Below are positions 1 to 64,000 of a stretch of 64,000 bases of DNA, one piece after another. The notes beneath the pieces are model-generated. The model made no database searches and was not told where the DNA came from. It saw only the letters and a list, made by a program, of their open reading frames with translations. The stretch lies in sequence record MN871441.1; one strand, 5' to 3'. How positions within the stretch are numbered: position 1 is the stretch's first letter; every line of letters starts with the position of its first letter. Made by a program: the position numbers and the translations under genes.

Positions 1-51
1 CCATTTCTTCTTTGATTTTATCAAACATTTTTAATTTCCTTGATTTTAAAT

Positions 52-321
52 TTATTCGTTGATGACAACAACAAGACGGGAGTAACTGCTATACATATCA
101 TTGGATTTAGACCAAGACACCCCATATCCATCTTTGACCATACGCTCAACCAGTTCAGAACGGATCTCGGACGGGATGATCTCGTTTGGGATACTAACCG
201 TCACGTTATAGTCATTTGTCTTTTTGAGAAGATATTCATAAACGAAATTTAGTGCGTTTTGAATCAAAGCTTCTCGCTTCTCGGTGATCTTTTTGTGGAT
301 TTCGGAGCTTTTCATTTCCAT
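52..321 (-). CDS. hypothetical protein
   Basis: 89 aa ORF tiling with neighbours. Confidence 0.7.
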   Translation of the reverse strand: MEMKSSEIHKKITEKREALIQNALNFVYEYLLKKTNDYNVTVSIPNEIIPSEIRSELVERMVKDGYGVSWSKSNDMYSSYSRLVVVINE

Positions 322-698
322 CGTTCCCTTTTATTCAATCCATATGCGATTGTGTTTTCGATAATGTTATACTGGCGAATTTCTGATTTACGTTTGATCT
401 CTTCCAAACGGGGTATCAATTCTTTTTTCTCATCCCGGTTGAATTGGTCTTTATGTAAAATACCACGTTCATTCATCTCATGAATCAAAACGTTACCTTG
501 ACGATAAACCAATTTTATTTCATGTGGCTTGAATCGTCTTGGTAGGTTTGGTTCTTCGATTTCAAAAGTAAAGATTAAACCATCAACATCGTTTTTTCTT
601 GACAGATTCCATGTATACGGGTCGTTGTCTATTACTTCGATAATCTTTTTCGCCAACGGTCTGATATTCGGTACATGTTTTTTGAACAACCAAAACAT
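312..698 (-). CDS. hypothetical protein
   Basis: 128 aa ORF tiling with neighbours. Confidence 0.7.
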   Translation of the reverse strand: MFWLFKKHVPNIRPLAKKIIEVIDNDPYTWNLSRKNDVDGLIFTFEIEEPNLPRRFKPHEIKLVYRQGNVLIHEMNERGILHKDQFNRDEKKELIPRLEEIKRKSEIRQYNIIENTIAYGLNKRERWK

Positions 699-699
699 A

Positions 700-927
700 T
701 CACATCACCTCTGGTTGTGTAAATACAGCTCGATATTTCTGTTGAAGACTACGAACTGATACAATCATTGGGGTTTCTGTGTTGCTTTTGAAGTCTTTTA
801 CCATCAAAGAACCCATACCACCACGGGACATAACAACCCCCTTTTGGAAATGTTCGCCGACTACCCAACCCTTACCTTCGAGAACATATACAAGTGCTTC
901 TGAAAAAGTCATATCAAATTTCATCAT
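700..927 (-). CDS. hypothetical protein, weak Tad2/DUF2829-like N-terminus
   Basis: MTFSEAL..LEGK start resembles DUF2829; rest diverged. Confidence 0.6.
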   Translation of the reverse strand: MMKFDMTFSEALVYVLEGKGWVVGEHFQKGVVMSRGGMGSLMVKDFKSNTETPMIVSVRSLQQKYRAVFTQPEVM

Positions 928-935
928 AATATTCC

Positions 936-1331
936 TTACTTTAGTTCCGTTTCAAGAAAGTTTTTAAACTCTTCTTTTCTCTTCTTTTCCTCTACGCGAG
1001 AGGACAAATTTCTCAGAGCTGTTAGAATTCGGTCTTTCTCTTTTTCATTGAAAATATCATTAATTTTACCATCGTCATCATACATGATTGAAATAGAGAT
1101 GTAAATACCCCATACCAACTTAACACCATCACCTATAACAAAAGATGTTGCGGTTCGGTCTGTGTGTTTACGGCTAAGGTCATCACAACTATCAATGATC
1201 TCAACAATCTTATCTACTTTTTCTTGGAGGGGTGTTGGTGTGACCGGATTGACAACATCCCAATATTGAGGCTGCTTTTCTGAATTCAAAAGCTTAGAAA
1301 TCCAATCCCAACATCTACCCTTACCTTGCAT
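936..1331 (-). CDS. hypothetical protein
   Basis: ATG at 1331 after GAGGT RBS. Confidence 0.7.
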   Translation of the reverse strand: MQGKGRCWDWISKLLNSEKQPQYWDVVNPVTPTPLQEKVDKIVEIIDSCDDLSRKHTDRTATSFVIGDGVKLVWGIYISISIMYDDDGKINDIFNEKEKDRILTALRNLSSRVEEKKRKEEFKNFLETELK

Positions 1332-1335
1332 ATCA

Positions 1336-1512
1336 CTACACCTCTTCAAAAATTTTCAGGTCTGAAACAAACTTAATGTGTTTGTTATCAAGAAGATACT
1401 GACCAATCCCTTTTTCGGCGGCATACTTATCTACCGCACGATACTCACGGGTTTCGTCATACACTTGGTCGTCTTGACCAACATAAACAACCTTAAACAT
1501 ATATTCTTTCAT
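1336..1512 (-). CDS. small hypothetical protein (58 aa, below ORF-track cutoff)
   Basis: MKEYMFKVVYVG...IFEEV, GGGAG RBS, first gene after promoter. Confidence 0.65.
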   Translation of the reverse strand: MKEYMFKVVYVGQDDQVYDETREYRAVDKYAAEKGIGQYLLDNKHIKFVSDLKIFEEV

Positions 1513-1539
1513 ATCTATCTCCCTTGTTTTGATACAGCT

Positions 1540-1568
1540 ATATTCTCATAATTTAAATTTCAAGTCAA
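1540..1568 (-). promoter_or_regulatory. sigma70-like early promoter
   Basis: TTGACT-N17-GAATAT. Confidence 0.5.
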
Positions 1569-1840
1569 CTGATGTATCCAAACTTTTTCAGTAATTTAAA
1601 AACTGGCTCATCACCTGCCTTCGGGTTCCGCCAGCATTCATCACCACGAACCCATACGCGGGGCAAATGAAGAACCGGGTCGATGATTTCACCATGATAT
1701 AGAGTTACCAATACCAATGATGTGTCTACCTTAATCGAGTTATCCAAAGATAAGGCAGCGATTCCGAATTTTTCTTCGAAATCAAACACATCGCCCATAT
1801 TTTCAGAAACCACATAGTATTTCCAACCAATGTTTTTCAT
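1565..1840 (-). CDS. hypothetical protein
   Basis: MKNIGW start after GAGGTGG RBS. Confidence 0.65.
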   Translation of the reverse strand: MKNIGWKYYVVSENMGDVFDFEEKFGIAALSLDNSIKVDTSLVLVTLYHGEIIDPVLHLPRVWVRGDECWRNPKAGDEPVFKLLKKFGYIS

Positions 1841-1897
1841 ACCACCTCTCACAAAACAAATCCTATACCACATAGGGTACAGGATTTTCATTTATAG

Positions 1898-2170
1898 TCA
1901 ATCAATTTTTGGGTATTTCGGCACTGTTTTATCCACCCATTCACATTGATAAACCCTTTCGGTCTTCACATCGTATTTTTCTGGGATCAGTTCTTTTCCG
2001 AACGACACCCATAACGTGATCCACAAAACATATCCAGCCGCTTGATACCAAGTCACATCTTTATTAAAGAAAATCTGTCTGAGTGCCAAAACAAGCAACG
2101 GAAGAAGAAACCCAACACAAACAATACCGATTGACCACCACATACGAACTTCTAAGATTGGATCCATCAT
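1898..2170 (-). CDS. hypothetical membrane protein
   Basis: two hydrophobic segments. Confidence 0.65.
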   Translation of the reverse strand: MMDPILEVRMWWSIGIVCVGFLLPLLVLALRQIFFNKDVTWYQAAGYVLWITLWVSFGKELIPEKYDVKTERVYQCEWVDKTVPKYPKID

Positions 2171-2472
2171 TTCATACCCTCAATACGAGATTTCAAAACC
2201 ATCAACGCCTCTTCTTGGTTCTTTAGGTCAATCGGACGGTTGTGATTGTTGTACATATCCCATAAGATTTTACAGGATTCCTCACCGAACACATTATCGA
2301 AGATCCTAGGACTTTCACTATAGTCGATCAAAGATATAAATTTTTCTTCTTTATCAAAATAGATCCTAGTATATTCATCGATTTTCAAAACATTGTTCAT
2401 CATCCAACTAATCTTACCATTGTTTTCTGCAAAGAACAACCATTTTACAATCTCATTTTCAATATTTTTCAT
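2167..2472 (-). CDS. hypothetical protein
   Basis: 4-nt stop/start overlaps. Confidence 0.7.
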   Translation of the reverse strand: MKNIENEIVKWLFFAENNGKISWMMNNVLKIDEYTRIYFDKEEKFISLIDYSESPRIFDNVFGEESCKILWDMYNNHNRPIDLKNQEEALMVLKSRIEGMK

Positions 2473-2669
2473 TCAGGAACCACCCATTGAATTTCCAATC
2501 GAGAATAAAATTCATTATTGAGATCTACAACACACCATCCATCAAGGTCATCCCAATATTCGATATCATCTAGATTGATGCGCCACTTTTCTGACTCTAT
2601 GCGACCTTCTCCACCAGACCACACTGCAATACAGTACCCCTCACCGGGCATGATATTAGTTAGTTTCAT
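2469..2669 (-). CDS. hypothetical protein
   Basis: AGGAG RBS, first gene after promoter. Confidence 0.7.
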   Translation of the reverse strand: MKLTNIMPGEGYCIAVWSGGEGRIESEKWRINLDDIEYWDDLDGWCVVDLNNEFYSRLEIQWVVPE

Positions 2670-2685
2670 AATAGTCTCCTAAGTA

Positions 2686-2731
2686 AAAACCCTATACCAT
2701 TGATGATATAGGGTTTTGGTTATACTGTCAA
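2686..2731 (-). promoter_or_regulatory. sigma70-like early promoter with stem-loop across the -10
   Basis: TTGACA-N17-TATCAT; 11-bp inverted repeat AAAACCCTATA/TATAGGGTTTT at 2686-2717. Confidence 0.7.
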
Positions 2732-2732
2732 C

Positions 2733-2936
2733 TTATTTTTTGGCGCTACCGTTGGTTCCCATCACGTCGCTCTGGACTCGTGAAATGTTATCCAAAGGAA
2801 CCATAACAAACACATCAGAAAATCTGTGGTGATTCATTTCCCGTGTACCAACAATCATCATACCATTTTCAAGTTTAACCATTATATTGGTTTCTGGTAA
2901 TGTGATTGTATTCCCGTCCTTTTGATAGATAATCAT
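2733..2936 (-). CDS. hypothetical protein
   Basis: 67 aa ORF directly after rnlA. Confidence 0.65.
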   Translation of the reverse strand: MIIYQKDGNTITLPETNIMVKLENGMMIVGTREMNHHRFSDVFVMVPLDNISRVQSDVMGTNGSAKK

Positions 2937-2937
2937 A

Positions 2938-4116
2938 TTAGCCCCATTTAGTTGGAATAAATTCTTCTGGATACTTGATAATGACTGCCATAATCTCTGG
3001 CATCACTTCCAGATCTGGTGCTTGGAACATCTTCATCACGATGTTAAAGAACATACGGTCTTGTTTGAATGTGTTCTGCATGGAGATTGCGTATTCGCGT
3101 CGTTCCATTCCAGCACAAGCCTTATGAGCCTCTCGGATCTTGGTATAAGTTGAGCCAGCAACACCAACCACATGATCTTCGAATTCTTGGATTTTTGTTA
3201 GAGATAACGAATCATCCAAAAACAGTTGACGTAAGTCATCTGACACACCTTGAGCAACTGCAATCACCAAATCCTTGTTGTTGGTAATGGAGTCTTTCAG
3301 CTTGTGGCGAGCCACATATGATGTGGTCTTGATCTTAACTCGGCTACCATCTTTCATAACCAGAATGTATCCTTCGATCCCAGTTTCGTTGTACATGTTC
3401 GAAATCGCGGCATTAACATCCGTACCTTCTTCAAACATGAACTGATCTACTGCATATTTGCGGAACACAGGAGACCGAATCAACTTGTTGTTTGAGTAAT
3501 ATTCCCCAGTATCACGATGGCGGACGTTCAGGATCTTGAGGCTTTCTTCTGGATACATAATAACAATCTGGTTCTTCGGAGAACACCATTCCAGATTCAC
3601 AGTATACCCTGCCTCTTCGCAATCGATAACGAAGTCCAAAAGGTCTGTATGGTTCACCAACCAACGATTTGCATCATTTGCCTGTTCGCTATTAATTGAG
3701 GTCTTACTTTTCAACATGTAGTTAATGCGATTGTCGTCTTCTGGGTCGATGAAGTGATAAGAACTCACCAAACTACCATCTGCTTTATCTTCATATCGGT
3801 CGATATTAGAATAATCCAATTCCAGTTTATCGAGTCCAACAACACCGGAATTTGTTAGGTTCCATGCTTGGCGTTCTGCTAGGTTGAAAAACTTTTCCAT
3901 GGGTCGAGATGCGATCCGGTACGGTTCACCGTTAACCAATTCAAACATGATACCACGACACTCTAGAGCGTCTGGGAGCATCCATTGGGTTAATCCTGCG
4001 ATGTGATAGGAGAATACCCGAAAATGGTTTCCAATGGAAGACCAATGGTCACGAAAGAAGAAACAATCGCCATGTTCTTCGGTTAGCTTCAACAGGTTAT
4101 TATAAAGTTCTTTCAT
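2938..4116 (-). CDS. rnlA: RNA ligase 1 (T4 gp63-like)
   Basis: KADGSLVSS adenylation motif, ECRGIMF, RPMEKFFN, NLEWCSPKNQIV, IEGYIL, VKIKT. Confidence 0.93.
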   Translation of the reverse strand: MKELYNNLLKLTEEHGDCFFFRDHWSSIGNHFRVFSYHIAGLTQWMLPDALECRGIMFELVNGEPYRIASRPMEKFFNLAERQAWNLTNSGVVGLDKLELDYSNIDRYEDKADGSLVSSYHFIDPEDDNRINYMLKSKTSINSEQANDANRWLVNHTDLLDFVIDCEEAGYTVNLEWCSPKNQIVIMYPEESLKILNVRHRDTGEYYSNNKLIRSPVFRKYAVDQFMFEEGTDVNAAISNMYNETGIEGYILVMKDGSRVKIKTTSYVARHKLKDSITNNKDLVIAVAQGVSDDLRQLFLDDSLSLTKIQEFEDHVVGVAGSTYTKIREAHKACAGMERREYAISMQNTFKQDRMFFNIVMKMFQAPDLEVMPEIMAVIIKYPEEFIPTKWG

Positions 4117-4295
4117 TCTGTAATCCCCAAATTGATAGTATTAAGATCTTTCAGTTCAGTTTCGGACAATTCGAATGTGACACACCCAACCTTTTTAGCT
4201 TGAGTCAAACGAGTCATGATATCGGCAGATCGTGCGATAATAAGAGTGATAGTTTCTAAGTGTTTTACGTCTAAATTTGTTAAGTCGACTTTCAT
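4113..4295 (-). CDS. hypothetical protein
   Basis: overlap-coupled ORF. Confidence 0.6.
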   Translation of the reverse strand: MKVDLTNLDVKHLETITLIIARSADIMTRLTQAKKVGCVTFELSETELKDLNTINLGITE

Positions 4296-4567
4296 AGAGC
4301 GTCCATAATAGTTTGGGTATCCATAGCCGCCAACAATTCGGATTCTCCGAAATGGGCTAGGATATCTTGGATAGTGAAGTAACTTAATACGTCTGAGTCA
4401 CCAAAGTGGCTAATAAATTCGGATATGGTAATTGAATCCATTACTGGTTCTGGGTCTACCTGATCTAATGTCAAGAAAATATACGGGTTGTTTCCATATC
4501 CACCAGAAATTTCAACACCACGAGCTTCTAATTCTACATTAATTCTATTCATATCAAATCCATTCAT
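4292..4567 (-). CDS. acidic hypothetical protein with short internal repeat
   Basis: ISHFGDSDVL / LAHFGESELL repeat. Confidence 0.65.
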   Translation of the reverse strand: MNGFDMNRINVELEARGVEISGGYGNNPYIFLTLDQVDPEPVMDSITISEFISHFGDSDVLSYFTIQDILAHFGESELLAAMDTQTIMDAL

Positions 4568-4716
4568 GGATCAGGTTATATTCTTCTTTTGTGAGAATAA
4601 CCTGATTTGTTTTCTTATTGAACCATGGGTAATAAATCCATGTATACAAAGCAAATTGTTCGTATGTCATAATGTTTTCGAGATCGTCTGGATTTGTCAA
4701 TTTTGCATTTTTAAGG

Positions 4717-4932
4717 TCAATTACAATTTGCATTTAGGATATACCTTTCAATAATTTGTAGTTCTACGATGTCAACCAATATAGTATCCACCAATGGAGA
4801 TTTCAAAGCAGCAACCAACTTCAACAGGATATATTTTTCATCTGCGGTTGGGGTATCACTTTGAATAGTACGTTGGATCCACTCAAGTTCGGTGTTTTCC
4901 AAAACATATTCTAATTTAATTTCATACTTCAT
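4717..4932 (-). CDS. hypothetical protein
   Basis: MKYEIKLEY start at 4932. Confidence 0.6.
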   Translation of the reverse strand: MKYEIKLEYVLENTELEWIQRTIQSDTPTADEKYILLKLVAALKSPLVDTILVDIVELQIIERYILNANCN

Positions 4933-4934
4933 AC

Positions 4935-5156
4935 TTACAGATCCAATGCATGAACCCAAGACCCAATCAGATACACAGTTCCGGTTTCTGTTTTTACATA
5001 ACGAACTTCCCCATCAAATTCAATCTTTTCTGTGATTGGTGAAGTTACAATACTGTCTCCATTTTCAAACCGGGTTAGACAATCGTCATAGATAAGACCA
5101 GAAAGACGATTTCCGGGTACTGGGCGGACTTTAGAAAGTGTTGCATGGTGTTTCAT
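4935..5156 (-). CDS. hypothetical protein, paralog of 6111..6347
   Basis: shared MKH.A.L, D..RF..G..IVTS, T..GTVY. Confidence 0.7.
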   Translation of the reverse strand: MKHHATLSKVRPVPGNRLSGLIYDDCLTRFENGDSIVTSPITEKIEFDGEVRYVKTETGTVYLIGSWVHALDL

Positions 5157-5159
5157 CTC

Positions 5160-5438
5160 TTATTCCTCAAATGATTCTAGAAACTTGATAATGTCAGAAC
5201 GGATCTCTTTTTGCAATGATGAAGTTGGGTTATACGGATCAAAATCACAAAGGTCGTAATTTGTCTCTTTCCATGGGTATTCACAAGCCCACGAAAGCAT
5301 ACCTTTATTAATACCATTATTTACGTAAAAATGATATTTTCCTTCATAACAACGCACTTCCATTAGGTATTTGATGAATTCTTCTGGTGTGACTTTAAAC
5401 CGATCCTTTATAATTCGTTCACGATGGAAAGTAATCAT
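5160..5438 (-). CDS. hypothetical protein
   Basis: overlap-coupled ORF. Confidence 0.65.
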   Translation of the reverse strand: MITFHRERIIKDRFKVTPEEFIKYLMEVRCYEGKYHFYVNNGINKGMLSWACEYPWKETNYDLCDFDPYNPTSSLQKEIRSDIIKFLESFEE

Positions 5439-5725
5439 ACCAAATTCTCCGCCTGTTTACGCATAAGTTCAATCCGACGTTTCGTGTCTTCTTCTGTAAT
5501 TTCAGGAAACCCGATAATGAATTTAATATCACCGCGTTCACGAGCTTTCTTGAGAACCATACCCATAATATCAGACTTACCCATATGGCTACCAAGAGAA
5601 GGGATATAGTCGATAACTTTCCCTAACGGTATACCACCTTTCGGGAAATGGTCAGTAGGGTACATAAACTGGACGTCCATATCAACAAAAAATTCTTTTG
5701 TCATAACATATTCCTCATATACCAA
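5435..5725 (-). CDS. hypothetical protein
   Basis: overlap-coupled ORF. Confidence 0.65.
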   Translation of the reverse strand: MVYEEYVMTKEFFVDMDVQFMYPTDHFPKGGIPLGKVIDYIPSLGSHMGKSDIMGMVLKKARERGDIKFIIGFPEITEEDTKRRIELMRKQAENLV

Positions 5726-6035
5726 ATAGTTTGTCTAATGATGGCTCAAATAACTTGTTAACTACATAAGCCAGAATATCGGCGTGACACAGTTTAGGTT
5801 TACAACAACACCCTAAACGCTTACCTTCAAGTTCTTTGAAATCTTCACGAGTAAGGTTACCTGTTCGTATCTGTTCTGTCAACCAGTTTTTATATTTCTC
5901 TAAAATAACCTCTCTGTCTTCTTCTCTGCGTAAGGGGAAAGGATTCCCCCACTTAGAAGGGCGCATAACAACGACGTCACAAGGTTCTTTATTCAGGTTT
6001 ACAGAACGACATCTATTCATCACGGTCGTGTTCAT
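5715..6035 (-). CDS. DUF4326 domain protein
   Basis: RPSKWGNPF and LEGKRLGCCCKPKLCHADIL signature. Confidence 0.85.
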   Translation of the reverse strand: MNTTVMNRCRSVNLNKEPCDVVVMRPSKWGNPFPLRREEDREVILEKYKNWLTEQIRTGNLTREDFKELEGKRLGCCCKPKLCHADILAYVVNKLFEPSLDKLFGI

Positions 6036-6110
6036 GTATAGACATTGGTGCGTGTCCCCAACACCCCACAAATAGAATAACCAGAAAAATGGTTACGATC
6101 AATATATATT

Positions 6111-6347
6111 TCATATGTCACTATTATCCTGCATATCGCCATACACCAGTTTATAAACTGTTCCTGACTTGGTTACAATATGGGTTGTTACATCGTTGCA
6201 ATCCCGAATATATTCGATGATAAAAGAGGTAACTATTTGCTCGCCATCATTAAAACGATTTTTGGTATCACAAAAAACATAACCAAGTGCTTTGTTTTCG
6301 TTAAACGGATATGGAGACGAATTTTTTAAAATTGCATCATGTTTCAT
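6111..6347 (-). CDS. hypothetical protein, paralog of 4935..5156
   Basis: shared motifs. Confidence 0.7.
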   Translation of the reverse strand: MKHDAILKNSSPYPFNENKALGYVFCDTKNRFNDGEQIVTSFIIEYIRDCNDVTTHIVTKSGTVYKLVYGDMQDNSDI

Positions 6348-6583
6348 TCTTCTACCTCAATCAAACAATCTTCTTCATCAGGATAGCAATTATCGGCATC
6401 GTTGGGCCACTGCACCCAAGTCCACCCCGGCTCAGTTGACCATTCAGATACTCTGTATTGTGGAACCGGAATAACAACACCAATTACATCAACAGGGTTC
6501 GTCTCCCCACCATGACCATCATATGCCCAANGGCTTTTTGGATCCAATTTTACTAAAGTGCCAATTTTAATATCTTTGTTCAT
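6344..6583 (-). CDS. hypothetical protein
   Basis: overlap-coupled ORF. Confidence 0.65.
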   Translation of the reverse strand: MNKDIKIGTLVKLDPKSXWAYDGHGGETNPVDVIGVVIPVPQYRVSEWSTEPGWTWVQWPNDADNCYPDEEDCLIEVEE

Positions 6584-6585
6584 TT

Positions 6586-6924
6586 TTAACTCTCTGAATA
6601 NACTTCAACAGAAAANGGCTCGTCGTCAAGGTGGATAATATGGTTTAGTTGACCAAAATAATCACAAATGGCACAAATCTTTTCTTCATTGACTCCATAT
6701 AGAACGAGTTCCCAACGACTGTACCCATACTCACTTTCTGGATAATAAGAATTGTACTTAACTTCTGTTTGTACTGTAGCCAGCATAGAGGCTACACTAT
6801 GAAGTACATATTCTTGTTTATCCTTATCTTCTAATCCGGATTCGATGTATGCAAAGGTCTTACCACCGGCTTTGTCTTCGTAACCTTCGAAGTCATCCCA
6901 GATATTAATATCGATAATCTTCAT
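6586..6924 (-). CDS. hypothetical protein
   Basis: acidic 112 aa ORF tiling after denA. Confidence 0.65.
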   Translation of the reverse strand: MKIIDINIWDDFEGYEDKAGGKTFAYIESGLEDKDKQEYVLHSVASMLATVQTEVKYNSYYPESEYGYSRWELVLYGVNEEKICAICDYFGQLNHIIHLDDEXFSVEXYSES

Positions 6925-6925
6925 A

Positions 6926-7300
6926 TCAATCTCCGTTAAAATGTACGTTCCAAACAGGACGATATTCCCTGATTAGACGTTGTTCGTCTATATCCAACAT
7001 CATACTAGAAGAACGGAAAACATACAACCATAAATTCCCCTTGTTGATAGTCTCTACCATCTTTTTGTTCTTGTCGACATTGGATTGTCTGGCGTTTCTC
7101 CAATTTACACAATTCCTATACGTATCGAATCTCTTCCATAGATCATTTGCTTTACCAATGTAGAGAATTTTAGATCCTCTTACAAATGCGTATACCACAT
7201 TTTGGTAATAAGTTGGGACTAGCATATCCCTTGATAACAAACCCTGATCGTCTAGATACAACTTCGATATCTTCTTAAACCCCGGAAGCATATCATTCAC
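6926..7300 (-). CDS. denA: GIY-YIG endonuclease II (T4 DenA-like)
   Basis: VVYAF...ILYIGKANDLWKRFDTYRN and EQRLIREYRPVWN. Confidence 0.8.
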   Translation of the reverse strand: MNDMLPGFKKISKLYLDDQGLLSRDMLVPTYYQNVVYAFVRGSKILYIGKANDLWKRFDTYRNCVNWRNARQSNVDKNKKMVETINKGNLWLYVFRSSSMMLDIDEQRLIREYRPVWNVHFNGD

Positions 7301-7589
7301 CCTTAAAACTTCTACACATCTTATATTTCACGATCTGATAATTGAGACATGAGGTATAGATTAAATGGATCTCATGGCGAATTGATTGGGTCAGAGGAAT
7401 TTCGACATCTTGTAATTTACAAAATTCAGAATGATAAATTTCCTGAATGTAACCACTANGTGTTAAATCATAAAAAGCCGCCTGCAACGGTTCCTCTATT
7501 TCGTTCTTAGGTAGGTTGTCGAAAATAGACAANGCAGNNACNATACGTTCCTCCATGATTTTAGCAATAATCATTCCATTTTCATTCAT
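7293..7589 (-). CDS. hypothetical protein
   Basis: overlap-coupled ORF. Confidence 0.55.
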   Translation of the reverse strand: MNENGMIIAKIMEERXXXXLSIFDNLPKNEIEEPLQAAFYDLTXSGYIQEIYHSEFCKLQDVEIPLTQSIRHEIHLIYTSCLNYQIVKYKMCRSFKGE

Positions 7590-7909
7590 ACAACATTTTT
7601 CAGTATCATGGAAATATTAAAATTTACCAATTCCAAAGTATATTGTTCATAAATCCAATAATACAAATCATCAACGTTAACATTCGGGTATAATTTTAAT
7701 ACTTCATCGCTAATTTCATCTATAACCTGATCGGTTGGTTTATAGATATAAAATAGTTTTGATAACTCGATGACAAATTTTTCATTGTCCTCAATGGCGT
7801 TCAATTCCGATTTGTGCTTTTCCATTCTGGTTCGAACGTGCTCATCAATAATAGGGAGTATATCCCTTGATTCCACACTATATTCACCAGACTCTCTTGA
7901 AAATTTCAT
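7586..7909 (-). CDS. hypothetical protein
   Basis: overlap-coupled ORF. Confidence 0.65.
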   Translation of the reverse strand: MKFSRESGEYSVESRDILPIIDEHVRTRMEKHKSELNAIEDNEKFVIELSKLFYIYKPTDQVIDEISDEVLKLYPNVNVDDLYYWIYEQYTLELVNFNISMILKNVV

Positions 7910-8379
7910 TTTAGCATCCTTATAGCCTCTTTGGCTTTTTCAGAAGACAACCCCTCTCTATGGATCTTTACCAAATGACTATGNTCATATCGAAGGTCAT
8001 CAATAATAACGTATTTCTCAACACCCCTAACTTTAGCATACTCTTCTGCACAAGTAAACCGATATTCACCACCACCTGTATAGCCGATTACCCCATCTAG
8101 TTTAAGACCGGTGATTTCAGTGAAAACTGTAGAACCAACACAGTCAACAACACCACCCCGAAACCAAGAAGAGATCCCGATTAGTTTAACGTCGTCATAA
8201 GCTCTCAGAACGTCGTACAGGTTGTTTAACATCCATGGACATATAAGGTATATGATTCCATCAACAACCTCCCATACCGCTTCTGACGAGACATATGACG
8301 ACGTTTGGTTTGTGTGGGTAACCTCCGAAGTTTCGTAGTTATTCAGAGGCCCATCAACATCTAAGAAAACGTATCTCAT
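7906..8379 (-). CDS. HAD-superfamily phosphatase, RNA-repair (Swiss Army Knife HAD) type
   Basis: FLDVDGPLN motif I, ISSWFR, YVIIDD motif IV. Confidence 0.8.
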   Translation of the reverse strand: MRYVFLDVDGPLNNYETSEVTHTNQTSSYVSSEAVWEVVDGIIYLICPWMLNNLYDVLRAYDDVKLIGISSWFRGGVVDCVGSTVFTEITGLKLDGVIGYTGGGEYRFTCAEEYAKVRGVEKYVIIDDLRYXHSHLVKIHREGLSSEKAKEAIRMLK

Positions 8380-9038
8380 ACAAGAACCTGTGCGGCAAGG
8401 ATCGCTGAATGGCGCTTTAACTTGGTTTCCAAAGATTCGAATTTATACCAATCAGTCCATCGTGTCATTTCTTTACTTCCAACAGTACCAGTAAACCAAT
8501 CTGTGATTAAAGGTGGATTATAAAATCCAGTGGAAATACTCATCCTAATNTTATGACAAAAGTAGAAAGTCGCGTAAAAGGTANTTTCTGAACCTAATTT
8601 CAAAGACCAGACTTTGGTTGCTAAAAAGAACTCAGTCATCTCAAAATGTGCATCTGGTACGAAGGATTTAATAAAATATTTCTTATGGTCGAATTCCACA
8701 TCAACCAATGTCTTGTAAAGGTCGGATGCTACTTCAACCAACTCGCTTAGGTTAACTTTCCAACAATGTCCGAGGTCAATTACCCCGATATATGCGGGTG
8801 TAATATTTTTGTTTAAAATATTGAGAATTCGCTTCCCAGAATCTGTTTGTGTGATGATAAAATCATAATCCCATAGACTGAAAATTGGAGCGCGGTTTAC
8901 TGATTTTAGTTTTGATTCTATCGCTCGAACGTAAGACGATTCATGGTTCATCATACTTTTGATACCAGCCATAGCAAGAGATAGACAGATCGGATAACCA
9001 AAATAGTCCGCAGTATCTTTATGNANTTGNGTGTACAT
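8376..9038 (-). CDS. hypothetical protein
   Basis: 220 aa ORF, start in N-rich block. Confidence 0.6.
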   Translation of the reverse strand: MYXQXHKDTADYFGYPICLSLAMAGIKSMMNHESSYVRAIESKLKSVNRAPIFSLWDYDFIITQTDSGKRILNILNKNITPAYIGVIDLGHCWKVNLSELVEVASDLYKTLVDVEFDHKKYFIKSFVPDAHFEMTEFFLATKVWSLKLGSEXTFYATFYFCHXIRMSISTGFYNPPLITDWFTGTVGSKEMTRWTDWYKFESLETKLKRHSAILAAQVLV

Positions 9039-9409
9039 TTTTATTCCTCGTCGTANANNGGTTCAACAANNANNGATTTNCCNTANTNNGTNAANCCNTN
9101 TTNGGTNCTATANACCATNTNNTTNAGATTNNNNTTTANCCAANNGGTTTTTTGTTCTGTGGTGTACANTCATCCCACNNNCTCATCNANNNAGTCANNA
9201 TNNCANTTCTGNANGTNATAAACNTCNACNGGTTTNTNGTATTTNNNTTCCATGNANGAAATGGACACGNNNANANCGAAGACTTATCATNNTNGGTTGG
9301 GANGATCCAGTTNTCNACNTCACCATNNTNCANNATTNAGNGNAACTATTAGGGTAACCGTGTNNACATNNNTTTTCATGNNATGNCTCCTNNTANNTTC
9401 TATANANNT

Positions 9410-9449
9410 ANGATACAGAAAAGCCGAAAGCGTGTCAACACTTTCGGCT
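9410..9449 (-). promoter_or_regulatory. terminator hairpin overlapping an early promoter
   Basis: AGCCGAAAG/CTTTCGGCT stem plus T-tract after td; TTGACA in the loop, N17, TATCNT. Confidence 0.65.
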
Positions 9450-9455
9450 AGATTT

Positions 9456-10328
9456 TTAAGCAGCAAACGGAATATCTAGTTTTCCGTTATGAAGATAACC
9501 ATCAATTGTTACAATATCGTAAACTTTGTTCTTTTCATCAAGNACATAGTTNANATCNACACANTTNTCGTCAAANACCAACACNGGGTTGTTNAGTGGG
9601 TGTGGTTCTCGTTTCAAAAACTCTTCACATGCAGCAAATTGATTTTCGTAAATGTGAACGTTGTTCATAACATGGGTAACCTTCCCAACCTTATGACCAG
9701 TAATCTTAGCCATCAGTTCTAGGAAAAACCATGCTTGGAGCATATTGGCGGGGCCACCTAGAAGGATGTCAGTGCTACGTTGATACGACGTGAGATGAAG
9801 GGTATCACCGATAAGCTGGAACTGGTGCATCATCATACAAGGACGCAAACAACCTTCTTCGAACCGAGAAGGATCCCAAAAGGTAATGATCTCCCCGCGA
9901 TTATCAATACCAGCTTTTAGATCTTCATACACATCCAAAAGTAGGTCGTATTCCCCGCCCATGTTACCAAAGTCGCGAGCGATTGCACCATAGACATTAC
10001 CCATATCATCCTCACCCAGTCGGTTTGGATTGGCTAACCATGCTTTGGTCTCATTTGCGTTGGCATCCCATGTACGAGTTCCGAGATCACGAAATTGCTT
10101 TGCGCTTGTATATCCTCTCAGATAACCAACAAACTCAGCGATAAACATCTTGAAGAAAACATGTTTATGAGAAATCATCGGACAACGGTCATAAACCATA
10201 ACATGAGTTGGGATAGTTCGACAAACATATCCAGTACGAGAGTTAAAGATGTCGTGACCAGATTCAAAAACATTCTTTACTAGATTGTAATATTCTGATT
10301 CGTACTTACCTTGTGGGAGTAATGTCAT
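9456..10328 (-). CDS. td: thymidylate synthase
   Basis: TWDANAN, GCLRPCMMMHQF catalytic Cys, YQRSTDILLGGPAN, HIYENQ; no intron. Confidence 0.95.
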   Translation of the reverse strand: MTLLPQGKYESEYYNLVKNVFESGHDIFNSRTGYVCRTIPTHVMVYDRCPMISHKHVFFKMFIAEFVGYLRGYTSAKQFRDLGTRTWDANANETKAWLANPNRLGEDDMGNVYGAIARDFGNMGGEYDLLLDVYEDLKAGIDNRGEIITFWDPSRFEEGCLRPCMMMHQFQLIGDTLHLTSYQRSTDILLGGPANMLQAWFFLELMAKITGHKVGKVTHVMNNVHIYENQFAACEEFLKREPHPXNNXVLXFDXXCXDXNYXLDEKNKVYDIVTIDGYLHNGKLDIPFAA

Positions 10329-10618
10329 TGCATCAAGATCCCACCGGTAGATTTGCTATAACCCCCAAGAGCCTCAGTAGAACTCTTAACGTTTTCCATC
10401 TGCTCGTAGAAAGCCGTCATAGCAAGCTGCATTTCGGTAAACCCTGCTCGGAGTTCCGTATTTGATTCAGCTAGACTTTGAATTGTGGCTTCGTGTGTCT
10501 TGATTGTTTCTCGCTGGTGTTCCAACTGTTTAACCATTGCGTCGATCATAAAATTCTGCACNANNATGGATNCTTCAACAGTAGGATTTTCTTTTTCAAT
10601 TAGTTCATTGATATTCAT
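10325..10618 (-). CDS. coiled-coil hypothetical protein
   Basis: heptad-like ORF coupled between frd and td. Confidence 0.65.
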   Translation of the reverse strand: MNINELIEKENPTVEXSXXVQNFMIDAMVKQLEHQRETIKTHEATIQSLAESNTELRAGFTEMQLAMTAFYEQMENVKSSTEALGGYSKSTGGILMQ

Positions 10619-11160
10619 TTACTTTCCTTTTTGAATTTTTTGAAATGAGTATATACAACACTCAGNCCCTCTTTNGTGGTAAGNACCTGACTATCCATGA
10701 TACACATANTGCNTGAGATTTCCTTGACCAANCCCATATCGAGGTTTACGTCACAGAATTGNTTAGATGGCATTGTAGCGCAGGATATAACGGTTACATG
10801 NGCTTCNTCAACCATTCCAGAAGACATGAAATGATAAAGCATACTCGGACCACCAATAACACAAAAATCAGTTTCTGGGTTATCTTCAATCATCTGATTG
10901 ATCAACCCCATATCATCAGAGATAACATCCGGACCCTCACCACTCTTAGTGACTGAATCAGGATTAGATGATAACACAATATGCATACGATCTTTAAGTT
11001 TACTTGGAAGAGATTCAAACGTCCCACGACCCATAATCAGAACTTTTTTGGAAGTTACNTCTTTGAATTTCTGCATATCTTCTCGGATATGNGGCCAAGG
11101 CATAGTACCACAATGNCCGAATTGCCCTTGTTCACCAACCGCAAAAACTAAACTAATCAT
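10615..11160 (-). CDS. frd: dihydrofolate reductase
   Basis: MPW.HIREDMQKF, LIMGRGTFESLP..L.DR, VIGGPS. Confidence 0.92.
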   Translation of the reverse strand: MISLVFAVGEQGQFXHCGTMPWXHIREDMQKFKXVTSKKVLIMGRGTFESLPSKLKDRMHIVLSSNPDSVTKSGEGPDVISDDMGLINQMIEDNPETDFCVIGGPSMLYHFMSSGMVXEXHVTVISCATMPSXQFCDVNLDMXLVKEISXXMCIMDSQXLTXKEXLSVVYTHFKKFKKESK

Positions 11161-11170
11161 CTTCTACCTC

Positions 11171-11356
11171 TTAATAAGTACATTCATAACAAGAAAATTC
11201 GTACTTACTTTCTTGTTTTTCATTAGGATTTTTTATCTTAACACGGATACCACAAAGACAATTATCCTCCCATGGTAAGCATCGATGTTTCTTATTATCG
11301 ACACCCACACAACGAATCAAATTCTCTCGGATCTCTTGCTTTGTCATATTTCTCAT
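11171..11356 (-). CDS. small Cys-rich protein
   Basis: CLCG and CYEC. Confidence 0.6.
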   Translation of the reverse strand: MRNMTKQEIRENLIRCVGVDNKKHRCLPWEDNCLCGIRVKIKNPNEKQESKYEFSCYECTY

Positions 11357-11730
11357 GGTTGAAGACTCATATCCATTTTAGTTACGTCAAATAGATAAAT
11401 ACTTGGATGGGTCGAGCAGTAGTCATCACATTTAAACCCAAAATACATACTATCCCGATAAACGTCTTTAACAACGATTTCCATGGAGTAAACAATATCA
11501 CCTTTCTTATACACCAACAAAGAATAACCATCGGATTGGAAGACCCTCCATGGATATGATGTATAATCGTGGTCATATCGAACGTTAGTCAAGATACGTT
11601 TATCTGCATAAATATAATTCAGTTCCATTTTAAACCCCCAGAAGGTTAAGAAGAGTGTATTCAGATTTCCCTTTTGCAAAATGACAGAAAGAATGAAAAT
11701 CCTCCTTGGTATATCGACCTTTCCGAACAT
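11353..11730 (-). CDS. hypothetical protein
   Basis: ORF; true start probably MELNYIY. Confidence 0.55.
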   Translation of the reverse strand: MFGKVDIPRRIFILSVILQKGNLNTLFLTFWGFKMELNYIYADKRILTNVRYDHDYTSYPWRVFQSDGYSLLVYKKGDIVYSMEIVVKDVYRDSMYFGFKCDDYCSTHPSIYLFDVTKMDMSLQP

Positions 11731-11787
11731 ACATTTTAAAGGTACGATTCAAAATCTTTTCTCGATCTGATTGATGACCTAGCTTTT

Positions 11788-12027
11788 TCATTCTACTTCC
11801 TCCAAACACTCTTCTACCATTTTGAAATATTCTTCTTTGTTGTATCCACCCGGAACATCAAACAAAAGGAAACCGTCGTATATGTCACCATCTTGGTCTT
11901 TACTGATACCAAATGCTTTTACACCAAGCCAACCAACGTGATACACTTCGATGACGTCACCAACACCAACGATATGTCTCTCACTAACTGGTGTTGTGAT
12001 CCGATACTTTTTACCTAATTCAATCAT
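11788..12027 (-). CDS. hypothetical protein
   Basis: 79 aa ORF. Confidence 0.65.
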   Translation of the reverse strand: MIELGKKYRITTPVSERHIVGVGDVIEVYHVGWLGVKAFGISKDQDGDIYDGFLLFDVPGGYNKEEYFKMVEECLEEVE

Positions 12028-12029
12028 AG

Positions 12030-12251
12030 TTATACCCTCACCAAGAATTGTTTTTCATAGTCGGTGATGAAGAAATCTTGTCCACCTTTACTAACCCAAA
12101 ATCCACCCAAATCTTTATATGCTGGTTCGTCATGAACACGGAAAGGGTCTAGACCAACAATACCAGCAAGCAGTAGGTTGTGTTGATCTGTACACGGCAT
12201 TTCAGAAACAAATTGGTTCATAGCTTCTTCTGATTTGAACTTATACATCAT
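12030..12251 (-). CDS. hypothetical protein, YKFKSE family
   Basis: MMYKFKSEEAMNQF; GAGG RBS. Confidence 0.65.
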   Translation of the reverse strand: MMYKFKSEEAMNQFVSEMPCTDQHNLLLAGIVGLDPFRVHDEPAYKDLGGFWVSKGGQDFFITDYEKQFLVRV

Positions 12252-12255
12252 GATC

Positions 12256-12342
12256 TTAATCCTCATAAGATTTGCGAATACCAACAGAAACTTTTTCTTT
12301 TACGCCATAAGAACCGTCATTCATTTGAGTTTTGATTAACAT
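12256..12342 (-). CDS. 28-aa micro-ORF
   Basis: MLIKTQMNDGSYGVKEKVSVGIRKSYED after AAGGAGG RBS and promoter. Confidence 0.5.
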   Translation of the reverse strand: MLIKTQMNDGSYGVKEKVSVGIRKSYED

Positions 12343-12372
12343 GACAGCCTCCTTCTTGTTTCTTCGTGGGCT

Positions 12373-12401
12373 ATATTACAAAAGTTGGGACGTGAAATCA
12401 A
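12373..12401 (-). promoter_or_regulatory. sigma70-like early promoter
   Basis: TTGATT-N17-TAATAT. Confidence 0.6.
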
Positions 12402-13378
12402 CCAATTTTTGAAAATAAATCCAGTACAGCAGATGTTTTTGCTTTCGCTTCAACTTCTAGACAACCCAAACCAGACAGGATTTTAGCTTGTTGGATGACC
12501 ATAGGATCATCAATATAATCGCTATGTGCGCGGGATACTTTGTCTACTTCACGGCTTTGTGAAACGTGGAAAAACGGTTTTTGGTTTCTCCAAGTGGAAA
12601 GGATTCGTTCAAACGTAGATGAATCAACATCCAAAAATTCACCGGTCATAACAAGATGGTGATGACAGTCATACAACATTTTTATACCATATTTTTCACA
12701 AATAAGCAACGTATTTTGGGTGTCCCCCGTGAAGATCTTACCGTTTTTATCGCTATTCTCAAATGAGAGCCAAGGAATAAGATCCGAATATTGACCATTA
12801 TCAAGTTCCGGGAGATGTTCTAAGTTGCCTTCAAGATGAATATTAATACAAGATTTGTCTGATGTAGTCAACCGTTCCATAAAATATTTGTGATACATGA
12901 GGGTAGCAAAAGATTGATTTCTGGTATCTTCNCCGACAGAATTGATGATAACAAACTGNTCCGGGTGAGTAGATATCACGATACCGTTTGAATCNATTAC
13001 TTTTTTGCAACGATTTAGCAACATGTCCACANCGGATAACATATCCACATCGTAAAGAGACCCTAACACTGGGTGGTCAAACAACGGAAGTAGATCTGAA
13101 CTAATCCGCAGAGCATGACATTCAGTTGGCATACCAGACACAAAAACCAGTTGGTTGTACAAAGCATTTAGATTTTGTTTAACTTTAGGCATCAGCTTTG
13201 CCTTTAGTTTAATAGAATTTTTAGATACCACATCCAATGTAAGGAGTGACGGGTCGTCAATCCCACATATCTGCATCATACTTTTTCTGGTAACCGTACC
13301 CATTTTTGTATCTTTATGAGCGGTAAAAGTTGATTTAGACTTATCGAAAATACCAGTCATACATACAGTACCAAGCAT
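12398..13378 (-). CDS. uvsE: UV damage endonuclease (UvsE/UVDE family)
   Basis: RISSDLLPLFDHP, ISTHPxQF, FENSDK, YDCHHH, RAHSDYI, EVEAKAK. Confidence 0.9.
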   Translation of the reverse strand: MLGTVCMTGIFDKSKSTFTAHKDTKMGTVTRKSMMQICGIDDPSLLTLDVVSKNSIKLKAKLMPKVKQNLNALYNQLVFVSGMPTECHALRISSDLLPLFDHPVLGSLYDVDMLSXVDMLLNRCKKVXDSNGIVISTHPXQFVIINSVXEDTRNQSFATLMYHKYFMERLTTSDKSCINIHLEGNLEHLPELDNGQYSDLIPWLSFENSDKNGKIFTGDTQNTLLICEKYGIKMLYDCHHHLVMTGEFLDVDSSTFERILSTWRNQKPFFHVSQSREVDKVSRAHSDYIDDPMVIQQAKILSGLGCLEVEAKAKTSAVLDLFSKIG

Positions 13379-13409
13379 TTAAAAATCCCCTACAACATTA
13401 TGTGGGTGT

Positions 13410-13446
13410 ATAATAACAAAAAGGGCTGACCCAAGTCAACCCTTTT
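13410..13446 (-). promoter_or_regulatory. terminator hairpin overlapping an early promoter
   Basis: GGGTTGAC-TTGG-GTCAGCCC-TTTTT; TTGACT in 5' arm, N18, TATTAT. Confidence 0.6.
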
Positions 13447-13451
13447 TTCAT

Positions 13452-13739
13452 TTAAAATTCCAGAGTATCGAAATCTTTATCCATCAGNTGGAGAACAATC
13501 TTTTTGAACTTCGCTTTTGTCTTTGAGTTAATAGGNATAGAACCCAAGAATTCCCAGTAAGAACCAGTAAATTCAAAAATCTGCAAATCGTCCCCGTCTA
13601 TCTCAGTCGCCAGATAACCGAGGTTTGGACCACCCAGACAATCAAACAACCCAGTACAAGTACTACCATCGCCCCAATTCAGGGTATCTTCAAACAGTGA
13701 ATTAAATTTTGCAGTTTGTTCTTTATTCATCTTAGCCAT
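13452..13739 (-). CDS. hypothetical protein
   Basis: 95 aa ORF. Confidence 0.65.
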   Translation of the reverse strand: MAKMNKEQTAKFNSLFEDTLNWGDGSTCTGLFDCLGGPNLGYLATEIDGDDLQIFEFTGSYWEFLGSXPINSKTKAKFKKIVLXLMDKDFDTLEF

Positions 13740-13799
13740 TATATTAACCTTTTANTTTAGTTGTGTTGNGGTTGCAATACGCAACCCCTTTCTATTTTA

Positions 13800-15351
13800 T
13801 TACAGACCAGCCAGNGCACGAGCTTGGATGTCTTTCCAGATTTGGAAGTTAACAATCTTACCNTCACGGAAAGCAAGTTTCANTTCNCCTTGGTTGAACT
13901 CATCAGCGGTTTGGTTCTCGAAAAGAACATAATCACCATCNACNTTNTCAACCCGCAGACGACCCCGAGCGGANTTCTTACTGTTCAACGCAGTTTTCGG
14001 GTTCTTCTGCATGGAGATATCAATTCCATCAACGATGGAGTGAGTACCCTTGATTGCAATAGAGAAGCTATCGCGAGAAGCATTCTTGAGGAAACCCCAA
14101 CTACCAGTACCCATCAGTACGTTGGAAACACACCAGCCAGCAGCAGCCATACCAGCATAGATCTTCTCTTGCAGTTCACCGTCAATCGCTTCACCGTAGA
14201 TGATACCAACTTTCGGATTCAGAACACGAAAACCCTTCTCGTTCACAGTACCACCAAAAATATCCCACAGGATTTGCAGAGACCCTTTACGTTCGTTCTC
14301 ATCTTCTGCTTCCGGGTCACCCATGATCACCTCGTAAGGAGTCTTNCGGGTTCTTCTGCATGGAGATATCAATTCCATCAACGATGGAGTGAGTACCCTT
14401 GATTGCAATAGAGAAGCTATCGCGAGAAGCATTCNNNAGGNNACNCCNACTACCAGACNATNATACGTNGNNNACNNNCCGCCANCACTATCCGCAACGT
14501 AACTCAGGATCCCGGTCGGATAAGTTTCTGTGAACAGACGGCGGAGGCTTTCACGTTCTGCATGTTCAAAGCCCAAGACCACGGAAATAAGCGATACGCT
14601 GGCAAGTAACCGCATGTTCTGTTGCATTTACAGAACAACCAATCAGTTCATTGTCACTGTCAGCACCATAGTAGTCTTCGAGGTAATCGATAGCCCAACC
14701 AGTGTCAGTACCTGCACTAAAAAGAAGCTGACCCATACCAGAGATTGTAGCATCTTCGATGCCACGATGTCCACGAGCGGCGAAACAATGATTAGCAATC
14801 AATACCCAAAAATCGTTAGCCCCTGTAATAGGTGCCCACTTAGCGGAAGTTTTACGATACTGACTTGATACCATCGCGGCGTTACTCATAGGCCACACCA
14901 TCGCACTGAGATAAGTTTCGAGATAGTTTACCAACCAGAAATAATCAGGGTGTGTGTTATTCACAACAAACACAGGGACACCCATATTAACCCAGTTACC
15001 CTCTTCAATTGCACGCACTTCAATCGGCATATATCCAAGGTCATGAAGATCCGATAGGTTTTTGGTCATTACATCGCCGTAGTCCTTACCAATGGAGTTC
15101 TTCACCCGACGAACAAACCGTTTGATTACTTTATCTTTTGATTTGCGGAAGAAGTTTTGATCCCATTGCTCTACCAGATGTTGGAGTGCATATTGCAGAC
15201 CGAAGAATACCATCTTACCGTTGGAATCCAAAACGTTAGCATATTTGTCACTTCTGGGGGTCATATTAGAATATACATACGAAGTATTATCAATATACAT
15301 TTCGGCGTGAGCCCACTTATAAAAGTCGGAGGTCATATGTGGATATTTCAT
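13800..15351 (-). CDS. nadV: nicotinamide phosphoribosyltransferase-like protein (Nampt/NadV; candidate Namat), frame broken in this assembly
   Basis: SDFYKWAH, YSNMTPRS, ARGHRG, ATEHAV, SYVADS, IIYGEAI, RDSFSIAIK, KxSARGRL; 1-nt shift near 14570 and misplaced duplicate at 14347-14434. Confidence 0.88.
13998..14434. repeat. 88-bp direct duplication inside the Nampt-like gene
   Basis: 13998-14085 identical to 14347-14434 (offset 349). Confidence 0.85.
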
Positions 15352-15402
15352 TTTCTCATTTCCTAAATAGATTAAAGGGATATTTTATAACAAGGTTTAT
15401 TT

Positions 15403-16386
15403 ATGATTGATGAATTCAGTGGAACCAAGTTCCAAACACCAACCGGTAGTATATTAACAGTTAATCATATAGTTGGCAAGCAACAACGAAGGAAACTATA
15501 CGATGTAAGTTGTTCGGTATGCTCTGTAGATAAAGAGTTATATCCAGATGGATTTAAATTATCCAAACCAGATCTAACTAGAGGTAGAATCCCATGTGGG
15601 TGTTCTAAAAAACCTCAGTTATCTGAACAACAATATACTATCATAGTGAAACGTATATGTAAAGAGAAAAACTACAAATTTATAGGCTTTATTGGTGGAT
15701 ACAAAAATAAAAACACAAAAGTTGTTTACGAGTGTCCGTATCATGGCATTCAAGATACAACAAGTTATGACAATTTCGTTAACAAATCTAATGGGTGTAG
15801 AAAATGTGCTCATAGTGAGTTGATTGAATCCAAGAGAAACAAGGATTATATAACCAACGTATTAGGTATTTGTCAAACAGAAAATTACGAATTCATCGGA
15901 TATCAAAACGGATACAAAAATAAGAATTCTAAGTTCGACTATATATGCAAAACACACAACCAGAGTTTTAACGTCAGTTACGATTCGTTTGTTAATGCGG
16001 GATGTCGAGCTACATGTTGTAATTCTAACTATGGTGGATTCAAACGTGATAAACCAGCAATACTTTACGTTGTTAAATGGTCTAATAAGTCTAGATCTTG
16101 GATTAAGTTTGGTATAACCAACCACACAGAAACCCCAGAAATTAGGTTTGAACAACAGAAAGAAGTACACCACAACAAAACAGGTGGTGTACTAAAATAT
16201 ACACCACTATACATAACTGAACCAACTGACGGAGAAATTATTTTTCAGTTGGAAACCACAGTTAGTAATCTAAAACAAAAATATGGTAATGCTTGTACAA
16301 AATCTGATATGACCGACGGTTATACAGAAACATTACCATTAGAATCATATAGTGACATTATGGATATCATAAAAGGCGAGGACTAA
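15403..16386 (+). mobile_element. free-standing homing endonuclease (Cys-rich Zn-ribbon repeats + C-terminal GIY-YIG-like domain)
   Basis: CSVC/PCGC, CPYHG..CRKC repeats; LYVVKW..IKFGITN..RFEQQ..GYTE; only plus-strand gene. Confidence 0.75.
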
Positions 16387-16521
16387 GGTTCTTGCCTTTT
16401 TCAATNNAACNACCATCNTTGTAAGAATGAANCACCAAATCACCAACTATATTATATCCAATACTTTCGAGCGTAATGTCGATTATTTTTGTCATAACCC
16501 GTCCGGGGGTTTGCCATTTAT

Positions 16522-16719
16522 TCATTTAATCATACCTACATACTCTTTAGCAAGCCTAATTGCCTCATCTTTAGATTGTACCGTTACGTTTGGTTTATTC
16601 TTGTCACACGAACCACCACCGTAATAGTAACGAACATCAAACATACCATATTCGTTACTAAGTACGCAAGCTTTTTTATATACGTCATCATACCAACGAT
16701 TATCAAATTTCCAGATCAT
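16522..16719 (-). CDS. hypothetical protein
   Basis: overlap-coupled ORF. Confidence 0.6.
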   Translation of the reverse strand: MIWKFDNRWYDDVYKKACVLSNEYGMFDVRYYYGGGSCDKNKPNVTVQSKDEAIRLAKEYVGMIK

Positions 16720-16955
16720 ACAGTTTTAACCCACAAATGTTGATTGTCTCTAACAAATCCATATATTTTTTGTTCTACTGGGGACAAATTTAGACAACGT
16801 TCCATCTCTTCATCGGACCACATTTTTTCTATTTCAACACCAACGCCACGAATTACAATTTTGTGGATATCTATATAAGTTTTCTTTGTCCGTTTGTGTT
16901 CGTTCATAATGTGTGCGAAAGCATCACATAGATATTTCATGTCAATTGGTTGCAT
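16716..16955 (-). CDS. hypothetical protein
   Basis: tiling ORF. Confidence 0.6.
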   Translation of the reverse strand: MQPIDMKYLCDAFAHIMNEHKRTKKTYIDIHKIVIRGVGVEIEKMWSDEEMERCLNLSPVEQKIYGFVRDNQHLWVKTV

Positions 16956-16957
16956 AG

Positions 16958-17200
16958 TTATTTTTCCTTATTGGGTATATGAATCAAAACACCACAACCA
17001 CAGTTTGGGCATACTGGTAGCTTACGCTTTAAGGTATCATTATACTTCCAATTGGCGGTTTTTATGAAATCGGACAAACCAAGAATATATGTAGTCCCAC
17101 ATCGAAAGCAAGTATTTTCCTGTTCACGAAGATAAGGACTNNACCATTTTATGTCTTTANTCANCAAAACTACNGTCAATACANNNNACTCATNTTTCAA
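16958..17200 (-). CDS. Zn-ribbon protein
   Basis: CFRC and CPNC. Confidence 0.6.
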   Translation of the reverse strand: MKXEXXVLXVVLXXKDIKWXSPYLREQENTCFRCGTTYILGLSDFIKTANWKYNDTLKRKLPVCPNCGCGVLIHIPNKEK

Positions 17201-17445
17201 TCGNTCNNCACNNGATGAAACCCGCCGTTTNGCTGACANCTACCGANANTATCACGACCAGTATCAATGATTTCGATATCATTTTCTTCCGAACGGAACC
17301 ANTCATGATATNGNTCAAACATCCGGATCNGGTNTACCTTTTTCACTTCGTCCATTGGAATTTCACCAATAATCTTGATGGTGATNGGTTGATATGATTC
17401 GTGACAGTCTTCTTTCTTCAATACATATGTAATTGAATTAATCAT
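17197..17445 (-). CDS. hypothetical protein
   Basis: tiling ORF, N-rich. Confidence 0.5.
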   Translation of the reverse strand: MINSITYVLKKEDCHESYQXITIKIIGEIPMDEVKKVXXIRMFXXYHXWFRSEENDIEIIDTGRDXXGXCQXNGGFHXVXXD

Positions 17446-17620
17446 TTCTTTTCTCCAAAACAGAGAGTACCGATAGCCAGATTATGAACAAGNTTCTTGA
17501 NCCCTTCTTCGTTCATCCCATTCGCCTTTTCTCGCATCAACATTTCCTGAACAGATTGGTTAGCCAGAAGTTCATCGATACGGGNGTTNATGATTTGGGT
17601 CATAGTTTCGATACTCATCA
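17442..17620 (-). CDS. hypothetical protein
   Basis: MMSIETMTQ... ORF after prs; start approximate. Confidence 0.5.
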
Positions 17621-17631
17621 TGTTTAGTTCC

Positions 17632-18429
17632 TTATTTTGTCCAGTCGAAACGAGTATATACGTTGTCGATGTACTGTGCAAGGTTTTCTTTGGCGTTGTA
17701 AGAAAAAATTCCATGGGTAACAAACAGGTCNACNCGNNNCGCACCAGACTCTTTCAATACTTTACCAAGATTNAGGAAAGAACGNCCACCATCACAAATA
17801 TCGTCTACGATCAACAACCGCTTACCTTTGACGTCAGCATTGAAACGAGGTTCGCTAACTTCACCAGTGTTGATGTCACGAGTCTTCATGGCTTCAATTA
17901 CAGGTAGTCCCGCACTTTGAGCTTGAGGATAAATCTTTTTCAGAGCACCTGCATCTGGGGATACAATAGCATCATAATTACGACGGGAAATCCCTTGAGA
18001 ACCCCAACAACACTGTTTGTTAACAAATACGTTATTGATCAATGCGGTTGCTACATCGGAATGTGGATCGGTGAGACAAACCAAATCATATTTCATTGAG
18101 TTAATAAAATCACAAAAGACACGCAAAGACAGGCTTTCACCTACTGNCATAACTCGGTCTTGTCGAGCATAAGGGAGATAGGATAGGTCCAAAACGTATC
18201 GCACACCAGTCCCGAAGAATCGGTGAAGTGCATCCGTAAGGATCGCCAGTTTCATGATATCGCCATCGTGGATACTTGCATCAACACGAACAGTATCTGC
18301 CTCATAAGCCCCATATTCAATAACATCTTTTGGAAGTTTGACGTTCCATTCNCCACCAGCAAACTGTTTAAAATCTACAATTGCATGATTGATATTGAAG
18401 TCTTTATAAGTAACAAATAATTTATACAT
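17632..18429 (-). CDS. prs: ribose-phosphate pyrophosphokinase-like protein (candidate Adps)
   Basis: YLPYARQDRV, DPHSDV, VSPDAGA, KTRD, LIVDDICDG, VTHGIFS. Confidence 0.92.
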   Translation of the reverse strand: MYKLFVTYKDFNINHAIVDFKQFAGXEWNVKLPKDVIEYGAYEADTVRVDASIHDGDIMKLAILTDALHRFFGTGVRYVLDLSYLPYARQDRVMXVGESLSLRVFCDFINSMKYDLVCLTDPHSDVATALINNVFVNKQCCWGSQGISRRNYDAIVSPDAGALKKIYPQAQSAGLPVIEAMKTRDINTGEVSEPRFNADVKGKRLLIVDDICDGXRSFXNLGKVLKESGAXXXDLFVTHGIFSYNAKENLAQYIDNVYTRFDWTK

Positions 18430-18827
18430 TAGATAATCCTCATTGAAATTATGTCGGAGTTTAGGACGAGATATTCCCCTTCCCGTTTCAAGATCCTAAG
18501 TAGAATCTTTCTGTACGGTTCATAATCACAGAACTTGTGGATCATGAACCTGATGTTATCGATTGAAAGGATTGGAACTGCTTCTACTTCATATGTGTGT
18601 CCATCGTCTGTCTTCTGGAAGTATGACCCAACAGACCGAGCCGTTTTAGCACAAGAAGAAAAGCTATTCATCGTGTGATCATCGTGTGGATTCTTAGACG
18701 ACCACCTATACAAAATACACGGTTTATTATTAAATTTTTCTTTCGCATAGTCAACAAGAATTTTAACTTCGTCGTCGGATACGGGGAGTCCGTCAAGGTA
18801 ACGGAACAAAACAGAATGTGGGGTCAA
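18429..18827 (-). CDS. putative R-S-E type ADP-ribosyltransferase
   Basis: LYR41, S55-F-S57..A63, E116-G-E118-YLV; TTG start overlapping NADAR stop, TAATG overlap with prs. Confidence 0.55.
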   Translation of the reverse strand: MTPHSVLFRYLDGLPVSDDEVKILVDYAKEKFNNKPCILYRWSSKNPHDDHTMNSFSSCAKTARSVGSYFQKTDDGHTYEVEAVPILSIDNIRFMIHKFCDYEPYRKILLRILKREGEYLVLNSDIISMRII

Positions 18828-19273
18828 AGTTGTTCTCTAATCTCGTTCAAAATGTCACAAAACTCTTTTTCCGTCAGAATTGTGATGTGTGGATCCTTAC
18901 AACCCATAGTATGGGCCAATATATGCGGTTTTGAGTGTACCAGAGCCTCTAGGAATGATTTGTTCTGTTCGGCCATTGAAAGGTATGCGTTATACAAAAG
19001 ATTGCTATACGCTTCACTGAGACGGTTTACAGGCTTTCCTTTATACCACATAGTAAGGTCTTTCTGCCACCCCCTATTAGAATGACAAACCTTATAAACT
19101 TCATGACCCCTCAAATTGTTTATGTCCGGGGGGTTTTCATATTTGAGGCTTTGTAGGAAAGCCTCAATCGTCCGATAATACACACCGTCGAATGTAAATG
19201 GGTGTTCTGTGAAGTTTGACAACTCACGTTCAATCCAATCCCGGCTCCCGGAATAGATGTCAATGATTGCCAT
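18824..19273 (-). CDS. 30.3: NADAR family protein (T4 gp30.3-like)
   Basis: LSNFTEHPF..DG..Y..IEAFLQSLK and TILTEKEFCDIL match T4 30.3 as recalled. Confidence 0.85.
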   Translation of the reverse strand: MAIIDIYSGSRDWIERELSNFTEHPFTFDGVYYRTIEAFLQSLKYENPPDINNLRGHEVYKVCHSNRGWQKDLTMWYKGKPVNRLSEAYSNLLYNAYLSMAEQNKSFLEALVHSKPHILAHTMGCKDPHITILTEKEFCDILNEIREQL

Positions 19274-19697
19274 ACTTCTTTACCAGATCATCATAACCAC
19301 CACTGTATCCATAATCTGTGGTCTTGTCAATCTTAACCTCAATTTCTGCACTTTCAAAGTGTTCGAAATATCCCGTTACGAAATCCATATCAATTTTGAT
19401 CCTACCATCAGAGTGATGAATATTCATGGATGAGAAGAAATCGAAAGGATCTTCTACATCCTTGGCCCATGGACGACGAGAAGCCAGATCCTTAACCATT
19501 TCCTGTTTTGCTGGTGTCCAACGTTCGTTGTTGTATGCGTTATAGAACTCATTGAACTCGTAAATCTCAACAAGTGCCTTCATAGCATCATCGTTGTCAA
19601 ACCAAACAGGTGCCAGAATTCGTTCATCGTCGTATGTATTAAAACTATCACCAGTTCTATATTTTACCCTAATAATGAATTTCATACAACACCTCAC
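19260..19697 (-). CDS. hypothetical protein
   Basis: tiling ORF. Confidence 0.65.
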   Translation of the reverse strand: MRCCMKFIIRVKYRTGDSFNTYDDERILAPVWFDNDDAMKALVEIYEFNEFYNAYNNERWTPAKQEMVKDLASRRPWAKDVEDPFDFFSSMNIHHSDGRIKIDMDFVTGYFEHFESAEIEVKIDKTTDYGYSGGYDDLVKKYGNH

Positions 19698-20110
19698 TTG
19701 TAGAAAACGAACGATACGGATTGAAGTTTTCCGCCGGTAACAACTGTTCCGATATCGAAATTTTCTTGTTTGGTCATACTTTCAATAGAGCGACCCATCC
19801 GACAGATTTGTTCAATCATTTTCTCGCCACTATCCGGTTTCTGATGAAATGTAATGACCCATCGAGCAGGAGAAAAGTCATTAGATTCCAGATCCTTGAT
19901 ATTGATTGATACATGTTTATCAAATCCCTTAAGACAGGTTGGTTCATAATACTCGTTCATCTGAACCATACGTTGGAGGGTATTGATGAACTTGTTCATC
20001 CCATACTGGTATCGGAGACCGCTATATTTTCCAAAACCAAGTTTGTTACCAAACACGTCGATCTCGTTTTTAAAAACTTTCTTTGCGTAAGTAGTAATCT
20101 TCATTATCAT
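19694..20110 (-). CDS. hypothetical protein
   Basis: overlap-coupled ORF. Confidence 0.65.
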   Translation of the reverse strand: MIMKITTYAKKVFKNEIDVFGNKLGFGKYSGLRYQYGMNKFINTLQRMVQMNEYYEPTCLKGFDKHVSINIKDLESNDFSPARWVITFHQKPDSGEKMIEQICRMGRSIESMTKQENFDIGTVVTGGKLQSVSFVFYK

Positions 20111-20775
20111 TCCCCAAAATTGGTGTACTTAGATTTGAATTCCATCAGTTTTTCTTTTAAGACTTTTTCTTTCGTAGTGAGGACGTCGATCTCTTTGGAG
20201 ATACTTGACAATTCACCACTCAGACGATTGTATTCATCATTCAAAACTTTGAATGCATCTTCAATTGATGGTGTAGAAACAGATATATGTGGTTCTTTCA
20301 TATCTTGAGATGGCTCTATTGCACCAAACAATTGATCGATGTCGAGGTGAATTTCAAAATCAACATAAGATTCCATATCTTTTCGAATCTGGTGGCGATG
20401 CCAATCTCCAGATGTATGAACTACCAGACTACCAACAACCAGACCATTTGTAACTTGCGCAACGGTAGTAAGTAGGTGATGGATATGACTAGCTACACCA
20501 GTCCTATCCTTTTTGGTATTACCTACTTTAATAACAACGGAATTTGATGAGTGGTCATAATTGCAAGAATAATTAATATGACCATAGACATCAAACGAAG
20601 TTCGTGGGCCATATTCCCTCATTAGATTATGGAGGAATTTTTTGTTTAGGATACGAGCTGTATATGTCGCAGCCTGACGTCCTTTAAGCGGTTTGCGGTT
20701 ATCGTTATATGGGTTTTTATATACATCAACCTCACCACGAAGATACTGATGTACATATTTTACAAATGAGTTCAT
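20107..20775 (-). CDS. hypothetical protein with C-terminal coiled coil
   Basis: 222 aa ORF. Confidence 0.7.
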   Translation of the reverse strand: MNSFVKYVHQYLRGEVDVYKNPYNDNRKPLKGRQAATYTARILNKKFLHNLMREYGPRTSFDVYGHINYSCNYDHSSNSVVIKVGNTKKDRTGVASHIHHLLTTVAQVTNGLVVGSLVVHTSGDWHRHQIRKDMESYVDFEIHLDIDQLFGAIEPSQDMKEPHISVSTPSIEDAFKVLNDEYNRLSGELSSISKEIDVLTTKEKVLKEKLMEFKSKYTNFGE

Positions 20776-20778
20776 AAT

Positions 20779-20979
20779 TTATTCCTTTTCGTATTTTACA
20801 AGTTCACAGTCTAAACGGTCTTCTTCAAAAAGAAAAGACATATTTTCCAATTTCCTTTCTTCGCAGATCTCTTTGGTGGTTGACAATTCGACTTGGAAAG
20901 TCTCACACACAGGATTGTTGTTCATATCGATTACACATGATGTAAGAATCAAAGCAAACAAAGTTTCCATATCAATCAC
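20779..20979 (-). CDS. small exported-type hypothetical protein
   Basis: hydrophobic N-terminus, 4 Cys. Confidence 0.55.
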   Translation of the reverse strand: MIDMETLFALILTSCVIDMNNNPVCETFQVELSTTKEICEERKLENMSFLFEEDRLDCELVKYEKE

Positions 20980-21012
20980 CTCAACTGTTTCAATATAGAT
21001 ATTTTCTCAGAT

Positions 21013-21204
21013 CTAAACACCACTGTCAATAACAAATTTATGCTTACACCGACGGCACCGCATATCACAAATCTGATTGAACCAGTTGGTGATCTGGATC
21101 TGTTCAGAACCACATTCAGAACAGATTGGTTTCATCTTAGAAACTGCCTTACGACGATCAACCAAAATCTCCATACCATCAAAATCAAAATCAACTTCAA
21201 ACAT
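21013..21204 (-). CDS. Zn-ribbon protein
   Basis: CSEC and CRRC. Confidence 0.65.
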   Translation of the reverse strand: MFEVDFDFDGMEILVDRRKAVSKMKPICSECGSEQIQITNWFNQICDMRCRRCKHKFVIDSGV

Positions 21205-21227
21205 TCTAGTTCTCCAAAAAATAAAAC

Positions 21228-21265
21228 GGTATAAGGATTATCTCCCTATACCGTGAACATGTCAA
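21228..21265 (-). promoter_or_regulatory. early promoter with stem-loop enclosing the -10
   Basis: TTGACA-N17-GATAAT; CGGTATA/TATACCG arms at 21228-21253. Confidence 0.65.
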
Positions 21266-21636
21266 CCTATATCTTTCTTCAATTCAGATATGATCCACTC
21301 AGCGAGGTCATACCTATAATCCCCATAAACACCATCATACATACCAGCGTCTTTTCTCATCATCTTATAGAATACGTCAGGTTTAATCCCACACCCAGAA
21401 GGAATAGGATAACCCAGCATTCCAGAATAATGAGGCCAAGTAACAAAAGTCTCTTGAAGGATCGCGTATATCGTCCCAACAAAAGATTTTGTTTTATCTG
21501 GCATTATGTGATTTTGCTTTTTCTTGAGGTCGTAATAGATATTTGAACAAAGACCCGCAGTTTGTCTATAATTTGTAAAATCATTTTCAAGTGCGGTTTC
21601 AAGTGACTCAATAATAGACTGCTTTATTGTTTTCAT
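21262..21636 (-). CDS. hypothetical protein, paralog of 50554..50870
   Basis: GLC..WPHYSG..YPI..YG..R..LA. Confidence 0.7.
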   Translation of the reverse strand: MKTIKQSIIESLETALENDFTNYRQTAGLCSNIYYDLKKKQNHIMPDKTKSFVGTIYAILQETFVTWPHYSGMLGYPIPSGCGIKPDVFYKMMRKDAGMYDGVYGDYRYDLAEWIISELKKDIG

Positions 21637-21716
21637 TTTTACCCTCTTATCGAGAGAGGAACCATTTGGTTCTCACACAACAGTTAATACTGTCAGTAGT
21701 ATTTAGGGTTTATCAA

Positions 21717-21932
21717 TTAAATCAACAACATAACAGCGTCAACCATACCCCATACTACACCAAATGGGAACAAAACCGCAGCCACAAACCGAAGGTATAC
21801 CTCATTCGGAGCCCCCGGAATATAGATCATGGTGTGTACGTTCAGAGCCCAAAACGCGAAGTACAGAAGGAAAGGAATCATATTGGTGAATACAAAACGA
21901 AACATCTTGTAAAACATATTAATCAACCACAT
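21717..21932 (-). CDS. small membrane protein
   Basis: two hydrophobic helices. Confidence 0.55.
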   Translation of the reverse strand: MWLINMFYKMFRFVFTNMIPFLLYFAFWALNVHTMIYIPGAPNEVYLRFVAAVLFPFGVVWGMVDAVMLLI

Positions 21933-22269
21933 AATTCATCTCCTTCTCAAGTTCAACTAGAGTATCCCATCTCCCAGAACTATAGTCAACTTATTTTTTG
22001 AAGATTTTGACAATCCAACCAAGAATAGTAGCGGGCCAAATAACAGAATCGATTAGTACTGTAACTGGGATAGCGCACCAACGAAAGGGGTTTTGGGTTN
22101 ANACCAAGACCAACCTTCTTTTTCCGGATNGGTTCATACCGTTCGATAAGGTCAAAATCGAATCCAAATTTTGGCTCAAGTTTCCCGTCCAAGATCAGNA
22201 CACTACGNACNGACGNAATTGTANTGATAAAAGCAAAAACATAAATCATTGTTACATAAGCACTAANCA

Positions 22270-22497
22270 TTACGAAACCCTCTTTAAAAATGGTTTGGTG
22301 TCTACAAGTTCTTCCGGTAGATATAGGTTTAACTTTGTTTCCATACCACTACCACCGCACATAGAACCAAGAACAATCATCAATAGTTCTTTCATGTCAC
22401 CAATTGATTCAACTTTGTCCATATCAACTACAACATGAACTGGTCTCTTAAAAACCATATCGTTTACCCTAAAGCTACCACTTTTATCCACGGTCAA
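22270..22497 (-). CDS. hypothetical protein
   Basis: tiling ORF. Confidence 0.55.
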   Translation of the reverse strand: MTVDKSGSFRVNDMVFKRPVHVVVDMDKVESIGDMKELLMIVLGSMCGGSGMETKLNLYLPEELVDTKPFLKRVS

Positions 22498-23452
22498 TTA
22501 CCTCGTTTACATAATATTCATAAATGAAATTGTTCCAATAATCGTGGTCTACTTCATCGGGCATACCGTTTTTGGATGCGATTACCGCCGCTGCCTCCGC
22601 TCGGTCCATAACATCCTCAAGGTACGGTTGAACTTCCTTTGAAAAATCCAACTTACCTTGTTTTACAAGCTTGATGTATTCCGCATTTTTCAAGGGGAAT
22701 TGAAGATCACCAGTTGTGTAAATTTCAAGAAGTTGTTCCGCACCACGAATTGCGTGACTCATCGCCTTCCAATCGATACCAGACGAAGCCTTTTCAGCCC
22801 GAGCCCCATATTCAGATTTGATCTTCATAATCTGTTCTACAAACTCAGAGTAACGGATCCCAAACAGATATTTGCGACCAAGTACCTCGTAATAATAGAC
22901 GGTCTGGTGGCTGGGGTCTACAAACTTACCAATAATCAAGTTTTCACTCTGGGGCATACCAGATACAAGACCACCCAATCGGTCATCCCCATACAAGCTT
23001 ACAGGACGATTCTCGATGAAAGACAACACAGAATTAAGCTCTTGGAGACGAGACCCTTTAACCCCATACTTACTTGCCTGTTTACGAACATATCCAAGAT
23101 AAGCTTTCATCTTGGTTGTGTAAAAATCAGACCGGTTGTTTCTCAAATGTTGGAAGATCTCGGAGTTTGTCATCACTTTATCGATAGGTGCGTGAAGCAT
23201 ATCAATAGCCGCAGTTTCCCCCTTGGAAGCCATTTGAATGAACTTTTTCAGAGAAAAATACTCTCTATCGATGTCGTCCGCCGTGTTCGCAGATCCTTTG
23301 GCTCCGGTATCCCTGTGATAAACCTCTTTTGTTCCCATGATGATCTGTCGTGGTTCTGGGAGGAATACACCCTTATAATCAGTATCACTTTCCGGGGTGT
23401 CTGTTCCATACAACTTAGATCCAAACACGCACTCAAAAATCAATTCACTCAT
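22484..23452 (-). CDS. nrdC.11: Pol-beta-family nucleotidyltransferase (T4 NrdC.11-like)
   Basis: FGSKLYGTDTPESDTDYKGVFLP, DWKAMSHAIR. Confidence 0.85.
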   Translation of the reverse strand: MSELIFECVFGSKLYGTDTPESDTDYKGVFLPEPRQIIMGTKEVYHRDTGAKGSANTADDIDREYFSLKKFIQMASKGETAAIDMLHAPIDKVMTNSEIFQHLRNNRSDFYTTKMKAYLGYVRKQASKYGVKGSRLQELNSVLSFIENRPVSLYGDDRLGGLVSGMPQSENLIIGKFVDPSHQTVYYYEVLGRKYLFGIRYSEFVEQIMKIKSEYGARAEKASSGIDWKAMSHAIRGAEQLLEIYTTGDLQFPLKNAEYIKLVKQGKLDFSKEVQPYLEDVMDRAEAAAVIASKNGMPDEVDHDYWNNFIYEYYVNEVIDRG

Positions 23453-23456
23453 CTAA

Positions 23457-23897
23457 TTACCCCATAGTATTAATTGTATATGCACATTCCGAAAGGTAAC
23501 TTTCAACATACTTATACGCATCGATAATACCACCAACTGTGTCAGAAGTTATCACAAATTCCAGAACATTATCATCATCCGGAACGATGGAGGTATTAAA
23601 ATCATCAACATATTGATCACAAAAATCAACAAAACTTTCATAGAAATGGTCTTTCCAGATCTCTACATCAATACAGAAATCCTTTGGAGAAATCACAACT
23701 TCAAATTTCAATTCGTGGAAATGTTTTNNTNNTACACNAGAANATAAACTTTTCTGTTCTTGGTACAGCAAGAGACATAAGTTCATCGCNNATATAACGA
23801 TANAGCTANNNNAACTTTTGGNTTTNTGCCATAAATTTANANGACNNACNAGANAANNNNNNNNNNNNNTGTGNNNNANGAGANANNNGTTCATCAC
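23457..23897 (-). CDS. hypothetical protein
   Basis: ORF with N-rich start. Confidence 0.5.
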   Translation of the reverse strand: MMNXXLXXHXXXXXXXXXXXNLWXKXKSXXSXIVIXAMNLCLLLYQEQKSLXSXVXXKHFHELKFEVVISPKDFCIDVEIWKDHFYESFVDFCDQYVDDFNTSIVPDDDNVLEFVITSDTVGGIIDAYKYVESYLSECAYTINTMG

Positions 23898-23911
23898 CNA
23901 TNTNNNNNNNC

Positions 23912-24459
23912 GTAAAATNGTGCTATACCATTATTGAATCGAACCAACNTAGACCCTTCACTGTTGAAGGTAATATCATAANATGGTGATTTGATGTTTT
24001 TTGGTGTTTTTTGAATATACGCAAAACTAGCAACCAAATTACACATCACTTTGAATGACACAAATTGTACCCGACCGAATCCATCCAGAACAGAGAACCC
24101 GCGAGCACCTGTATCTGTACCGTTGGCGGAACGGAATCCAAGAATTGATGCTACGTCGTTAATTGCGTTAATTGTTCTACAATTTCTTTATTGTAAAATA
24201 GTGTCATACCATTATTGAATCGAACCAACACAGACCCTTCGCTGTTGAGGGTAATATCATAAAATGGTAATTTGATGGTTTTTGGTGTTTTTTGAATATC
24301 CGCAAAACTAGCAACCAAATTACACATNACTTTGAATGACACAAATTGTACCCGCCCGAATCCATCCAGAACAGAGAACCCACGAGCGCCAGTATCTGTA
24401 CCGTTGGCTGGACGGAATCCAAGAATTGATGCTACGTCGTTAATTGCGTTAATTGTTCT
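23912..24459. repeat. tandem duplication, 281-bp period, diverged copies
   Basis: 23912-24178 matches 24193-24459 with mostly synonymous substitutions. Confidence 0.9.
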
Positions 24460-24465
24460 TTTCAT
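24151..24465 (-). CDS. hypothetical protein (duplicated segment)
   Basis: 104 aa ORF. Confidence 0.6.
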   Translation of the reverse strand: MKRTINAINDVASILGFRPANGTDTGARGFSVLDGFGRVQFVSFKXMCNLVASFADIQKTPKTIKLPFYDITLNSEGSVLVRFNNGMTLFYNKEIVEQLTQLTT

Positions 24466-24647
24466 ACTTTACCTACACATTTAATATTGTTCATTTTGAA
24501 TTCTGCCATGAGAACATCATACAAGCGAGCTTTTTTACCATACTTAGCAATCAGCATTTCCAGTGATATTTTCATAACTATTCCTCGGTTTGTTTCGACA
24601 AAAAGAGTATCCCACATCAGGGGATACTCTGTCAACAACTTTAACAA
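24462..24647 (-). CDS. hypothetical protein
   Basis: overlap-coupled ORF. Confidence 0.55.
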   Translation of the reverse strand: MLKLLTEYPLMWDTLFVETNRGIVMKISLEMLIAKYGKKARLYDVLMAEFKMNNIKCVGKV

Positions 24648-25006
24648 CCTTTGAGAATATCAAGTTGTGTGCGAAGGGTAAGAGCAATAGAAGTTGATTT
24701 TACCTTAGACGACTTCAACTTAGACACAACAGTCTCCAACTCACCAATGGTATGTTGATGTTCATTAGCCAAAAGTTGTTTCTGTGCTTCATAAGAAGCT
24801 TCAAGATCTTTCAGGTCTTTCATGTATGCATTAGTGAGGTCATCCATCTGTACCATCGTATACCCAATAGCATTGGTATCAGTTTCAGCTCGTTTTTCAG
24901 CTTGTTCTTTTAGATCTTCTAGCTGCTGGATCATCGCATCCGTGGTTGGGATAGATGGTGGAAGTGGGTCACTATAAAACATATCTTTAATTTTAGAAAT
25001 CATCAA
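24641..25006 (-). CDS. coiled-coil hypothetical protein
   Basis: heptad pattern. Confidence 0.65.
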   Translation of the reverse strand: MMISKIKDMFYSDPLPPSIPTTDAMIQQLEDLKEQAEKRAETDTNAIGYTMVQMDDLTNAYMKDLKDLEASYEAQKQLLANEHQHTIGELETVVSKLKSSKVKSTSIALTLRTQLDILKGC

Positions 25007-25758
25007 AATTCTCTCTTTGTCAATACAATTTTAAAGTTAAATTCGAAAGTTTTTTCTGTTGTGTTGTTGGTCACAGAAAGAATGCTATTTTCACTGTCTA
25101 TATTCACGTAGAAACGAGGATCCTGCACACCACAAAGGATAGTTTGGTATAGTTCGTCCCCGAAAAATTCTGGTTTCAGTACACAGTCATAGAATCCAAT
25201 CGAACTACCATCATCCTGCCATGAGTCCCAATGAGAGATAACAGAACGTTCCGAACCACCGTCACTACCCAAGATACTCCAAATAAAGAATGAGACATCG
25301 TTGAGGCATGTGTTTACTCGATGGTGGGTTACATTTTCTCCAACTACATCAGACAGATCATCCACAAATGTCCAGAAATTATCCGAGATAAATTCAATAA
25401 ATTCTGGGGAATACCCTCGTTCTTGATACCGGGTCAAAAACATTTCTTTGATCTTAGAACGTTGGTTATCTTGATACCACTGGTTATTTTCATACACAGG
25501 TTTTTCTGGGTATACAAGCTCAACGTCATACCCCATATCAACAACAAATTTCACAACTTCTGAATGTGTNGACACCATTATAAAATCAAAGGNCCCNCTT
25601 TCTACATGAGACTGAATCTCTTTTAGATATTCGTTNGGCCAATTNGTTTTAAATTTNGANNTGTCAAGATNCACAATTTTATATTGAGGAAACTTATTGT
25701 NTTTTACTGCCGTNGATTTCCCCNCACCGGGAAATCCACAAATTACTTTAGTCTTCAT
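25003..25758 (-). CDS. P-loop NTPase/kinase-like protein
   Basis: N-terminal VICGFPGxGKxT Walker A. Confidence 0.7.
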   Translation of the reverse strand: MKTKVICGFPGXGKXTAVKXNKFPQYKIVXLDXXKFKXNWXNEYLKEIQSHVEXGXFDFIMVXTHSEVVKFVVDMGYDVELVYPEKPVYENNQWYQDNQRSKIKEMFLTRYQERGYSPEFIEFISDNFWTFVDDLSDVVGENVTHHRVNTCLNDVSFFIWSILGSDGGSERSVISHWDSWQDDGSSIGFYDCVLKPEFFGDELYQTILCGVQDPRFYVNIDSENSILSVTNNTTEKTFEFNFKIVLTKREF

Positions 25759-26188
25759 GTTCTCGTCTCACAAACGCTTGATAACTTTCAATATAACCCT
25801 TTATGTTATCTTTACCAATTGGGTTTTGTGTATGGTAATAGATATATTCGGGAAGTTCTTTGTTGTCGTATTGTGCAATATCAACAAGATATTTTGCACA
25901 TGACAACCCTGTATATTCAATACCATCCTCGTCGTAATCAGCTAGGTCGTGGTCAAAGCTAATATATTTCGGGATGCCGTTCGTCCGGATCTCATCCTTA
26001 AAGTCTGAATACGTCCGAACAATAGTCCACTGAATATCTGGGTCATAATGAACCCAACCTATATCAGACGGATTTCGAATGTCATCAATAAAAATACCAC
26101 GAAATTTCTTACCCATTGCATTATTCCAATGAACTAGACCGATCAGAATTACCAACAGTCCAATCATGGATAAAACGTAACCGGTCAT
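25748..26188 (-). CDS. cyclic-phosphate-processing receiver (cREC) domain protein with N-terminal TM helix
   Basis: IFIDDIRNP, IVRTY, ISFDHDL, TG..CAKYL, HTQNPIG. Confidence 0.8.
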   Translation of the reverse strand: MTGYVLSMIGLLVILIGLVHWNNAMGKKFRGIFIDDIRNPSDIGWVHYDPDIQWTIVRTYSDFKDEIRTNGIPKYISFDHDLADYDEDGIEYTGLSCAKYLVDIAQYDNKELPEYIYYHTQNPIGKDNIKGYIESYQAFVRREHED

Positions 26189-26198
26189 AAATCACCTC

Positions 26199-26591
26199 TT
26201 ANANACTTGATGCACCACGAATCAACTGTTTTGTTACAANNAATTCNCGTTCTCCNATGATATCAATNACCTGNGACGGNATATACCCACACACATCAAT
26301 AAAAACATGGGTCGCATCAGGTACNGTCNCCAACGCNTTNTCTANTTGTTCTTTNAGACCANGAGGNCCATTGAAATTGGANCCGGATTGGACAGAAGAA
26401 ACAACCAATTCAAACGTCTCTGTNTCTGGNGANACNNANTCATAAAGNCGNTCAAACGCNTGTTGTTCATCNAGNTCATCAATCAANACAATNACNGGAC
26501 TNATNNCNACTTGTTCNGCNGCTTTTGCNAGAAGNCGNGANGTTTTACCNGTNCCTNCTTCACCAAAAATCACTTCAAAAATTTTACCCAT
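26199..26591 (-). CDS. small P-loop NTPase-like protein
   Basis: reading through wobble Ns gives IFGExGTGKTSRLL..VIVLID. Confidence 0.55.
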   Translation of the reverse strand: MGKIFEVIFGEXXXGKXXXLXAKXXEQXXXSXXIXLIDXXDEQXAFXXLYXXXXPXTETFELVVSSVQSXSNFNXPXGXKEQXXXALXXVPDATHVFIDVCGYXPXQXIDIXGEXEXXVTKQLIRGASSX

Positions 26592-26592
26592 T

Positions 26593-27099
26593 TTACATTC
26601 CTTTTTGTTCAGAAGACCAACCATTTTGNTTAGCCACGGCAGAAAGACGATAGAACCCCTCCTGATATTTGAAGGAACGTTTCATATCTTTTTCGGTTAC
26701 TCCCTTGAGACGACGTAGGTCACTATTATGACGGAAGTCACACATCTTTACAAGACACGCCATCCGGTTGGATTCGATACCTTGAAGGTAAGATTCATAA
26801 ACCACAGGGTCTTTATAATCGTTACCATGTTTTTTGGTCAGGAGAACCACCGATTTTACTACTTCTGGGTTAAAACCCATTTCAAGAAGGTCATCAGCAG
26901 TTGCATTCTGTACATCCTCTAGATAATCATGGAGAAGTGCAACCTGTTTCAGCTTGTCATCTGCTTTAGGGCCAAGCTTCCGACACACTTCCATACAATG
27001 CTCGAAATAAGGACGTCCACCACGGTCAAATACAGTTGCAAATGCATCAGAAACCAGACTATAGGCAATTGCAGTCATTTTTGCATCATGTTTACTCAT
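26593..27099 (-). CDS. HD-domain hydrolase, RelA/SpoT (Mesh1/SAH)-like
   Basis: RPYFEH, ALLHDYLED, VKMCDFRHN. Confidence 0.85.
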   Translation of the reverse strand: MSKHDAKMTAIAYSLVSDAFATVFDRGGRPYFEHCMEVCRKLGPKADDKLKQVALLHDYLEDVQNATADDLLEMGFNPEVVKSVVLLTKKHGNDYKDPVVYESYLQGIESNRMACLVKMCDFRHNSDLRRLKGVTEKDMKRSFKYQEGFYRLSAVAXQNGWSSEQKGM

Positions 27100-27100
27100 T

Positions 27101-27352
27101 TTAAATCTCCCAAATAGTCATACGAAAAACCAATTTCTTTGCTTCATCTTTTACGTGTTGAGGTATTTCTGATCCATCAGTGATATATTCACGGAGAGTT
27201 GGTCCATGACCTAACTTTCCGTAAAAGGGGCCTTTGACGAAGTTTGTTGCTGCTTCAACAACAAGATAACCACCATCAAAATCTTCACGGACGTATCGAC
27301 CAGTTACCAATTCCGGGGAGTAGTTGCTAGCTTGATATCGAATCTGAATCAT
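27101..27352 (-). CDS. hypothetical protein
   Basis: tiling ORF. Confidence 0.6.
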   Translation of the reverse strand: MIQIRYQASNYSPELVTGRYVREDFDGGYLVVEAATNFVKGPFYGKLGHGPTLREYITDGSEIPQHVKDEAKKLVFRMTIWEI

Positions 27353-27561
27353 GTTTTATCTCTCTCGTAAGTTCAAAACAATTATATCAATCGGGAGTCT
27401 GATAATCAACTACTATTTTCATATTATATCCGGGTCGATTATGAGTTCGATCCAAATTACCTTCAACGTATTCAAACATATTCTCGTTGAATTTCTTATC
27501 AGTATACTCTGTATAAACAGAATTTACAAACACCATGATACCAAACACCAGAAAAATGATT

Positions 27562-28554
27562 TTATACTTCATCAATCAATTCCTTACGACGCTGTTTTAT
27601 TGCTTTACCAAGTTCTTTTCCTTGGAGTTCTGGGAAGTCCTTAGCACTTACAGATCGCCACAAATCGATGTGTTCTTGACGAATCGGTTGGTGCATCAAT
27701 GCATAGTGAAGCTTCGGTGTGTCGTGAGTTGCACCCGCATAATCGAGAACTTCGAACCGAGACCCAGAAAAGTAGTACATCTCCGCTTCCATCCGTTGAT
27801 ATGAAGTAAGATGTAGTTTCTCATGAACCTTCAAATAACTATCAAAATCTTCACAGTAATAGCAAAGGTCTGCAATGGTGCTATCTGTATAGGTCTTTCC
27901 ATCTTTACTGAGGTTCTTAACAAAATCCCGATCGAACCCAAAGAATTCTACCACGTCGAGTTCCCGAAGTATACCCATGAACACATCAACATGGCTCATA
28001 TCTTCCATACACTTCATGAACTCAATGAATACCCGTTCTTTAGATACCATATCCAAAGCACCACCAACAATCATATCGGTTACTGCCTTTTCAGTTTCTG
28101 GTTCCATCTTGAATCCGTAGCGTCCAGCAAAACGAATTGCACGGAAAACACGAAGAGGATCATCACGAAACGCATATGGGTTTACCATACGAATCAGTTT
28201 CTTTCCAATATCTTGGATACCATGATAAGGATCGATATAAACAGAGTTTATGGGGTCATACGCGATAGCGTTTATGGTGAAATCTCGACGGTATAGGTCT
28301 TCTTCGATAGTTACATCTGGGTTGAAATCGACCTGAAAATCGTTGTACCCAATACCAGTTGATACCTCTGTACGAGCCAATGCGATCTCTTCACCATCAT
28401 TGTCAAGGTATACTGGGAAATGAGCACCGACACACTTATAACCAAGACCCTCCATTTCTTCTTTTGTGGAACCTACAACAACCCAATCACGGTCTTTGAC
28501 CGGTTTCCCCATTATTTGATCTCGAACTGCACCACCAACAAGATATTTTTCCAT
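27562..28554 (-). CDS. cca: class II tRNA nucleotidyltransferase (CCA-adding)
   Basis: YLVGGAVRD..DRDWVV, EDLYRRDFTINAIA, FRDDPLRVFRAIRF. Confidence 0.93.
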   Translation of the reverse strand: MEKYLVGGAVRDQIMGKPVKDRDWVVVGSTKEEMEGLGYKCVGAHFPVYLDNDGEEIALARTEVSTGIGYNDFQVDFNPDVTIEEDLYRRDFTINAIAYDPINSVYIDPYHGIQDIGKKLIRMVNPYAFRDDPLRVFRAIRFAGRYGFKMEPETEKAVTDMIVGGALDMVSKERVFIEFMKCMEDMSHVDVFMGILRELDVVEFFGFDRDFVKNLSKDGKTYTDSTIADLCYYCEDFDSYLKVHEKLHLTSYQRMEAEMYYFSGSRFEVLDYAGATHDTPKLHYALMHQPIRQEHIDLWRSVSAKDFPELQGKELGKAIKQRRKELIDEV

Positions 28555-28555
28555 T

Positions 28556-28927
28556 TTACCACTCCTTCAATGGCTTTTGTTTTAGTGTATTACAAGATTT
28601 ATACAATAAATCGATCTTGTTGATGTCAACATAAATCTTGTTTGTTGTGTACGTAAAGCAACCTTTCAACTTTGGATAAAGGTCGTCCGCAGTCATTAGA
28701 ACAATTGGTTTCTGCTCTGAATGTTTCCGGATCCCCCACTTGTTAAACTTAAAAAACTTGTTTTTGTAATCACAATACAAGGCATACCCAGCTTCACTTA
28801 AAGCTTGCTTATAATGAGATGGGAGATTTTCAAGCTTTCTTCCACGGTATACTTCAAAACAACACATTATTAAAAATACAATAACAAAGAAAATCGAGCA
28901 AAATACCGCTGCGTTGATAATATCCAT
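28556..28927 (-). CDS. membrane-anchored hypothetical protein
   Basis: N-terminal TM segment. Confidence 0.6.
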   Translation of the reverse strand: MDIINAAVFCSIFFVIVFLIMCCFEVYRGRKLENLPSHYKQALSEAGYALYCDYKNKFFKFNKWGIRKHSEQKPIVLMTADDLYPKLKGCFTYTTNKIYVDINKIDLLYKSCNTLKQKPLKEW

Positions 28928-28937
28928 AAATTTATCC

Positions 28938-29165
28938 TTAGCGAACCATGGTTTTCATTTTCTTAACAACCACGGTGGTCTGGGTGGAAGGACCACGACG
29001 ACCAGTACGGGTCAGGGTCATCGGAGTTTTCTTTTCTACATTAACAGTGACGGACCGACCCCAACGATTAGTGGAATCTTTACCGTTGTCGGTCATTTTA
29101 CCGAAGGACACAGCACGAGCAGCAGAACGAGTACCAAATACGAATTGAACAGTCATAGTAGTCAT
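28938..29165 (-). CDS. small basic hypothetical protein
   Basis: 75 aa ORF. Confidence 0.6.
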   Translation of the reverse strand: MTTMTVQFVFGTRSAARAVSFGKMTDNGKDSTNRWGRSVTVNVEKKTPMTLTRTGRRGPSTQTTVVVKKMKTMVR

Positions 29166-29247
29166 AATAAATCTCCCAATGTTTCGAATGTCTTTTCTGT
29201 CTACGGGATTAGTATCTCAAAACCAAACACGGATTGCAACAGGTTTT

Positions 29248-29478
29248 TCAATTCTTTTTCTTGGGCCAGAAAGGAGCCAAGTAAGCGAAATCAACAAAGT
29301 CTATTTCTACATGTTTGATATCAAAAACAAACAAGGTATTGATGTCCAAGAAAAGTTGATTTGCAGTCGAAATACTCACAGGGAAACCAAGAAGTTTATC
29401 AAGTTCATCCCTTTCTTTACTATTCACATAATTCAGATGGGCTTTGATAAACTGTTCGCGGGTAACAACAACCTTCAT
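29248..29478 (-). CDS. hypothetical protein
   Basis: AAGGAG RBS after promoter. Confidence 0.65.
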   Translation of the reverse strand: MKVVVTREQFIKAHLNYVNSKERDELDKLLGFPVSISTANQLFLDINTLFVFDIKHVEIDFVDFAYLAPFWPKKKN

Positions 29479-29505
29479 AACAATTCTCCTTAGTTTGTAT
29501 GGCCT

Positions 29506-29533
29506 ATTTTACTTGGTTTTTTAATGATGTCAA
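29506..29533 (-). promoter_or_regulatory. sigma70-like early promoter
   Basis: TTGACA-N16-TAAAAT. Confidence 0.55.
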
Positions 29534-29534
29534 T

Positions 29535-29560
29535 AACAAAAAGCCCCAATTAAGGGGCTT
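29535..29560 (-). terminator. intrinsic terminator
   Basis: AAGCCCC stem + T-tract; near-identical to 51547 hairpin. Confidence 0.7.
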
Positions 29561-29564
29561 TCTT

Positions 29565-29780
29565 TTAAAACTTGAAGGATACTGCTTGTGAAAGCACTTC
29601 CTTAGTACCATGGGAAAGGGACTTGGAAGCAAACGCTTCTGCTTTCATAGCCCGACGAACACGAGCCCGGAGTGCATCACCGAACTGGTCAACACGACCG
29701 TTTGATTTGCGCTTATAACCCTGACGACCGGTCAGTTTCTTCTCTTCAACTTTTTGTACTGCTTTCTTTTGCTTTGCCAT
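29565..29780 (-). CDS. 30.9: T4 gp30.9-like basic protein
   Basis: MAKQKKA..GYKRKSNGRV; next to gp31 as in T4. Confidence 0.7.
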   Translation of the reverse strand: MAKQKKAVQKVEEKKLTGRQGYKRKSNGRVDQFGDALRARVRRAMKAEAFASKSLSHGTKEVLSQAVSFKF

Positions 29781-29894
29781 TTTGTATTTCCTTTTTTAAA
29801 TTTTCGATGATTTCTTTATCAATTTCTTCTGTCAAGATCTTTTGGTATTCTTCTGGATTTTCTTTAATCCATTGAAAGATGCAAGAAGTTTCCA

Positions 29895-30272
29895 TTATTC
29901 TTTATCTGTGTGAGTGTAAACACCACGCACAGCCAGATGATGACAGGTAACATAGATGATATCTTTTCCGCTATCTTCTTTCAATTCTTTTCGAATTACA
30001 CGAGGATCCCAGAATTTAGCGAAATTACCGGTAGTTGGTAGGGCAACCTCGGCACCAATCATTTCATTGAAGTCTTTAGGGCAATTACCACCAACAGAGA
30101 CGATGACCCCATGGGTAGGAATACCACCTTGCTTGTTTTGGGTTGCCGTAGCAAGAACAATACCAGCAGACGATTTTTCTTCTTCCCCCGCCCGAGCGGC
30201 TTCACATCGCAGGATGAGATGATCACCCATAGCTTTAAATCCAAGTTTACTTTGGTCGATTTTTTGTTGCAT
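29895..30272 (-). CDS. 31: head assembly co-chaperonin (GroES-like)
   Basis: KAMGDHLIL..AGEEE..SAGIVL..VIVSVG..VTCH. Confidence 0.85.
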   Translation of the reverse strand: MQQKIDQSKLGFKAMGDHLILRCEAARAGEEEKSSAGIVLATATQNKQGGIPTHGVIVSVGGNCPKDFNEMIGAEVALPTTGNFAKFWDPRVIRKELKEDSGKDIIYVTCHHLAVRGVYTHTDKE

Positions 30273-30317
30273 TTCGTTTTCTCTTTTTATTGGTTTATAT
30301 ACAACGAGTATAGCATG

Positions 30318-30584
30318 TTATTGGTATCCATTTAATAATTTGTATGAGATTTCATTAAAATACCGTTTCATCAAAAATAGGTCTTGATCGATAACCATAT
30401 AATCTTTTGTATATGAATGACCCGTCCTACAAATATTTCTGTGTTCTATTTCACTAATAATAAGGTTCATTTTATGAAGGGTTGGTACACTTAATACCTC
30501 ACCTTCAAACATATCAACGAAATCATGATAACACAGTTCTCGACTTGGTTGAACTTCGATTTTAAACATCGATATCAACCACAC
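30318..30584 (-). CDS. hypothetical protein
   Basis: 88 aa ORF. Confidence 0.5.
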   Translation of the reverse strand: MWLISMFKIEVQPSRELCYHDFVDMFEGEVLSVPTLHKMNLIISEIEHRNICRTGHSYTKDYMVIDQDLFLMKRYFNEISYKLLNGYQ

Positions 30585-30949
30585 CCAAGCTCATAGCTTC
30601 TATCATATGATGAATATCACCAACAGTGGTAAATCCAACTTGAATCAAATTGCTAAGTTTAAATGTCCGAAATGCACCCTTGTCCACATCAAAGAAGCGA
30701 ACAACATCTGGATTTACTTTACGAGGTTTGGATTCGGAACTACCTTCGGTAGGTTTNNCNNNAGCNTNAANAANTNCCTCAGTATCNANAGNTGCTTGAN
30801 NANNACNNNNNGTACCATCAGTTANNTTTTCANAACTACGNNNNTCTTGTNCNACTNNGGNNTGANGNACTNNNNNAANNACNNATTTNANNANNNCTNN
30901 CTTNTNNATGCNGTTTACTNGANNNNCATAANTNNNNNNNTCAATTANN

Positions 30950-31528
30950 TCACCACNANGGNCTGACTNCTATANNNNNATCACTCANNTATNTTNTCNC
31001 NCNCNTNNGNATNCNNNTNNCTNNAACCGNATNATNNTNANNATCCAAAGTTNCNTNACCACNANGGACTACTTCTATACCCTGATCCTCAAGTATCTTC
31101 TCCCACCCATCAGGAGATTTACTATAACGGGTATGATAAATAACTTTCTTGATCCCAGCCGCTGCCATATGCTTTGCACAGTTAGAACACGGACTAAGAG
31201 ACGTTACCAACGTAGCACCATCAACCGACTGACCAGCGCGGGCTGCATATAGAAGGGCATTCATTTCACTATGAACAACATGGATATTAGCCCAGTTACT
31301 ATATTCCTCTTCGTGTTCTGGATAAAGGCGCACCATTCCACGTTGGAATCCAGCCCATTTCATATTAATAGCATGTTCATCAGGATTAATACCACCCGCA
31401 CGAGTACCATTATACCCAGTAGAAATAACCCGACCATCTTTAACGATAACGGTTCCAACCTTATGGCTAGGGCATTTACTTTCATTACTCACAGCCAATG
31501 CCATAGTAACCAGAGTTTTAATCTTCAT
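30950..31528 (-). CDS. cd: dCMP deaminase
   Basis: SKC..KVG, TGYNG, HSEMNAL, SPCSNC. Confidence 0.93.
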   Translation of the reverse strand: MKIKTLVTMALAVSNESKCPSHKVGTVIVKDGRVISTGYNGTRAGGINPDEHAINMKWAGFQRGMVRLYPEHEEEYSNWANIHVVHSEMNALLYAARAGQSVDGATLVTSLSPCSNCAKHMAAAGIKKVIYHTRYSKSPDGWEKILEDQGIEVVXXGXXTLDXXXXXVXXXXXXXXXXXXXSDXXIXVXXXW

Positions 31529-31764
31529 TAGTTGATATCCTTTTCTGGTGATTTATATTGTTGTCCATGACAATAATAAACCTTATCTTTATACTCATAA
31601 ACGGTAAAGATTTGGATAGGNTGACCNAAAGGATCNACNACNGCAATCTCAAAAACCGTGTCTGATTTCTTCATAGACCCCAACTCGAAAGAGGGGGAGG
31701 AACTGAATTATCAAANCGTCGAATTAGTTCTTTAACATCGTTTTCAAANCTCATATCAAAATTC

Positions 31765-32046
31765 TCACTTCTTATATTTTAGATCTTTGACTTCAAGTAC
31801 ACGAATGGTACTTCCAATCTGATACATCTTTCGGATTTCTTCTTGAGATAATGGTTTATAAACATCACCAAGAATTGGGCGTTTCTTAACCAACACCCCT
31901 TTCTCGATGGAAGTTTCCAAATAAGGAACAAATATATCTCTCTCGTAATCCTCTGCTTCTTTTTTTGACTTAAAGAGCAGAGCCTGTTCATTTTGAAAAA
32001 TTAAATGTGTTTTTCCTGATTCGTCAGAAAATGTCAATGCAAACAT
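31765..32046 (-). CDS. hypothetical protein
   Basis: AGGAG RBS. Confidence 0.65.
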   Translation of the reverse strand: MFALTFSDESGKTHLIFQNEQALLFKSKKEAEDYERDIFVPYLETSIEKGVLVKKRPILGDVYKPLSQEEIRKMYQIGSTIRVLEVKDLKYKK

Positions 32047-32099
32047 GATTAATCTCCTATTTCACTGGTGATCATATCACATCATTGACCACCATTTAA

Positions 32100-32651
32100 T
32101 TATTTACACGTTTCTGGGATCCCATAGACATACTCCATAGTCTCAATGAGACCTTTCAGATCTAACGTTAATGACCTATGTTCTAGTGCAGGCGTAACAT
32201 ACCGTACAGAAATATAATCCGATTCCCATAGCATTCTATAAGATCCTGTACATCCATACAGTTCATCGTAAGAAAAAAGCTTCAACGCAATGGAAGAGTC
32301 CGAATTTCTTATTGTGGAAGCAACCCCTTTAAAACTTGAGTTCTGAGAACTATAAGTTGCTTCGTTATCGCCAATAGAAACGGTTATAGGAGCTTTCGGG
32401 TGTATGTCTGTCTTCATGGTTGTCAGATTAAGATAAAATGCCCTATGAGCCTGTATAGAGCCTATATGAAGCATATACGGAAGGTCAATATCATCTTCGT
32501 AATCTGGGTGTTGGAATGAACCAACCAAATGACGTTCTTTCAACGAAGCAGCATCATTTATGATATGTTCTCTCCATACCCTCTGAGTATCTAAAACCTC
32601 TGAATGTAAAGGAGTAGAGATTAAAAGACATAAAAGAAGATATTTTACCAT
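32100..32651 (-). CDS. exported hypothetical protein
   Basis: signal-peptide-like MVKYLLLCLLISTPLHS. Confidence 0.65.
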   Translation of the reverse strand: MVKYLLLCLLISTPLHSEVLDTQRVWREHIINDAASLKERHLVGSFQHPDYEDDIDLPYMLHIGSIQAHRAFYLNLTTMKTDIHPKAPITVSIGDNEATYSSQNSSFKGVASTIRNSDSSIALKLFSYDELYGCTGSYRMLWESDYISVRYVTPALEHRSLTLDLKGLIETMEYVYGIPETCK

Positions 32652-32851
32652 ATTACCTCTTATAGATCTTGTGGTCTTNGGGGAGGTTAATAATTCCCCA
32701 AACACAAATGTCATCCNAGNAGGGNTGTCGTCTNAAATGAAANAGACGACCGTTTACATACTTGTATAATGCACCAAAATCATCAGTGTGGGTAGCCTGA
32801 GCTTTCAGGCGTTCCCCTTTAGATTTTCTCTTTTTTGTAAACCAGTTCATA

Positions 32852-33768
32852 TTAAAAGTCTCCGGGTTGAACCTGAAAACATTCGATACCAAGGTCACGC
32901 CACATTTTAACAACTTGGTCTCGATCATCAACGCAATGGGTTACGTTATAGTATGGTGCGATATGACGCCAGAACAGTTCCTCTTTGATGATCTTATCAG
33001 AACGTTGATCTCCTTGTTCGCGTTGGATATGAACGTCGATAGGCATACCATGCTTAATACACCAGTCATAAGTGTCCTGCATACATACACCATCACGACC
33101 AGACGCAACAATGATAACATAACCACGATATTTCAGAAGTTGTGCATATTGGATAACTGTATGACGAGGGGTGTCTTCCTTGACACGAGCCCAATCAAAC
33201 GGATCTCGGTCATTCTTTTCTGCTATAGTACCATCAACATCAAAGATAACTGCCATCGGAAGAGATTCATCAGGAGTATATGTTACCTTTGGTTCATAAT
33301 CAACAACAATTCCACCATAAACCTCATAACGATGGAATTGGTCATCAAACTGGGTAACCATACGATCCAGAACGGAATCATTTACAGACCAACCACCACG
33401 AGTGGAATTACGGCGTTTCAGTTCTTCCATNGGAACAGGNAACCAAACCAGNGTNACANTATANCCCANNTCCTTAAGTTNNNNGATCATAACCTTACGA
33501 AANTTTTCATTCAGGTTTGTATCAGAGATAACAANTTGTTTNCCNGCCTCGTGNGCAGCNAGAACCTTGCGCCAGTTNACNTCAGTNACCAGAGCNTCAC
33601 GGTCTTTCCCGAAGTTATAACCNTTCCAGCTCTTGATCTGGAACAGGCTACGNCGAGTATCATCACGGTTGATATTAACCATCTTACCTTGTGACTTTTN
33701 GACCATCATTTCGGCCCAAGTANTTTTTCCACTCGAACTNAGCACCGATAGTGATANANAGCGTNCAT
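32852..33768 (-). CDS. pseT: polynucleotide 5'-kinase/3'-phosphatase
   Basis: GAxSSGKxTWA P-loop, NRDD, SDTNL; IFDVDGT, SGR, D..IKEE, VDDRDQVVKMWR. Confidence 0.93.
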
Positions 33769-34014
33769 ATNTTTCCTNNATNNTGTTTNANNATGAAATT
33801 GATACGANNTTNCATGGCGATCATTTCCCATCGCATCATATTTTTACCATGTTCAGAAATGTAATTCTCAAACATAATATTAGCTTCGATTGTATCAGAT
33901 TGATACACTTCTGCAACTTTCTGACAGAAGTTTTCGGTCTCTTGGTTTTTGAAAGGTTTCATGAAATCCCCCTTTGTTTCAACAAAAACATTATCTCACA
34001 AAGGCAAAACGAGA

Positions 34015-34356
34015 TCAACAAATTTCATCAATTACACCAAGTTCAACAATTTCGTACTCTTGAAGGGCTTCATACCCTTTACCTGTTTTATAGTATTCTT
34101 CAAGTTCTGGATTTTGTGGTTCTGAGTTGTACCAAGGTACATCATGTTCACCAGAAAGAACACGTTCCAGATACCCTACACGGTTTGTAATAAACGGTAT
34201 GTAACACTCCAGAGAGAAACATGCTTGAACACCATTTTGAAAATCACCCTGTGAACCTACGGTATGGATACCAACGAAAATTCCTTTAGTCCCTTTCTTA
34301 CGAAGTGCGTAAAACATATCGTTTCTCCTATCTAAGTTGAGAATCTTTACTTCCAC
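34015..34356 (-). CDS. hypothetical protein
   Basis: ORF after promoter. Confidence 0.6.
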   Translation of the reverse strand: MEVKILNLDRRNDMFYALRKKGTKGIFVGIHTVGSQGDFQNGVQACFSLECYIPFITNRVGYLERVLSGEHDVPWYNSEPQNPELEEYYKTGKGYEALQEYEIVELGVIDEIC

Positions 34357-34585
34357 GACGATTATATAATGGTTTCATCTTTTTGTCTAGGTCACTTTGA
34401 CATTTAACACAAAAATGAACAACCATTATTTTCCTTCTCCCTTCCGGGATCCTATCTCCNCATTCTTCNCAAAATTCNGACGANATCCCTTTGTGAANTT
34501 GAGAACGAGCAAAGTCAATTCCATTGTTGATTGTGGATTCAATAGTTTCCAAATGGTTATCGCAACCACCAAACCCAACAGCCAT
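34328..34585 (-). CDS. TraR/DksA C4 zinc-finger protein (YbiI-like)
   Basis: GDRIPEGRR..FCVKCQ and terminal YNRRGSKDSQLR as in E. coli YbiI. Confidence 0.88.
   Translation of the reverse strand: MAVGFGGCDNHLETIESTINNGIDFARSQXHKGXSXEFXEEXGDRIPEGRRKIMVVHFCVKCQSDLDKKMKPLYNRRGSKDSQLR
34361..34389 (-). promoter_or_regulatory. sigma70-like promoter
   Basis: TAGACA-N17-TATAAT. Confidence 0.55.
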
Positions 34586-34842
34586 TATTTCACCTCTCCC
34601 AGAACGTTGGAGAGGAAACTTCCATAATCAGTTCCGAAGGCTTCAACTCCCTCATCACTCATCGCAAGAATATAATTCCCACGGTTCCCGAAGTTTGTCC
34701 ACATCAGTCCATCGAACCAAGCAACTCCAGAGTCTTCGTCGAAGTCTGTACAGACAATGACGTCGTTAAGACAATCCATGTGCTCAACAGCAACACCAAA
34801 CATAGAAACGATTTTATAAGACTGACCAATTTTAAATATCAT
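34585..34842 (-). CDS. hypothetical protein
   Basis: AGGAG RBS. Confidence 0.65.
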   Translation of the reverse strand: MIFKIGQSYKIVSMFGVAVEHMDCLNDVIVCTDFDEDSGVAWFDGLMWTNFGNRGNYILAMSDEGVEAFGTDYGSFLSNVLGEVK

Positions 34843-34874
34843 AATTATCTCCTTTTTGATTTAAATTTATTAAA

Positions 34875-35135
34875 TCACATTACATTAATTTGGTCAACAA
34901 CAAATTTTGGCACCATCACACGATAGATTTCAAAATCTTCAAGGGTAGCATCCCGGATTTCTTTTCCGAAAGTAGAGATTGGTTCTTCGGACAGAGAAGG
35001 ATAACCTCGGAGAAGAGATCCTCGGAGAATACCTACTGTATTCTGATCTTCTTCGTAGATGTACCCAATGGCATACTCGTTAACAACTACATAGCGAACT
35101 TTACGGATCCCACTATCATCATACCACTTAGCCAT
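34875..35135 (-). CDS. hypothetical protein
   Basis: 86 aa ORF. Confidence 0.65.
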   Translation of the reverse strand: MAKWYDDSGIRKVRYVVVNEYAIGYIYEEDQNTVGILRGSLLRGYPSLSEEPISTFGKEIRDATLEDFEIYRVMVPKFVVDQINVM

Positions 35136-35138
35136 GAT

Positions 35139-35555
35139 TTACTCTCCTATAGTCTGATAACGAATATCTTCACATGTTTTCATCGGGACACCAATAGAAT
35201 CCCAAAACATAGGATCTTTCTTAGCGATTAAGGCGAACAGATCTGAATCTTCCCAACATACCTTAGTACCACGCTGAAGTTCACTAACCACTTCGTCCAT
35301 CTTGGATACAAAGTATTGAGTCCATGATACATCCAATCCATCCCAGTCCTTATGGCCGTATAACTCATAAAGGAATTTGTCGATATATGAAGACCCACTA
35401 ACGGCGATACCCATCTGAATAGAACGAATCAAACGGCATACATATACATTCTGAATTTTCATTTCACGACGAACCATATCATTATTCCTTATCAAAATCA
35501 CCAGACAGAACTTTTGTAGCCAGAACACAGGAACCATACCACACAAGACCACCAA
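35139..35555 (-). CDS. hypothetical protein
   Basis: true start probably MVRREMKI. Confidence 0.55.
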   Translation of the reverse strand: MVVLCGMVPVFWLQKFCLVILIRNNDMVRREMKIQNVYVCRLIRSIQMGIAVSGSSYIDKFLYELYGHKDWDGLDVSWTQYFVSKMDEVVSELQRGTKVCWEDSDLFALIAKKDPMFWDSIGVPMKTCEDIRYQTIGE

Positions 35556-35651
35556 TAGTAAGTACTGATATAGTAATTAGTTCGCTCATGTTTTCTAGTC
35601 TCCAAAAAGAAAAAGGTCTCATCCCGAAGGACAAGACCTATTATACTCATA

Positions 35652-36179
35652 TCACTGACGATAGCAACCACAAGATCGTAAAAACTTGATGTTTTTTGCG
35701 ATCCGTTCGTAATACTCAATCCCATCAGCACTGTTTGGGTTGTATCCAGCGTTATAGCTTTTAACAACCATTTTCCAGTCGCCATTTCGGATTTTCTTCC
35801 AGTACTCAAGCTCCATAAGTGCATAGTTTGCGGAACTCTCCATACTGTTAATGAGTTCAGACCTTAGCTTTCGCTGTTGTCTCCAACCCATCTTAGCGCC
35901 AGTTAGCTGTTCAACTCGTTTAACCGTATATTTCAGGTTGTTCTGGAACACACCATAATCACCGGTACGATTGTTGATTAAAAATTTACCTGCACGACTC
36001 TCGGTAAGAGCGATTGCAGCCAGTGTAAGCCCATAACCGGAAGACTCTCCCAGCTCATAAGCTCGCTGAATTGTATAAATCTGATTATCCGTTAGTTCAC
36101 GGTTTTCATACATAACAGCATTTGCCGATATCGACGTTAGAAGTAGGAGGATACCTACTAATATACTACCACTTTTCAT
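35652..36179 (-). CDS. vs.1: lysozyme-like/SLT transglycosylase (T4 Vs.1-like)
   Basis: signal peptide, AAIALTES, YGVFQN, ELEYW, SYNAG. Confidence 0.85.
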   Translation of the reverse strand: MKSGSILVGILLLLTSISANAVMYENRELTDNQIYTIQRAYELGESSGYGLTLAAIALTESRAGKFLINNRTGDYGVFQNNLKYTVKRVEQLTGAKMGWRQQRKLRSELINSMESSANYALMELEYWKKIRNGDWKMVVKSYNAGYNPNSADGIEYYERIAKNIKFLRSCGCYRQ

Positions 36180-36503
36180 CTTCGATCCTTTTTAGTGGAA
36201 GGGGTGAANNGTGGACTTNCNAACNCNNATCTAAANNCANGCNANGCCCAAAGTNTNANTNNGTGTNNANNATACNTTGTCANANTGNTTTATCANACTC
36301 ANTATNTNNANTCNNNNNNGNNNTCNNNATNGTANACGGANTTGATGTATGNCCANNAANNCNTTNTGTNTNNNNNCNNAGGTCTTNTANCTATNCNCAN
36401 ANNATNTGNAANNNTCACCNNGANAGANNAGCNNANNNTTAGTTNNNNTNNTTCTAGCNTCNNNTAGANCTTCANACANCNTGTTTNAATTAACTTGACN
36501 TTC

Positions 36504-37151
36504 TCAAGGTTCTACCTTTNAGATTNAGTGCANTNATNCTNTANANCCTGTTTCATNTTTANNNNNNANGNNNNNNNNNTNGAANNGNNCNNNANCNTNN
36601 NNANCCAGACNNGNNNCNANNCGNNNANTNNNNANNTNCGNNTTNNTNGNNGNTTNNNNNNNNNNNTNNTNNTNNTNTNNNNTNCCTTNNCANNGNNNNN
36701 ANTNGNNNTNTNANNNNNGNCNANNNNCNCNANGANNNNNGNNNNNTTCNCNNTNNTTCAACCCTGAGATGATGCAGTTATTCTCACGGCCTGTTTCATA
36801 TTTGACCTTCATTCCGGTGTAACGTGCTACCTGTTCACCGGTCATGTCTGGGTGATGGAAGCGAACGATAACGTCAGAATCCAGACTCTTACCAAGGACA
36901 ATATAGAAATGGATTTCGTTGAGGATGACGTTCGGCATGGTTTTGTTTTTCCATACCTTCGCCTCCGAGAGAGAGTTTTGAAGAATGTCGATGGCCGCAG
37001 GAACAAGGTCATTTANTTCNGCTTCTCGNTGTGCTTTTTTGGCCNGACNTTNNAATTTTNTCNNNCGNNTTTCTACNNCGATTTTGAGATCAAACAAATT
37101 ACCAAGGATCGTNCCTGTAGGTTTGTGAAGAAAATCACCANANAGNNTCAT
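36504..37151 (-). CDS. hypothetical protein, N-rich
   Basis: readable core 36765-37010 is open. Confidence 0.4.
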   Translation of the reverse strand: MXXXGDFLHKPTXTILGNLFDLKIXVEXXXXKXXXXAKKAXREXEXNDLVPAAIDILQNSLSEAKVWKNKTMPNVILNEIHFYIVLGKSLDSDVIVRFHHPDMTGEQVARYTGMKVKYETGRENNCIISGLXXXEXXXXXXXXXXXXXXXXXXXXXXXXXXXXXXXXXXXXXXXXXXXXXXLXXXXXXXFXXXXXXXKXETXXXXXXHXIXKVEP

Positions 37152-37337
37152 GGNAACTTCTTGTTCGTTCCAACCGTAGGCTTTGCAAAAATCAGAAGTG
37201 GTNNAGCTNATATTATTTCTCTCTTTNGTTTTGNTAGNNGTATAATCTCATACCCCGAAATTGAANNNNNNNNTNNNNGTCAATNGTTCTTTTGGTTTTT
37301 TGNGAATTCTTTGATGGATTCGACACTNACACNAAAA

Positions 37338-37616
37338 TTAAACANCNTCCTTGTGGTTATCAAATTCACAATCAAAACCACGAAGGTTCGCTTGATTGAT
37401 AATTTCAACCAATACAAGGTTTTTATCAAATTCAACTGTTTTTGGAATTCTGGCAGAAATAAAATCACACACNACCGAATATTTANTGGTTCCAATCAGA
37501 GAACGACGATTGAGCATATCCCGAATTACAGCATNCAGNATTTCCTCAACAATCTCATCTGTACTANGCTTGTTNCGAATGGTNATTTCTGTCAGTAAAT
37601 CTTTTGCGTCATACAT
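37338..37616 (-). CDS. hypothetical protein
   Basis: MYDAK start after GGAGG RBS. Confidence 0.55.
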   Translation of the reverse strand: MYDAKDLLTEXTIXNKXSTDEIVEEXLXAVIRDMLNRRSLIGTXKYSXVCDFISARIPKTVEFDKNLVLVEIINQANLRGFDCEFDNHKXXV

Positions 37617-37953
37617 TTCCAACCTCCAATTCCAAAAAACCTTTCTCATCAAGGATTTTACATGCGTCGATTACAACAACGTAATCCATAGCACAACACA
37701 CTGGTGTCCCATAAACTGAACTGTAGTAAACCACATCTTTCAATAGCCCCGGAAGGTTGTTTCCGTAGATATCTTTCAACGGAGAAATAATTTTTCCTTG
37801 GAGATGAGGTTTACATGCCAACATCAACCGATCCGCACAACGCCCTGCTTCGTTCCAACTTACATTTTTCATCAGANATTTCCTCTTATTTTCCAAACCA
37901 CATTNTACACAGTTTATACTGNTTTTCAACTGTTTCNAGACGACCTTTACCAT
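37609..37953 (-). CDS. hypothetical protein
   Basis: follows SprT stop. Confidence 0.5.
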   Translation of the reverse strand: MVKVVXKQLKXSINCVXCGLENKRKXLMKNVSWNEAGRCADRLMLACKPHLQGKIISPLKDIYGNNLPGLLKDVVYYSSVYGTPVCCAMDYVVVIDACKILDEKGFLELEVGNV

Positions 37954-37955
37954 AA

Positions 37956-38669
37956 TCACGATTGAAAGATCCCCAACCCCCAACGATTAGAACCACTTTC
38001 CCAGATTTTGATGGCCTTCTTTGTAGGTGCTCGCATCATAATTCCAGATGGAGCCATTACCTTTGATTCTTTTTTCGCGATGATTGTCTCACCTTCCAGA
38101 TAATGGCCGTATCCGTCAGGGATTGAGTCCATTACAGTTCCAGAAAGAAGATGTTCCTTCTTAATCTCAAAGGCCCCACCACCACAAGTAAACGGCTTGT
38201 CGTAATTTTTACCTTGAATGACCATATGGGTGCTATTTGTAACAGTTACTTTACCATACCCCGGAACCATGTAAACAACACGTCCACGACCGGCAACCGG
38301 GAGACTATGACGGGATACACCATCACAGCCAAGAGATTTAGCAATCCGTTCCCACACACGGTCATGGTTACTTTTACCGCGAGTAACATAATCAACAAGG
38401 TGTGCAATTTCGTGAGGGATCGTGTTGTTGAAAATATGATTCCATTCCTTCATCCCTTGTACCATCAAATTGATGTTAATCTTGATAGTGTACTCTGTAT
38501 CGCTCCATCCTTTATTGGTGTAACTGGCGATACCTGCACAACGCCCTGTACATTCTTTAAACGTATACTTAAAACCAGCCATCTCTGGATAGAGTGTCTT
38601 TGCAATTTCCACAACTTCCGCAATCCGTTTCTCAACAATCACTCGGGCTTGGCTCTTAATCAAAGACAT
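37956..38669 (-). CDS. SprT-like zinc metalloprotease
   Basis: AGIA, TIPHEIAHLV (HExxH), HDRVW..IA..LG. Confidence 0.85.
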   Translation of the reverse strand: MSLIKSQARVIVEKRIAEVVEIAKTLYPEMAGFKYTFKECTGRCAGIASYTNKGWSDTEYTIKININLMVQGMKEWNHIFNNTIPHEIAHLVDYVTRGKSNHDRVWERIAKSLGCDGVSRHSLPVAGRGRVVYMVPGYGKVTVTNSTHMVIQGKNYDKPFTCGGGAFEIKKEHLLSGTVMDSIPDGYGHYLEGETIIAKKESKVMAPSGIMMRAPTKKAIKIWESGSNRWGLGIFQS

Positions 38670-38699
38670 CTATATTTCCTCTCGTTAGTTGATATGAGT

Positions 38700-38728
38700 A
38701 TATTACATCAAAATTTATACTGGGTCAA
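38700..38728 (-). promoter_or_regulatory. sigma70-like early promoter
   Basis: TTGACC-N17-TAATAT, then GAGAGG RBS. Confidence 0.7.
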
Positions 38729-39008
38729 CAGTTTTATTTCCAAAAACGCTAGAGTGGTCAAAAATCTTTTTGCTGACCTCTTCTTTTAACTCATCATATC
38801 CAACCCCGGTAACCAATTGGCTCATGGAATCGGTTGCAAAGATGATAGAATCATCAATAAAATATTTGTAATGGGTGAAATCCATGTACATTTGTGATCT
38901 AGCAAGAGATATGATGAAATCAGCAAGAGTTTGTTTGTTCGCACAACCACTCATGACGAAAGCACTAACCACATTTCTATTTTGAGATTTGGATAGACGG
39001 TGGTTCAT
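38715..39008 (-). CDS. hypothetical protein
   Basis: overlap-coupled ORF. Confidence 0.6.
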   Translation of the reverse strand: MNHRLSKSQNRNVVSAFVMSGCANKQTLADFIISLARSQMYMDFTHYKYFIDDSIIFATDSMSQLVTGVGYDELKEEVSKKIFDHSSVFGNKTVDPV

Positions 39009-39259
39009 CGGATCACCTTAACAACACGAGGGTCATTGTAAATACTGTAATTACTACCTTCTTGGTCTTCTCTCCAAGTCTTCAAGCAATCTTCACACTC
39101 GATATCGTACCAATATAAATCAAATCCATCCCAGTTTCCGGTATTGGAACCTAGTTTCAGGATAACCGCGTTATGTTGGCATTTAGACCGAATTTCTTCT
39201 ATTTGACTGCGAAGTTCTCCGATCTTCTTCAATTTTGCAATAATTTTTACTCGACTCAT
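39005..39259 (-). CDS. Cys-containing hypothetical protein
   Basis: CQH and CEDC. Confidence 0.6.
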   Translation of the reverse strand: MSRVKIIAKLKKIGELRSQIEEIRSKCQHNAVILKLGSNTGNWDGFDLYWYDIECEDCLKTWREDQEGSNYSIYNDPRVVKVIR

Positions 39260-39441
39260 AGTAATTCCAGATCTGCATCAGAGTGAATTTCAAACTCTTT
39301 ATCACAGAAGTCACAAGTTGTAGTTTGTCCTCGTGGGTCTACATACCAACCATCCAGTTCCTTATTGCAATGCGGGCATACCACATAAACACCACACAAT
39401 TTAACACCAATTTCAGTTACTTTCATTATATTTTCCTTCAT
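39256..39441 (-). CDS. Zn-ribbon protein
   Basis: CPHC and CDFC. Confidence 0.65.
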   Translation of the reverse strand: MKENIMKVTEIGVKLCGVYVVCPHCNKELDGWYVDPRGQTTTCDFCDKEFEIHSDADLELL

Positions 39442-40004
39442 ACATATTGTTTTAAAGTTTCAACCATAGCATAACCATGCCAAGAGATTTCTGCAACCTC
39501 TTTTTCGTATTTTTTCAGATTTTCTTGATTGAACCAATATTCATTCCGTTCGCACACAGGAACACAAACACCCATCTTTTCAAGTCGATTGAAATAGGTT
39601 TCGCAACAGAAAGGAACAAATCCACGTTTTAACCATACGATCCGACCATCAAGAATCGCAGACGTAACGACTTTTGTTATACCAAGTGCCTCGCATATGT
39701 CGATAGTACAACGGAACATATGTTTAACAAGTCCTCTCCCTTGGAATTCTTCCCCAAGGGAAAATGTGTCGTGCTCATAATGACCAGTACGTAGGTTAAC
39801 AACTCGGATCATACTGAGTTTCTTTCCACAGGACAAAGAGAATTCGTATTGGTTCCCTTCATATTGAGTAACAAGAAGTTCCATATTTGAATCGTCGATT
39901 ATTTTAGATGCAACAACCGCAAATTTTGTGAAATGTTTAACAACAATGTCAACGCCTTTGCAATGTTCAAAGCTGGTGTAATCGCATTCATATGAAACTT
40001 TCAT
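39438..40004 (-). CDS. GNAT-like acetyltransferase
   Basis: F.LGEEFQGRGLVK motif A; WLKRGF motif B. Confidence 0.65.
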   Translation of the reverse strand: MKVSYECDYTSFEHCKGVDIVVKHFTKFAVVASKIIDDSNMELLVTQYEGNQYEFSLSCGKKLSMIRVVNLRTGHYEHDTFSLGEEFQGRGLVKHMFRCTIDICEALGITKVVTSAILDGRIVWLKRGFVPFCCETYFNRLEKMGVCVPVCERNEYWFNQENLKKYEKEVAEISWHGYAMVETLKQYV

Positions 40005-40034
40005 TGTACTACCTCAGAACAGTTGATAACCATG

Positions 40035-40062
40035 ATTATAATCTAACGGCTATGGGAGTCAA
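40035..40062 (-). promoter_or_regulatory. sigma70-like early promoter
   Basis: TTGACT-N16-TATAAT. Confidence 0.55.
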
Positions 40063-40352
40063 CTATAATCGAACAAAAATTCTTTTACTTCGTCTGGCTT
40101 GAAAATCAAACCATCTTCTGTTTCAAAATACCAGTTGTTGCCGTGTCCCTGTTCCCAGTTTAAGGTAACAAGGAAGACATCTTTATAATGTGGTGGTTCT
40201 CCAAGATCTTTTGTGCGAATCACCAGTTGTGCATCATATTCCATATAGATGACATCACACATATACTCACGAAAAGGTTTCCAACCCAAAGAGTCGTAGT
40301 ATTCGATCATATCCATAATTGTTATTCCTCTTCTGTTGTGCAGTATTCGCAC
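40059..40352 (-). CDS. hypothetical protein
   Basis: true start probably MDMIEYY. Confidence 0.55.
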   Translation of the reverse strand: MRILHNRRGITIMDMIEYYDSLGWKPFREYMCDVIYMEYDAQLVIRTKDLGEPPHYKDVFLVTLNWEQGHGNNWYFETEDGLIFKPDEVKEFLFDYS

Positions 40353-40437
40353 ACATCGTCGATACCACCATCAAGGGCACCGCCACATTCAGGGCAAAAA
40401 CATACTGGTTGATAAATGATATCGATGATTTCCATAA

Positions 40438-40734
40438 TTATTCCCTCAGTGATTTGATTAATTCAATAATCTCTCGTTCTCCGTCAGCTTGCTTGATAAG
40501 GTTCTCAGCCTGCCAACGGTAACTCTCTTCTGTATCAATACACCTAGAGTACACCTTAGAGATCCATTGGTCAATACCTTTTTTATAAGTTTTTTCATAA
40601 TCATTGCACTGACCTAGTTCTATCTTCTCCCCGTTAATAACCGCCACCAGATAATAACGACTACACCGGATTACAGAAAATGGGCCTTTGGTTTCAATTA
40701 GCTTGCCGTTTTTGTATTCTTGAAAAATTTTCAT
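40438..40734 (-). CDS. hypothetical protein
   Basis: overlap-coupled ORF. Confidence 0.65.
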   Translation of the reverse strand: MKIFQEYKNGKLIETKGPFSVIRCSRYYLVAVINGEKIELGQCNDYEKTYKKGIDQWISKVYSRCIDTEESYRWQAENLIKQADGEREIIELIKSLRE

Positions 40735-41021
40735 TCTATTGCCTCACAACACACCCGACCATCGTCAATATCTTCCGGTATAAAGAGGTTTATACCATCG
40801 TTATATTTCCCATTAAATACGGTTTTTAACGTCCCGTCAGAATAAGAATAAGTTTCTAGTTTTTTATTTGATTCAAAATCATATTTCACCCCAACATCAA
40901 TTTCTTCAAGATATGGTACAACTACTTTACAAGGTCCCAACTCATCTTCATTTATATACCTGATCATTTCAGCTTTTTGTTCTTCCGACGCAAACCACAC
41001 TTTATATTTAAACATATACAC
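40731..41021 (-). CDS. hypothetical protein
   Basis: tiling ORF. Confidence 0.65.
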   Translation of the reverse strand: MYMFKYKVWFASEEQKAEMIRYINEDELGPCKVVVPYLEEIDVGVKYDFESNKKLETYSYSDGTLKTVFNGKYNDGINLFIPEDIDDGRVCCEAIE

Positions 41022-41022
41022 C

Positions 41023-41316
41023 TCAAAATTCTAAAAATCGATCAACCAATTTACCATTTTCATCACGAATACCACCCAACCCTTTATTGATCAGATGGAT
41101 ATCNCCAGTNTACTTANCAACNCTNTCATANTCNCGNTTATGACGNTTNTTCAACCANATTTCNTANTNNCCCNGTTCATNCTTATGAACATAGTANAAC
41201 CAACATTTCTTCTCACCNAGCTTGAACACACGACCCAATAACAGGGTAGAACCGTTGTCCATACCGTGGACGATATAATCACCGACCACAAGCTCATTAC
41301 CAAACATATCAACCAT
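41023..41316 (-). CDS. hypothetical protein
   Basis: GAGG RBS. Confidence 0.6.
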   Translation of the reverse strand: MVDMFGNELVVGDYIVHGMDNGSTLLLGRVFKXGEKKCWXYYVHKXEXXXXEXWLXXRHXXXYXXVXKXTXDIHLINKGLGGIRDENGKLVDRFLEF

Positions 41317-41333
41317 TTTATTTCCTCATAACG

Positions 41334-41358
41334 AAAAAGGGAACCCCGAAGGATTCCC
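41334..41358 (-). terminator. intrinsic terminator with C(UUCG)G tetraloop
   Basis: GGGAATCC-TTCG-GGGTTCCC-TTTTT. Confidence 0.8.
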
Positions 41359-41370
41359 TATAGTTTACTA

Positions 41371-42324
41371 TTATTCACGAGCATTAGTCAACAGAAGTTT
41401 TGACTTAATCTTAGTGATTTGGTTCTTGCGACCACGCCAGTGTTTACCACAGTGGGTGCATTTATATTGTTTGAACTTACTAACTTCGGTATACGCGAAC
41501 CCGGCATCTTCAAACTCATGATTTCCACATACGCAAGTGAATTTGTCTGAATCTGTATAAAGAGAGAAGTTCGGAAGACGATCCGACCATGGAGCCAATT
41601 TAACATATAGTTCTTGGAGAGATACGATATCATCAATATTATATTCTTCCATCTCTTTCCAAGCTTCGATATTACCAGCCAAGCATTCTTTCCACAATTC
41701 AAAACCGGGGAATTGAGTATGTTTAGATTTCTTGGTTTCTGTGCATAGCTTATCGGTCATATATTCCAGCTTGTTGGAAGTAAAACCAAACGTGCGTTTT
41801 GCGATCTCAAGAGTATCAATATGCTTCACGGTAGAGAACGGTTTCATACCATGAACGATCATACGACTGCGAATTTTTGGAATATCAAACCGACGACCAT
41901 TCTGATGAAGAACGATATCAGCTTCGTCAAGAAGCTCCCATAGAACTTTCAGCATTTCTGAATCATCTTCGATATTTGGTGCATTTCGCTGGTCCATATA
42001 AATGATTTCATCACTGTCAAACCATTTAGCAGCAAAACTAAGCATATACCAATCGGACTCGATCATATTCAGACCAACGTTGGTCTTAAACAAGCGCCAT
42101 ACATGAGCCATAATCGGAGCGGTTTCAATATCCAGAACTAGAACACGGGGACCGGTTTTGATATCGTCCACAATATTGTTCTCTTCCATGAAACGCTCGT
42201 AATAATAGTTTACGGAAGATTTAGAAATACCAAGTTCTTTCGCAATTGCTCGCGAACCCATACCCTTGTTCTCTTTCATCTCGACAATCTGTGAGATGAC
42301 AGTTTCGTAATTACTGATAGCCAT
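41371..42324 (-). CDS. DEDD/RNase H-like 3'-5' exonuclease with N-terminal HTH and C-terminal Zn ribbon
   Basis: SRAIAKELGISKSSV HTH; LDIETA, HQNGRRFD, IDTL, YNIDDI; CVCG/CTHC. Confidence 0.85.
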   Translation of the reverse strand: MAISNYETVISQIVEMKENKGMGSRAIAKELGISKSSVNYYYERFMEENNIVDDIKTGPRVLVLDIETAPIMAHVWRLFKTNVGLNMIESDWYMLSFAAKWFDSDEIIYMDQRNAPNIEDDSEMLKVLWELLDEADIVLHQNGRRFDIPKIRSRMIVHGMKPFSTVKHIDTLEIAKRTFGFTSNKLEYMTDKLCTETKKSKHTQFPGFELWKECLAGNIEAWKEMEEYNIDDIVSLQELYVKLAPWSDRLPNFSLYTDSDKFTCVCGNHEFEDAGFAYTEVSKFKQYKCTHCGKHWRGRKNQITKIKSKLLLTNARE

Positions 42325-42407
42325 TATTTAAAGTACCTTATGTGTTTTGTTATAAACATTATATATCACAATGTACTCATGTTTTGATTTTGATTTTCTC
42401 ATATGTT

Positions 42408-42427
42408 AAAAGGGGATTTCTCCCCTT
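42408..42427 (-). terminator. intrinsic terminator after rIIB
   Basis: AAGGGGA/TCCCCTT stem + T-tract. Confidence 0.65.
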
Positions 42428-42429
42428 AT

Positions 42430-43623
42430 TTAGAACTCGTGAGTTACGTCTGAGATTACTTCATAAGTCCAAGTACGAAGTTTCGCATTGTCGTAATCAG
42501 TTGGGATAGCAACGACGTGGGCTGGGTTGATCTTAACCATCACAACCCGGTCATTCTCACAAGATGAATAGTATGGGATGTAGTGACGAGCAGCAGCATG
42601 AAGACCCGCAGCACAAGTATTGTTTCGGTCGTCATCTACCTCAAATGGCTCGACTCGTGGCTTAGAACCAATACTATTATCAAACGTGTGGGTGCGGATA
42701 TCCTTATAATCCTCGGTAACGCGCTTGTACGCTAGGAAATGACCATCGTTGGTGATTTTGATGTCACTATGAGTCAGGAAGTCAAAAAGCTCGTATACAG
42801 CCGCACGGCGCGGATTCTGTAACAGGTTTTTCAGGAAGGTAACCATATACTCAAACTCTTCCCCGGACGCCCACATATCAATGATTCTTCGGGTCATCGA
42901 TGTATCAAGAACAATATCACGATAGTAGAGTGTGTCGCCTTCAATCCGAATATCACCAGAAGAATAGGTTTTGATTGCTTCTTTGATAGAAATCAGGTTT
43001 ACCGCACCGACCACATCATTGTCGCGGATCAGGAGTTGAAACGCATCTTCAAACCGTGGGTGGGCTCGGTCTGCAACGTATGGGGTTCCATCAATGAAGC
43101 AGTTAATAAAGTCATAACTTGCATTCCAAGATACCACGGGGGTATGAACCGGTTCGATTATTTCCTTCAAATGGATTGTTTTATCCGACTTCTTCTGAAT
43201 TCCCTTATAGCGACGAACTACATCACCTACTGTTGAACGAGGGATACCAGTTTGACGGGAAATTTCGTTTTGGCTGATTCCGAGATTATGAAGTCGGATA
43301 ATTTTATCATCACGACTTTCTTCGACTTTATTTTCAGAATAATCATGTACATCAAATTGCAAATCGATTTTATTAGTCCCAACCATCAATTTAATCAATT
43401 CTTTAATTGTAAGGGCTTCCCATCCTTCAAGTACATCGAGATCGCCAAGATCTATATCAAGTTCTTCCTCGATATACATAACAAGTTCTACAACATCGAG
43501 ATCGTCTAGGTTGTAATATGCAAAAGTTCTGTTGTTGTCAAGTTCTTTTATTTTATAACCGGTTACATCGTAAATACCGCTACGAATCAATGCTTCAAGT
43601 TTTTCAATATGGATAGTTTCCAT
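42430..43623 (-). CDS. rIIB: RIIB protein with N-terminal acyl-carrier-protein-like domain
   Basis: HTH, FLKNLLQNP, LFDFL..DIKITNDGHFLAYKRV, CAAGLH, VKINPAHVVAIP.DY..KLR; residues 1-80 ACP-like. Confidence 0.92.
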   Translation of the reverse strand: METIHIEKLEALIRSGIYDVTGYKIKELDNNRTFAYYNLDDLDVVELVMYIEEELDIDLGDLDVLEGWEALTIKELIKLMVGTNKIDLQFDVHDYSENKVEESRDDKIIRLHNLGISQNEISRQTGIPRSTVGDVVRRYKGIQKKSDKTIHLKEIIEPVHTPVVSWNASYDFINCFIDGTPYVADRAHPRFEDAFQLLIRDNDVVGAVNLISIKEAIKTYSSGDIRIEGDTLYYRDIVLDTSMTRRIIDMWASGEEFEYMVTFLKNLLQNPRRAAVYELFDFLTHSDIKITNDGHFLAYKRVTEDYKDIRTHTFDNSIGSKPRVEPFEVDDDRNNTCAAGLHAAARHYIPYYSSCENDRVVMVKINPAHVVAIPTDYDNAKLRTWTYEVISDVTHEF

Positions 43624-43647
43624 TTTATTTCCTCATTAAAAAGGGGC

Positions 43648-45882
43648 TTACACCCCTTTGTAGTTTTCCATAATAAGTTTAGTTGCAAGTTCGAACTCTT
43701 CGTTTTTTACACAACTATAATTTTTCTTCAACCTAAGAATCGCACATTCCATGGGGAATTGCTTTTTCATTTCGTCATAAAAATTATGATATACATCATA
43801 CATACTCTGACGATGGTTTTCAACAACATCGGTATAAACTTGATATTCATGTTCAGTCAAATATTCTTGAGCATGAACATAAATATTACCAAGATCATGA
43901 TCCCAATCACCGGATTCCGAGATACCAAAATAGTCCTTCATTTCCCGAGTAATTTCCATATCGACCCTTGGCTTATCAGACCTATTGATATTCCAACCAA
44001 TTTTATTACCCTTTAAATTGTTATTGAGATATTCAACAAGTTTACCTTTGATCATTTCCTTTGTAATGAGAGTCAAATTCTCATTCATGTTAGCCCGTCG
44101 TTCAAGGGTTTTCGGAAATGCATACAACGTTGTATCAAACATCTCAGATAACCAACTTTGAAGTCCATCTGTAACTTCATGACCATCAACAACAATATAT
44201 TCGCCAGAACGAAGACCATACAGCCCACTAAGCTCGTGTACATCCTTGGCAAGGAAATTGCCAGTACTGCGATACCCTTTATTATAATAATGCGAGTTGT
44301 CTGGTTTGTAACGTGGAGTTTTAGCCCTATTCCGCTGTGCTTCTAAACGACGTTGGCGCTTCTCTTCTGCTTCTTTCTCTTCAATTTCTTGAACGTGCTT
44401 ATCATACAACTTCTCTACATGAAAAACATCGATATCGTCTTTGTGGTAACGCTTTGCAATCTGGATAAAGAGATTTCGAGTTACATTCTTGAAAGGTTTG
44501 CGAGAATAAGGGTAATCGCTCATAACAACAACCCGTTCATTAGGAATGATACCATACTTCATAAGAAGCTTGATCCGTACCTTCCACTTACCATCCATAT
44601 TAGACAGAAGGATTGGGAATGGATATCGCTTATTCTTTACTGACGGCATGAAATAGTCATTAAACTCGATTTTACGAGACGACCCGTAATATCTTGCACG
44701 TTCAAGATTCCAAACATTTCGCACCGCATTACTAAATGTATCGATATAAACGAAATTTTTGTTTTTATAACTGTAATCCACACAGAAATCTTTAAACAAA
44801 GACCATTCTTTCGAAGATGTAATACTTTCGTAGAAGAAGCGCCAATCTTGAAGAGACTTGCCGTTATGGTCAATAATCTTTGATACTTTGTTAAAGATAT
44901 GCTCACCAAAATCCATAGACAAAATAGCATGAATTTTACTTCGTGCATCCTTTCCATGTTCAGAAACCTTTTTATTGACTTCATCAATAACTTGGTCCGA
45001 TTGGGATTTAAAATAAGAATTCAGTGTATTCAGTGTGTGTTTATCAAGACTCAATTCTTCCCGGTTCGGGAGAGGATTGAGAGACCCAACAGGAAAATCG
45101 ATAAAGTTATATGAATTATTAAAGAATACCGAACAAACCTCATTTTCGTAAAGCTTTGCTGGGATCTTGTAAGAAACACCACCCATAACAGCATATACGC
45201 CATTATCCATGATGGAACCATAGTAACCAGATGACTTGTAGTTAGTCAACTCGAAATTCTGATTGATGATGTTTGGATAAAATCCATCTTTATCAAATGT
45301 GTGGTACACCACCCGAGCTTCATTCCGAACTTCGGTAATATCATCTTGATCGATAGGGATTACGATTTCGATACCTGTGGGCTCGTCTGACGGTTCTTCG
45401 AAGATGGGGACACACTTTGGTATACCGTTGTTCATGAAGATGCTATAGACGGTTTTGAGACCCTTACACCACGATGTTACAGTGAATGTTGTTGTGTAGC
45501 AGAACGGACTTTTAGAACCAAGACCAAATGCACCGATAAAATCGTCAGAATCTTCCTTGGTTGATGCAAAATATGTGGTGAACAAGTTGAAAATACCATC
45601 CTTGTCCATACCAATACCATAATCGCGGAGTCTCCATTGCAAATTAATATCAGACGGAAGCTCTACATCAAAATATTTCGGTGGGGTTCCACCAATCTTT
45701 TCCAATGCAATGTGACCATCGATTGCGTTACAGCTCAATTCACGAATGAAAGCTCGGATCTTGAATTTATAAAGCCCAGAACTAAGAATGGTATAAGCTT
45801 TTTCATCAAACTTCATACCAAAATCGCGGGACTCTTCCATAACAGTCCCAAATACAGGTTGTTTATTTGTAACAATTTTCAT
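43648..45882 (-). CDS. rIIA: RIIA protein (GHKL-type N-terminus)
   Basis: IRELSCNAIDGH, RDYGIGM, IGAFGLGSKSPFCY. Confidence 0.93.
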   Translation of the reverse strand: MKIVTNKQPVFGTVMEESRDFGMKFDEKAYTILSSGLYKFKIRAFIRELSCNAIDGHIALEKIGGTPPKYFDVELPSDINLQWRLRDYGIGMDKDGIFNLFTTYFASTKEDSDDFIGAFGLGSKSPFCYTTTFTVTSWCKGLKTVYSIFMNNGIPKCVPIFEEPSDEPTGIEIVIPIDQDDITEVRNEARVVYHTFDKDGFYPNIINQNFELTNYKSSGYYGSIMDNGVYAVMGGVSYKIPAKLYENEVCSVFFNNSYNFIDFPVGSLNPLPNREELSLDKHTLNTLNSYFKSQSDQVIDEVNKKVSEHGKDARSKIHAILSMDFGEHIFNKVSKIIDHNGKSLQDWRFFYESITSSKEWSLFKDFCVDYSYKNKNFVYIDTFSNAVRNVWNLERARYYGSSRKIEFNDYFMPSVKNKRYPFPILLSNMDGKWKVRIKLLMKYGIIPNERVVVMSDYPYSRKPFKNVTRNLFIQIAKRYHKDDIDVFHVEKLYDKHVQEIEEKEAEEKRQRRLEAQRNRAKTPRYKPDNSHYYNKGYRSTGNFLAKDVHELSGLYGLRSGEYIVVDGHEVTDGLQSWLSEMFDTTLYAFPKTLERRANMNENLTLITKEMIKGKLVEYLNNNLKGNKIGWNINRSDKPRVDMEITREMKDYFGISESGDWDHDLGNIYVHAQEYLTEHEYQVYTDVVENHRQSMYDVYHNFYDEMKKQFPMECAILRLKKNYSCVKNEEFELATKLIMENYKGV

Positions 45883-45904
45883 AATGTATTTCTCATTTAA
45901 CCTT

Positions 45905-46192
45905 TTAAACTACTTCGAGATAATGATGTACGTCTTCTGGGTAGAAGTGGAACAGAAGCGGTTTACCGATATGGATGACTTCTGCGATTCCAAAATTACC
46001 GTCGTCGTCTTCGATTAGGATACAATACTGATGGTCTTCTGTTTCGTCAACATAAAATTCGTCAATACCTTCCATATCCAAGAATTTACAGATGGATTCG
46101 TTGTAGTTGAATTCCATCTCATCTTCAAAATCCCACGAAGAATTCAGAAATTCCTGTTTATGGTTCTCACTTTTAAACCGGTATTTGTTCAT
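45905..46192 (-). CDS. acidic hypothetical protein, YKFKSE family
   Basis: MNKYRFKSENHKQEF. Confidence 0.65.
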   Translation of the reverse strand: MNKYRFKSENHKQEFLNSSWDFEDEMEFNYNESICKFLDMEGIDEFYVDETEDHQYCILIEDDDGNFGIAEVIHIGKPLLFHFYPEDVHHYLEVV

Positions 46193-46464
46193 TATTCAAT
46201 CTCCACAAGATAGTTTTCGATGTCAGCTTGGCTGAAATGATAGATCAAGTCTTTCAGTTCATCGGGAGTTTCTTCTAAATCGATAACGTATTTTTCATCA
46301 GGTACAAACGGCACAAGTTCAAATTCGTCACGACCAGTCTTTTTAAGAAAATCAACGATTAACTTGTTTGAGTTAATACCATCCTCTTCAAATTCGTGAA
46401 AAACCTCACCAACAGAAATGAACTCTTCTTTTTCATAGTCACTTCGGAATTTGTACATACTCAT
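46192..46464 (-). CDS. acidic hypothetical protein, YKFKSE family
   Basis: MSMYKFRSDYEKEEF. Confidence 0.65.
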   Translation of the reverse strand: MSMYKFRSDYEKEEFISVGEVFHEFEEDGINSNKLIVDFLKKTGRDEFELVPFVPDEKYVIDLEETPDELKDLIYHFSQADIENYLVEIE

Positions 46465-46787
46465 TTTTTAACCTCATAGTCAAGATATAGATCTAACCAG
46501 TCGAGTGCAAGCTTATCAATGTCAACATCATAACCCATAACCAGTTTCCAATCAACAGTTTTCTTTGTGATTGTAGAACATGTTTTTATTGCGTTGAGAA
46601 GCTTCATATTTTCTTTTAGAACCTCTTCGATAGGTTCTATACCATCTTCTTTACACCATTCAAGCCAGTATTCTACACTTTCTTCAAACCACCCTACAAG
46701 CTTTTCACGGATAAACCACACGGTGGATTTGTCTCCAATTGAGATTGTAGGTCTTACTGAGTGAGCGATATCATTTAGGTTAGCCAT
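46461..46787 (-). CDS. hypothetical protein
   Basis: MANLND start after GAGG RBS. Confidence 0.65.
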   Translation of the reverse strand: MANLNDIAHSVRPTISIGDKSTVWFIREKLVGWFEESVEYWLEWCKEDGIEPIEEVLKENMKLLNAIKTCSTITKKTVDWKLVMGYDVDIDKLALDWLDLYLDYEVKK

Positions 46788-46809
46788 AATTATTCCTCTA
46801 TTTTCCACT

Positions 46810-46855
46810 ATTATACACAATAAAAAAGAAAAGGGAACCCCATCGGTTCCCTTTT
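46810..46855 (-). terminator. terminator followed by extended -10 promoter
   Basis: AAAAGGGAACC/GGTTCCCTTTT stem; TTGTG-TATAAT. Confidence 0.65.
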
Positions 46856-46857
46856 TG

Positions 46858-48861
46858 TTAATCATCCATCCACACCTTACGAAGGTCCGATTCGGTTCCA
46901 AAGAACATTTCTAACGCATCTGCTGCTTGTTCATCAACCCGAACAACCTCCATATAAGGATCTCGAATACATTTCTTGTAGTCAGCTCGGTCTAACTGAC
47001 CCAGACCCTTAACGTGTTCATGCTTCCACCCAGAACCCTTGAACGTCTTGGAGTGAAATTCTACCGTATCATAACTCCAAACGGTTTCTTTCCCGTTTCG
47101 ACTAATGAATTCCGGGGTACGGCATACCAACAAACGACCTTGATCAATAAAGTGTTTCCAGTACTTATGGAACAACGAGATTATCAGGTTACTGATATGT
47201 CCTCGTCCATCTGGATCCGCATCTACCAAGATAGCAACATAATCATAATTTGCCTTGGTGTTACGTCGAACCCCTTTTTGACCACGATATTTTAACATAT
47301 CAGGCTGTAGAGTTTGTTCCCAATCCTTACCGTTTACAATACCACGAGTTTCAACCCATTTACCATTTACCAACATTTCATCATTTTCTGCAACAATGAA
47401 ACCATCTTTATTTACAAAGAAATCTCCTGATGGTAGCTCTTTTGTATCATCTAGAGTCATACCAAGAATTGAAATAATATTGGCAATCTCTTTGTTGGCA
47501 ATTACCTTTACCTTTTCGCATTTATGAACAGATAGAAGTTTACCCTTCAACGGGAATCCACCCTGAGTGTCGTGGTCGCGAGTTATACCCAGTGGGCCAC
47601 TTGCAGAATCACCCTCGGTCAAGAACAGAGTGGTTTCAAACCCTTTCTTTCCATATTTGTTCGCTTGGATATGTTTTGGTACGTTGGCAGTTAAAGCCTT
47701 CTTTTGTGCTTTTGTCGCTAGTGCCTTTTCCACCGCATCCCGTTTTGCAATTGCACTCTCTACAATTGGCATGATAACAGAATCGTTGGATATCATCTTT
47801 TTGGCTATGGACTTGATATCGATCCCGCAGTGATCCTTGATCTGACCGTTGGAATTACTCAACCGTTCTTTAGTTTGTCCGTCAAATTTGGCACCCTCAA
47901 AGCCACGAAGAGAAAGGAACAGCAAAGTGTTTTCCTTGATACGGGCTTTGTTAATCTCGACCTTAAACTTACGCTTGATCATGGGGGTCAATTCATCACA
48001 TAGACTGTTTATCAGATATTCAACGTGGTTACCACCCTGCTTAGTGTGAACCCCGTTAACATAACTCAGTTGACGGAATTCATCTGATGTACCGATAAAG
48101 AACGAACAATTCTCATTTTCAAAGATAACAGGATCCCCAAAGTCACTAGCAAATTTCTTGAACTTGGAATCTACTTTTTTCTTATTGAATGTGAATTTTA
48201 CTTGTGGGAACAAAACAGAAAGGATTTCTACCCGAGAACGGATAACATCAACTACATCAGGGGGCATACCGCCAAAGATGTTAAATTTATCAAGAAGATC
48301 TGGAATAAACTCAACAGTTGTACCCTGAGTGCCACCTTTTTTCTTGGTGTAGGATTGGTGTTCTGCATTTTGTGTACAATAGATTGTGACCGTATTTTTC
48401 CCATCACAAGTTGTCGCACGGAACATTGTAGAGTATAGGTTGGTCAATACCGAACCAACACCATTTTTACCGATACCCTTACGATCAGCCGAGAAGTTAC
48501 CACCGGAACGGGCTCGGGTGTAACAAGCTTGTGGATATGGGATGGTTTCGCCTTCCGGGGTCTTTACGTCATATTGTGGGATACCACGACCATTATCAGA
48601 AATGGATACCTGATTGGTCTGGTCATCAACAACAATATCAATTTTATTAGCAAATTTGAAATCGGTACGAATAGCTTCATCAACCGAGTTATCGATAATT
48701 TCATCGATAATTTTAACCAAACCCGGAATGTATTGCTTTTCTACAAAATTCCCATCAACCAACACTAAATGGGTTTCTTCCGAAAGCGACCCAACATACA
48801 TATCACTATTGAGGAAAATATGTTCGTAATCACTTAGGATTTTACCTTCTTGTTCTTTCAT
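46858..48861 (-). CDS. 39: DNA topoisomerase II large subunit (fused gp39+gp60)
   Basis: EIIDNSVDE, DNGRGIP, GKNGVGS, LTEGDSA, DADPDG, KGLG; single continuous frame. Confidence 0.95.
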   Translation of the reverse strand: MKEQEGKILSDYEHIFLNSDMYVGSLSEETHLVLVDGNFVEKQYIPGLVKIIDEIIDNSVDEAIRTDFKFANKIDIVVDDQTNQVSISDNGRGIPQYDVKTPEGETIPYPQACYTRARSGGNFSADRKGIGKNGVGSVLTNLYSTMFRATTCDGKNTVTIYCTQNAEHQSYTKKKGGTQGTTVEFIPDLLDKFNIFGGMPPDVVDVIRSRVEILSVLFPQVKFTFNKKKVDSKFKKFASDFGDPVIFENENCSFFIGTSDEFRQLSYVNGVHTKQGGNHVEYLINSLCDELTPMIKRKFKVEINKARIKENTLLFLSLRGFEGAKFDGQTKERLSNSNGQIKDHCGIDIKSIAKKMISNDSVIMPIVESAIAKRDAVEKALATKAQKKALTANVPKHIQANKYGKKGFETTLFLTEGDSASGPLGITRDHDTQGGFPLKGKLLSVHKCEKVKVIANKEIANIISILGMTLDDTKELPSGDFFVNKDGFIVAENDEMLVNGKWVETRGIVNGKDWEQTLQPDMLKYRGQKGVRRNTKANYDYVAILVDADPDGRGHISNLIISLFHKYWKHFIDQGRLLVCRTPEFISRNGKETVWSYDTVEFHSKTFKGSGWKHEHVKGLGQLDRADYKKCIRDPYMEVVRVDEQAADALEMFFGTESDLRKVWMDD

Positions 48862-48894
48862 TTATACCTCAATGATAAAAGGGGACGAATCCCC

Positions 48895-49203
48895 TTATAA
48901 ACCTTTTTCTATAGAATATAACGTATCTTTACTGGTTGTGAATTTTATTTTCGTAGCCATGTAATGAATACGGTTTGAACCGATCTTAAGATAGTGTCGA
49001 TGCCGCTCCATTGATGGGTGAACAAGGTCCGGAACTACAGAAACCATATCATTAACGGAAGTTAGATCTATGAATCGCTCAAACGTAATATATTCTTCTT
49101 GAGAAGGGTTTAAGAAACCCCCCGGTTTAATTCTGGTTTGATAATCAACATTGACATCAACCCATGGATTGTTGAATGGGTTTAGATCACTCGCTCCCAT
49201 CAT
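48895..49203 (-). CDS. hypothetical protein
   Basis: tiling ORF. Confidence 0.6.
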   Translation of the reverse strand: MMGASDLNPFNNPWVDVNVDYQTRIKPGGFLNPSQEEYITFERFIDLTSVNDMVSVVPDLVHPSMERHRHYLKIGSNRIHYMATKIKFTTSKDTLYSIEKGL

Positions 49204-49378
49204 CCACCTCGATAAACCGAACGGTTACGTTATCGGTGCAATCCATCTGCGCAACCAGCTCACCATCCAGATAATACGCTTGAGTATACCCTTCCGGGTC
49301 GTATGATGAGCGCATTACAACACCCTCTTGGTTAACGATGGATTCAAATTCTTCGATAGACAGATATTTAATAGCCAT
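49187..49378 (-). CDS. small protein, possibly T4 Cef-like
   Basis: EEFESIV..VV pattern and position between dexA and gp39; weak. Confidence 0.4.
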   Translation of the reverse strand: MAIKYLSIEEFESIVNQEGVVMRSSYDPEGYTQAYYLDGELVAQMDCTDNVTVRFIEVDDGSE

Positions 49379-49383
49379 TTCAA

Positions 49384-50037
49384 TTACCTCATTGAGTTAG
49401 GGTCTACGTCAGTCGGAATATCTTCCAGACCATACGCATATCGTTTTGAATAGATTAACATAAGAATGTCACGAGCGCAATCATGAAGTGAGTTATGTTT
49501 TACGAAACCCGGAAGACTCCCGTTAGGAAGGGGGCAATACGTAACATCGCGATCCATGTTTGCTTCAATTGCGGTTCTCACTTCACGGAAGTTGTTGAAC
49601 ATCACAGGCATAGCAGCAGAAATATCGTCGTCTGCTAGATCCATAGCATCACAATACCAGCTACGGAACCAAATGATATCCATTTCCCCACGAGTCCAGA
49701 TATGGGACTTCTTAAACTCGACCCCGGTTTCCACAAACCAATCTTTGATGTCCATATATCCATCATATAGGGTCCTATCGTCGCTGGATGGCTTCAAGAG
49801 AGATTTTGCTTCATCTCCCTGAGATTTCCACCATTCCACGGTGGAAGCACTTACACGACGCCCTAGGGCCTTCTGATGTTTCAGATCGAATTTAATTTTC
49901 TTTCCGGATTCAACCAGACTTTGAAATGTAGGTGGATTTTCAATATCCATTTTGAATGGTATCACAGAAAATTCAACTAAGGTAGCTTTTTCTACCGTAT
50001 TCAAAGTCTCAAAGTCAGTAATATAATCGGTAACCAT
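49384..50037 (-). CDS. dexA: exonuclease A
   Basis: ITDFETL, IKFDLKHQ, STVEWW, CPLP.G.L.GF..HNSLHDCARD. Confidence 0.92.
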   Translation of the reverse strand: MVTDYITDFETLNTVEKATLVEFSVIPFKMDIENPPTFQSLVESGKKIKFDLKHQKALGRRVSASTVEWWKSQGDEAKSLLKPSSDDRTLYDGYMDIKDWFVETGVEFKKSHIWTRGEMDIIWFRSWYCDAMDLADDDISAAMPVMFNNFREVRTAIEANMDRDVTYCPLPNGSLPGFVKHNSLHDCARDILMLIYSKRYAYGLEDIPTDVDPNSMR

Positions 50038-50541
50038 TATTTTGTCCCNGANGAACCAATCCCAGCAGANCCACGAACAGTTTGTGTATCGAAATCATCA
50101 ACTTGGTTAAACTTGATCTGGTTGAATACAGGGATAAACACCATCTGACAGAAACGCTCACCCTTCGGAATATGCAAAACCTTGTTGAAGCTCATCGGGT
50201 CGTCTTCGTTAACAATATGTTCATTCCGGACCTTCACCATGATCTCACCCTGATAGTTTCCATCGATAAGAACCAACAGTGTTAGCCAACCGGGTATAGA
50301 ATTTGANTTGACTCAAAGTCAAAACAGNNATACCACGATGGTAACAGATGACCAANTTCACCCGGNANCACNCANNANANNTTCCANNNGANACGANNGT
50401 NAANANCNNCAGNNNCNNTCNNNTTGANAATCNNGTNCAANNNTNAGTATNCANCAGNGNNANCCNNNNNNGTNNAGAATTTGANNCCANNNNCNNANNG
50501 ACAACCCCATATTCAAAACCACTAATAAAATTCATTTCCAT
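50037..50541 (-). CDS. dut: trimeric dUTPase (garbled by Ns and frameshift)
   Basis: RLANTV..IDGNYQGEIMV, GERFCQMVF, RxSAGIGxxG. Confidence 0.8.
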
Positions 50542-50553
50542 TTTTATTCTCTC

Positions 50554-50870
50554 TTATTTCAATTTTTCAGACAAAAAGGCTGCGAGCTGCTTCCGACTCT
50601 CACCATATTCAAGTTCATAGTGACTATCCGCTTCATCGTACATCCCATGGTGGTTATCACCATAAGGGGATTTTACAGGATAGCTATCATCACCGGAAAA
50701 ATGATCCCACTCAGCCCAATACAAGGCAAATACCTCGCTCATACAAACAAATTCTGTGTGGTTCTGTTTTTCGAACATATCATCATAGTCTGTACAATAA
50801 TGCCAATCTTGGTTACAGAGACCAATTTCAAAGCACCACCATTCAGGAAAAATTCCAACTGATAACNTTN
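50554..50870 (-). CDS. hypothetical protein, paralog of 21262..21636
   Basis: frame extends upstream of track start through EIGLCNQ; WDHFSG..YPV..YG..R..LA. Confidence 0.6.
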
Positions 50871-51499
50871 TAAANANCGGCTTTGATCAAATTTTCGATC
50901 CGTTTTAGTGTGTCGAAGGATCGACCCTCTTTATCAAGTACCCATACCCGTTTATCAGGGAATGGTGCATCTTCAAGAGCCATAACACCACCGACGATAG
51001 CACATGCGTTGGGGATGAACAAAAAAAAAAAAAAAAAAAAGAAGAACAGTTTGTATTGATGTTTTGGGATTTTACGAGCAGCAACCCATTTCACGGCTGG
51101 GTGATTNTCTGGGAGNTCCGCTATACAAGTTGAATATGGTATCACACTCTTTGTGATTAGTTCAACTGGTTTCTCAACTGTTTTTTTAGTTTCGAACCAT
51201 TCGCTGTCGTCTTTGTTTGCAAATTTTTCCTTTGCAAATTCTCTGTACATTTCTGGTTCATTATCATACAGATAGTTGGTTAGCTTCATATTAACGTTAC
51301 AGTTAAAGCAACCNNACCGAACATGNCCCTCNGATTCGTATATCCANCCACGGGTTTTGCTGTAGTCAGTTTTACTATCACCACATATAGGACAACGGAA
51401 ATTATACTTTACCTCAACACCACGGGAATGATCTGTGCACAATTCCATCCGGTAACTAAGTCTAGTTGCAAACTGTCGTTCGATATAAATTATGTTCAT
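50843..51499 (-). CDS. 61: DNA primase (incomplete in this assembly)
   Basis: FRCPICGDSK, GCFNC Zn finger, VWVLDKE; middle replaced by poly-A, C-terminus garbled. Confidence 0.88.
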   Translation of the reverse strand: MNIIYIERQFATRLSYRMELCTDHSRGVEVKYNFRCPICGDSKTDYSKTRXWIYEXEXHVRXGCFNCNVNMKLTNYLYDNEPEMYREFAKEKFANKDDSEWFETKKTVEKPVELITKSVIPYSTCIAXLPXNHPAVKWVAARKIPKHQYKLFFFFFFFFLFIPNACAIVGGVMALEDAPFPDKRVWVLDKEGRSFDTLKRIENLIKAXXXXVISWNFS

Positions 51500-51546
51500 A
51501 TAAAAATCCTCTTTCAACCTATGATATCACACTCACCAGAAACAAT

Positions 51547-51569
51547 AAAGCCCCAATTACGGGGCTTTT
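51547..51569 (-). terminator. intrinsic terminator
   Basis: AAAGCCCC/GGGGCTTT stem. Confidence 0.65.
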
Positions 51570-52006
51570 ACTTCAATTTTACGACGCTCTTTTTTCTTCC
51601 CCATGACAGACGGACCTTTATCTGTAACAGAACCAGATTTTACCCCAGTTGCGATGTTTATCACATTACCCCCGGAATCACCAGCGATCATCTCTTCATA
51701 CAACATTTCAATCGTGTATTCTGATTGACCATATGATTCTGTTAAAGTGTCATATCCAGCCTTCACCGCCAACGATTTAGATACCGACTCGCCTCCATAC
51801 TTTTGAAGGTTTATTTTCAGTGATCTAATTGCTGCGTGAAATGATGTATACGCCGCTTTTTCTCTCACGGTTTCCGGCTTCTTAATAAACTCACCGGCTT
51901 CGTCGATAATACCGCGCTTGTATGCTTCCCAATTACGAAATGGTTTTCTTAATAGGTCTAGCATACGGACGGAATAAATCCCGTCCATAATAGTTTTAAT
52001 ACTCAC
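51557..52006 (-). CDS. T4 gp61.1-like protein
   Basis: C-terminal EEMIAGDSGG..IATG..KGP; position next to primase. Confidence 0.6.
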   Translation of the reverse strand: MSIKTIMDGIYSVRMLDLLRKPFRNWEAYKRGIIDEAGEFIKKPETVREKAAYTSFHAAIRSLKINLQKYGGESVSKSLAVKAGYDTLTESYGQSEYTIEMLYEEMIAGDSGGNVINIATGVKSGSVTDKGPSVMGKKKERRKIEVKAP

Positions 52007-52953
52007 GTTAAATCCTCAACAATAGAAAGTATATCATTAAGATTATCTTTGGTTACAGTTTCTGTGTTTCCAGAGAACAACCAATCACATACACCATTGT
52101 ATTTAGCTTTTATTTTGGACTCGATTATGAGTGGGAGATTTCCATCTTCAAATTGTTTCACCAATACACAATTAGAAACAACATTATGAATACCCTTAAT
52201 ATGTTCTTTCGAACGAATATCGGGATCTCTATTTGTTATCCCATATTTGTATACGGTATCATTATCTTTTGTATATTCAAAGATATAAAACCACCCAGAC
52301 TTTGATTTATCGTATCCAGAAGAAGCACAGCTTGGACAACCACTATCAGTGTTCACGATGGCTGAAAATGATTTCCTATGTAAACCATGTTTTGGACATT
52401 TATATAAAACCCATGTGTTCTGGTTTATGTATTCACCACCAACGAATTCAATAAATTCAACACCAAAACCTTCACATCTACTTTTTGCTGTATTATATGG
52501 ATCTTTGAATTTTTTCAGCCCCGATGTGTAATCGATTCCGCATTTAGAACATCGAGTACCTTTGTTAGAAAAGTTTGCATATGATACTCGATACTCACCA
52601 TGGGTTGGACAAATACATATCAACTTTGTCGTATTCGTCTTATATTCGCCACCAACAAATCCAACAAAAATATGGTTCCTGTTTTCTGATTTCAACAATC
52701 TTTTTATTATTATCGACCTCTGACGAGAATTTAATTGCGGGGATTTTGCACACCCACATGGGGTTTGTCCCAATTTAAAACTACCCTTAGTAGACCGAAA
52801 TCCATCAGGATATAATTCTGTATCCAATGAACATATTGAACATTCAGCCAGATACACCTTATTATGTGTCTTGGTTTTTCCAAATATACCAACCACAGTT
52901 AGTATCCCACCTTTTGGAGTGTCGAACGTAGAACCAATAAATTCGTCTTTCAT
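52003..52953 (-). mobile_element. free-standing homing endonuclease, paralog of 15403..16386
   Basis: ELYPDGF..PCGC..PQL, CPTHG..CSKC, CPKHG..CPSC; YIFEY..YKYGITN..SGNTE. Confidence 0.75.
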
Positions 52954-52993
52954 AATACAACCTCAACAAGTGGGTAACTAGTACCCACATAGT

Positions 52994-54334
52994 TTAATCC
53001 CAAGGGATATCTTCGTCAACCGATTGTTCTGCAAGGAGGTCATTAAAATCAACTTCGGTTTTGCTCATCCTTCGCTTGAACATAGAACTACCCATGGGGG
53101 TTGTGTCGATGACCTCTTCCATTTCTTGAGTTATCTCAACGGGGATCGATGTGATTTGGTCTCCTTGACGAACAATAACAGCATCCTCCTGAATATCCGT
53201 TTTCTCTTCCAAATCTTTGCGCTCAAACACAACAGTATATGGTGTTGTGTCGTCGAGATCTGACCACCTCATATAATTTTTCTGAACAGCCAGACAGAAT
53301 TTATTATGTGTGTTNATTCNNCTCGATAGCAAGTCCACGACCAGATCTTCATCTTCTGAAATTGCCAATACGAAGTCGCAACCATGAAGCAACGCAAACG
53401 AATCAGCGATATCCGCTTTATCAATCTCAAGAGAGCCAGAAGACCCACGGTTGGTTTGTGCACCAGACCATACAACAACTTTCTTCTCGATAGCAAGTCC
53501 ACGAACTTCTTCTGAAATTGCTTTAATGAAGGAGTAAGAGTTATCAGAGAACTTCATACGGGACGAAGCCATAATCCCTAGGTAATCACAACAGATAACA
53601 TCTGGCTTGAAACCTTTTTTCATTTCAAGCTCATCCATCAGGTTTCTGATGTGGTTTACGTTTGCCCCTGATGTTGGGAACTGCTTAACATAAAGCTTAC
53701 CAAGCTTTTTACCTGCAACCTTTTTGTTGAACCGGTTCATGAACTCAGATTTTTGGATAAGTCCACTATCTAGCTCGTCCAGAGTCAGGTCCATTAGGTT
53801 TGCGTCAATACGCTTACCTACAGTTTCTTCCGACATCTCAAACGAGACGTACAACACGTTTAACCCGAGTTGCATATACTCGGTTGCAAGGTGACACAGA
53901 CCGATAGACTTACCAACACCAGTACCGGCTAGAATAACGTTAAGCGTACCACGTTCAACCCCACCCTTGGTGATCCGGTTCAGCATATGATTCAGGAACG
54001 GGATCTTATTTGTCTTTTGGTTATATGCTTCCCAACGTTCTTCTGCGCTGTTCATATAATCATGACCAACNTCNANAGTAAAGCCAACAGACTNTAGNCT
54101 TNNTCATGATCTCTTNCATTGNCNCGATATTCTGTTTNNNTTCNNGTCNTGNNCATCCAGNGCNNNNNNCGATGGAGCTTTGTNANGNNTNTGGNTNCAC
54201 TNTGTATCAATCAAGTCAAATGCAATACGATAAGGTCCCTTAGAGAAATATTCGGATTTAAGAAAAGGGTACACCTTACCAAAATACTCGCCGTTGAAAA
54301 CGAGGTTATTGATAATAATTTGTGAAATACTCAT
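52994..54334 (-). CDS. 41: replicative DNA helicase (frame broken by N block)
   Basis: LAGTGVGKS Walker A, SFEMSEE, VKQFPT, CDYLGI, AQTNR. Confidence 0.93.
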
Positions 54335-54353
54335 TAAAAACACCTGTAAAAAG

Positions 54354-54411
54354 AAAAGTCGCTTACGTTAAAGATTATCCCATAACGTAAGCGACTTTTT
54401 AATTATTTATA
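54354..54411 (-). promoter_or_regulatory. T4 late promoter box followed by perfect 17-bp inverted repeat
   Basis: TATAAATA at 54404-54411; arms 54354-54370 and 54383-54399. Confidence 0.6.
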
Positions 54412-54880
54412 CAACCTTTTTCTGTGAGGAAAAATGAAGAATACCGGTATCATTCAGCACAAACGGTACATCGTCCTCGGTGATGATATGCATCCAGAAC
54501 CTAGCCTTATATTTGTATTGACGAACCCGTTTTACCCGGTTCACAACACCACCATCAGGAGTACAATATTGAGCTGCATATAGCGCCTGATAGGGGCTCT
54601 TGCGGTCATATAGACTCAGAACTTGATGGTTCTCTGCACACAACCAAGATTTCCCGTTAGACATATGGATTTCCCATACGTTGGGGTTGACCGGTTCTGT
54701 GAACTCCGTATCGACCATACGTAAGATCGTTGCGTATTTACCGGTTTCCGGCCCCTTTAGAAGGATCCGGTTACCCTGTTGAATCTCTAGGAGTTGATAT
54801 AGAGTCCATGTTTGTTCCCTCATGTCCCCGTAAATGTCGGGGGCACAAAAGGTAACAAGGGTATCCTCTGGAAATCCAGT
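54407..54880 (-). CDS. stand-alone Hint (intein-like) domain protein, degenerate
   Basis: frame extends to TGFPEDTLVTF (block A-like), EIHMSNG..LCAENHQVL (block B-like), MHIITEDDVPFVLNDTGILHF (block F/G-like). Confidence 0.55.
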   Translation of the reverse strand, partial: TGFPEDTLVTFCAPDIYGDMREQTWTLYQLLEIQQGNRILLKGPETGKYATILRMVDTEFTEPVNPNVWEIHMSNGKSWLCAENHQVLSLYDRKSPYQALYAAQYCTPDGGVVNRVKRVRQYKYKARFWMHIITEDDVPFVLNDTGILHFSSQKKVV

Positions 54881-55043
54881 TANNTNANAANATCANNANN
54901 ACGNNCNNAGNAAGATNTTTCNNTCNCGNCATTGNCNNNGTTATACATGNCNNGNNCNNNANNNNTAACATGNGGGTATAGTNCTTCCTNNANNTCNNNN
55001 TACATCATAACAATCATTACGGTCGCAGGTTTGTTCTGTCATT

Positions 55044-55338
55044 TTATTTCCTTTTGAAAAGATCAAGAAAACGCCCAAAGAAAGATTTTTCAATCTCGAC
55101 ATTGGCTTNNNTATACNTNNCTTGTACNGCATTTTTAANATGTGGNNNTAGTTCTTCCTTCANGTCNTNGTGTGNNNTACTNNNATCTNATACTAACCTT
55201 NNCATNATNATACTGTATNNCGTTGATNAACANNAGNAAATTCTCANTATCAATCNNNATAACNNNTTCNNTTTGNANANNNTNTAATNCNNNATNGATT
55301 ANATCTTTATAGGANANCTNCNTTTANTCCTNTTCCAT
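55044..55338 (-). CDS. 40: head vertex assembly chaperone (N-rich)
   Basis: KEELxPHxKNxV motif and position between uvsX and gp41. Confidence 0.65.
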
Positions 55339-55379
55339 ATATTACCTGTAAGAAATAGACCTAGTTTCCTAGGTCATTG

Positions 55380-55811
55380 TTATTTAGGGATGATACTAAC
55401 CTTGGCATTACAAGAGGCTGCAACAGGATAAACTATTTCATCAAAATACTTTTTATTTTGGAAACCATCTAATACCAAAAGATGACTATAGGAGAACCCT
55501 TTTAGTCCTAATGGATCTCTTACTAAGACGAAATACGATTCGTTTTCAAGTTTTATGTATTTTGAATTTGAGGCCAAAACGAATTCATCACCAAAAATAT
55601 TACCCAATTCTTTTAATTGATATTTTATCTCATTGAATATAGTTCCATTCATTGGTTCCATAACAATGGTTTTTCTCCCTTGGGAATGAAAATAACAATC
55701 ATGAACAGCAGCCGAAACTGGGGTATCCTGAACTCCGATGTGAGTCAAATAAAAACCATAGTCGTTACGAAGATTAATAAACAATTCTACTATTTCTTTT
55801 GTTAAATTCAT
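55380..55811 (-). CDS. hypothetical protein
   Basis: 143 aa ORF. Confidence 0.65.
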   Translation of the reverse strand: MNLTKEIVELFINLRNDYGFYLTHIGVQDTPVSAAVHDCYFHSQGRKTIVMEPMNGTIFNEIKYQLKELGNIFGDEFVLASNSKYIKLENESYFVLVRDPLGLKGFSYSHLLVLDGFQNKKYFDEIVYPVAASCNAKVSIIPK

Positions 55812-55814
55812 TCA

Positions 55815-56147
55815 TTAATTCTCATATGAACTAATTGTATAATTTCCCTCGAAATTTTCAATAACAGTATATCCTAAAGATCGCAATCGATTATTAGATA
55901 TCTCGACTATTTTTGAATATACATATGATACAGTGTGATTACATAGGTAAGGATTAAAATTCGTTTCGTGGTTGTGGATGATATTTACGTAATCATCCAT
56001 GTTTAGTGTTATTCCACCACCACAAACAACAAGCTCATTGATTATAGACCGCAAAACATGACTAGACTCAACGTCGAAATCGTGGTTTGTATATTTTATT
56101 TCTTTTCTAACTTCGTCGGCGGTAGTTTTTTCTGTTACAATTAACAT
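55815..56147 (-). CDS. hypothetical protein
   Basis: 110 aa ORF. Confidence 0.65.
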   Translation of the reverse strand: MLIVTEKTTADEVRKEIKYTNHDFDVESSHVLRSIINELVVCGGGITLNMDDYVNIIHNHETNFNPYLCNHTVSYVYSKIVEISNNRLRSLGYTVIENFEGNYTISSYEN

Positions 56148-56189
56148 TTATATATCCTTTTTAAAGTGGGGCTTTCGCCCCAATAAATA

Positions 56190-57299
56190 TTAACCGAACA
56201 ACTGGTCAACTTCATCAAACACTTCCTGAGATACTTCAACTGCTTTCAGTTTGTATGCATCAGACACAGCATCCATAAAAGGCTTGTGAGAAAACATAGG
56301 TTTCCAGAATTCCAGAGAGTTGGAATCCTCTTCTGTCCATTTCTTTTCATCATCGGTGATCAGATACATCTCACCAGTTTCGAGGTCGAGATAATTGCGC
56401 TGATAACGTGCGTTTTGTGGTTTGGTAACAAAACCAAGTTCTTGTGCAATCTTTAGCAAACCTGAGTATGTATTAATACCACCTTGGAAGGAAACTTGCA
56501 AGTCCAATTTGGATTTTTCTTTGATAGTGCGACTCTTTTCCGCATTCATCACAAAGTTATAACCCAACAGCTCTTTGCCATCTTTGTCCTGTTGCTTACC
56601 AAGAATGATAACGGTGTCAGCGGAATACATCGGTCCGGTGCCGCCACTCATAACAGTTTTGCTGTACATCTCTTGGGTTTCGTATGTGTGGTTTACAGCA
56701 ATACACGGAATGTCATTAACAGTCAGGTAAGGGGTAACCATACGGAACAGACTCTTGATCTGCTTTGCTCGGGTCATATCCTGTGCAGACTTTTCATTCT
56801 TCGCATCTTCAAGTTCTTTCTTAGAAGCAACGTTACCGATAGAGTCAATATAGATAATAACCTTATCACCACGTTTGACTGCTTCCAGTTTCTTAACGAT
56901 ATCGAATTTAAGTTCTTCTACGTCAATAAACGGACAATGTACAACCCGGTCAATATCTACACCTTGAGAAGTAAAATAATCAGGAGTAGAACCGAATTCA
57001 TTATCAAAGAACAGACAAACTGCATCCGGATACTTACGAAGATAAGCAGAAACCAGAACCAAACTCAGGTTAGATTTAAAGTGTTTAGACGGTCCGGCAA
57101 TACAAGTTAGACCCGGCTTCAAACCACCATCAAGATGACCACTCAACATCAGGTTAATGATCGGGACACGAGTCCGGATTACATCCTTGTCGTTAAAGAA
57201 AACGCTATCGGATAGCATAGAACTCATTTTATTTGAGGAAGTACCAGACAGACGTTCCAGAAGGGCACCAGTATTAACCGTTTTTGCTTTTTTAGCCAT
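56190..57299 (-). CDS. uvsX: RecA-like recombinase
   Basis: AGPSKHFKS, FDNEFG, IDSIGN, DMTRAK, SGGTG. Confidence 0.96.
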   Translation of the reverse strand: MAKKAKTVNTGALLERLSGTSSNKMSSMLSDSVFFNDKDVIRTRVPIINLMLSGHLDGGLKPGLTCIAGPSKHFKSNLSLVLVSAYLRKYPDAVCLFFDNEFGSTPDYFTSQGVDIDRVVHCPFIDVEELKFDIVKKLEAVKRGDKVIIYIDSIGNVASKKELEDAKNEKSAQDMTRAKQIKSLFRMVTPYLTVNDIPCIAVNHTYETQEMYSKTVMSGGTGPMYSADTVIILGKQQDKDGKELLGYNFVMNAEKSRTIKEKSKLDLQVSFQGGINTYSGLLKIAQELGFVTKPQNARYQRNYLDLETGEMYLITDDEKKWTEEDSNSLEFWKPMFSHKPFMDAVSDAYKLKAVEVSQEVFDEVDQLFG

Positions 57300-57366
57300 T
57301 TTAAATATTCCTATAATTTTTGATATATGTTTTATTGCGTTTATAATAGCCCTTTAATTTTCCAGA

Positions 57367-58542
57367 TCAACCAAACAAGTCATCCAGTGAAAAGTTCGCA
57401 GGGCTTTCTTGTTTCCACCCAATAGCATCACAGATATTACCAAGTGGCTTTTGGAAGTGTTTACAATACATACCAACGAAATCAATATCCTTTTCTGGGT
57501 TAATTCCGAATTCGTCGGGGATCTTATCACCGGAGGGCCAAGCAATAGTTTCGATATGATATTTATTCGGAACCTTCAACATTGCATACTGAATTTTTTC
57601 ACCAGAACGGATTGGGTCAACGTAGGATACCGATTTCAACTGATCACAAATCTTGTTGTAGTTAATAGCTGCTTTAACGTGACCGGGACAACCAGATTTA
57701 TGATTGAAAAATTCGTCTGAGTTCTTTTCAATATTATTTGCGCTACTTACTTGCGCAATCTTGCGATAGTCCTGTTTTGGATATTCACCCTTTACCTTGT
57801 CAACGTGAGCATGGAGATTCGTTTCATTCTCAGTCAAAATGATGTCAATCGCTTTTTCAAGGCATTCTGACGCAAAAGGTGGTGTACTGCTACGGCGGGT
57901 CTCGATACCCATAATCTTGAGCTTTGGAACTACATTACCATGAGAGTCTAGCTTTCTCTTACCTTCGTTATCCCACACAGATAGAGCATATCGTTTCTTA
58001 GCGGTCCAGAACCCACGAGTTGCGATCACTTCACGGTCCATGAACAATTTATGGTCGAAATAGTTCATGTAATCTTTCAGTTCGCGATAACATTCATCGA
58101 TATATGGTTCAACCATATTCTTTGCGAACTTATCAAGCATATCAACCCATTTAATAGGTTCGACATCCTCAATCTTAACGCCTTTCTTGTCTGCCATCAT
58201 TTTAACGAAGTTTTCAACACAAACATATTGAGAGTCGGTATCACAATAGATAACGTAATCTACGTCTTCTGTGTTACACAGCTTATTGAAATACTCGTTC
58301 GTTTTTCTGGCAATCCATTTAATGGATAACTGACCACCCATCGTAATTGATTCTGCCATTCGTAGATCATAATAACGACCCACAGGATGACCCAAAGACC
58401 CATAAAGAGAGTTGATCAATACCTTTTTTGCTTGTTGGGTTACGTTACATACTTTCTCATATTTCCGACAGTCAGAGATGAGCTTTTTCAGCTCATCGTC
58501 TGTCATATTTTCCAATTGTTCATCGGTATAATCTAGATTCAT
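57367..58542 (-). CDS. 43: DNA polymerase C-terminal subunit (gp43B)
   Basis: KKVLINSLYG, YCDTDS, KKRYAL, KIMGIET. Confidence 0.95.
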   Translation of the reverse strand: MNLDYTDEQLENMTDDELKKLISDCRKYEKVCNVTQQAKKVLINSLYGSLGHPVGRYYDLRMAESITMGGQLSIKWIARKTNEYFNKLCNTEDVDYVIYCDTDSQYVCVENFVKMMADKKGVKIEDVEPIKWVDMLDKFAKNMVEPYIDECYRELKDYMNYFDHKLFMDREVIATRGFWTAKKRYALSVWDNEGKRKLDSHGNVVPKLKIMGIETRRSSTPPFASECLEKAIDIILTENETNLHAHVDKVKGEYPKQDYRKIAQVSSANNIEKNSDEFFNHKSGCPGHVKAAINYNKICDQLKSVSYVDPIRSGEKIQYAMLKVPNKYHIETIAWPSGDKIPDEFGINPEKDIDFVGMYCKHFQKPLGNICDAIGWKQESPANFSLDDLFG

Positions 58543-60063
58543 TTATCATTCCTCTTTGCCAAGATTGCAGCAGCTCTAGTTGCAAGGGCATCAGCTTTAA
58601 ACTCTTCGGTCTTGGCTTGTTTCCGTTGGACAAACACCTTCTCAACTTCAATAGGAAGGAAACCGCGTTTGTCATTTCTATAACGAACACCATTTGGGGC
58701 GACGGAATATTTACCTTCATGAGGAACATCAAACGTCTTGTTAACCAAACCCATACCCTCGATATCAGGAACCATACGGTCTTTAACCAAGATACGAGGG
58801 AAATCAACCTGATCAACCAAAGTCTCGGGAGAGATATTCTTACCCATGATTTCGTGTGGATAAAGGGAAGTCAAGTCAAACGAAATAAGCCACTCATACA
58901 ACCCCGGAATCGGGTCCTTAACATATGCGCCAGCGAACTTAGACCGTTGGGCATGTTTGTTTTCAGGGATAATTACGTTATTGGCAAGGAGGCTGTTATA
59001 AATGATAGCATCCCAAGTTTTCAACGGACTGAATACGTCTGGTGCGTTGATACTCGCATAATAGGATACAGACGCAATCAGGAATATCAAACTCAATGTT
59101 TCTTCCAGTCGTTTGATAATTTCAACGTCTCGAATAGAGTAATCGATATAAGTCTGTGGATCCTTTTCAGCAAACATCAAGTAGGTTTTATAAGTCATTT
59201 CGACTTTATTTGTTTTAAGTTCTGCTTCCGCAATCGTATCTAGTTTATAGTTTGGTCGTGTGGTAAAAGTAAACTTCTTATATGCTGCCATGAAGTCAAC
59301 ACAGTTTACACCTTGGATAGTGTAGGTGGTGTAATCTTCGTCGTTGTCATCCTTTTGGGTGATCTCTGTAGTCTCACCAAATGGACTCAGTTTATGGATA
59401 AATTTTTCACCAAGGACTTTTTTAATACGACCCATGATATAGGGAATATCAAAAAACTCACTATTCCACCCACTAAGATAATGGGGTGTATTCGTACAGA
59501 AAAAGTGCATGAACTTAATCAGGATTTCTTTTTCAGACCCACACAAAACATATTCAACGTCGTCCAGAACCTTCTTATCCAGAATAGATTTACATGCATC
59601 CCATTCACGAATAGTCCAGATATAATATTTTTTTGATTTGGTACTATAGATCTGAATGGTATCTATTTCATACTTCGTTTCTTCTGCTTGTGGGAAAGGT
59701 CCATCAGTTGGGACCTCGATATCCAAAAACATAATATCAAGATATGTATAATCATAATACACATTAGAACCATAAGTATCAGAAATATATTGGAATGTGT
59801 AATTATCCATACCCAATACGTCTTTTCCCCATAGACTGCATATCTTTAAACCATTTCCTAGCTTCGCTAACAGAATCTAGTTTCTTAGGCAAACAACGCT
59901 TACCGAAAATATCCCGATATGGAGTATCAATATGGTCACCAACATGACGATACATAGTTGGTTCATATCTAACCTTTCGGATCTTATCATTACCGTTATC
60001 ATCGAAATATCGGTCGTAAATGGTATTTCCATCTAGCCAAACACTTGTATAAAAATTCATCAC
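58539..60063 (-). CDS. 43: DNA polymerase N-terminal subunit (gp43A); 1-nt shift near 59826 joins 59803..60063 to 58539..59816
   Basis: LDIEV, SGWNSEFFDIPY, YSIRDV, SFDLTSLYP. Confidence 0.93.
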
Positions 60064-60082
60064 ATAATCCTCTTATAGATAC

Positions 60083-60102
60083 GGGGATCTTATCAGATCC
60101 CC
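60083..60102 (-). promoter_or_regulatory. hairpin upstream of the gp43 RBS (terminator or gp43 translational operator)
   Basis: GGGGATCT-GATA-AGATCCCC about 10 nt before GAGG RBS. Confidence 0.5.
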
Positions 60103-60111
60103 ATAGATGGT

Positions 60112-60474
60112 TTAACTTTTCTTGAAAATATACTTACTTTTTAAGGTCCAATCTGGTTTATCTTTATGTTGGATAATGTGAAATTCATAAACTTTTGGTG
60201 GATTGATTAGGTCTATGATAGAGCACAAACCCCAATCTTCTAAAAGAGATGTAATGTCGTCACGACGGTCAATGTCCTCTTGTGAGATCACAACATCAAG
60301 CCCATCCCGACGCAATAGCTCTTTGAAGTGAGCAATATAATAGAAACCATGTTTTCTAACAATGTGACAACTTTGCCACAACTTTTTTTGTTCTCGGTTT
60401 GCAATACCGATGCGGGTTAAGGTTTCTTGAATTGAAAGGAAGTCTGTTGCTTCCTGAATACCGATACGAATCAT
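60112..60474 (-). CDS. regA: translational repressor
   Basis: FLSIQETLTRIGIAN..LWQSCHI..YYIAHFKELL. Confidence 0.95.
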   Translation of the reverse strand: MIRIGIQEATDFLSIQETLTRIGIANREQKKLWQSCHIVRKHGFYYIAHFKELLRRDGLDVVISQEDIDRRDDITSLLEDWGLCSIIDLINPPKVYEFHIIQHKDKPDWTLKSKYIFKKS

Positions 60475-60478
60475 ATTT

Positions 60479-61057
60479 TTACCATTTCTTGACCACGCCA
60501 TATAGGCGGGTTCTTTCTGTTTTATTTGGTGCAAACTTCAAAAAATCACAATCGGGTGAAGTAACAATACCCTTGTAAAGCTTCTTAATCGCTCTCAGTT
60601 GCGTTTCATCATGAAGTTCGATGAAGTCTTTAGCCTTGGAATCGGATACGCTGTAGTGACGAGCTAGGAGCTTCACGATAAGGATATAATCCCAGTCGTT
60701 ACTAGCTTTAGCAGCCTTCATAAAAGGTAGCTGACATTTAACTACGGTGTGATACAGATAATCATAATGCATTTGATCCGTGATGCAGCCAGCCCACTGG
60801 TTAAGCTCGGAAGCATAACCAACCATATGTGCGTGTTGGGATATCATCATGTTTATCATGTACTGGTCGTAATCTGCAAATTCCCTGACATTTTTGTAAC
60901 CCGTTTTCTGGGTTACATTTTTAATTATCTCGAATAAGCTTTTGTCTTTATCAACCTTAAACTCGTTACAGAGTTCCTTGACTTTATCCCAATCCTTATT
61001 ATCCCATGCTAAACGGTGTTCATTCGGGGTTTCTAGCCCAAGGAAGTCTAAACTCAT
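60479..61057 (-). CDS. 62: clamp loader small subunit
   Basis: YDQYMIN..SQH..MHYDYL; synteny. Confidence 0.85.
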   Translation of the reverse strand: MSLDFLGLETPNEHRLAWDNKDWDKVKELCNEFKVDKDKSLFEIIKNVTQKTGYKNVREFADYDQYMINMMISQHAHMVGYASELNQWAGCITDQMHYDYLYHTVVKCQLPFMKAAKASNDWDYILIVKLLARHYSVSDSKAKDFIELHDETQLRAIKKLYKGIVTSPDCDFLKFAPNKTERTRLYGVVKKW

Positions 61058-61736
61058 TTCCAGTTAACCTCACACGCCATATCAGACAACATATCCATAA
61101 GATGAATTTCCATATTTGGTACAGTGCTTGCGAATTTCTGGAATTCAGCAAGAATCTTAATCATCATACGATAAGATTGTCCGGTAACTTGGGTAGTTGC
61201 CCGCTCATAAAATGCGTTTACAAAGTTCACATAGTCACTAGAGAAGTTAGGAACCAGTTGACGGATTTCTTGAACTTTCTTGGCTTTAATAAGCTCGAAA
61301 AGTTTTTCCATTTCCTTTGTAGAACGATTTACGGAAGTCAGTACACCTTCGTCAATATAACCACATGCAGCATATTTGTTCATCTCTGTAATAGTGGTTC
61401 GGAAGTTTGGGAAATTCTTTTTAACCAAAGCAGCAATAGAATTTTTATCCCGAATTTCGATTCCTTCTTCTTTACAGATTGCAAAAAAAAAAAACTACGA
61501 AGAGGATCAATAATCTTTTCGATATTGTTACAAGTCATAATAATGGTACAGTTACCACCATATGCTTCCATCCAACTACGAAGCTCTTTTTGTACTGCTG
61601 ACATATCATCGTTATCACCAAGCTTAATCAGACCATTAAAACGCTCAATATCGTGACGGGGAAGAATACATTCTGCGATGGATTGGGGACGAAATTTCAT
61701 TTCCATCATGTGATGGGAATTATCAACTGACAACAT
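61054..61736 (-). CDS. 44: clamp loader large subunit (internally deleted in this assembly)
   Basis: FRPQSIAECILP, IIMTCNN..IIDPLRS, NFPNFR, PNMEIHL. Confidence 0.88.
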
Positions 61737-61747
61737 ATCAAAAACCT

Positions 61748-62383
61748 CTAATGTGCTGCACCACGGATACATTTTACTGAGGTATCACCGGTAAGATAAG
61801 AAAGGTGTTTCATATCAAAACGAAGATCGAAATCACCAGCGTATTCAGTTTCACCGATAACCACATCAAACTGGTTGCTTTCCTGCTCGGATACACCACC
61901 GGATTTATCGACATAAAACAAGCGAGCTACGATTTTACCATCTTCTTTGATGAATTTCAACATATTCAGTTTAAGAGTATTACCCATTGCTTGAAGACGG
62001 GAAATATCATCAGCTTTCAGATCAAACTCAATTTGAGCCGCTGGGAATACAATAGGCTTTTTCGGGTAAACAATCAGACTTTCTTGACTCATAATCAGAG
62101 TTGCTTTAGCCCCGGATTCATGTTTGAGATTCAATTTCAGATCATCATCTTTGTTATCGACGGTCATTTCCATTTCACCCTTGAAGTTATTAATAACACC
62201 AAGGAGTTGATCCATCGCATAGAGACAGATTTTGTGTTCAAATGTATCTTCTACGGTTGCTTCTGCGTAGATATTACCATCGGCGGTNCGGGTGTTGATA
62301 TAATTACCCGGNTGGATCAGGATNGATGGNTTGATAGAAGAAAACAATTTCAGNATTTCGATAGTNGACTTATTAATTTTCAT
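61748..62383 (-). CDS. 45: sliding clamp
   Basis: MKI.K.TIE.LK.FSSI.P.ILI..G..I.T; synteny. Confidence 0.85.
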   Translation of the reverse strand: MKINKXTIEXLKLFSSIXPXILIXPGNYINTXTADGNIYAEATVEDTFEHKICLYAMDQLLGVINNFKGEMEMTVDNKDDDLKLNLKHESGAKATLIMSQESLIVYPKKPIVFPAAQIEFDLKADDISRLQAMGNTLKLNMLKFIKEDGKIVARLFYVDKSGGVSEQESNQFDVVIGETEYAGDFDLRFDMKHLSYLTGDTSVKCIRGAAH

Positions 62384-62406
62384 TGAGACATTACCTTTTA
62401 ATCAGA

Positions 62407-64000
62407 TTAGTATAGNGANGTNAAGCTATCNTCACGGTTTTCTACTCGGTGGGAAATAATAAAGGTNTTTCCTCCAATCTCATTNAGAAGACGGTTAACC
62501 GCATATACACCTTCGGAGTCCATACCACCATCGAAGATTTCATCAAGAATCAACATGGAGATATTTGTNCCAGAAACNAACGACGCGATATATCTCCAAG
62601 TAAACAGAAGNGCGATATTGATACGNGCTTTTTCACCTTGTGAGAATGACATATAAGTAAACTCATCACGACCACGAGATTTGATAGTTTCCTCGAAAGA
62701 TTCATTCAGAGAGAAAACATAATCAGCACCAGTAATACCAAGGTATTCGTTAATCTTTGAGTTAAACAGAGGGATATATTTCTTAACGATGTCGCCCTTG
62801 ATGGCATCATCTTTAAGCATGTCCTTAAGTATACCACAACTAAACTTCTGATTGAAAAGTTCTTCGTTCTCTTTTGCCTTTTCAGATAGGATAGACTGGA
62901 CTTCCGCCATTCTCGGAGATTCGAAAACCTTAGATTTTAGATTGTCAATATTATCCTTGATGAATTTAGCCATCTCGGTATTTTCAGCAATAGATTTTTC
63001 TGTTGCTGCGATGGTAGATTCAATTACCGCACGTTGACGAGCAATATCCTCAACTTTCCGGTTATGTTCAGCCGTCAAATCAGTAATCTTACGGTCTTTA
63101 TCGATGTCAATCCGATCAAGTTGGGATTGTGTAGCACTCAGTTTGGTTTTGAGTTCTATCATCTCATTTGATTTTTGAGTTTCCAAAGAAGAGATCTTTC
63201 GTTTTGTCTCACCGGAAATAGTCTCAAGACGAGTTTTTAGAACACCAATCTTCTCTCGAACACCGCTATTATGTTCTGATACCTTACGTTGTTCCTTCAA
63301 AACCTCATCAGAAATCGACTGGTTGAATTCCTTCTCTTGGTTAGACCACTCGGTTAGAGAAACCGCATACTCTTCTTCTGATGCACGTACAGCAGCTTTA
63401 TCCGCATCAATCAATGCAGTAATCTCAGAGATTTCAGATTCTACCTTTTCTTTTTCAGACTTAGCAGATTCCAGCTCATCGCGGATCGCGTCGACGTGAC
63501 TGTGACCATCAGAAACATCAGTACCACAAGTCGGACAAACTCCGTCAGCGAAGTTTTCAAGCGCCTTTGTTTTCTCTTTGATAATAAAATCAAGTTCGAA
63601 CAAACGACTGGACTTAACGGTTTTACGGTCACCCAGACTAACATCAATCTTGATTCGGTTATCTTCCGGTTTTGGAACCTCAAACGATTGAGATTTCAAA
63701 CCAGAGATTCGGTCGTCAAGGATCTTATCATCAATCAGAGTGGATTCCAACTCTTTGATTTCATTCAAGAAAGATGATTCATCAACAACTTCATTTTTTG
63801 CCTTCTCAATCAGTTCATCATATTTTGACTCAACACAGGAGATCTGATGTTTTGTGTTATCGATAGACAGACGGAGAACGTGACCGGAGTCAAGGTATTC
63901 CTGTTCGATACGTTTAACAATTTCATCAATANCAGACGANTCNGGTTCAACAAGATCAANAAGNGAACCTTTCAGTTTNTCGATTTCACCTTTTGCTGAA
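62407..64000 (-). CDS. 46: recombination endonuclease subunit (SMC/Rad50-like), 5' partial
   Basis: CPTCG Zn hook, long coiled coil, FSQGEK signature, ILDEIFD, FIISH. Confidence 0.92.
   Translation of the reverse strand, partial: SAKGEIXKLKGXLXDLVEXXSSXIDEIVKRIEQEYLDSGHVLRLSIDNTKHQISCVESKYDELIEKAKNEVVDESSFLNEIKELESTLIDDKILDDRISGLKSQSFEVPKPEDNRIKIDVSLGDRKTVKSSRLFELDFIIKEKTKALENFADGVCPTCGTDVSDGHSHVDAIRDELESAKSEKEKVESEISEITALIDADKAAVRASEEEYAVSLTEWSNQEKEFNQSISDEVLKEQRKVSEHNSGVREKIGVLKTRLETISGETKRKISSLETQKSNEMIELKTKLSATQSQLDRIDIDKDRKITDLTAEHNRKVEDIARQRAVIESTIAATEKSIAENTEMAKFIKDNIDNLKSKVFESPRMAEVQSILSEKAKENEELFNQKFSCGILKDMLKDDAIKGDIVKKYIPLFNSKINEYLGITGADYVFSLNESFEETIKSRGRDEFTYMSFSQGEKXRINIXLLFTWRYIASXVSXTNISMLILDEIFDGGMDSEGVYAVNRLXNEIGGXTFIISHRVENRXDSXXXLY

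What the first reader, a model, noticed from the sequence alone, without database searches (positions are those of the whole stretch)
13800..19273. Candidate closed ADP-ribose write/erase/recycle circuit: NADAR + ART-like + Adps-like, with Namat-like downstream
Seen: NADAR (19273-18824), an ART-like ORF (18827-18429) and a PRS-like ORF (18429-17632) are chained by TTGA and TAATG stop/start overlaps; a Nampt-like gene lies 2.3 kb further along the same strand. Known: ARTs consume NAD+ and release nicotinamide; NADARs release ADP-ribose; NARP1 (PRS-like Adps + Nampt-like Namat) rebuilds NAD+ from ADP-ribose and nicotinamide. Inference: these four genes could form one cycle in which the phage ADP-ribosylates a target, removes the mark (its own or a host DarT mark) and recovers NAD+. 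I do not know of this coupled arrangement being described.
Basis: partly seen in the sequence, partly recalled or inferred. Interest (0 to 1): 0.85.

Follow-up and report, generated by a model that had tools for sequence, protein, structure and literature searches.

The report
Phage NADAR, NARP1 and possible mini-ART
A T4-like Aeromonas phage places a known DNA de-ADP-ribosylase (AdfN-type NADAR) next to the known NAD+-rebuilding pair Adps/Namat, with an optional small gene between them that carries ADP-ribosyltransferase-like motifs but has no confirmed fold, so this is mostly known counter-defence genes side by side, not a demonstrated closed cycle.

Summary
The window is Aeromonas phage AsSzw2 (MN871441), a T4-like phage, deposited with many ambiguous bases.

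**Observation.** The three chained minus-strand ORFs and their TTGA and TAATG overlaps are exactly as described.

**What each gene is:**
- **19273-18824:** a gp30.3/AdfN-type NADAR. The catalytic Glu, Lys and His are conserved.
- **18429-17632 and the Nampt-like gene:** NARP1 Adps and Namat. Osterman et al. 2024 already list both for this very genome.
- **Namat in this record:** broken by a frameshift, an N-rich stretch and a 113-nt internal duplicate that replaces the catalytic-core codons. This is probably an assembly artefact.
- **Middle ORF (18827-18429):** belongs to a tiny uncharacterised family. Its only invariant polar residues form an R..SxS..ExE triad like R-S-E ADP-ribosyltransferases.
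  - No HMM library hits an ART family, the AlphaFold models are poor, and Foldseek finds nothing.
  - The profile match to the T4 Mod family is weak (E 0.078).

**Linkage.**
- NADAR-Adps adjacency holds across this phage subfamily.
- The middle gene is optional: absent in Aswh_1, and replaced by an HNH endonuclease in ZPAH1.
- NADAR genes lie near Adps in 8 of 83 viral loci. One unrelated contig has a NADAR inside the Adps-Namat operon.

**Verdict.** Known modules sit side by side, with a plausible ADPR feed into NARP1. The closed write/erase/recycle circuit is unsupported.

The parts
18824..19273 (-). gp30.3/AdfN-type NADAR (DNA ADP-ribosylglycohydrolase homologue), 149 aa
   Evidence: Pfam Phage_30_3, E 6.7e-33. 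38% identical to T4 gp30.3 over the full length, with T4 E36, K43 and the family His matched by E37, K44 and H121. Homologues are present in 1,512 phage records.
18429..18827 (-). 132-aa protein of an uncharacterised family (phrog_18982) with an R41..S55-x-S57..E116-x-E118 triad; candidate minimal R-S-E ADP-ribosyltransferase, unproven
   Evidence: About 7 clusters in 5.8 billion proteins. The only invariant polar residues are S55, S57, E116 and E118, and R41 is present in every copy. No ART HMM hit. AlphaFold pLDDT 49 and 63. No Foldseek match. hhalign against the T4 Mod family gives E 0.078 with the motifs in register, and 9 of 300 shuffles reach the score.
17632..18429 (-). Adps (ADP-ribose pyrophosphokinase of NARP1), PRPS-like, 265 aa
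   Evidence: Pfam Pribosyl_synth and Pribosyltran_N. Listed as MN871441_00353 with 'Namat within 10 genes: Yes' in Osterman 2024 Table S1. The DDICD PP-loop and the F, R, H, D and K positions reported for Adps are conserved.
16367..17621 (-). Run of five or six small ORFs of unknown function between Adps and Namat (homologues of CC2 gp129-gp133; one zinc ribbon)
   Evidence: tblastn of CC2 proteins against the window. Phage_zn_bind_2 for CC2 gp131. The content varies between relatives.
15403..16386 (+). CapR-domain endonuclease (homing-endonuclease-like insert) on the opposite strand
   Evidence: Pfam CapR, E 1.6e-37, three stretches; phrog_681 'endonuclease'. It replaces CC2 gp134 and truncates the gp133 homologue.
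14566..15351 (-). Namat (nicotinamide ADP-ribose transferase of NARP1), N-terminal piece, 261 aa
   Evidence: NAMPT_N and phrog_448. Listed as MN871441_00346 'Adps-associated' in Osterman 2024 Table S2. 77% identical to intact CC2 Namat residues 1-256.
13800..14627 (-). Namat C-terminal piece in another frame, containing an N-rich stretch and the duplicated insert
   Evidence: NAPRTase domain. Alignment with intact CC2 shows the frameshift lies within the 14566-14627 overlap and that the native segment is replaced. The CC2 orthologue hits solved SpbetaL1 Namat 9W5X at 9e-97, against 4e-37 for human NAMPT.
14344..14456 (.). 113-nt copy of 13995-14107 sitting where the catalytic-core codons (the R306-equivalent region) should be; likely assembly artefact
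   Evidence: the repeat finder reports the family. The two copies differ only at N positions. CC2 has FVVRPDSS at this place.

Best explanation
This is a counter-defence and NAD-metabolism cluster in the early, hyperplastic region of a T4-like Aeromonas phage. It is made of modules that each work on their own.

1. The gp30.3/AdfN-type NADAR hydrolyses ADP-ribose from guanine in phage DNA, countering DarT1-type toxins. This is inferred from homology to T4 AdfN.
2. Adps pyrophosphorylates free ADP-ribose with ATP, and Namat joins nicotinamide to ADPR-PP to rebuild NAD+ after host NADase effectors fire. This is NARP1, inferred from homology and from published listing of this genome.
3. The 132-aa gene between NADAR and Adps is an optional insert. 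It may be a minimal R-S-E mono-ADP-ribosyltransferase acting on a host target, but that is unproven.

The ADP-ribose released by the NADAR could be taken up by Adps, as has been shown for the RyDEP glycosidase. That would be a side benefit, not an obligatory closed cycle.

In this deposited sequence Namat is disrupted, most likely by sequencing or assembly error.
For: Identity of the phage: 98.8% to MN871441 over 6 kb.

NADAR:
- Pfam Phage_30_3, E 6.7e-33.
- 38% identity to T4 gp30.3, with the catalytic E, K and H conserved.
- T4 gp30.3 is AdfN and has shown DNA ADP-ribosylglycohydrolase and anti-DarTG1 activity (PMC11257639; PMC11125620).

Adps and Namat:
- This genome's proteins are listed in Osterman 2024 Tables S1 and S2.
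- The CC2 orthologue of Namat is far closer to solved Namat 9W5X (9e-97) than to human NAMPT (4e-37).
- The Adps DDICD loop and the acceptor residues are conserved.
- 82 of 83 viral Adps loci have Namat within 7 kb.

The middle gene is optional:
- CC2-type phages and avDM6 have it intact.
- The phage 65 record is frameshifted.
- Aswh_1 has a 17-nt gap instead.
- ZPAH1 has an HNH endonuclease in the slot.
- Its remote homologues lack NADAR and Adps neighbours.

Overlapping junctions are the norm in this region.

NADAR-NARP1 proximity recurs independently. 8 of 83 loci have it, including L066 with Adps, a DrHyd-like gene, NADAR and Namat chained together. The precedent for an ADPR-releasing accessory feeding NARP1 is RyDEP.
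Against: - No activity was measured for any of the four proteins of this phage.
- As deposited, Namat lacks the catalytic-core Arg region. If the sequence is real, NARP1 is dead in this isolate.
- The tight NADAR/middle/Adps chaining and the conserved motif triad could still reflect a functional link that I cannot exclude.
- The rate of NADAR near Adps (8 of 83) was not compared with a whole-genome chance expectation.
Confidence: 0.72

Rival explanations
1. The four genes form one closed cycle. The middle protein ADP-ribosylates a target, consuming NAD+ and releasing nicotinamide. The NADAR removes the mark, releasing ADP-ribose. Adps and Namat then rebuild NAD+ from the two products.
For: - NADAR, the middle ORF and Adps are chained by overlaps.
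- The middle-ORF family conserves an R..SxS..ExE triad and aligns in register with the T4 Mod ARTs.
- NADAR recurs near or inside NARP1 elsewhere.
- The chemistry is stoichiometrically consistent (established knowledge).
Against: - The middle gene is absent or replaced in close relatives that keep NADAR-Adps.
- Its remote homologues sit without NADAR or Adps.
- None of 81 other Adps loci carries it or a Mod-type ART.
- The ART fold is unconfirmed.
- Overlaps are ubiquitous in this region.
- Writing and erasing the same mark is a futile cycle unless the targets differ.
Confidence: 0.08
2. NADAR and the middle ORF form a toxin-antitoxin-like or self-protection pair, as in DarT1-NADAR and YbiA-YarT. 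A small ART would modify host nucleic acid, while the NADAR keeps phage DNA clean. NARP1 would simply be a neighbour.
For: - The gene order (NADAR upstream, small putative ART downstream, with overlap) is the same as in the myxobacterial YbiA-YarT operon.
- NADARs reverse guanine ADP-ribosylation made by R-S-E-type DNA ARTs in vitro.
- T4 AdfN works best in the context of T-even infection.
Against: - gp30.3-type NADARs occur in about 1,500 phage records, whereas the middle-ORF family is tiny.
- Aswh_1 and ZPAH1 keep the NADAR without the middle gene.
- P0006 and P0007 lack a NADAR neighbour.
- ART identity is unproven.
Confidence: 0.1
3. The middle ORF is not an ADP-ribosyltransferase at all. 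It is one of many small early phage proteins of unknown role, and the R/S/E pattern is coincidental.
For: - No hit to any ART model in Pfam (including the Mod family PF26816), NCBIfam or PHROGs.
- Low-confidence AlphaFold models, with the ExE placed at a helix end.
- No Foldseek match.
- hhalign probability below 1%.
- The R-to-S spacing of 14 residues is shorter than the 24 in T4 ModA and ModB.
Against: - All invariant polar residues of a family diverged to about 30% identity are exactly the triad residues.
- Remote members have a literal S-T-S and an ExE followed by three hydrophobic residues.
- An SxS-x5-A pattern is shared with ModA and ModB.
- Only 9 of 300 column shuffles reach the profile score.
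Confidence: 0.4

Closest known systems
NARP1 (Adps + Namat; Osterman et al. 2024; structures 9W5X/9W5W for Namat, Adps structures 2026)
   Same: - A PRPS-like gene with a Nampt-like gene on the same strand within 10 genes.
- The proteins of this very genome are already listed as Adps and as Adps-associated NadV.
- The orthologue is much closer to solved Namat than to Nampt.
- The Adps PP-loop DDICD and the acceptor residues are conserved.
   Different: - The two genes are 2.3 kb apart here, and 1.3-1.5 kb apart in relatives. They are separated by small ORFs and an opposite-strand endonuclease. Most loci have them adjacent; this clade is in the top 7 of 82 by gap.
- The Namat clamp-helix motif is only partly canonical.
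- Namat is disrupted in this record.
T4 gp30.3 = AdfN, anti-DarT factor NADAR (PMC11257639; PMC11125620)
   Same: - Pfam Phage_30_3.
- 38% identity over the full length.
- Catalytic E and K, and the phage-type His, are conserved.
- Single-domain protein of about 150 aa, in a T4-like phage.
   Different: - The genomic position differs. In T4 the gene lies in the gene 30 cluster, without Adps. Here it lies directly upstream of NARP1.
- Activity and host defence target in Aeromonas are untested.
RyDEP within the NARP1 operon of mycobacteriophage DyoEdafos (bioRxiv 10.64898/2026.05.28.727677)
   Same: An ADP-ribose-releasing hydrolase is encoded in or next to NARP1, and its product is the Adps substrate. 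The concept of an accessory enzyme feeding NARP1 is shown experimentally there.
   Different: - RyDEP is a RyR-domain glycosidase acting on the cyclic ADPR signals of Thoeris.
- The enzyme here is a NADAR whose relatives act on ADP-ribosylated guanine in DNA.
- No synergy was tested here.
ART-NADAR toxin-antitoxin pairs (DarT1-NADAR; YbiA-YarT, PMC11125620)
   Same: A NADAR gene is immediately upstream of a small putative ART of 114-132 aa, in one operon.
   Different: - YarT and DarT are H-Y-E/D-type ARTs. The protein here has R-S-E-type motifs and an unconfirmed fold.
- The pairing is not obligate among relatives.
T4 ModA/ModB family of R-S-E ADP-ribosyltransferases (Pfam PF26816)
   Same: - The motifs [LY]-R-[GW], SxS-x5-A and ExE followed by three hydrophobic residues occur in the same order.
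- The S-to-E spacing is similar: 61 against 67 residues.
- hhalign places all three motifs in register.
   Different: - The protein here is 132 aa against about 200 aa.
- The R-to-S spacing is 14 against 24 residues.
- There is no HMM hit to PF26816, and the profile E-value is only 0.078.

Membership tests
NADAR superfamily, phage gp30.3/AdfN subfamily | Match to the Phage_30_3 model above its curated cut-off | tested here: met
   113.9 bits against a cut-off of 36, E 6.7e-33.
NADAR superfamily, phage gp30.3/AdfN subfamily | Catalytic Glu and Lys (T4 E36, K43), and His in place of the Glu/Asp of the last strand | tested here: met
   BLASTP alignment with T4 gp30.3 matches E37, K44 and H121. 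The residues are defined.
NADAR superfamily, phage gp30.3/AdfN subfamily | Removes ADP-ribose from guanine in DNA and counters DarTG1 | not testable with these tools
   Needs an enzyme assay and plaque assays.
NARP1 Adps | PRPS-like two-domain protein with a Namat homologue within 10 genes | tested here: met
   Pfam hits. Namat lies 8 ORFs downstream. Listed 'Yes' in Osterman Table S1.
NARP1 Adps | Adps-type acceptor and donor residues (F18, R87, H121, D161, K185, D212-D213-I214-C215-D216 PP loop) | tested here: met
   F23, R89, H123, D159, K182 and D209-D210-I211-C212 are invariant in five diverse Adps including this clade, followed here by D213. Positions were matched by motif, not by direct alignment to the solved protein, which is not in the PDB copy.
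NARP1 Adps | Makes ADPR-PP from ADPR and ATP, not PRPP | not testable with these tools
   Needs LC-MS assays.
NARP1 Namat | Closer to experimentally defined Namat than to Nampt | tested here: met
   The intact CC2 orthologue is 77-82% identical to the window pieces. It hits 9W5X at 9e-97, against 4e-37 for human NAMPT. 9W5X is SpbetaL1 Namat.
NARP1 Namat | [quoted passage not shown] | tested here: inconclusive
   The window reads GSWGFLKNASRD. W is at position 3, F at 5 and K at 7, with one extra residue before SRD.
NARP1 Namat | Intact reading frame containing the catalytic-core Arg (SpbetaL1 R306) | tested here: not met
   In this record the gene has a frameshift and the segment is replaced. 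Intact copies exist in CC2 and other relatives. The break is probably an artefact of a low-quality consensus.
R-S-E ADP-ribosyltransferases (e.g. T4 Mod family) | Conserved Arg, Ser-x-Ser and Glu-x-Glu in that order | tested here: met
   R41, S55/S57 and E116/E118. S55, S57, E116 and E118 are invariant across 8 sequences down to 34% identity to the window protein. The apparent loss of R in phage 65 is a frameshift in that record.
R-S-E ADP-ribosyltransferases (e.g. T4 Mod family) | Significant sequence or profile match to a known ART family | tested here: not met
   No Pfam, NCBIfam or PHROG ART hit for any of 8 members. hhalign gives E 0.078 and probability below 1%, and 9 of 300 shuffles reach the score.
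R-S-E ADP-ribosyltransferases (e.g. T4 Mod family) | ART fold with an NAD+ pocket | tested here: inconclusive
   Best model has pLDDT 62.8 and pTM 0.60, with the motif regions at low confidence. No Foldseek hit at E of 0.001 or better apart from the protein's own copy in phage AS-zj.
ART-NADAR toxin-antitoxin pairs | The two genes co-occur as a unit | tested here: not met
   NADAR occurs without the middle gene in Aswh_1 and ZPAH1. Middle-ORF homologues P0006 and P0007 occur without a NADAR.

The most novel reading that the evidence does not exclude
The 132-aa protein founds a new minimal R-S-E ADP-ribosyltransferase family. Its mark, perhaps on guanine in host nucleic acid, is erased from phage DNA by the adjacent AdfN-type NADAR. 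NARP1 then recovers NAD+ from the released ADP-ribose and nicotinamide. In CC2-type phages the three functions would form a phage-run ADP-ribosylation cycle.
Probability: 0.08. Interest if true: 0.8.

Novelty: new variant of a known kind. Interest (0 to 1): 0.38.

Why it matters
The core genes (AdfN-type NADAR, Adps, Namat) are known, and two of them are already catalogued for this genome. The cluster itself is therefore not a discovery. Two points could still be useful.

- **NADAR next to NARP1.** NADAR genes sit next to or inside NARP1 in several unrelated phages. One contig chains Adps, a DrHyd-like gene, a NADAR and Namat. This suggests NADARs may act as accessory enzymes that turn ADP-ribose adducts or derivatives into Adps substrate. 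That would extend the RyDEP principle, and it is directly testable in vitro.
- **The small gene family.** The small family between NADAR and Adps has exactly the residues expected of an R-S-E ADP-ribosyltransferase in a 132-aa frame. If it is active, it would be one of the smallest enzymes of that clade and a new phage effector.

Tried and rejected
- **Fold evidence for the middle ORF.** Two AlphaFold2 runs (5-sequence and 8-sequence alignments) gave pLDDT 49 and 63. Foldseek against the PDB and BFVD found nothing significant. The best non-self hit was an unnamed 225-aa viral protein at E 0.15. A T4-like 'RNA polymerase-ADP-ribosyltransferase' appeared only at E 3.
- **Sequence evidence for the middle ORF.** Pfam, NCBIfam and PHROGs on all 8 family members, and a profile search of PDB sequences, gave no ART.
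- **Expanding the family.** Two word-indexed searches and one full HMMER scan of 1.84 billion representatives found only 7 clusters, plus one odd repeat protein.
- **Fusion idea dropped.** I briefly read negative Adps-Namat distances as fused proteins. A domain check showed no ORF hit by both models. The negative values come from overlapping stop-to-stop ORFs, so the idea was dropped.
- **Promoter and terminator scan.** Counts were at chance level and gave no operon boundaries.
- **Mod-type ARTs.** A search of the window and of 83 Adps loci found none.
- **NADAR detection.** A NADAR model built only from gp30.3-type sequences missed the PF08719-type NADARs near Adps. This was corrected by iterating from the L078 hit.

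Full report
**Source and quality of the sequence**

The 6-kb region matches Aeromonas phage AsSzw2 (MN871441.1) at 98.8% over its whole length. It matches fourteen other records of related Aeromonas phages (AS-zj, Assk, CC2 and others) at 90-95%. These are T4-like phages of the Straboviridae, subfamily Emmerichvirinae. The record is unannotated and of low consensus quality. The window holds 1,051 ambiguous bases in 702 runs, which appear as X in many translations.

**Observation**

The three chained ORFs exist exactly as stated:
- NADAR-like, 19273-18824.
- A 132-aa ORF, 18827-18429, starting at TTG.
- PRS-like, 18429-17632.

The junctions read CTT-TGA over TTG-ACC, and ATC-TAA over ATG. CC2 has the same TTG start and the same overlaps.

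Such overlaps are not specific evidence of coupling. In the annotated CC2 region, 11 of 27 consecutive junctions overlap, and 8 more have gaps of 10 nt or less.

The Nampt-like gene begins 2,280 nt downstream at 15351, but in this record it is not one ORF.
- A frameshift within the 14566-14627 overlap splits it.
- Downstream, an N-rich stretch is followed by a 113-nt copy (14344-14456) of the gene's own later sequence (13995-14107). The two copies differ only at N positions.
- This copy replaces the native codons, which in CC2 include the FVVRPDSS catalytic-core segment.

Intact copies exist in CC2 and in other relatives. I consider the disruption most likely an assembly artefact, but it cannot be settled without reads.

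Between the PRS-like and Nampt-like genes lie five or six small ORFs and a plus-strand CapR-domain endonuclease gene (15403-16386). That gene replaces CC2 gp134.

**NADAR**

- The 149-aa protein matches Pfam Phage_30_3 at E 6.7e-33.
- It aligns over its full length with T4 gp30.3 at 38% identity.
- T4 gp30.3 has been renamed AdfN. It is a NADAR-fold DNA ADP-ribosylglycohydrolase that is necessary and sufficient for T-even resistance to DarTG1, with E36 and K43 essential (PMC11257639).
- Phage NADARs carry a His where other NADARs have Glu or Asp (PMC11125620).
- The window protein has E37, K44 and H121 at the aligned positions.
- Homologues occur in 1,512 phage records, mostly T4-like.

**Adps and Namat**

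- The PRS-like protein hits the PRPS domains.
- It carries the DDICD PP-loop and the F, R, H, D and K positions described for Adps.
- Osterman et al. 2024 list this very protein (MN871441_00353) as having Namat within ten genes. They also list the N-terminal Namat piece (MN871441_00346) as 'Adps-associated'.
- The intact CC2 orthologue hits SpbetaL1 Namat (9W5X/9W5W) at 9e-97, against 4e-37 for human NAMPT.
- The clamp-helix signature GS-X-phi-X-phi-X-phi-TRD is only partly met. The window reads GSWGFLKNASRD.

So NARP1 here is a known system that was already catalogued for this genome.

**The middle ORF**

The family is very small.
- It has no Pfam, NCBIfam or annotated PHROG match.
- There are four close clusters, the phage 65 copy, and two remote members, P0006 and P0007 (29-31% identical to the window protein in local alignments). 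These came from a scan of 1.84 billion representatives.

Evidence in favour of an ART:
- In the alignment, the only invariant polar residues are S55, S57, E116 and E118. R41 is present in all full-length members.
- The apparent loss of R41 in phage 65 is a frameshift in that record, exactly at LYR|W.
- The remote members read YRW/YRF, STS, and EKE/EQE followed by three hydrophobic residues. An SxS-x5-A pattern is shared with T4 ModA and ModB.
- hhalign against ModA and ModB, and against a nine-member Mod family profile, aligns all three motifs in register.

Evidence that stays weak or negative:
- The hhalign scores are E 0.14 and 0.078, with probability below 1%. In a column-shuffle control, 9 of 300 shuffles reach the observed score.
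- Two AlphaFold2 models are poor (pLDDT 49 and 63). The S and E motif regions have the lowest confidence.
- Foldseek against the PDB and BFVD returns nothing significant.

I rate 'ART-like' as plausible, roughly even odds, but unproven.

**Linkage**

Within the Emmerichvirinae, NADAR-Adps adjacency is kept in every lineage examined, but the slot between the two genes varies:

| Phage | Content of the slot between NADAR and Adps |
|---|---|
| CC2-type phages | middle ORF, intact |
| avDM6 | middle ORF, intact but unannotated |
| phage 65 | middle ORF, frameshifted in the record |
| Aswh_1 | empty (17 nt) |
| ZPAH1 | HNH endonuclease |

The remote homologues P0006 and P0007 sit among small early-type ORFs, with no NADAR or Adps within reach.

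I surveyed 83 diverse viral Adps loci with 7-kb flanks.
- 82 carry Namat, usually adjacent. The Aeromonas clade's 1.3-1.5 kb separation is among the seven largest.
- Only the two Aeromonas loci carry the gp30.3-type NADAR and the middle ORF.
- A broader NADAR model finds PF08719-type NADARs within 7 kb in six further loci.
- In contig L066 the order is Adps, a Nuc_deoxyri_tr2 (DrHyd-like) protein, NADAR, Namat. The first and last junctions overlap by 4 nt and the middle gap is 3 nt.

I did not compute a whole-genome chance expectation for the 8-of-83 figure. The in-operon case is the stronger argument.

**Interpretation**

The best-supported reading is a set of independently acting counter-defence modules placed together in an early hyperplastic region:
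- an AdfN-type NADAR against DarT1-type DNA ADP-ribosylation;
- NARP1 against NAD+-depleting effectors;
- an optional small gene that may be a minimal ART.

The erase-to-recycle link is chemically reasonable, because NADAR releases ADP-ribose and Adps uses it. It has a published parallel in RyDEP, a glycosidase inside a NARP1 operon whose product is converted to NAD+ by Adps and Namat in vitro. Iyer et al. 2022 had already remarked that phage NADARs occur in neighbourhoods with NAD+ salvage genes, and that in T4-like phages they are early genes expressed along with ARTs. No paper in the searchable library couples NADAR with NARP1 explicitly.

The 'write' arm, and therefore the closed circuit, lacks support. 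The candidate writer is facultative, and its fold is unconfirmed.

An alternative is that NADAR and the small protein form a toxin-antitoxin-like pair, as in YbiA-YarT, which has the same gene order. This is weakened by the same presence/absence data.

**Novelty and score**

The components are known, and NARP1 is already listed for this genome. What is new is modest:
- an uncharacterised, possibly ART-like family inserted at the NADAR-Adps junction;
- independent examples of NADAR embedded in or near NARP1.

I file it as a new variant of a known kind, with moderate interest.

Noticed in passing
L066:6938-10265 (IMGVR_UViG_3300045919_000631, 109-kb contig): An unrelated phage contig chains Adps (6938-7816), a Nuc_deoxyri_tr2/DrHyd-like protein (7813-8280), a PF08719 NADAR (8284-8751) and Namat (8748-10265). 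Two ADP-ribose-derivative-processing genes therefore sit inside a NARP1 operon.
   Followed up: partly
window 15403-16386 (+): A CapR-domain (three stretches) and DUF723 endonuclease gene lies on the opposite strand between Adps and Namat. It replaces CC2 gp134 and truncates the gp133 homologue. Similar plus-strand genes of about 320 aa sit at this place in Aswh_1, ZPAH1 and avDM6. It looks like a homing-endonuclease insert.
   Followed up: partly
L099:10181-10759 (Aeromonas phage ZPAH1): An HNH endonuclease gene occupies the slot between the NADAR and Adps, exactly where CC2-type phages have the 132-aa ORF. In Aswh_1 the slot is empty. This junction is a hot spot for inserts.
   Followed up: yes
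L100:6662-7084 (Aeromonas phage avDM6) and L002:6951-7356 (phage 65): avDM6 has an intact but unannotated copy of the middle ORF. The phage 65 record has it in two frames, with the shift at LYR|W, and the phage 65 Namat is also annotated in two pieces. This suggests sequencing errors in that older record.
   Followed up: partly
window 12398-13378 (-): A UvdE-type UV-damage endonuclease (Pfam UvdE, E 2.7e-30), conserved in CC2 and phage 65. It lies two genes downstream of Namat.
   Followed up: no
window, whole; densest at 36-38 kb, 30-32 kb and 54-56 kb: 1,051 ambiguous bases in 702 short runs are scattered through the window. This points to a low-quality consensus. Any frameshift or odd repeat in this record should be treated with caution.
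   Followed up: partly
P0008 (177 aa, metagenomic protein): A weak hit (E 5e-4) to the middle-ORF profile. It consists of three tandem copies of a roughly 58-aa unit resembling the R..S motif region (…FHRWPTSSPMPFDRELNSESNT…). Its origin and meaning are unknown.
   Followed up: no
window 19260-20775 (-): Three conserved ORFs of unknown function lie directly upstream of the NADAR (phrog_10176, phrog_17881, phrog_24551) and are chained by overlaps. They are conserved in all Emmerichvirinae relatives examined and have no Pfam hits.
   Followed up: no

Follow-up and report, generated by a model that had tools for sequence, protein, structure and literature searches.

ModA and ModB of T4 are small stand-alone ADP-ribosyltransferases (ARTs) of T4-like phages, encoded in the srd-modA-modB locus and 200–207 aa in length. 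After an N-terminal helical segment, these proteins carry the three motifs of the R-S-E type of ART: an aromatic residue with an arginine, then S-x-S/T, then E-x-E running into a hydrophobic strand. ARTs are common in myoviruses, and it has been noted in general terms that NADAR genes lie near ARTs and near NAD+ salvage genes in T4-like phages (PMC9503650).

Base-linked ADP-ribose is removed by enzymes of the NADAR type, T4 gp30.3 among them. T4 gp30.3, also called AdfN, is a NADAR DNA ADP-ribosylglycohydrolase (PMC11825919, PMC11125620). It strips the guanine-linked ADP-ribose placed by the R-S-E enzyme ScARP (PMC11125620) and it counters DarT1, and is reported to require an unknown phage factor (PMC11825919). 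In the bacterial toxin–antitoxin loci YbiA-YarT and DarT1-NADAR, the NADAR gene lies directly upstream of the gene for a very small ART; the two overlap and point the same way. YarT has 114 aa, and YarT and DarT are both of the H-Y-E type.

A further set of phage genes is concerned with the rebuilding of NAD+. In the NARP1 pathway, Adps turns ADP-ribose (ADPR) into ADPR-PP, and Namat combines ADPR-PP with nicotinamide to give NAD+ (bioRxiv 10.1101/2024.02.11.579819). NARP1 loci gather accessory genes for ADPR-handling enzymes, such as RyDEP and Adpp, which are hydrolases that yield ADPR. The gene described here lies between a NADAR gene and the genes of a NARP1 pathway and encodes a putative ART that is smaller than the Mod proteins.

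The gene, its boundaries and its neighbours

The window, that is the whole stretch of DNA analysed (64,000 nt of sequence record MN871441.1), is a piece of the genome of a T4-like Aeromonas phage, since its region 17600–19700 is 99.5–99.6% identical by megablast to the Aeromonas phages AsSzw2, AS-zj, AS-yj and AS-sw (Straboviridae, Ceceduovirus) and ~75% identical to phages 65 and 65.2 (Ishigurovirus). The gene of interest occupies 18429–18827 on the minus strand, and its product of 132 aa (plus a stop codon) is a candidate minimal R-S-E ADP-ribosyltransferase, which belongs to phrog_18982 and is a hypothetical protein in RefSeq (YP_009834417 in phage AS-zj). The original prediction had placed this ORF correctly, leaving out only its strand, and had numbered its motif residues correctly as I38-L39-Y40-R41, S55-F56-S57, A63 and E116-G117-E118-Y-L-V.

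The ORF is a real gene under selection. Its start codon is a TTG (18827–18825), which is the sole possible start, a longer form being precluded by an in-frame TAG three codons upstream. The TTG shares bases with the TGA that ends the upstream NADAR gene, in a TTGA junction (18824–18827, minus strand), and a purine-rich AGAGA tract lies 7–12 nt upstream, at this junction. At the other end, the TAA stop overlaps the ATG of a Prs-like gene in a TAATG junction. Both junctions are unchanged in six lineages in which the proteins encoded by the ORF are just 60–93% identical, and the pairwise dN/dS of the ORF (0.05–0.27) indicates purifying selection. The first 18 residues are conserved at the protein level, and the L-x-x-Y-L-x-G segment is present also in two distant relatives, which argues that the 132-aa form is the correct one.

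The gene has been annotated variously, as 132 aa in AS-zj and as a 114-aa short form in phage 65.2, whilst in avDM6 it is unannotated and the original record of phage 65 (GU459069) has it in two pieces, apparently through a frameshift; the loci behind the mismatch are L002:4055-4399, L003:4001-4396 and GU459069 itself. The 114-aa annotation in 65.2 and the absent annotation in avDM6 are too conservative.

Short low-depth contigs cover 18612–18899 in a sequencing run guessed to be RNA, and neither transcription nor strand is readable from them. Scans for promoters and terminators gave sites no more numerous than in shuffled sequence. A terminator-like hairpin overlapping an 11/12 sigma-70-like promoter match (21226–21265, minus strand; a consensus match only) may mark the start of a transcription unit that runs through the gene.

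Upstream of the candidate, in the same orientation and with a 4-nt overlap, is the NADAR gene (18824–19273, minus strand; PF08010, E = 6.7e-33), so that the adjacency typical of NADAR–ART pairs is present. Its product is a homologue of T4 gp30.3/AdfN (38% identity) and keeps the residues that align with the T4 catalytic residues E36 and K43. Downstream, the Prs-like gene whose ATG overlaps the TAA of the candidate (17632–18429, minus strand; phrog_619, PF14572 and PF13793) is the adps of NARP1. A NAMPT-like gene, probably that for Namat, the second NARP1 enzyme, is found 2.3 kb beyond it (13800–15351, minus strand; phrog_448, PF18127; two overlapping ORFs), giving the combination of Adps with a nearby Namat that marks a NARP1 locus.

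The genes of the trio, adfN, the candidate and adps, are all joined via overlapping stop and start codons, and the trio is kept in every close relative. Since these relatives make up a single syntenic lineage of Aeromonas phages, this conservation may simply be inherited. All of the NADAR-linked copies belong to that one lineage rather than recurring in independent ones, and neither NADAR nor NARP1 genes were found beside the genes for two distant members of the family, P0006 and P0007, which are described below.

The layout is like that of YbiA-YarT and DarT1-NADAR in that the NADAR gene lies directly upstream of a gene for a very small ART (putative in this case), co-oriented and overlapping with it. 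It is unlike them in that the candidate is of the R-S-E and not the H-Y-E type, and in that the pair, defined here by gene adjacency, is carried by a lytic phage and not by a bacterial toxin–antitoxin locus. The candidate can also be compared with the NARP1 accessory enzymes RyDEP and Adpp, whose genes are likewise extra genes in or beside an adps-namat locus and which likewise act in NAD+/ADPR chemistry. However, these hydrolases yield ADPR whereas an ART consumes NAD+, and no common fold is indicated. The position of the gene is intriguing and may reflect a functional link to NADAR or NARP1.

Some other features of the NARP1 region deserve mention. The two Namat ORFs lie at 14566–15351 and 13800–14627, with a 1-nt insertion near 14572 relative to AS-zj. 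A segment of ~117 nt (~14340–14456) is similar to sequence further along in this gene, and the 5' half of the gene is just 82.5% identical to AS-zj, in a region rich in N. The split Namat is possibly a pseudogene, a mosaic or an assembly artefact, which are indistinguishable given the many N. Between the NARP1 genes, on the opposite strand, is a gene for a CapR-domain, homing-endonuclease-like protein (15403–16386, plus strand). This insertion, which has the look of a mobile element, is present also in avDM6 and in the contig of the metagenomic orthologue P0002 (L027) and is absent in AS-zj, 65.2 and L028. The unannotated genes between adps and namat include a small zinc-ribbon-like ORF that bears two CxxC pairs (16958–17200, minus strand).

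The family and its conserved residues

The search for relatives combined three word-index searches with an exhaustive HMMER search and with pattern scans of contigs from viruses, metagenomes and genomes. The full-length gene was found in 19 records of Aeromonas phages and four metagenomic orthologous clusters (P0001–P0004). The HMMER search, which covered 1.84 billion representatives, added P0005, which is a fragment, and the distant relatives P0006 and P0007, of 197 and 147 aa, respectively. These two are surrounded by small phage genes, and each matches phrog_18982 on its own (E = 1e-6 and 1e-5, respectively), which argues that they are true relatives. The yield is completed by an odd metagenomic protein of 177 aa, P0008, with three tandem repeats that each resemble family residues ~22–68 (H/Y-R-W ... 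N-S-x-S) and with no E-x-E part. L007 proved to be a false lead. The gene directly upstream of that for P0007 (L008:5365-5874) encodes a calcineurin-like phosphoesterase (PF12850, phrog_547). No description of the family was found in the literature, and within the known ART superfamily it is best regarded as new, very small and confined to phages.

The residues that prompted the assignment to the R-S-E type are strongly conserved in the family. In the first motif, the aromatic-Arg pair Y40-R41 (codons at 18705–18710, minus strand, that of R41 being 18707–18705) is invariant, unchanged in 7/7 aligned sequences, with the distant members reading LYR or VYR. The second motif, S55-F56-S57 (18657–18665, minus strand), is of the S-x-S form here and is followed by A63 and an invariant G67; the two serines never vary, and the residue between them is F in the Aeromonas phages and T in P0006 and P0007. 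The third, the E-x-E motif E116-G117-E118 (18474–18482, minus strand), leads into the hydrophobic run Y-L-V-L. Both of its glutamates are invariant, with EKE in P0006 and EQE in P0007. Thus the distant relatives show the textbook forms, STS and E-x-E.

How much weight such a pattern can bear was assessed with strict and loose regular expressions, run on shuffled versions of the candidate protein and on the 139 ORFs of at least 100 aa in the window. The strict R-S-E pattern was found in 0.075% of the shuffles and in a single window ORF, the candidate itself. The loose version was found in 4.3% of the shuffles and in 8 of the 139 ORFs, so the bare motif pattern is weakly informative. Conservation was examined in an alignment of seven sequences that included P0006 and P0007, at ~35% identity. 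Invariant columns number 23 of 132 and include Y40, R41, S55, S57, E116 and E118. The chance that five positions named beforehand (R41, S55, S57, E116 and E118) would all fall in invariant columns is ~1e-4 (hypergeometric), and the conservation of these five down to ~35% identity indicates that the motif is non-random. The seven-sequence alignment has no conserved His-Tyr pair, R, S and E being what is invariant in it; the family is not of the H-Y-E, DarT-like type.

One property of the motifs counts against an ART. R41 and S55 are separated by only 14 residues in the candidate, far fewer than the roughly 24–54 residues between the R and S motifs in Mod and cholera-toxin-type enzymes.

Relationship to known ADP-ribosyltransferases

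Sequence searches of Pfam, NCBIfam and the PDB returned nothing relevant to the candidate. The match in PHROGs, phrog_18982, is of "unknown function", and PADLOC gave one weak restriction-enzyme match only (E = 0.006). The lack of Pfam matches weighs little, since T4 ModA and ModB (L011:2909-4131) are likewise without a match in the Pfam copy used.

An hhalign comparison with nine Mod-family proteins brought the YR, SxS and ExE motifs into register, yet the match was not significant (E = P = 0.082; 0.24 with two sequences), and homology to the Mod family, which has a separate PHROG, was rejected. The candidate does resemble ModA and ModB in being, by prediction, a small stand-alone ART of a T4-like phage, and in the order of its parts, with an N-terminal helical segment before the aromatic-R, S-x-S/T and E-x-E motifs and the hydrophobic strand. 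It differs from them in its length of 132 aa versus 200–207 aa, its profile match of P = 0.08, its PHROG, its much shorter R–S spacing, and its place in a cluster of NAD+/ADPR genes instead of the srd-modA-modB locus. As originally predicted, there is no Mod locus nearby: tblastn with T4 Alt, ModA and ModB gave no match in the window. Homology to T4 gp30.2, the product of the gene 3' of 30.3 in T4, was also considered and none was found. In Klebsiella phage vB_Kpn_AM_K4, a Mod-like ORF of 124 aa (L026:380-754) ends before the E-x-E strand and appears to be a truncated ART.

AlphaFold2 models of the candidate were poor, with a pLDDT of 49 with five sequences and 61 with seven, and core residues 40–81 below 50, the alignment being too shallow. 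Fold searches with these low-confidence models (Foldseek against the PDB and BFVD, Atlas shape search, AFDB clusters and VIA-align wide) gave noise only.

Language-model features from the ESM Atlas, matches to which carry no E-value, point consistently to ARTs. With the window protein as query, the named clusters in the nearest 100 are without exception ART or ART-like. They are DRAT, DUF4765 (ART-like according to PMC7883292), ADPrib_exo_Tox, Mod_ADP_RT and NarE. The features of P0007, which is 35% identical, lead to NarE, Pertussis_S1/Scabin-like and Lart1, with nine of the ten best named matches belonging to one family or clan, and those of P0004 lead to DUF4765 and Arr-ms.

P0004 is an orthologue of 132 aa, 63% identical to the candidate, for which the ESM Atlas holds a model with a pTM of 0.80 and a pLDDT of 0.80. 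The structural neighbours of this model are Pertussis_S1 (TM 0.53, residues 34–132), an LXG/PT-TG polymorphic toxin (0.51), DUF3990 (0.46) and ART-PolyVal (0.44), all over the region of residues ~34–132; these are moderate TM-scores (~0.5) that compare prediction with prediction. The Atlas matches are mutually consistent and span exactly the segment that begins at the R41 strand. No match to a solved structure was found, and the ART fold is seen at the level of a predicted model, that of P0004. Two uncharacterised viral families (141 aa; 211 aa, Nucleocytoviricota) match the predicted P0004 fold over its full length with a TM of 0.66, and it may be that a wider, unnamed group of viral ART-like proteins exists.

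NarE, Pertussis_S1/YtxA and Scabin-like proteins are the nearest named neighbours by features and predicted structure. They have the R / STS / ExE architecture in common with the candidate, but sequence homology between them and the candidate is undetectable. As a phage protein without a secretion or delivery part, the candidate gives no hint of being a toxin directed at eukaryotes.

The idea of an R-S-E ART, which originated from the motifs of one protein, is thus supported on several sides: by a triad that is invariant to ~35% identity, with STS and E-x-E in the distant members; by three members (the window protein, P0007 and P0004) that map to ART families by Atlas features; and by the ART neighbours of the P0004 model and the ADP-ribose and NAD+ genes on both sides of the gene. 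On the predicted models, the candidate is likely to have an ART fold. That it is an active enzyme is probable, with somewhat less confidence; inactive ART-like folds exist, domain D4 of CNFY being an example.

Proposed activity, target and role

The reading that we prefer, and consider fairly likely, is that the candidate, as the representative of a new phage-only family, is an active minimal R-S-E (cholera-toxin-like, ARTC) mono-ADP-ribosyltransferase whose target is probably protein arginine. NAD+ would be held by R41 and the S55-x-S57 strand, and E118 would be the catalytic glutamate, steadying the oxocarbenium-like transition state while nicotinamide leaves. The ADP-ribose would then be passed to a host macromolecule. 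[quoted passage not shown]

The candidate would be translated from its weak TTG start, coupled to the upstream AdfN-like NADAR gene. Such a start and such coupling to adfN suggest a low level of expression that is tied to that of the eraser. With adfN, the candidate and adps coupled in this way, the phage would make an NAD+ consumer alongside an ADP-ribose eraser and enzymes that rebuild NAD+.

The mirroring of YbiA-YarT (NADAR upstream, small ART downstream, overlapping codons; YarT of 114 aa, PMC11125620) raises another possibility for the target, that the ART could write the base-linked ADP-ribose that the NADAR erases. In such a nucleic-acid writer–eraser pair, the ART would mark a base (e.g. 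guanine) of host DNA or RNA, the NADAR would clear the mark where it harmed the phage, and Adps and Namat would turn the ADP-ribose set free, together with nicotinamide, back into NAD+. T4 gp30.3 does clear guanine-linked ADP-ribose placed by an R-S-E enzyme, ScARP, the catalytic residues of the window NADAR are conserved, and RyDEP and Adpp provide a precedent for accessory enzymes that supply ADPR to NARP1. The trio is also kept across two phage genera. However, its synteny is inherited in one lineage and not independently recurrent, and P0006 and P0007 are without NADAR neighbours. Conversely, the T-even phages have AdfN without the candidate ART, and AdfN already has a role of its own against DarT1. 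The chemistry would be R-S-E and not the H-Y-E of YarT and DarT. In addition, the DNA-targeting enzymes of the pierisin family bear Q-x-E whereas the candidate has E-x-E, and the orthologues of Aeromonas phages, whose pI ranges over 5.2–8.7, are not uniformly basic. Overall, marking of nucleic acid seems unlikely.

It is distinctly unlikely that the motif is a coincidence and that this small phage protein has a fold and a function unrelated to those of ARTs. Such a coincidence would be in keeping with the lack of significant homology to any ART, with the loose motif in 8 of the 139 window ORFs, and with the low-confidence AlphaFold models, from which the ART fold was not recovered. But it is precisely the motif residues that are invariant in the distant relatives, and three members map independently to ART families. 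The structural neighbours of the P0004 Atlas model are ART families, and the flanking genes deal with NAD+ and ADP-ribose.

Similarly improbable is an ART-like fold that modifies no macromolecule, acting as an NAD+ glycohydrolase, as a small-molecule ADP-ribosyl transferase with NARP1, or as a non-catalytic NAD+/ADPR-binding partner (e.g. of the AdfN-like enzyme): although the tight coupling to adfN and adps, the gathering of accessory ADPR-handling genes at NARP1 loci, the reported need of T4 AdfN for an unknown phage factor, and the existence of inactive ART-like domains would suit such a protein, the complete invariant R/S/E triad speaks for catalysis on NAD+, an NADase beside NAD+-rebuilding genes would set up a futile cycle, and the candidate is not similar to T4 gp30.2, which has the equivalent position in T4.

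A broader scheme, which must be regarded as quite improbable at present, is that the genes form a closed ADP-ribosylation cassette in a lytic phage. The ART would write on host nucleic acid or on a defence protein, the NADAR would erase ADP-ribose from phage molecules, and NARP1 would make NAD+ again out of the ADP-ribose and nicotinamide that are released. If this were true, ADP-ribosylation would be a phage weapon at no net cost in NAD+.

An active mono-ADP-ribosyltransferase, as we prefer to see it, would place the candidate among the smallest R-S-E enzymes known. Its family, restricted to phages, is one that domain databases do not recognise. With no Mod homologue found in the window, the candidate provides a compact and readily testable putative enzyme for asking what the T4-like Aeromonas phages modify in their hosts. 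Its fixed place between an anti-DarT NADAR eraser and NARP1 connects it with the arms race over NAD+ in which phages and bacterial defences are engaged.

Follow-up and report, generated by a model that had tools for sequence, protein, structure and literature searches.

The RIIB protein of a T4-like Aeromonas phage begins with an accessory domain that is predicted to adopt the fold of an acyl carrier protein (ACP), with an aspartate at the position of the phosphopantetheine serine. The gene lies in a 64,000-nucleotide stretch of sequence record MN871441.1, referred to below as the window. The explanation towards which we lean is that this domain is a degenerate carrier module that would now serve RIIB as an acidic docking part.

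The rIIB gene and its genomic context

The 100% identity of its rIIB to versions from Aeromonas phages indicates that the phage of the window is a Ceceduovirus-type T4-like Aeromonas phage (Straboviridae, Emmerichvirinae, ~230 kb). The 397-aa product was recognized as RIIB through phrog_609 (E 4.4e-106, residues 58-397), with further matches to phrog 3803, phrog 36818 and other RIIB families. It carries the conserved C-terminal RIIB core, for which PF26926 is precomputed in proteins of the ACP-bearing RIIB clade, and its gene lies directly downstream of rIIA. The upstream 744-aa ORF carries the RIIA annotation in phage AS-zj, and the surrounding genes form a T4-type early region (topoisomerase II large subunit, three small ORFs, rIIA, rIIB and an RNase H-fold exonuclease). 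Coordinates of all features are collected in Table 1.

The reading frame bears out what had been predicted from the letters alone. The start codon is preceded by a GAGG-type Shine-Dalgarno sequence, on the minus strand, an orientation that the original prediction left unstated. The frame then runs without a stop codon from the ACP-like N-terminus through the helix-turn-helix (HTH) into the RIIB core. Positions 42430-43623 contain 0 N. The window as a whole has 1051 N in 702 very short scattered runs from position 6531 on (e.g., 9024-9316 and ~41095-41240), and ORFs such as 41023-41316 (minus) translate with many X; rIIB is free of them.

Table 1. Positions of the features discussed, in the window and in related sequences.
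Feature	Sequence	Position	Strand	Description
rIIB CDS	window	42430..43623	minus	397 aa + stop; order: ACP-like domain, linker, HTH, RIIB core
rIIA	window	43648..45882	minus	744 aa; directly upstream of rIIB, same orientation; phrog_612 RIIA, E 2.1e-162
rIIA stop codon	window	43648-43650	minus	24-nt intergenic gap to the rIIB ATG
Shine-Dalgarno GAGGA	window	43630-43634	minus	ends 6 nt ahead of the rIIB ATG (43621-43623); read from sequence
Predicted ACP-like (PP-binding) domain	window	43369..43623	minus	RIIB residues 1-85; Pfam PF00550, PDB ACP matches, AF2
Predicted helix II, the ACP 'recognition helix'	window	43459..43503	minus	RIIB residues 41-55, DLDVVELVMYIEEEL; DSSP on AF2 model
Codon 41, GAT = Asp	window	43501..43503	minus	site of the phosphopantetheine serine in ACP
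Helix-turn-helix	window	43198..43308	minus	RIIB residues 106-142; Pfam HTH_SB 7e-9, HTH_23 1.2e-4
RIIB core	window	42433..43146	minus	~residues 160-397; PF26926 Phage_T4_rIIB type
AS-szw rIIB, 5' part	L018	101-580		aligned with window 43144-43623
P0021, fused RIIB	L012	5001-6206		42-kb metagenome contig
P0029, fused RIIB	L014	5001-6140		223-kb contig; N-terminal modules reversed relative to window RIIB
P0027, RIIB	L016	5001-6656		551 aa, in the same clade; N-terminal extension without Pfam match
P0005, free-standing	L006	8001-8267		32.6-kb contig: ThyX, HNH, M15 peptidase, many small ORFs
P0011, free-standing	L008	8001-8285		175-kb contig: TerC, TerD, vWA-TerF, NAMPT, PRTase genes
P0012, free-standing	L009	977-1219		serine-less, Ala
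P0013, free-standing	L005	202-444		serine-less, Asp

Homology and predicted fold of the N-terminal domain

Several independent comparisons relate the N-terminus of RIIB to carrier proteins, as the original prediction had proposed. BLASTP aligned it with E. coli ACP at 21/54 identities (39%; pairwise E 2e-9) and placed Asp41, within residues 38-59 (NLDDLDVVELVMYIEEELDIDL), opposite the serine of the DSL motif. The Pfam PP-binding model (PF00550; gathering score 20.8) reached 24.1 bits with the full-length protein and 28.2 bits with residues 1-80 only. A phmmer search against PDB sequences retrieved E. coli ACP chains at E-values from 1.3e-5 to 9e-5, the best matches spanning query residues 5-63, and a profile built from the fused domains of the clade gave E. 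coli ACP 40 bits. The PHROG phage acyl carrier families phrog_5934 and phrog_4154 matched the domain at 3.6e-6 and 2e-4, respectively. The polyubiquitin rows that top the PDB phmmer table consist of summed sub-threshold repeats, and ubiquitin was dismissed.

The best NCBIfam match was the equivalog model for the fatty acid synthesis (FAS) ACP, TIGR00517, at 28.7 bits against a cut-off of 70.45 bits. A score so far below the equivalog cut-off implies that the domain is related to AcpP and is not an AcpP. It is also part of the 397-aa RIIB rather than a free-standing protein of ~78 aa.

The fold was modeled for residues 1-95 with AF2 from a 22-row alignment of fused and free-standing relatives. 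This prediction reached a pLDDT of 84.7 and a pTM of 0.76; single-sequence AF2 of full-length RIIB gave a pLDDT of 34.5. The modeled helices (residues 6-21, 41-55 and 73-82) and the short helical turns at 63-70 reproduce the ACP topology, and helix II begins exactly at residue 41, the serine position of ACP. A Foldseek search of the PDB with this model returned acyl or peptidyl carrier proteins as all of its best 50 matches, as expected from the original prediction of an ACP fold. Target-normalised TM scores were mostly 0.64-0.78 (ranks 1-38 and most others), with a few weaker lower-ranked rows; rmsd was 2.1-3.0 Å over 71-82 columns for most matches, and the probability was 1.00 for the leading ones. 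The E-values were modest, ~1e-2, because the helical domain is so small (75 residues). The PDB matches include ACPs that are pure structural subunits of membrane complexes (MmpL5-AcpM, Emb-AcpM and the FtsHi motors). A library of predicted viral structures gave as its top match the N-terminal part of the 'lysis inhibitor' (RIIB) from phage 65.2, and phage carrier-domain proteins ranked next. Sequence matches and model together thus identify the RIIB N-terminus as a putative ACP-fold domain, with a match beyond chance.

The fusion is genuine and restricted to one RIIB clade

The fused gene recurs across independently assembled phage genomes. The rIIB ORF is 95.5-100% identical in 15 phage records, 7 of them at 100%; tblastn found it at 100% identity as the annotated rIIB of Aeromonas phages AS-zj, AS-sw, Asswx_1, AsSzw2 and Aszh-1, and at 95.5-99.5% as the rIIB of eight more isolates. 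More distant fused versions occur in phages 65, avDM6 and ZPAH1. Altogether, the fused open frame was found in 19 independent Aeromonas phage records, each time under an rIIB annotation, and also on the syntenic metagenome contigs that encode P0021 (L012), P0026 (L013) and P0029 (L014). In the fused loci, rIIB starts 0-24 nt from the rIIA stop, which therefore leaves no space for a separate upstream gene. The fusion is genuine and no assembly artefact, and the misassembly or stop/restart that would have undermined the original prediction was not seen in any of these records or contigs.

The relatives were collected through an exhaustive search of representative proteins with the domain and a search with the full-length protein. 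Word-indexed homologue searches with the domain alone returned the AS-szw protein only, or nothing, and a related-locus search with the single protein as query found only AS-zj and CC2. The exhaustive phmmer search, run with residues 1-95 against 1.84 billion representative proteins, gave 19 matches at E ≤ 1e-3, exactly one of which is an RIIB-type protein, of the phage 65 type. The fused-domain profile was positive in 10 of 63 RIIB homologues drawn from a collection of 5.8 billion proteins (window RIIB, P0001, P0021, P0022, P0023, P0002, P0024, P0026, P0028 and P0029), and the same profile search detected no ACP-like domain in the more than 50 other RIIBs. For instance, the RIIBs of Aeromonas phages 31 and 44RR2.8t lack the module and have an N-terminal HTH in its place. 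T4 RIIB (312 aa) begins at the HTH and is likewise not known to have the domain.

In a maximum-likelihood tree of the C-terminal core, all bearers fall into one clade together with P0027 (support 100/99), which fits a single acquisition. The distribution among the sequences surveyed is consistent with a domain that is confined to one small RIIB clade and has a single origin; this restriction indicates that it is not needed for general RIIB function. The bearing lineages are only ~50-58% identical overall, yet they have retained the domain. Pfam PP-binding scores of several fused members are 13.9-16.9 bits, under the cut-off, and the precomputed Pfam tables already put PF00550 on the ZPAH1 protein.

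The rIIA-rIIB synteny is the same on four metagenome contigs (L012, L013, L014 and L016). On L016 the two genes are adjacent and the ACP-like domain of P0027 is not recognisable: the ACP-like profile found no match in its 240-residue N-terminal extension. The neighbours of P0027 include NMN transporter and R2K-type ATP-grasp genes. P0025 (305 aa) was rejected as a natural domain-less variant, because its gene is truncated by the contig end and the last part of the domain can still be read in the frame upstream.

The cofactor-serine position varies within the clade

In the window, Asp41 (GAT, without Ns) stands in place of the conserved serine of the D-S-L motif, exactly where the original prediction had put it, and this copy is therefore unable to carry a serine-linked phosphopantetheine there. 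To our knowledge, Asp is not phosphopantetheinylated by the known serine chemistry of the AcpS and Sfp enzymes.

A survey of the relatives revealed several different residues at this position. It is Asp (GAT) in the window, CC2 and AS-szw, Gly in phage 65 and avDM6 (GGA) and in P0002, and Glu in ZPAH1 and P0029 (GAA), in P0026 (GAG) and in P0028. In P0021, which is 71% identical and sister to the window group, it is Ser (AGT). The residue is acidic in 6 of 9 aligned fused sequences, and the serine is missing in three of the four deep lineages. The expectation of a conserved Ser-to-Asp exchange among relatives thus failed, and the common feature of the clade, as far as these sequences indicate, is that the serine is dispensable rather than that a particular mimic residue is kept.

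The serine of P0021 lies in the motif GLDSLDVVEL and has been either restored or retained. Among the fused members, P0021 alone would in principle be open to phosphopantetheinylation, and given its serine some members may be modified. The change from AGT to GAT takes two steps, with Gly (GGT) as a possible intermediate. Together with the lack of serine in three of four deep lineages, this makes it seem more economical that the ancestor had no serine and that P0021 gained one secondarily.

Conservation and selection

To describe what has been kept, nine fused sequences from four lineages were scored at the sites that are acidic in helix II of E. coli ACP and in the loop after it. D43, E46, E52 and E53 are acidic in all nine, D40 and D58 in eight, E54 and D56 in seven, and D61 in six. 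The acidic helix II surface, to which the original prediction had pointed, appears almost invariant on this count and the best-conserved part of the domain; apart from the hydrophobic pattern, little is retained in helices I, III and IV. Across the fused sequences, the domain has a net charge of -10 to -16; that of E. coli ACP is -15. Some of the conservation of helix II has a structural cause, since in all carrier proteins this helix is the most conserved part and it also takes part in the packing of the fold.

The dN/dS ratio over the domain is 0.11-0.25 (Nei-Gojobori, Ceceduovirus pairs), similar to that of the linker-HTH region and the core, which indicates a domain under purifying selection and not one in decay. 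The AS-szw protein shares 84% identity with the window RIIB over residues 1-95 and 85.2% over residues 1-88, against 95% overall, and dS is 0.11-0.25 over its first ~160 codons and 0.006 in the core. Diversifying selection on the AS-szw domain was rejected, as dS is also high there (0.25 versus 0.006 in the core) and dN/dS is 0.25. The high dS instead identifies the 5' ~160 codons as a recombination mosaic, whose breakpoint falls within rIIB where the N-terminal arm meets the core.

Module order and free-standing relatives

The position of the module within RIIB is not fixed. In P0028 (67.9-kb contig) and P0029, the HTH comes first (residues 7-45), followed by the ACP-like module (~50-135) and the core. 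The reversed order indicates that the module is an independent bead on a variable N-terminal arm; in both layouts it adjoins the HTH.

The nearest free-standing relatives are proteins of 75-99 aa. Four of these lack the serine: P0005 (E), P0011 (A), P0012 (A) and P0013 (D), with lengths of 80-94 aa. The contigs of P0005 and P0011 look phage-like, and on neither is the gene adjacent to rII; the sequence around P0006, P0008, P0012 and P0013 is too short for gene context to be read. A tblastn search of P0005 and P0013 against 50,697 phage records returned no match. From these free-standing relatives on phage-like contigs, we infer that phage ACP-like genes were probably the source of the fused domain, rather than a recent capture of a host acpP. 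Serine-less ACP mimics may form a wider, recurrent class of phage genes.

Possible roles of the domain

The combination of a lost cofactor serine with a retained fold and acidic surface is best explained, on balance, by a general docking function: a degenerate ACP-fold module that has lost its carrier role and acts as an acidic docking part of RIIB. Under this explanation, the serine would have been replaced while purifying selection preserved the fold together with its strongly negative charge and the acidic face that helix II has in type II ACPs. The module would be a self-contained unit of the variable N-terminal arm, beside the HTH, and helix II would dock RIIB onto a basic surface of the ACP-binding type on another protein. 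Candidate partners are a host ACP client that accepts apo-ACP (an SMC protein of the MukB type, or PlsB), a defence protein, or a phage protein such as RIIA. The evidence fits a partner within the phage (RIIA or the neighbouring HTH) just as well as a host partner.

Published work narrows the list of host clients. SpoT and MukB had both been named as ACP-binding proteins in the original prediction. According to a review (PMC3896788), SpoT does not bind apo-ACP, which makes it a poor target for a serine-less domain; the ATPase of MukB is stimulated equally by apo- and holo-AcpP (PMC8602292), a precedent for ACP acting through binding alone. MukB thus stands, with PlsB, as a possible target. As for the defence side, RIIB counters RexAB and triggers or is sensed by the gasdermin and Tmn defences (PMC10312443, PMC13001434); Rex-exclusion protection and membrane association are known for T-even phages only (PMC10312443, PMC13001434).

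A more specific, host-directed role is possible, and we regard it as rather unlikely. The domain would then be an apo-ACP decoy that competes with AcpP for, or tethers RIIB to, a cofactor-independent ACP-binding host or defence protein, such as a MukBEF-type SMC complex, the membrane acyltransferase PlsB or ACP-dependent envelope enzymes, so that a defence would be blocked or the physiology of the host altered. Three observations point in this direction: helix II and the net charge have stayed acidic in the manner of AcpP, MukB accepts apo-AcpP (PMC8602292), and RIIB both acts against defences and sets off membrane-associated ones (PMC10312443, PMC13001434). The free-standing serine-less ACP-like proteins on phage-like contigs fit a function in trans. 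Against such mimicry stand the identity of only 39% to E. coli ACP over 54 residues, the score far under the AcpP equivalog cut-off (28.7 versus 70.45 bits), the reported failure of SpoT, a proposed target, to bind apo-ACP, and the limitation of the domain to one small clade.

A broader form of the same idea would be that serine-less ACP-fold modules, RIIB-fused or free-standing, constitute a class of phage effectors that imitate apo-ACP and would seize or block ACP-using host proteins (MukBEF-type SMC complexes, PlsB, envelope enzymes) or defences built on them. This we consider speculative and doubtful.

Alternatively, the module could be an adaptor or regulator internal to the phage and unrelated to host ACP clients. 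Its partner would then be RIIA, the core of RIIB or the basic HTH beside it, which it might, for instance, cover as an autoinhibitory, nucleic-acid-like mask. This, too, is an unlikely reading. Its attraction lies in the position of the module beside the HTH in both the ACP-HTH-core and the HTH-ACP-core layout, in the constant adjacency of rIIA and rIIB, and in the general nature of RIIB N-terminal regions as variable accessory arms. The RIIA of the window (43651-45882, minus) has a charged Lys/Arg/Glu-rich segment at residues ~515-550, EIEEKEAEEKRQRRLEAQRNRAK, which is conserved in the RIIAs of the clade and loosely present in phage 31 too. This segment is a possible basic partner surface for the acidic domain. 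However, no RIIA feature was found that discriminates between phages with and without the module, and free-standing serine-less relatives exist without an adjacent rII gene.

Finally, a neutral, decaying leftover of an ACP gene that was once captured, or else a genuine carrier that is modified in part of the family, could be suspected from the varying serine position, the DSL of P0021 and the Pfam scores of 13.9-16.9 bits, but is very improbable given the dN/dS of 0.11-0.25, the retention of the domain across lineages only ~50-58% identical overall, the confident fold prediction (pLDDT 84.7), an Asp in the window that lies beyond the AcpS/Sfp serine chemistry known to us, and the lack of any transferase annotation in the 25 kb inspected around rIIB.

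Comparison with known systems

The rII locus is one of the oldest in molecular genetics, and rIIB of these phages is annotated solely as 'RIIB lysis inhibitor'. The literature search found no paper on a PP-binding or ACP-like domain in RIIB, nor on a phage-encoded ACP as an anti-defence protein. The precomputed PF00550 on the ZPAH1 protein indicates that the raw domain match is visible to automated pipelines; what is new here is an RIIB with an accessory degenerate carrier domain. An accessory domain that is under selection, has a recognisable ancestry and is built round a protein-recognition helix offers a concrete bait for the RIIB partner in Aeromonas phages. If a class of apo-ACP-mimicking effectors did exist, it would give an initial molecular lead to the cellular contacts of RIIB, and the free-standing serine-less relatives on phage-like contigs hint that cofactor-free ACP mimics may recur as a phage tool.

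With T4-type RIIBs (PF26926/phrog_609), the window protein shares the C-terminal core, the HTH and the location of its gene, just after rIIA and close to the gene for the topoisomerase II large subunit; unlike the others surveyed, it has the additional ACP-like module. That module resembles AcpP of type II FAS (PF00550, TIGR00517) in its predicted four-helix fold (target-normalised TM ~0.7, rmsd ~2.5-3 Å), and E. coli AcpP in the helix II motif LDxLDxVELVMxxEEE and in a domain net charge of ~-13. It differs from AcpP, a free 78-aa protein encoded in a fab cluster, in its Asp for the phosphopantetheine serine, its score of 28.7 against 70.45 bits, its fusion to RIIB and the short predicted beta strands that flank it at residues 2-5 and 86-89. 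The free-standing phage ACP-like proteins (phrog_5934, phrog_4154 and the 'carrier domain-containing proteins' of BFVD) match it in sequence and fold, but they are unfused, do not lie beside rII and in many cases keep the serine.

By analogy, the closest functional precedent for the docking explanation is the mACP of Plasmodium falciparum, which likewise has an ACP fold without the cofactor serine and acts purely by binding Isd11-Nfs1 (PMC8547962). In contrast to the RIIB domain, mACP is a free-standing protein of a eukaryotic organelle whose partner, from the LYR family, is known, and the kinship implied between the two is that of a shared superfamily only.

What the first reader, a model, noticed from the sequence alone, without database searches (positions are those of the whole stretch)
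54407..54880. Stand-alone, apparently dead Hint (intein-like) domain just upstream of the gp41 helicase
Seen: extending the ORF 19 codons upstream gives TGFPEDTLVTF (intein block A-like, Cys1 replaced by Gly), WEIHMSNGKSWLCAENHQVL (block B-like TxxH region) and RVKRV..MHIITEDDVPFVLNDTGILHFS (block F/G-like, no terminal His-Asn). It ends with its own stop and has no visible extein or endonuclease. Known: DnaB-type helicases are common intein hosts. Inference: a domesticated intein relic or a binding module. The true start is hidden by Ns.
Basis: partly seen in the sequence, partly recalled or inferred. Interest (0 to 1): 0.68.

Follow-up and report, generated by a model that had tools for sequence, protein, structure and literature searches.

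The report
Stand-alone dead intein-fold phage gene
A small gene between head-chaperone gene 40 and helicase gene 41 of a T4-like Aeromonas phage encodes a complete intein-type (Hint) fold that has lost almost every splicing residue and has no host protein around it, yet is kept by selection, so it looks like an intein domain reused for a still unknown, non-splicing job.

Summary
The window is GenBank MN871441.1 (Aeromonas phage AsSzw2, Ceceduovirus), an unverified record full of scattered Ns.

- **The gene.** In 20 related phage records and several metagenome contigs it is an intact 171-175 aa ORF (phrog_16672, function unknown), always between gp40 and gp41.
- **The start.** It is visible at 55042 (MTEQTCDRNDCYDV). 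It is cut off from the body by a 120-nt N-riddled copy of the 3' end of gp40, found only in this record. The same N clusters break essential gp41, so this is almost certainly a record error.
- **The fold.** An AlphaFold model was compared with 48,161 PDB chains. Ranks 1-33 are all Hint folds (Z up to 9.6) and the best other fold scores Z 3.1. Model residues 16-165 match intein residue 1 to the last residue.
- **Catalytic residues.** Cys1 is Gly, the block F Asp and His are gone, and the terminal His-Asn is gone. Only the block B His remains.
- **Selection.** It is purifying: 11 of 11 differences are synonymous, and dN/dS is 0.09-0.13.
- **Function.** Unknown. I read it as a non-catalytic binding module.

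The scan reached the same reading earlier on sister records (s1-158592).

The parts
54407..54880 (-). Body of the Hint-fold gene: residues 15-171 of the 171-aa protein plus the TAA stop (54409..54407). G16 is at the intein position-1 site, H99 is the block B His, and F164-S165 stand in place of His-Asn.
   Evidence: sequence and family; fold; residue mapping.
54881..55000 (-). 120-nt insert, 45 of its bases N. It is a copy of the last ~117 nt of gp40 and has in-frame stops. It separates codon 14 from codon 15 of the gene. It is present only in MN871441.1 and is probably a record or assembly error.
   Evidence: The 13 other Ceceduovirus records (14 carry this protein, counting the window's own) and the Logan contigs that carry the intact ORF all lack it.
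55001..55042 (-). True start codon (ATG 55042..55040) and the first 14 codons, MTEQTCDRNDCYDV. The ribosome-binding site AAGGA lies inside the end of gp40. The start is 1 nt after the gp40 stop.
55044..55338 (-). gp40 head vertex assembly chaperone (PF11113, phrog_999). In this record it carries 58 Ns and 4 extra bases, so no gene was called.
54348..54400 (-). Intrinsic-terminator-like hairpin between the Hint gene and gp41: an A-run, a 17-bp stem, then UUUUCUUUUU. The structure is conserved across the family but the sequence is not.
   Evidence: -25.3 kcal/mol, z -5.8; hairpin plus U-run in six other family loci, five with different sequences.
52994..54334 (-). gp41 DnaB-type replicative helicase, the downstream neighbour. 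In this record it lacks 198 nt and 27 nt relative to relatives and has an in-frame TGA, all inside N clusters.

Best explanation
**Shown.** The gene encodes a 171-aa free-standing protein. Residues 16-165 form a complete intein-type Hint (Hedgehog/intein) fold, with a 15-residue leader and a 6-residue tail instead of exteins, and no endonuclease domain.

Nearly all splicing residues are replaced in every family member:
- the position-1 nucleophile is an invariant Gly;
- the block B Thr is Ala, Cys or Pro;
- the block F Asp is His or Asn;
- the block F His is Val, Lys, Arg or Gln;
- the penultimate His is Phe, Val, Tyr or Gly;
- the terminal Asn is Ser, Pro or Ala.

Only the block B His (H99) is kept. 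The gene is a fixed feature of Emmerichvirinae-type phages. It always sits 1-5 nt after gp40 and is followed by a terminator-like hairpin before gp41. It is under purifying selection, although it diverges much faster than its neighbours.

**Inferred.** It cannot splice or self-cleave, and it acts as a pseudo-enzyme. I read it as a stable beta-rich binding or adaptor module, made early with the uvsX-gp40 transcription unit. Its family-specific insertions are the likely contact surface: the confident segment at about residues 26-48, and the conserved DTE[FW]..P loop at 71-80. The partner is unknown. Candidates are gp40, gp41 or other replication and recombination proteins, or a host protein.

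In this particular record the gene looks interrupted, but that is most likely a sequence error.
For: **Fold**
- The AlphaFold2 model has pLDDT 64 and pTM 0.58.
- The Foldseek top 50 are all inteins, BIL or Hedgehog domains.
- VIA-align gives Z 8-9.9 over 117-134 residues, with model 16..165 matching intein 1..last in more than 15 entries.
- In the exhaustive search of 48,161 chains, ranks 1-33 are all Hint folds and the best non-Hint chain scores Z 3.1.
- The ESM Atlas model matches intein-bearing proteins at TM 0.67-0.74.

**Weak sequence support, all at block B**
- The family profile's best PDB hit is the gp41-1 intein (E 0.11).
- The only PF14890 hit in the phage 65 genome is this ORF (E 0.026).
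- hhalign to a canonical Lak-phage mini-intein aligns H99 with its block B His.

**Dead residues:** alignments.

**Selection**
- Window against CC2: 11 nt differences, all at third positions and all synonymous.
- dN/dS is 0.13 (CC2 against P0003) and 0.09 (P0005 against phage 65).

**Synteny:** gp40-Hint-gp41 in every locus examined.

**Terminator:**

**Distribution**
- 20 of 2,611 phage records with a gp41 homologue carry it.
- Both genera of the subfamily carry it.
- Aeromonas phage 31 has gp40 overlapping gp41 with no such ORF.
Against: - No partner or activity was tested.
- The model has only middling confidence, and both termini are below pLDDT 50. Equivalence of the last three residues therefore rests on alignment, not on a confident structure.
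- No Pfam, NCBIfam or PDB sequence hit reaches significance, so homology with inteins is inferred from structure.
- H99 and H163 are invariant. This could point to a residual or new chemistry rather than pure binding.
- The protein evolves fast: 34% identity between CC2 and phage 65, against 86% for gp41. That fits a host-directed accessory role at least as well as a role in the replisome.
- As deposited, the window copy is interrupted. If that were real, the gene would be dispensable in this phage.
Confidence: 0.7

Rival explanations
1. It is a host-directed accessory protein for host takeover or counter-defence. The Hint fold would be just a stable scaffold, and its position next to gp41 would be incidental.
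For: - It evolves much faster than its neighbours: 34% identity against 54-90% for them.
- It is mildly acidic, with pI 5.5.
- The family is small and lineage-restricted: 7 clusters among 5.8 billion proteins and 3 true representatives among 1.84 billion.
- The uvsX-gp40 stretch is plastic, with optional small ORFs.
Against: - There is no match to defence-related models.
- Its position is rigidly fixed between gp40 and gp41 in all members, while nearby ORFs come and go.
Confidence: 0.25
2. It binds and modulates a neighbouring gene product. The partner would be gp40, to which it is translationally coupled, or the gp41 helicase downstream.
For: - The gap after the gp40 stop is 1-5 nt in all members, and the arrangement with gp41 is invariant.
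- Helicases and polymerases of T4-like phages are known intein hosts (PMC2677866; PMC11923092).
Against: - Tight gene spacing is the rule in T4-like genomes.
- A terminator-like hairpin separates it from gp41.
- The gp59 helicase loader is present, so no loader is missing.
- There is no sequence relation to gp41.
- The complex prediction could not be run.
Confidence: 0.2
3. It is still an autoprocessing Hint domain that uses unconventional residues. For example, it might cleave off its 15-residue leader, or act like a class 3 intein or a BIL domain.
For: - H99 (block B) and H163 are invariant.
- Class 3 inteins and BIL domains show that position 1 need not be Cys (general knowledge; class 3 structures appear among the hits).
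Against: - No nucleophile is conserved at position 1, in block F or at +1.
- Position 15 varies (T, N, A or C).
- There is no terminal Asn or Gln.
- There are no exteins to join.
Confidence: 0.05
4. It is a decaying intein remnant or pseudogene with no function of its own.
For: - The catalytic residues are lost.
- The copy in this record is interrupted.
Against: - 11 of 11 substitutions against CC2 are synonymous, and dN/dS is about 0.1.
- Length is held at 171-175 aa with intact frames across members down to 29% identity.
- The interruption lies in N clusters that also break essential gp40 and gp41.
Confidence: 0.03

Closest known systems
Mini-inteins of phage or viral origin (VidaL 6vgv, gp41-1 6qaz/6riz, NrdJ-1 8ubs) and other mini-inteins (RadA, DnaB, DnaE)
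   Same: - The same Hint horseshoe over the whole domain: Z 8-9.9, 117-134 aligned residues, termini in register.
- The same size class, with no endonuclease domain.
- The block B His is retained, and block A, F and G-like hydrophobic patterns are recognisable.
   Different: - It is not inserted in a host protein.
- The position-1 nucleophile, block F Asp and His, penultimate His, terminal Asn and +1 nucleophile are all replaced.
- There are two family-specific insertions (about residues 26-39 and 74-79) and a shorter segment before block F.
- Sequence identity is only 7-18%.
Bacterial intein-like (BIL) domains and the Tetrahymena BIL2 domain (2lwy, 6y75/6tmm)
   Same: They share the Hint fold (Z 7.1-7.4), and they are not mobile inteins.
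   Different: BIL domains sit inside larger proteins and keep residues for N- or C-terminal cleavage. This protein stands alone and keeps none of them.
Hedgehog C-terminal autoprocessing (Hog) domain and Vint domain (1at0, 8r2c)
   Same: Hint fold (Z 6.0).
   Different: They are more distant structurally. They keep Cys1 and process an N-terminal cargo. Here no conserved frame relation to gp40 would allow a fusion: the gap is 1, 2, 3, 4 or 5 nt in different members.
phrog_16672 (PHROGs, function unknown)
   Same: The window protein is a full-length member (E 2e-95, profile positions 15-171 of 171).
   Different: The family carries no annotation. Its Hint fold is not recorded there or in Pfam.

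Membership tests
Intein (protein-splicing element) | Hint (Hedgehog/intein) beta-horseshoe fold | tested here: met
   Ranks 1-33 of 48,161 chains are Hint folds, with Z up to 9.6. The next fold scores Z 3.1.
Intein (protein-splicing element) | Inserted in frame within a host protein (N- and C-exteins) | tested here: not met
   The gene has its own start and stop, with a 15-aa leader and a 6-aa tail. gp41 begins at the usual T4-type N-terminus, and gp40 ends with its own stop. There is no similarity to gp41.
Intein (protein-splicing element) | Nucleophile (Cys, Ser or Thr) at position 1, or a class 3 block F Cys | tested here: not met
   G16 is invariant at the position that aligns with intein residue 1. 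There is no Cys in block F.
Intein (protein-splicing element) | Block B TxxH motif | tested here: inconclusive
   The His (H99) is invariant and aligns with the block B His of the gp41-1, DnaE and Lak-phage inteins. The Thr position is Ala, Cys or Pro.
Intein (protein-splicing element) | Block F Asp and His; block G penultimate His, terminal Asn (or Gln), and a +1 Cys, Ser or Thr | tested here: not met
   - Block F Asp is His or Asn, and block F His is Val, Lys, Arg or Gln.
- The penultimate His is Phe, Val, Tyr or Gly.
- The terminal Asn is Ser, Pro or Ala.
- The +1 residue is Ser or Ala.

Source. The model is of low confidence at these last residues.
Intein (protein-splicing element) | Protein splicing or cleavage activity | not testable with these tools
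   This needs expression followed by mass spectrometry.
Pfam Hint-type families (PF14890 Intein_splicing and relatives) | HMM score above the curated cut-off | tested here: not met
   P0001 has no hit even at E 10. One member reaches E 0.14 for PF14890. A six-frame scan of phage 65 gives 11.6 bits against a cut-off of 35.8.
Bacterial intein-like (BIL) domain | Embedded in a larger protein, with conserved residues for N- or C-terminal autocleavage | tested here: not met
   The ORF is free-standing, and no conserved nucleophile or Asn is present.
phrog_16672 | Full-length HMM match | tested here: met
   E 2.3e-95, 318 bits.

The most novel reading that the evidence does not exclude
The dead Hint protein would be an exapted pseudo-intein, descended from an intein of the replication genes of Aeromonas T4-like phages. 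It would now work in trans as a non-covalent regulator or adaptor of the replisome or of head initiation, through the gp41 helicase, the split 43A/43B polymerase, or gp40. That would be the first functional, non-catalytic, free-standing Hint domain described in a phage.
Probability: 0.12. Interest if true: 0.75.

Novelty: new variant of a known kind. Interest (0 to 1): 0.45.

Why it matters
Inteins are usually treated as selfish elements whose Hint domain exists only to splice itself out. Here a complete Hint fold has no host protein and no catalytic set, yet it has been kept by purifying selection at a fixed place in the replication and recombination cluster of a whole phage subfamily. This is a clean natural case of an intein-type domain turned into a pseudo-enzyme.

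It gives intein biologists a tractable system, because CC2, phage 65 and their relatives are cultivable. It can be used to ask what a Hint fold can do besides self-processing.

It also gives phrog_16672 a fold annotation. Neither Pfam nor PHROGs recognises the family as Hint, and three full-text literature searches found no description of such a phage gene.

The interest is limited by the unknown function and by the narrow distribution of the family.

Tried and rejected
- **Sequence family searches.** Pfam, NCBIfam, PADLOC and PDB sequence searches gave no significant hit.
- **Large protein searches.** They found only the family itself. P0007 and P0008 were repeat or low-complexity noise.
- **Second Atlas query (P0009).** It gave nothing usable.
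- **Resolving the N stretch from reads.**
  - Read laying cannot take Ns.
  - On the N-free 54210-54880 stretch, contigs of four runs match at 99% or better and run over both ends, but what follows is not shown.
  - No Logan contig of the AsSzw2 sample was found through the neighbouring 143-aa ORF.
- **N positions as strain polymorphisms.** This explains only a minority: 7 of 57 N columns are polymorphic among relatives.
- **gp40-Hint fusion by frameshift or read-through (Hedgehog-like cargo processing).** Rejected, because the frame relation differs among members.
- **Hint as a replacement for the gp59 loader.** Rejected, because gp59 is present.
- **Extein remnants or similarity to gp41.** None found.
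- **T4 late-promoter motif TATAAATA over the stop codon.** It is not conserved in other members.
- **gp41 genes with an intein in the phage collection.** None appeared among the 60 sampled rows.
- **Literature searches for stand-alone or inactive phage Hint proteins.** Nothing relevant was found.

Full report
**What the window is**

The stretch is identical, Ns included, to GenBank MN871441.1, 'UNVERIFIED_ORG: Aeromonas phage AsSzw2' (Straboviridae, Emmerichvirinae, Ceceduovirus), a record without annotation. The 64-kb window holds 1,051 scattered Ns in about 50 clusters. All genes discussed here lie on the minus strand, in this order:
- split polymerase 43A/43B
- uvsX (56190-57299)
- two small optional ORFs
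- gp40 (55044-55338)
- the finding
- gp41 (52994-54334)
- an endonuclease ORF

**Checking the observation**

The three quoted peptide stretches, the gene's own stop codon (TAA 54409..54407) and the position 72 nt upstream of the gp41 start are all as described. The 157-residue translation of 54410-54880 matches phrog_16672 (function unknown) at E 2e-95, over profile positions 15-171 of 171. So only 14 residues are missing at the front.

In phage CC2 the orthologue is a 171-aa hypothetical protein (F485_gp013, YP_007010270.1) that begins MTEQTCDRNDCYDV-TGFPED. Those 14 codons and their ATG are present and N-free in the window at 55042..55001. Between them and residue 15 lie 120 nt with 45 Ns and in-frame stops. 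This insert is a copy of the last ~117 nt of gp40.

Only MN871441.1 has the insert. The 13 other Ceceduovirus records lack it, and every one of the 20 assemblies and Logan contigs that carry the exact 171-aa protein has a continuous ORF. The neighbouring N clusters in the same record carry further lesions:
- 4 extra bases in gp40;
- a missing 198 nt and a missing 27 nt in gp41;
- an in-frame TGA in gp41.

As a result, neither essential gene is called whole in this record. A viable T4-like phage cannot lack its replicative helicase, so I take the interruption to be a sequence error and not biology. I could not prove this from reads. Read laying does not accept Ns. On the N-free part it only showed near-identical contigs in four runs that run over both ends.

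**The fold**

Sequence methods alone leave the protein open:
- no Pfam hit even at E 10;
- nothing significant in the PDB;
- nothing in NCBIfam or PADLOC.

An AlphaFold2 model built on a six-sequence family alignment has pLDDT 64 and pTM 0.58. Residues 21-70 are the confident part, and both termini are below 50.
- **Foldseek against the PDB.** It returns inteins, BIL domains and Hedgehog autoprocessing domains for all 50 listed hits.
- **VIA-align re-alignment.** It gives Z 8-9.9 with 117-134 aligned residues. In more than 15 entries it places model residues 16..165 on intein residue 1..last.
- **Foldseek-independent search of 48,161 representative chains.** Ranks 1-33 are all Hint-fold proteins (inteins, BIL, Vint, Hedgehog; Z 9.6 down to 3.3). 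The best chain of any other fold scores Z 3.1.
- **ESM Atlas model of the same sequence.** It matches only intein-bearing proteins, at TM 0.67-0.74 over 143-158 residues.

Weak sequence signals agree, and all fall on block B:
- the family profile's best PDB hit is the gp41-1 intein (E 0.11);
- the only PF14890 signal in the whole phage 65 genome is this ORF (E 0.026);
- hhalign against a canonical mini-intein found in the Lak-A1 megaphage aligns H99 with its block B His.

**Dead or alive**

Seven family members, with 29-80% identity to the window protein, were aligned with each other and with the Lak mini-intein.

| Intein position | Residue(s) in this family |
|---|---|
| Residue 1 (Cys, Ser or Thr) | G16, invariant |
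| Block B Thr | Ala, Cys or Pro |
| Block B His | H99, invariant |
| Block F Asp | His or Asn (145) |
| Block F His | Val, Lys, Arg or Gln (152) |
| Penultimate His | Phe, Val, Tyr or Gly (164) |
| Terminal Asn | Ser, Pro or Ala (165) |
| +1 residue | Ser or Ala |

There is no block F Cys of the class 3 type. With no nucleophile, no Asn and no exteins, neither splicing nor the usual N- or C-cleavage is possible. The register of the last three residues rests on alignment and on the end-to-end structural ranges, because the model is poor there.

Relative to the mini-intein, the family has insertions at about residues 26-39 and 74-79. The second carries the conserved DTE[FW]..P motif with invariant E73 and P80. 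The family also has a shorter segment before block F.

**A kept gene, not a wreck**

- **Substitutions.** Between the window and CC2, the 474 coding bases differ at 11 sites, all at third positions and all synonymous. dN/dS is 0.13 for CC2 against an 80%-identical relative, and 0.09 between two phage 65-type members.
- **Length.** It stays at 171-175 aa with open frames down to 29% identity.
- **Divergence.** The protein diverges far faster than its neighbours. Between CC2 and phage 65, identity is 34% for this protein, against 54% for gp40, 86% for gp41, 90% for UvsX and 84% for primase. Its pI is about 5.5.

**Distribution and context**

The family is very small: seven 90%-identity clusters among 5.8 billion proteins, and three true 50%-identity representatives among 1.84 billion (the two longer hits are repeat noise). 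In the phage collection it occurs in 20 records, all Aeromonas phages of Ceceduovirus and Ishigurovirus. By comparison, 2,611 records carry a gp41 homologue.

In every locus seen, including three divergent metagenome contigs, the order is uvsX ... gp40 - Hint - gp41. Elsewhere gp40 abuts or overlaps gp41, for example in Aeromonas phage 31.

The Hint start lies 1-5 nt after the gp40 stop. The frame relation varies, so a conserved gp40-Hint fusion by recoding is excluded.

After the Hint stop comes a strong hairpin plus U-run (-25.3 kcal/mol, z -5.8). Hairpins with U-runs are present at the same place in all six other family loci examined. One of them (L013) has almost the same sequence, and the other five have unrelated sequences. 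I infer that the gene closes the uvsX-gp40 transcription unit.

These phages have a gp59 helicase loader and no recognisable intein elsewhere in the genome. Inteins do occur in the replication genes of related phages:
- split inteins in gp41 of cyanophage-like loci (PMC2677866);
- the Aes123 PolB1 split intein of T4-like Aeromonas salmonicida phages (PMC11923092).

The model is no closer to these than to other inteins, so a specific origin is not established.

**How it most likely works**

Shown:
- a complete Hint fold;
- loss of the catalytic set;
- purifying selection;
- fixed synteny.

Inferred: the protein acts without chemistry, as a binding or adaptor module expressed early with uvsX and gp40. 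The family-specific insertions are the probable interface. The partner is open. My rough odds are:
- about 0.25 that the protein is host-directed;
- about 0.2 for gp40 or gp41;
- the rest for other roles.

Residual autoprocessing (about 0.05) and a functionless relic (about 0.03) are unlikely. No binding test could be run.

**Comparison and novelty**

The protein works like no characterised Hint protein. It fails the membership test for inteins on four of six testable features, and it fails the test for BIL domains. It is a member of the Hint fold superfamily and of phrog_16672.

Three full-text literature searches found no description of a free-standing, catalytically dead, selected Hint gene in a phage. 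The ESM Atlas does list clusters of 160-170-aa Hint-only proteins in phages, giant viruses and bacteria, so the general kind exists in databases. I rate this a new variant of a known kind, of moderate interest.

The same scan had already reached this reading on sister records (s1-158592 and s1-161399). My tests were run independently and agree.

Noticed in passing
window 54071-54202, 54883-55000, 55109-55332, 53315-53321 (and about 50 other N clusters): The public record MN871441.1 itself carries the scattered Ns. Around this gene the N clusters coincide with a 120-nt duplication, 4 extra bases in gp40, 198-nt and 27-nt gaps, and an in-frame TGA in gp41. None of these is seen in relatives. Only 7 of 57 N columns in gp40 are polymorphic among relatives, so a simple two-strain consensus does not explain them.
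   Followed up: partly
window 52003-52953 (-): A 316-aa ORF with three CapR-homology domains plus DUF723, matching phrog_681 'endonuclease'. It is a free-standing homing-endonuclease-like gene directly after gp41. It is present in the window, AS-zj, Asswx_1, Aszh-1 and one metagenome contig, but absent from CC2, AS-sw, AS-yj and P19.
   Followed up: partly
window 55380-55811 (-) and 55815-56147 (-): Two small ORFs between uvsX and gp40: one of 143 aa (phrog_20104, unknown function) and one of 110 aa (no family). They are present or absent in different near-identical relatives, so this stretch is a plastic insertion zone.
   Followed up: no
window 57367-58542 (-) and upstream; L001:1-1543: The DNA polymerase is split into abutting 43A (about 507 aa) and 43B (391 aa) genes without any intein halves. 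Related Aeromonas salmonicida T4-like phages carry a PolB split intein (PMC11923092). Phage 31 also has a '43-B' fragment.
   Followed up: no
L018:3089-5128 (Aeromonas phage Assk, MH791404.1): A 679-aa gene is called after the Hint ORF where relatives have gp41 (520 aa) and then a separate 149-aa ORF. The span suggests a gp41 fused with that downstream ORF, either a real fusion or a sequencing or annotation slip. No Pfam hit was on record for this product.
   Followed up: no
L031:1381-1860 (Prevotella phage Lak-A1, MK250015.1): A canonical-looking mini-intein (CLLPNEE ... IVNHN|S) lies in a 159-aa stop-to-stop frame. Three further PF14890 matches in this megaphage lie in frames with many stops under table 11, which fits its known alternative code or split genes.
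   Followed up: no
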